Part shown: positions 1 through 64,000 of the stretch, piece after piece
How positions within the stretch are numbered: position 1 is the first letter of the stretch
How the letters are laid out: every line of letters starts with the position of its first letter
Assembly: GCF_009914755.1 (NCBI RefSeq)
Contig: NC_060939.1
DNA: 64,000 nt
Reading direction: 5' to 3' (one strand)
From: the human T2T-CHM13v2.0 reference genome, Homo sapiens
Made by a program: the position numbers and the translations under genes
Notes under the pieces: model-generated
Told to the model about the DNA's origin: nothing
The model's input: only the letters and a program-made list of their open reading frames with translations
The model's database searches: none

Positions 1-1014
1 CCGACTCTCTCTGGCCCCCTCTCTTTAAGCACAGGACAGCCCCTCCTTACTGCTCCAAGATAAGCCTCTGATCCTCCTGTGGATTGGACCCACCTGCCAG
101 GGCCCATGGCACCCTCTGCCCTGGAACTCGCCAGCCCTGCCCTCCTTGCCAATTTAAACAAAGCCCATCTTCTGGCAAGCAATGAGCCTTGAGGAGGAGG
201 GAAGGAAGCAGATACCTCAGAGGGCACCACAGGCAGCCCAGCACCCAGCACTGCACAAAGGTCCACCCAACGGGGGGCTGTATGGACACCAAGATCCTCC
301 TTCCCCGCAAGCCTTCTGCGACACCCACTCTCGAAAGCAGCAGGAGAGCCCTGCTCCTCTCAGCATTGCCCTTGACACTCCTGTGTTTTCTGCCCCGAAT
401 GCTCCCTCATGCAATTTCAGGACTGCTGCCAGTGTGAAGCCTTTCTTCTCCCAAAACCACGTATGAACGTCTCCATTTCACCATTCACCACCTTGTAACA
501 TGACCTGCTTAGAATGCTGGCTCATCAACAAGAAGCAGCTGAAAGCAGAGGCGTGTCCTACCCATCACTGCATCCTGAACACCTCGCATGGTAACTGCAC
601 CAGGCAACTGTTCAACAGAAGCTGCTCACACGGATGGACAGACAGACAGATGGGAAATGCACAACTATATGAAAGAAAATGTAAACCCATCTTAGGAGAC
701 AGGAAGAAACTTATTATTTTAGGTGGTTACAAAGGCTGCCATCCTGAAATATAACTGACTTGAGCCTGGTCTGGTAAAAACACAGTCCTCAAGTAGAATG
801 CTGTTCCCTGAGAGGACAGCTGATCCACATTCTGTGCAATTTCTGGGCATGCAGGGAGACAAAAGCCATGCTGGGCCCATCAGGCAGAGGCTGCAATACG
901 TGAGACCACCACAGGGTAGACGGGTAGAGATTCCTGCACACTTTTTAGCTTCCTCTGCAGCAACAGACCATGAGGGCAAATGACAACCACTCACAGCTGT
1001 TTCTACCTGATTGA

Positions 1015-1659
<645 letters not shown>

Positions 1660-1734
1660 CTCTCCCACTCTTAATGGCACTTACAGTTCAAAAAAAATAA
1701 TCTGCTGATCAGCAAAAAGCAAAGATTTTCTTAC

Positions 1735-57790
<56,056 letters not shown>

Positions 57791-57978
57791 CTGCAGAATT
57801 AAAAATTTTTTAATCTGTCACCGCTTTTCAGAATGCCATACCATTAGTCTCTGCAAATGTCCCTCCCCGAAAAGTTACAACACACATCATTAACTGAATG
57901 TTGGACAACGTAAAAATAAAATACATCAATCATACCTGTAACAGACCCAGTATAATTTTCATAAAGAAACCAATATAT

Positions 57979-58299
<321 letters not shown>

Positions 58300-58856
58300 T
58301 TAAAGCATGTCTTCCAAAGTGATATTCCATCTACTTCCTAGTACATTTCTCAACTGAGAAACTTAAGTCTTTGATATTTACCTACTTCAATTTCACACCA
58401 ATTGCTTTTATCCAGTGAGTCCCAATGCTTGTGTATCCATGGGAAAAGGGAGGGTGTAGAACAGGAGTATGATTCAAAAATCTTTTAACTCTTTACAAGG
58501 CCCTACTCCACTGCCAACTGGGAAGCACTGCTATGCAGAGGCACTGTGACTGATAGCATAATTCAAGAGCACTGGGAAACAAAGGAAAAGCTGAGAAAAA
58601 TCACTTTAGGCCACTGACAATGTCAAGTTTCAGTCAAAAACAACTGTCATAAAACTCCTTACACAGTAAGCGAAGAGAAGAGAGAACTAACCTTAACCTT
58701 GAAGTGTAAACACGTTCCATCACAGAAGGCTGTGACTAAATGTCTAACAACATAATTAGAAAAATGTATCTCAATCGGTGAAAGACACGATATCCCATCC
58801 AGATTACAAATAATGACTATCTAAAAATCTCGAAGGAAACAGTTCCTCTGTTTACA

Positions 58857-58992
58857 ACATTTCTGACACCAAATGCATGGACTTTTGCACCAAGTAATTC
58901 TCCAGTTCTCTGCGACATCCAGCTGTGTGTCCCACAGTGCAATTCAATTCTGAAACTAACTACCTAGAATTAGCACAGACCCCACAGGTTAA
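58857..58992. mobile_element. MER21-like LTR fragment
   Basis: ttctgacaccaaatg...caattcaattctgaaactaactacctagaattagcacagaccccacaggttaa. Confidence 0.7.
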
Positions 58993-59209
58993 TAACAGGA
59001 GAGAAAAGGTGAATGCTGAAAAAAATATCCAAAGAACTAATGGCTGAAAACTTCCTAGGTTCAGCAAATGACATAAACCCAGGCAGACTGAAGAATCTGC
59101 ACAAAGCCCACACAAGATAAATCCAAAGGAAGCCATGACGAGGCACATCATAATCAACTGCTAAACACTAAGGACAAAACCTTTTGAAAAGTGCCACGGA
59201 AAGTAGATA

Positions 59210-59655
59210 CAGAAGAATTTCTCGTGTGGCCTGAAATTAAGACTAAATATTACGTGCTGCCTTGACATTGGTAAAATCAAGAAGGCCTCAAATAGCCTAA
59301 CCACAAGGTCTCCCCTGAGCTCTGCTCTCACGGATAAGATCCCAAAGCCAAACAACCTCCTTATCGCGGAAACCCGACCCCAGCCTGCTCATCCCTGCCG
59401 GCCCAGAGTTATTCAAACAAGCCAGTCACATCTTCCCATGGGAAGCAAGGTCACTTCACCCTGTTCTTACTACAAAATGTGCCTCCCACAGCCCCTCGTG
59501 GTTCACTCTGTTCCCAAGTGCAGCCCCCGTGTGGCATGCGGTGTCCCCCACCCCCAGGGCTGTGAGCATGCGTGACTAATAAACTGCTATTTCATCTGTC
59601 CAGTGTCAGTGTCCTACGTTCAGCCATCCCATATCCCTAGGGCAGGAATCTTCTA
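59210..59655 (+). mobile_element. Solo ERV1 LTR (MER67-like)
   Basis: ctgaaattaagac...gctgccttgacattggtaaaatc...ttattcaaacaagcca; TATA-like tactacaaaa; AATAAA at 59578-59583 followed by a U5-like tail. Confidence 0.65.
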
Positions 59656-60105
59656 GGGTTATAAACAGAACTTTAATCAACCTCTCCTTGGTTATTTTAC
59701 TGGTTCCATGATACAGCTTTTTCTGTGCAAAAGATCTGAACAGAAACTCACAGAGGATACAAGAGTGGCAAAAAAGAACATGATATTCAGCATTGTTAGC
59801 CATTACAGAATTGCAAATTAAAACCACAATGAGATCCCACTAGACTTGTTAGAATGGCTCAACTAAAAAACACTGATAACACCAAGTGCTAACAAAGACA
59901 CAGACCAAGAGAAATGTTACAGATTGCCAGTGGGAATGCAAACTAAAACAGCCTCCAGTTTACCAAGGTAGACACCTTGGGTCACAGAATACAGAATAGA
60001 ACCCAGCCAGGAACACAGCTCAGGTGAGAACACAGGTGCTGCTTCTAAAGGCCAGACTCTGTCCTACATGTGTGTGGGGGGGGGGAGTGGGGGGGAGGCG
60101 GTGGG

Positions 60106-60728
<623 letters not shown>

Positions 60729-60960
60729 ACCCTACATCTGGCTATAAATTTTACATATTTGACAAATTCTGAGACCCTGTCTCAGAAAATAAAATAAAAT
60801 ATTCATAGTCTTAATAATGGAAAACAAAAACATTTATTGAATGTCAAAATTATCTCCCTAACACCCCGAATCAGTTGGGATCTACATAAAAAACAATTAT
60901 GCTCTGCTTTCCAATCATGATTTTTAAAAGAACAAAGGACAAAAAAATTCATCAAATGTG

Positions 60961-61265
60961 GGCCGGGCATGGTGGCTCACACCTGTAAACCCCACACTTT
61001 GGGAGGCCGAGGTGGGCAGATCATGAGGTCAGGAGTTCAAGACCAGCCTGACCAAGATGGTGAAACTCCATCTTTATTAAAAATACAACAATTAGCTGGG
61101 CATGGTGGAGGGTGCCTGTAATCCTAGCTACTCAGGAGGCTGAGGCAGAGAACTGCTTGAACCGGGGAGGCAGTGGTTGCAGTGAGCCAAAATCATGCCG
61201 CTACACTCCAGCCTGAGCGACAGAACAAGACTCCCTCTCGAGAGGAAAAAACACACAAAAAATAT
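60961..61265 (+). mobile_element. Alu with TSD attcatcaaatgt
   Basis: Alu consensus; TSD. Confidence 0.9.
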
Positions 61266-61474
61266 TCATCAAATGTAATGAATAAAACATATACTTTGGA
61301 TTTTGCCATGTACTTAGCTTTTCTTAGAGCACCTTTTAGAACTATTGTTTCACAGAAAACACTTTGGGAAAAATTTTAATTTATAAACAAATACTGGAGG
61401 GCTAGGAAGAAGAGGTTAAAACTTTTTAAAATATACAGAATGAATTACTGATACATAAAAAAAAAAAAAAAAAA

Positions 61475-62330
61475 GGTTGCTGATTCCTGTCTTGGAAGAC
61501 ACTGTCATATGGACACTCTTAGCCTCAGCATCCAGAGGTCCAGAAAGGGAAAATTTCAAGTCAGAGAGAATTCTATATATACCACTTACTTGGAACATTC
61601 AGCCCTCAAAATCCCAACATCATGACCTCAGTTTCAACACAATTGTCCTTAGTCCTTATGTCACTGCTTTTGGTGCTGCCTGCTGTCAAGGCAGTGGAAG
61701 CCAGTGATGCAACTGCTCTCTCGTTAAAAGGTGTGGTTCTCAGTATTACAGGTGTTTGTACTTGCTTGCGGGCATACGCACGAAAGATAAAAATGAACAG
61801 ATGTGACTTTGAAGGGCCTAATGAATGAAACCTCACCCTGAAAACCTTTGTGCTACTGAAACTAAATGTAAGCTTTGGTGTCTGAAAGTTTCCAAGAATT
61901 ACTAAGTAGGAGAGTTTTACTTTCTGAGTTGATTCCATGAAATGGGAACAAATTGGTACATAAATGGATTTTGCCCAGAATCCTAGGAAATCGCCACTGT
62001 TCAGTCGTAATCACTGCCTCCTAAATCACTGAGTCTGTTCTCTGTATTTTTATTAGACTTTTGTCATCTCCCAAATTCAGATATCCAATAGTCAGCCAAA
62101 AAGGGAAACTTTTATCTCTGGAAAGAAAAAAAATCACTTAGAAAAATGTATTCAGTGTATCTAATACTGAAATGGAGAAAAGACTTAATGTTAAAGAAAA
62201 AAAAAACACTATAGACATTGACATGGAAAAGAGATTTAATGTTAAAAAAACTTTATATTAACTGAGTAACACCTCCTGATGAGAAGTGCTATATTAAATA
62301 TAAACCCATTATGTTGTTTAAAAAAAAAAA
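61475..62330 (+). pseudogene. Processed retrocopy of SMIM30 (LINC00998/MAVI1 microprotein) with open ORF 61622..61828
   Basis: ORF MTSVSTQLSLVLMSLLLVLPAVKAVEASDATALSLKGVVLSITGVCTCLRAYARK... matches the SMIM30 protein as I recall it. The parent C-terminus survives out of frame (AAT GAA CAG ATG TGA at 61792-61806). ATTAAA at 62293-62298 and A11 at 62320-62330; A-run on the 5' flank; the insert splits an old L1M 3' fragment. Confidence 0.88.
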
Positions 62331-62769
62331 CATGAAAATCAAAAGCACTAAACAGAGTGAAAGAAGCCAGACACAGAAGAACCCGACTACGTGATTCCAT
62401 GTATGGAGTTCTAGAACAGGCGCAATTTGTCAAATGCTGGAGAAACATCAGGCCAACTATTGCCTCTGGGAAGAAGGGGCAGGACACCAGAGAACTTTCT
62501 GAGCAAGAGTCATGATAAAGATGTGGGTTACATGGGTTACATTTGTCAAAACTTGTGAAATGGTAAACTCAAAATAGATACATTTCATTATATATAAATT
62601 TTACCTGAAAGTCAAAAACAAAGTTGAACTAGAATCAATTACATACATGAGTGTCTAAGGAGCTAGGTGAGACAAACGGTGGATGGACAGACAGCAGGAT
62701 GTGGAGCCAAATACGGTGGCAGAACATGGAGGTGGGTCTGCAGCCACTCACTGTACACGTCTGTCAGTT

Positions 62770-62771
<2 letters not shown>

Positions 62772-62801
<30 letters not shown>
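62772..62801. repeat. (TG)n microsatellite
   Basis: About 15 TG units. Confidence 0.93.
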
Positions 62802-62803
<2 letters not shown>

Positions 62804-62890
62804 TGAATATTTTCAAACAAATATAAAAAATAAATTAAAATAAAAACACAGGTAACTCTGCTTGACACTGAAACTGAAAAGGGAGACTAA

Positions 62891-63599
<709 letters not shown>

Positions 63600-64000
63600 C
63601 TAATGCTCTCCCAACTGAGCTATTTCAACTTAGAATAAATACTTTCTAAAGTGGTAGCTTTATCCACGTTGATGACTCTCAAGCAGGGGGACCAACGAAC
63701 TTCAACAATGGTTCTCAACCAAGGATCTTTTCAGATTCAACAAGTTTAGGGTGTATACAAGCAGCCATTTTTTTAAACCTCAATGGGGACTCTGAAACAC
63801 AGCCACTGTTATGAACAACATAATGATAGTCTTACTGAGCATGCAAAACTACAAAGCTAAATAAGATTGTTCAATGGCATTTCCTTGCAGGCCAAAGGCT
63901 TCCAATAAGTGTTTAATACACCCCCAAAGAACACCACAAATGCAGCAAGATGGTTTTGCAATAAAAATGCCTTCAATTCACGTAAAACAATAAAATCCGA

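What the first reader, a model, noticed from the sequence alone, without database searches (positions are those of the whole stretch)
61475..62330. SMIM30 (MAVI1/LINC00998) microprotein retrocopy with a still-open ORF, nested antisense in HERC2 intron 3
Seen: an 856-bp intronless block with about 150 nt of 5' UTR, an ATG in good context (aacATCATGA, A at -3), a 68-codon ORF (61622-61828), an AT-rich 3' UTR, ATTAAA and an A11 tail. It splits an old L1M sequence (gaattactgatacata | catgaaaatcaaaagc...gaaagaagccagacac), as expected for L1-mediated retrotransposition. Known: SMIM30 is a 59-aa hydrophobic membrane microprotein, reported to inhibit MAVS signalling and to anchor SRC/YES1. Against the parent as I recall it, the first 20 residues are identical and about 45 of the first 54 match. 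There is one Lys insertion, and a late frameshift swaps RNGQM* for IKMNRCDFEGPNE*. Inference: a candidate unannotated paralogous micropeptide, or a natural antisense RNA to HERC2 pre-mRNA. The parent was long labelled a lncRNA, so such copies are easily missed. Caveat: polar or charged substitutions in the second hydrophobic segment (S, K, T, R) look like neutral decay.
Basis: partly seen in the sequence, partly recalled or inferred. Interest (0 to 1): 0.85.

Follow-up and report, generated by a model that had tools for sequence, protein, structure and literature searches.

The report
Old SMIM30 processed pseudogene in HERC2
This is an old, intronless, reverse-transcribed copy of the small membrane-protein gene SMIM30 lying backwards in a HERC2 intron; its short reading frame is still open, but most likely by chance, so it is an ordinary dead gene copy.

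Summary
Window 61475-62330 (+) is a processed retrocopy of SMIM30 (parent on chr7). The 460-nt parental intron is missing exactly at the exon junction. The copy ends at the parental poly(A) site with ATTAAA and an A11 tail. It carries a 68-codon ORF and lies antisense in HERC2 intron 3.

The interpretation as a candidate new micropeptide or antisense RNA is not supported.
- The copy is old: about 15% diverged from the parent, own branch about 0.095 substitutions per site.
- It is one of nine independent SMIM30 retrocopy lineages in this genome.
- Amino-acid-changing sites changed about as fast as the copy's UTRs.
- Indels are as dense in the ORF as elsewhere, and one is a frameshift that replaces the C-terminus.
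- The transmembrane helix that the parent uses to bind MAVS has six substitutions plus an inserted lysine.
- The four near-identical chr15 duplicates differ at three ORF sites, all nonsynonymous.
- Simulation gives a 13-22% chance of such an ORF surviving neutrally; 2 of 9 lineages kept one, against 2.7-3.5 expected.
- RefSeq lists no + strand transcript, promoter or CAGE feature here.

Expression data and primate orthologues could not be examined.

The parts
61453..61474 (.). 5' junction. The end of the old repeat (ACAT) is followed by an A18 run (61457-61474). 61453-61468 is the candidate 5' copy of the target-site duplication.
   Evidence: Older partial duplicates read GATACGTG(A/T)AAA... 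here. 12 of 16 positions match the 3' candidate. The stretch is A-rich, so the evidence is weak.
61475..61621 (+). Part derived from the 5' UTR of SMIM30 mRNA. The exon-exon junction is at 61592|61593.
   Evidence: Window 61503-61591 aligns to chr7:114437246-114437159 and 61586-61952 to chr7:114436703-114436342. The parental intron has GTAAGT...TTCTAG borders.
61509..61625 (+). Copy-specific upstream ATG with a 38-codon uORF. Its stop overlaps the main ATG.
   Evidence: One search lists the ORF. The parent reads ACG at this place. All HERC2-derived duplicates carry the ATG.
61622..61828 (+). 68-codon ORF derived from the SMIM30 CDS. It has a Lys insertion at 61727-61729 and a +2 nt frameshift near 61787-61788. 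The parental stop (61804-61806) is now out of frame; the new stop is at 61826-61828.
   Evidence: Pfam PF15873 (DUF4730) scores 69.1 bits against a cut-off of 27; the parent scores 97.9.
61829..62319 (+). Part derived from the 3' UTR. An internal deletion of 160-178 nt of parental sequence lies near 61953-61970. ATTAAA is at 62293-62298.
   Evidence: The chr20 and chrX retrocopies and the parent all keep the deleted stretch.
62320..62330 (+). A11 remnant of the poly(A) tail, a few bases from RefSeq's 3' end of SMIM30.
   Evidence: with the gene end taken.
62330..62345 (.). Candidate 3' copy of the target-site duplication (ACATGAAAATCAAAAG).
   Evidence: 12 of 16 positions match the 5' candidate.
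62331..62640 (.). 3' flank: an old interspersed repeat into which the retrocopy was inserted.
   Evidence: 26 dispersed matches at 73-86% identity, besides the 4 chr15 paralogues. The family name was not tested.

Best explanation
The block is a processed pseudogene. A spliced, polyadenylated SMIM30 mRNA was reverse-transcribed, presumably by the L1 machinery, into an A-rich site inside an old interspersed repeat in HERC2 intron 3, in the antisense orientation. This happened tens of millions of years ago.

The copy brought no promoter and has since decayed at the neutral rate. Its ORF is short (59 codons originally). It has escaped stop codons and early frameshifts by chance, and it now encodes a damaged protein with an intact signal peptide, a transmembrane helix interrupted by Lys and Arg, and a frameshifted tail.

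The copy was later carried along by the HERC2 segmental duplications of 15q11-q13, 16p and chr5. Most likely it has no function of its own.

Shown here: identity, intron loss, poly(A) end, age rank, duplication history, substitution and indel pattern. Inferred: the L1-mediated mechanism, the lack of expression, and the absolute age.
For: Origin:
- The intron is lost exactly at the GT..AG borders.
- ATTAAA and A11 sit at the parental 3' end.
- There is a candidate target-site duplication, and the flank is an old dispersed repeat.

Age:
- K2P distance to the parent is 0.169 over 797 aligned pairs.
- The tree is a comb. The HERC2 lineage branches third-oldest of nine, with stem 0.092 plus tip 0.004.
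- The copy is present in all HERC2-derived duplicates, including eight partial copies at 87.6-90.2% identity.

Neutral decay:
- There are 9 nonsynonymous differences where 10.7-11.2 are expected if neutral on the copy branch (P(X<=9) = 0.32-0.38).
- The CDS holds 2 indel events against 2.45 expected, and one is a frameshift.
- Among the four close chr15 copies, 11 columns vary. Three are in the ORF (2.77 expected) and all three are nonsynonymous, including V to A in HERC2 itself.
- Simulated neutral retention of the ORF is 0.13-0.22. The expectation is 2.7-3.5 such ORFs among nine lineages, and 2 are seen.
- The clean first 60 nt of the CDS (2 differences) is matched by cleaner 60-nt windows in the 3' UTR (1 difference).

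Damage to the protein:
- Six of the nine substitutions, and the Lys insertion, fall in residues 30-52. Published work (passages read) maps the transmembrane domain there and finds it needed for MAVS binding (PMC10854431).
- Kyte-Doolittle hydropathy of that segment falls from 2.58 to 1.62.
- A copy-specific uORF overlaps the start codon.

Annotation and databases:
- No RefSeq exon or regulatory feature lies on any of the four copies.
- All 8 protein hits from named public sources are SMIM30-like proteins of other species, and none has this copy's derived residues.
Against: - Changes private to the HERC2 lineage in codons 1-54 are 5 nonsynonymous to 4 synonymous. Seven other retrocopy lineages pooled give 36:6 (Fisher p = 0.061). 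With chr12_48M included the pool is 53:17 (p = 0.24).
- Pairwise Nei-Gojobori dN/dS to the parent is 0.22. This is lower than the roughly 0.5 expected for a neutral copy of a constrained parent. However, dS (0.37) is about twice the UTR divergence, which points to hypermutable third positions and changes on the parent lineage.
- The ATG, the start context, the signal-peptide part and the Pfam match (69 bits) are all intact.
- All four chr15 copies keep the 68-codon ORF.
- No expression, ribosome-profiling or mass-spectrometry data and no primate orthologues could be examined. Supplements of papers were closed. 21 protein candidates of untold source were left out.
Confidence: 0.9

Rival explanations
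1. A translated paralogous micropeptide. An unannotated + strand transcript from HERC2 intron 3, or from its three duplicates, is translated into a 68-aa protein. It keeps the SMIM30 signal peptide and acts in the ER membrane or lumen, either like SMIM30/MAVI1 or as a variant of it.
For: - The ATG has A at -3, and the ORF is open in all four chr15 copies.
- Residues 1-20 are identical to the parent.
- The Pfam DUF4730 match is above the cut-off.
- There is a mild excess of synonymous private changes (5:4 against 36:6, p = 0.061), and pairwise dN/dS is 0.22.
Against: - No promoter was carried over, and no RefSeq + strand transcript, CAGE or promoter feature exists here.
- A copy-specific uORF overlaps the ATG.
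- The transmembrane helix, which the published work finds required for MAVS binding, has 6 substitutions, an inserted Lys and a new Arg.
- The C-terminal linker is frameshifted. Its deletion made the parent protein nearly undetectable.
- The nonsynonymous rate is about the UTR rate.
- All 3 recent ORF changes are nonsynonymous.
- The open ORF is expected by chance at 13-22%.
Confidence: 0.04
2. A functional non-coding RNA. The + strand of the retrocopy is transcribed and acts either as a natural antisense RNA to HERC2 pre-mRNA or as a decoy for regulators of SMIM30 mRNA.
For: Only position and orientation support it: the copy is antisense inside a HERC2 intron, and it shares 82-86% identity with SMIM30 mRNA in segments.
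Against: - No annotated + strand transcript or regulatory element lies over any of the four copies.
- The divergence from the parent and the 13 indel events fit unconstrained sequence.
- Any intronic insert is antisense to its host about half of the time.
Confidence: 0.03
3. A retrogene that was once functional and died later. The copy was expressed and under purifying selection for a time after insertion, then lost constraint. The frameshift, the Lys insertion and the recent nonsynonymous changes would date from the later phase.
For: - The share of synonymous changes is higher than in other retrocopies (p = 0.061).
- The first 60 nt of the CDS have only 2 differences, against 20 in nt 61-162.
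Against: - Equally clean 60-nt windows occur in the 3' UTR, and 230 of 5000 shuffles reach the cleanest window seen.
- Against mutation-model expectations the N:S ratio gives P = 0.24-0.40 for 5 of 9, and P = 0.06-0.16 for a by-eye count of 8 of 16.
- The nonsynonymous count is not below the neutral expectation.
- The test has little power with 54 codons.
Confidence: 0.05

Closest known systems
SMIM30 (MAVI1, formerly LINC00998), chr7, the parent gene
   Same: - The mRNA layout is the same: 5' UTR, CDS, 3' UTR and poly(A) signal.
- Residues 1-20 are identical and 45 of the first 54 match.
- Both match Pfam DUF4730.
   Different: - The copy has no intron and no parental promoter.
- It is about 15% diverged.
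- It has a Lys insertion, six substitutions in the transmembrane domain, a frameshifted C-terminus, a 160-178 nt deletion in the 3' UTR and a new uORF.
Other human SMIM30 retrocopies. RefSeq calls several of them 'small integral membrane protein 30-like': LOC112268264 (chr20), LOC124906018 (chr2), LOC112268094 (chr12), LOC112268306 (chrX) and LOC124901354 (chr6). Unannotated copies lie on chr5, chr17 and chr12:48.2 Mb.
   Same: They are the same kind of element from the same parent. They start at nearly the same 5' position (query 16-31) and end at the same poly(A) site. The chrX copy also keeps an open ORF, all 59 codons.
   Different: - This copy has no gene model in the RefSeq annotation supplied.
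- It is among the three oldest lineages.
- It is the only one multiplied by segmental duplication: 4 full and 8 partial copies.
HERC2 duplicons of the 15q11-q13 breakpoint regions (HERC2P2, HERC2P3 and others)
   Same: The retrocopy is a passenger in these known duplications. The copies in HERC2P2 and HERC2P3 are 99-100% identical to it. A passage read in PMC10648317 records a chromosome 15 duplication containing HERC2.
   Different: The duplicons are a property of the HERC2 locus, not of the retrocopy. They say nothing for or against a function.

Membership tests
Processed pseudogene (L1-mediated retrocopy) | The parental intron(s) are absent exactly at the splice junction. | tested here: met
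   A 460-nt GT..AG intron of the chr7 parent is missing at window 61592|61593.
Processed pseudogene (L1-mediated retrocopy) | A poly(A) tract at the parental polyadenylation site. | tested here: met
   ATTAAA at 62293-62298 and A11 at 62320-62330 lie within a few bases of RefSeq's SMIM30 3' end.
Processed pseudogene (L1-mediated retrocopy) | Flanking target-site duplication. | tested here: inconclusive
   The 16-nt candidates at 61453-61468 and 62330-62345 match at 12 of 16 positions. Older partial duplicates keep ACGTGAAA at the 5' side. The stretch is A-rich, and no empty site was found in this genome.
Processed pseudogene (L1-mediated retrocopy) | A location different from the parent, without the parental promoter. 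| tested here: met
   The copy is on chr15 and the parent on chr7. The sequence 5' of 61475 is an A-run and an old repeat, not chr7 upstream sequence.
Processed pseudogene (L1-mediated retrocopy) | Evolution without coding constraint. | tested here: met
   dN is 0.081 against a branch of 0.095. Indel density in the ORF is as expected, with a frameshift. All 3 recent ORF changes are nonsynonymous. One test against this reading is borderline: private N:S 5:4 against 36:6, p = 0.061.
SMIM30 / DUF4730 protein family (PF15873), as a functional member | Sequence match to the family profile. | tested here: met
   69.1 bits against a cut-off of 27, covering profile positions 1-55.
SMIM30 / DUF4730 protein family (PF15873), as a functional member | A cleavable signal peptide (1-24) plus a transmembrane helix (30-52) and a cytosolic C-terminal linker, as described for MAVI1. 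| tested here: inconclusive
   The N-terminal hydrophobic part is kept (KD 2.05 against 2.17). The second segment drops from 2.58 to 1.62, with Lys inside and Arg near its end. The linker is replaced by the frameshift. Domain limits come from passages of PMC10854431. No dedicated signal-peptide or transmembrane predictor was run.
SMIM30 / DUF4730 protein family (PF15873), as a functional member | Transcribed and translated. | not testable with these tools
   No expression data were available. RefSeq shows no + strand transcript or regulatory feature.
SMIM30 / DUF4730 protein family (PF15873), as a functional member | Purifying selection on the ORF. | tested here: not met
   Searches show no significant depletion of nonsynonymous changes or indels. 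Power is low, and primate orthologues were not available.
Natural antisense transcript of HERC2 | A + strand RNA overlapping HERC2 pre-mRNA. | not testable with these tools
   None is annotated. No RNA data were available.

The most novel reading that the evidence does not exclude
The 68-codon ORF is carried by four near-identical chr15 copies. In some tissue it could be translated from an unannotated antisense transcript. The product would keep the SMIM30 signal peptide and have a weakened membrane anchor, so it might be a secreted or lumenal derivative of an ER microprotein. The mild excess of synonymous changes would then be the trace of that selection.
Probability: 0.03. Interest if true: 0.45.

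Novelty: new member of a known kind. Interest (0 to 1): 0.1.

Why it matters
It matters little for biology. It adds one more SMIM30 processed pseudogene, and this one has no gene model in the RefSeq annotation supplied.

Practical value:
- SMIM30 has at least nine retrocopy lineages in this genome. Two of them keep open ORFs, here and on chrX. Ribo-seq, peptide and siRNA or primer work on SMIM30/MAVI1 should allow for them.
- This copy exists in four near-identical places on chr15, so any reads from it multi-map.
- It is a worked example that an open 60-70 codon frame in an old retrocopy is weak evidence of coding. The neutral survival probability here is 13-22%.
- The retrocopy is an old marker inside HERC2 intron 3. 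It predates both waves of HERC2 duplication seen in this genome.

Tried and rejected
Tried, and what came of it:
- I asked whether the identical first 20 residues signal constraint. The first 60 nt of the CDS have 2 differences, but 60-nt windows in the 3' UTR have only 1. 230 of 5000 shuffles give a window as clean as the cleanest seen. I rejected this as evidence of coding constraint.
- I asked whether the missing 160-178 nt of 3' UTR could reflect an alternative splice form. The parent and the chr20 and chrX retrocopies keep the stretch. The alignment shows only that the stretch is absent from this copy. I judged the edges by eye and saw no splice-like borders; no call tested them. I read it as a deletion.
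- I looked for annotated orthologous proteins in other primates. All 8 hits are other SMIM30-like proteins, and none has the Lys insertion or this copy's substitutions. 21 candidates of untold source were left out before scoring, and the tool sees only proteins of 0.55-1.75 times the query length. The novel 13-residue tail is too short to be searched apart.
- A protein-level search of the genome for further copies found the same set, 12 places.
- Literature. 'SMIM30' with 'pseudogene' gave 47 papers, of which I saw the listing of 20 and none is titled on SMIM30 pseudogenes. 'SMIM30' with 'retrocop' gave 0. 'SMIM30' with 'HERC2' gave 0. 'SMIM30-like', 'SMIM30P' and four LOC names gave 0. Supplementary tables of ORF catalogues were closed and may list this ORF.
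- The paper PMC311424 on HERC2 paralogues is not held.
- The rates behind the age figures (1.0-2.2e-9 per site per year) are recalled, not computed.
Full report
WHAT IS THERE.
After an A18 run (61457-61474) comes 147 nt that match the SMIM30 5' UTR. An ATG follows in the context aacATCATGA, then a 68-codon ORF (61622-61828). An AT-rich 3' part, ATTAAA (62293-62298) and A11 (62320-62330) complete the block.

A DNA search of the window's own genome finds the parent gene SMIM30 at chr7:114435806-114437643, minus strand. The block aligns to the parent in three pieces. Window 61503-61591 matches chr7:114437246-114437159. Window 61586-61952 matches chr7:114436703-114436342. Window 61971-62315 matches chr7:114436163-114435815. 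Identities are 82-87%.

The parental sequence between the first two pieces is a 460-nt intron with GTAAGT...TTCTAG borders. In the window the two exons abut exactly at 61592|61593. The copy ends within a few bases of RefSeq's 3' end of SMIM30. It lies in the 6377-bp intron 3 of HERC2 NM_004667.6, on the opposite strand.

THE PROTEIN COMPARISON.
I used the parent as read from the fetched chr7 locus, 59 aa. Residues 1-20 are identical and 45 of the first 54 match. The substitutions, in parental numbering, are V21A, E23K, G28S, I31T, L34S, I44V, A46T, G49R and V50A. An AAA codon (Lys) is inserted after residue 35. A +2 nt insertion after Lys54 shifts the frame. The tail RNGQM is replaced by 13 other residues, and the parental stop (61804-61806) is read through to 61826-61828. 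The ORF still matches Pfam PF15873 (DUF4730) at 69.1 bits, against a cut-off of 27 and a parental score of 97.9.

HOW IT AROSE.
- Intron loss, a poly(A) tail at the parental poly(A) site and a new chromosomal location are the marks of a processed retrocopy.
- The 3' flank (62331-62640) gave 30 matches. Four are chr15 paralogues and 26 are dispersed at 73-86% identity, so it is an old interspersed repeat. I did not test the family name L1M.
- A candidate 16-nt target-site duplication (61453-61468 and 62330-62345) matches at 12 of 16 positions. Older partial duplicates of the region keep GATACGTG(A/T)AAA at the 5' junction, where the window now has only A's. That fits a 5' copy eroded into a homopolymer. 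The stretch is A-rich, so this is suggestive only.
- A stretch of 160-178 nt of parental 3' UTR is missing near 61953-61970. It is present in the parent and in the chr20 and chrX retrocopies, so it is a deletion on this lineage.

FAMILY AND AGE.
The genome holds nine independent SMIM30 retrocopy lineages: chr17, chr20, chr5, chr6, chr2, chr12 (22.5 Mb), chrX, the HERC2 lineage and chr12 (48.2 Mb). DNA and protein searches agree on the set.

RefSeq names five of them 'small integral membrane protein 30-like'. Four are called pseudogenes and the chr6 one protein-coding. RefSeq has no model for the HERC2-intron copy (and the annotation supplied).

K2P distances to the parent run from 0.031 (chr17) to 0.291 (chr12, 48.2 Mb). 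The HERC2 copy is at 0.169 over 797 aligned pairs. The ML tree is the expected comb. The HERC2 lineage is the third-oldest branch, with stem 0.092 and tip 0.004 substitutions per site. With recalled rates of 1.0-2.2e-9 per site per year this gives 43-95 Myr. That is a rough figure.

The copy predates the HERC2 duplications.
- Three further full copies lie in HERC2P2, in HERC2P3 and at chr15:26390717-26391572. They are 99-100% identical over the block and about 97% over 2.9 kb.
- Eight partial copies carry only window 60772-61657, at 87.6-90.2% identity, on chr5, chr15 and chr16.
- HERC2 duplications at the 15q11-q13 breakpoint regions are known (passage read in PMC10648317).

IS THE OPEN FRAME MORE THAN CHANCE?
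Read from the parental ATG, the nine lineages fare as follows.
- The HERC2 lineage keeps an ATG and the frame through codon 54. All four chr15 copies have 68 open codons.
- chrX keeps an ATG and all 59 codons.
- chr20 and chr17 are open but frameshifted inside the protein.
- chr5 has lost the ATG.
- chr2, chr6, chr12 (22.5 Mb) and chr12 (48.2 Mb) stop early.

I simulated neutral decay of the parental CDS. The simulation used each lineage's ML branch length, a transition and CpG bias, and 0.06-0.11 indels per substitution with the observed indel lengths. For the HERC2 branch the probability is 0.13-0.22 of keeping the ATG, no stop, and the frame through codon 54. Over the nine lineages 2.7-3.5 such copies are expected, and 2 are seen. 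Retention is unremarkable.

TESTS OF CONSTRAINT.
- (a) Nonsynonymous rate. There are 9 nonsynonymous differences over 117.7 sites (dN 0.081). Neutral evolution on a branch of 0.095 predicts 10.7-11.2 (P(X<=9) = 0.32-0.38).
- (b) Indels. There are 13 events between copy and parent. Two fall in the CDS where 2.45 are expected, and one of them is a frameshift.
- (c) Recent changes. The four close chr15 copies differ at 11 columns of 823. Three are in the 207-nt ORF, against 2.77 expected. All three change the protein: V to A in HERC2 itself, C to R in HERC2P3, and R to Q at 26.39 Mb. The probability of 3 of 3 is 0.27-0.37 if neutral and 0.02-0.04 at omega 0.2.
- (d) The identical N-terminus. The first 60 nt of the CDS have 2 differences, but 3' UTR windows have 1.

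Results pointing the other way.
- Changes private to the HERC2 lineage in codons 1-54 are 5 N to 4 S. Seven other lineages pooled give 36:6 (Fisher p = 0.061). With the poorly aligned chr12 (48.2 Mb) copy included the pool is 53:17 (p = 0.24).
- Against mutation-model shares of 0.65-0.72, the probability of at most 5 N among 9 is 0.24-0.40.
- Pairwise dN/dS is 0.22. However, dS (0.37) is twice the UTR divergence. Several synonymous differences are shared with other old retrocopies, which suggests changes on the parental lineage or at CpG sites.
- I take these as a weak hint that does not reach significance. The test has low power at 54 codons.

WHAT THE PRODUCT WOULD BE.
Passages read in PMC10854431 say the following about SMIM30/MAVI1.
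- It is 59 aa, with a cleaved signal peptide (1-24) and a transmembrane domain (30-52).
- It sits in the ER membrane with its C-terminus in the cytosol.
- The transmembrane domain is needed for binding MAVS.
- A construct lacking the C-terminal linker was nearly undetectable.
- Deleting the 5' UTR lowered translation.

The SRC/YES1 report appears in that paper's reference list. I did not read it.

In the copy the signal-peptide core is intact. Six of the nine substitutions and the inserted Lys lie in residues 30-52. The best 19-residue hydropathy window of that segment falls from 2.58 to 1.62, while the N-terminal window changes only from 2.17 to 2.05. The C-terminal linker is replaced by the frameshift. 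A copy-specific ATG at 61509 opens a 38-codon uORF whose stop overlaps the main ATG. The parent reads ACG there.

EXPRESSION.
None of the four chr15 copies is overlapped by a RefSeq exon on either strand. No enhancer, promoter or CAGE feature is listed within 2 kb of any of them. I had no RNA, ribosome or peptide data.

VERDICT.
The element is an old SMIM30 processed pseudogene that rides in HERC2 intron 3 and its duplicons. Its open frame is best explained by the shortness of the ORF and by chance, and the encoded protein is damaged in the parts shown to matter for the parent. It is a new member of a known kind, in the sense that RefSeq has no model for it, and it is of low interest. The reading that it is a translated micropeptide is not excluded, but I put it at a few per cent.

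Noticed in passing
G000:C23:69234509-69234685 (-), locus L010, inside TEX11: The chrX SMIM30 retrocopy (RefSeq pseudogene LOC112268306) keeps the ATG and all 59 codons in frame with no indel, at K2P 0.171 from the parent. Pfam DUF4730 scores 70.5 bits. Its private changes are 6 N to 2 S, which looks neutral.
   Followed up: partly
G000:C6:88277674-88282347 (-), locus L008: RefSeq calls LOC124901354 (SMIM30-like) protein-coding. Read from the parental ATG, however, this retrocopy stops after 2 codons and has four 1-nt gaps against the parental CDS. The model must use another start.
   Followed up: no
window 60772-61657; loci L014-L021: An 886-bp module is present eight times at 87.6-90.2% identity on chr5, chr15 and chr16, always with the same two ends. 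It consists of an Alu, the old repeat, the A-run and the first 183 nt of the retrocopy, and it ends 36 nt into the ORF. The copies lie within HERC2P4/P5/P8, LOC102723753, LOC102723564, PDCD6IPP2 and LOC283683; the chr5 copy has no gene model.
   Followed up: partly
G000:C15:26390717-26391572 (-), locus L004: A fourth full copy of the retrocopy, with about 97% identical flanks over 2.9 kb, lies about 350 kb from HERC2. RefSeq has no gene or pseudogene model there.
   Followed up: no
G000:C5:125591014-125592023; C17:7929011-7929973; C12:48227367-48227744: Three more SMIM30 retrocopies have no SMIM30-like model in RefSeq. The chr5 copy lies inside lncRNA LOC101927421 and has lost its ATG. The chr17 copy is the youngest (K2P 0.031) and has a 46-nt deletion in the CDS.
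   Followed up: partly
window 61457-61474: The A-run at the 5' junction is A18 in HERC2. It reads AGAAAAACAAAAAAA in the three close duplicates, so it is an unstable homopolymer.
   Followed up: no
proteins P0001-P0005 (macaques, green monkey): These predicted 'SMIM30-like' proteins of 68-78 aa join varied N-terminal extensions to a SMIM30 copy whose Met1 is Ile. This suggests gene models built on a monkey retrocopy with upstream exons. None shares the derived residues of the HERC2-intron copy.
   Followed up: no
window 62172-62261: The 3' UTR part holds an internal imperfect direct repeat (...aatgttaaag / ...aatgttaaaa). The parent has it too, so it predates the retrocopy.
   Followed up: no
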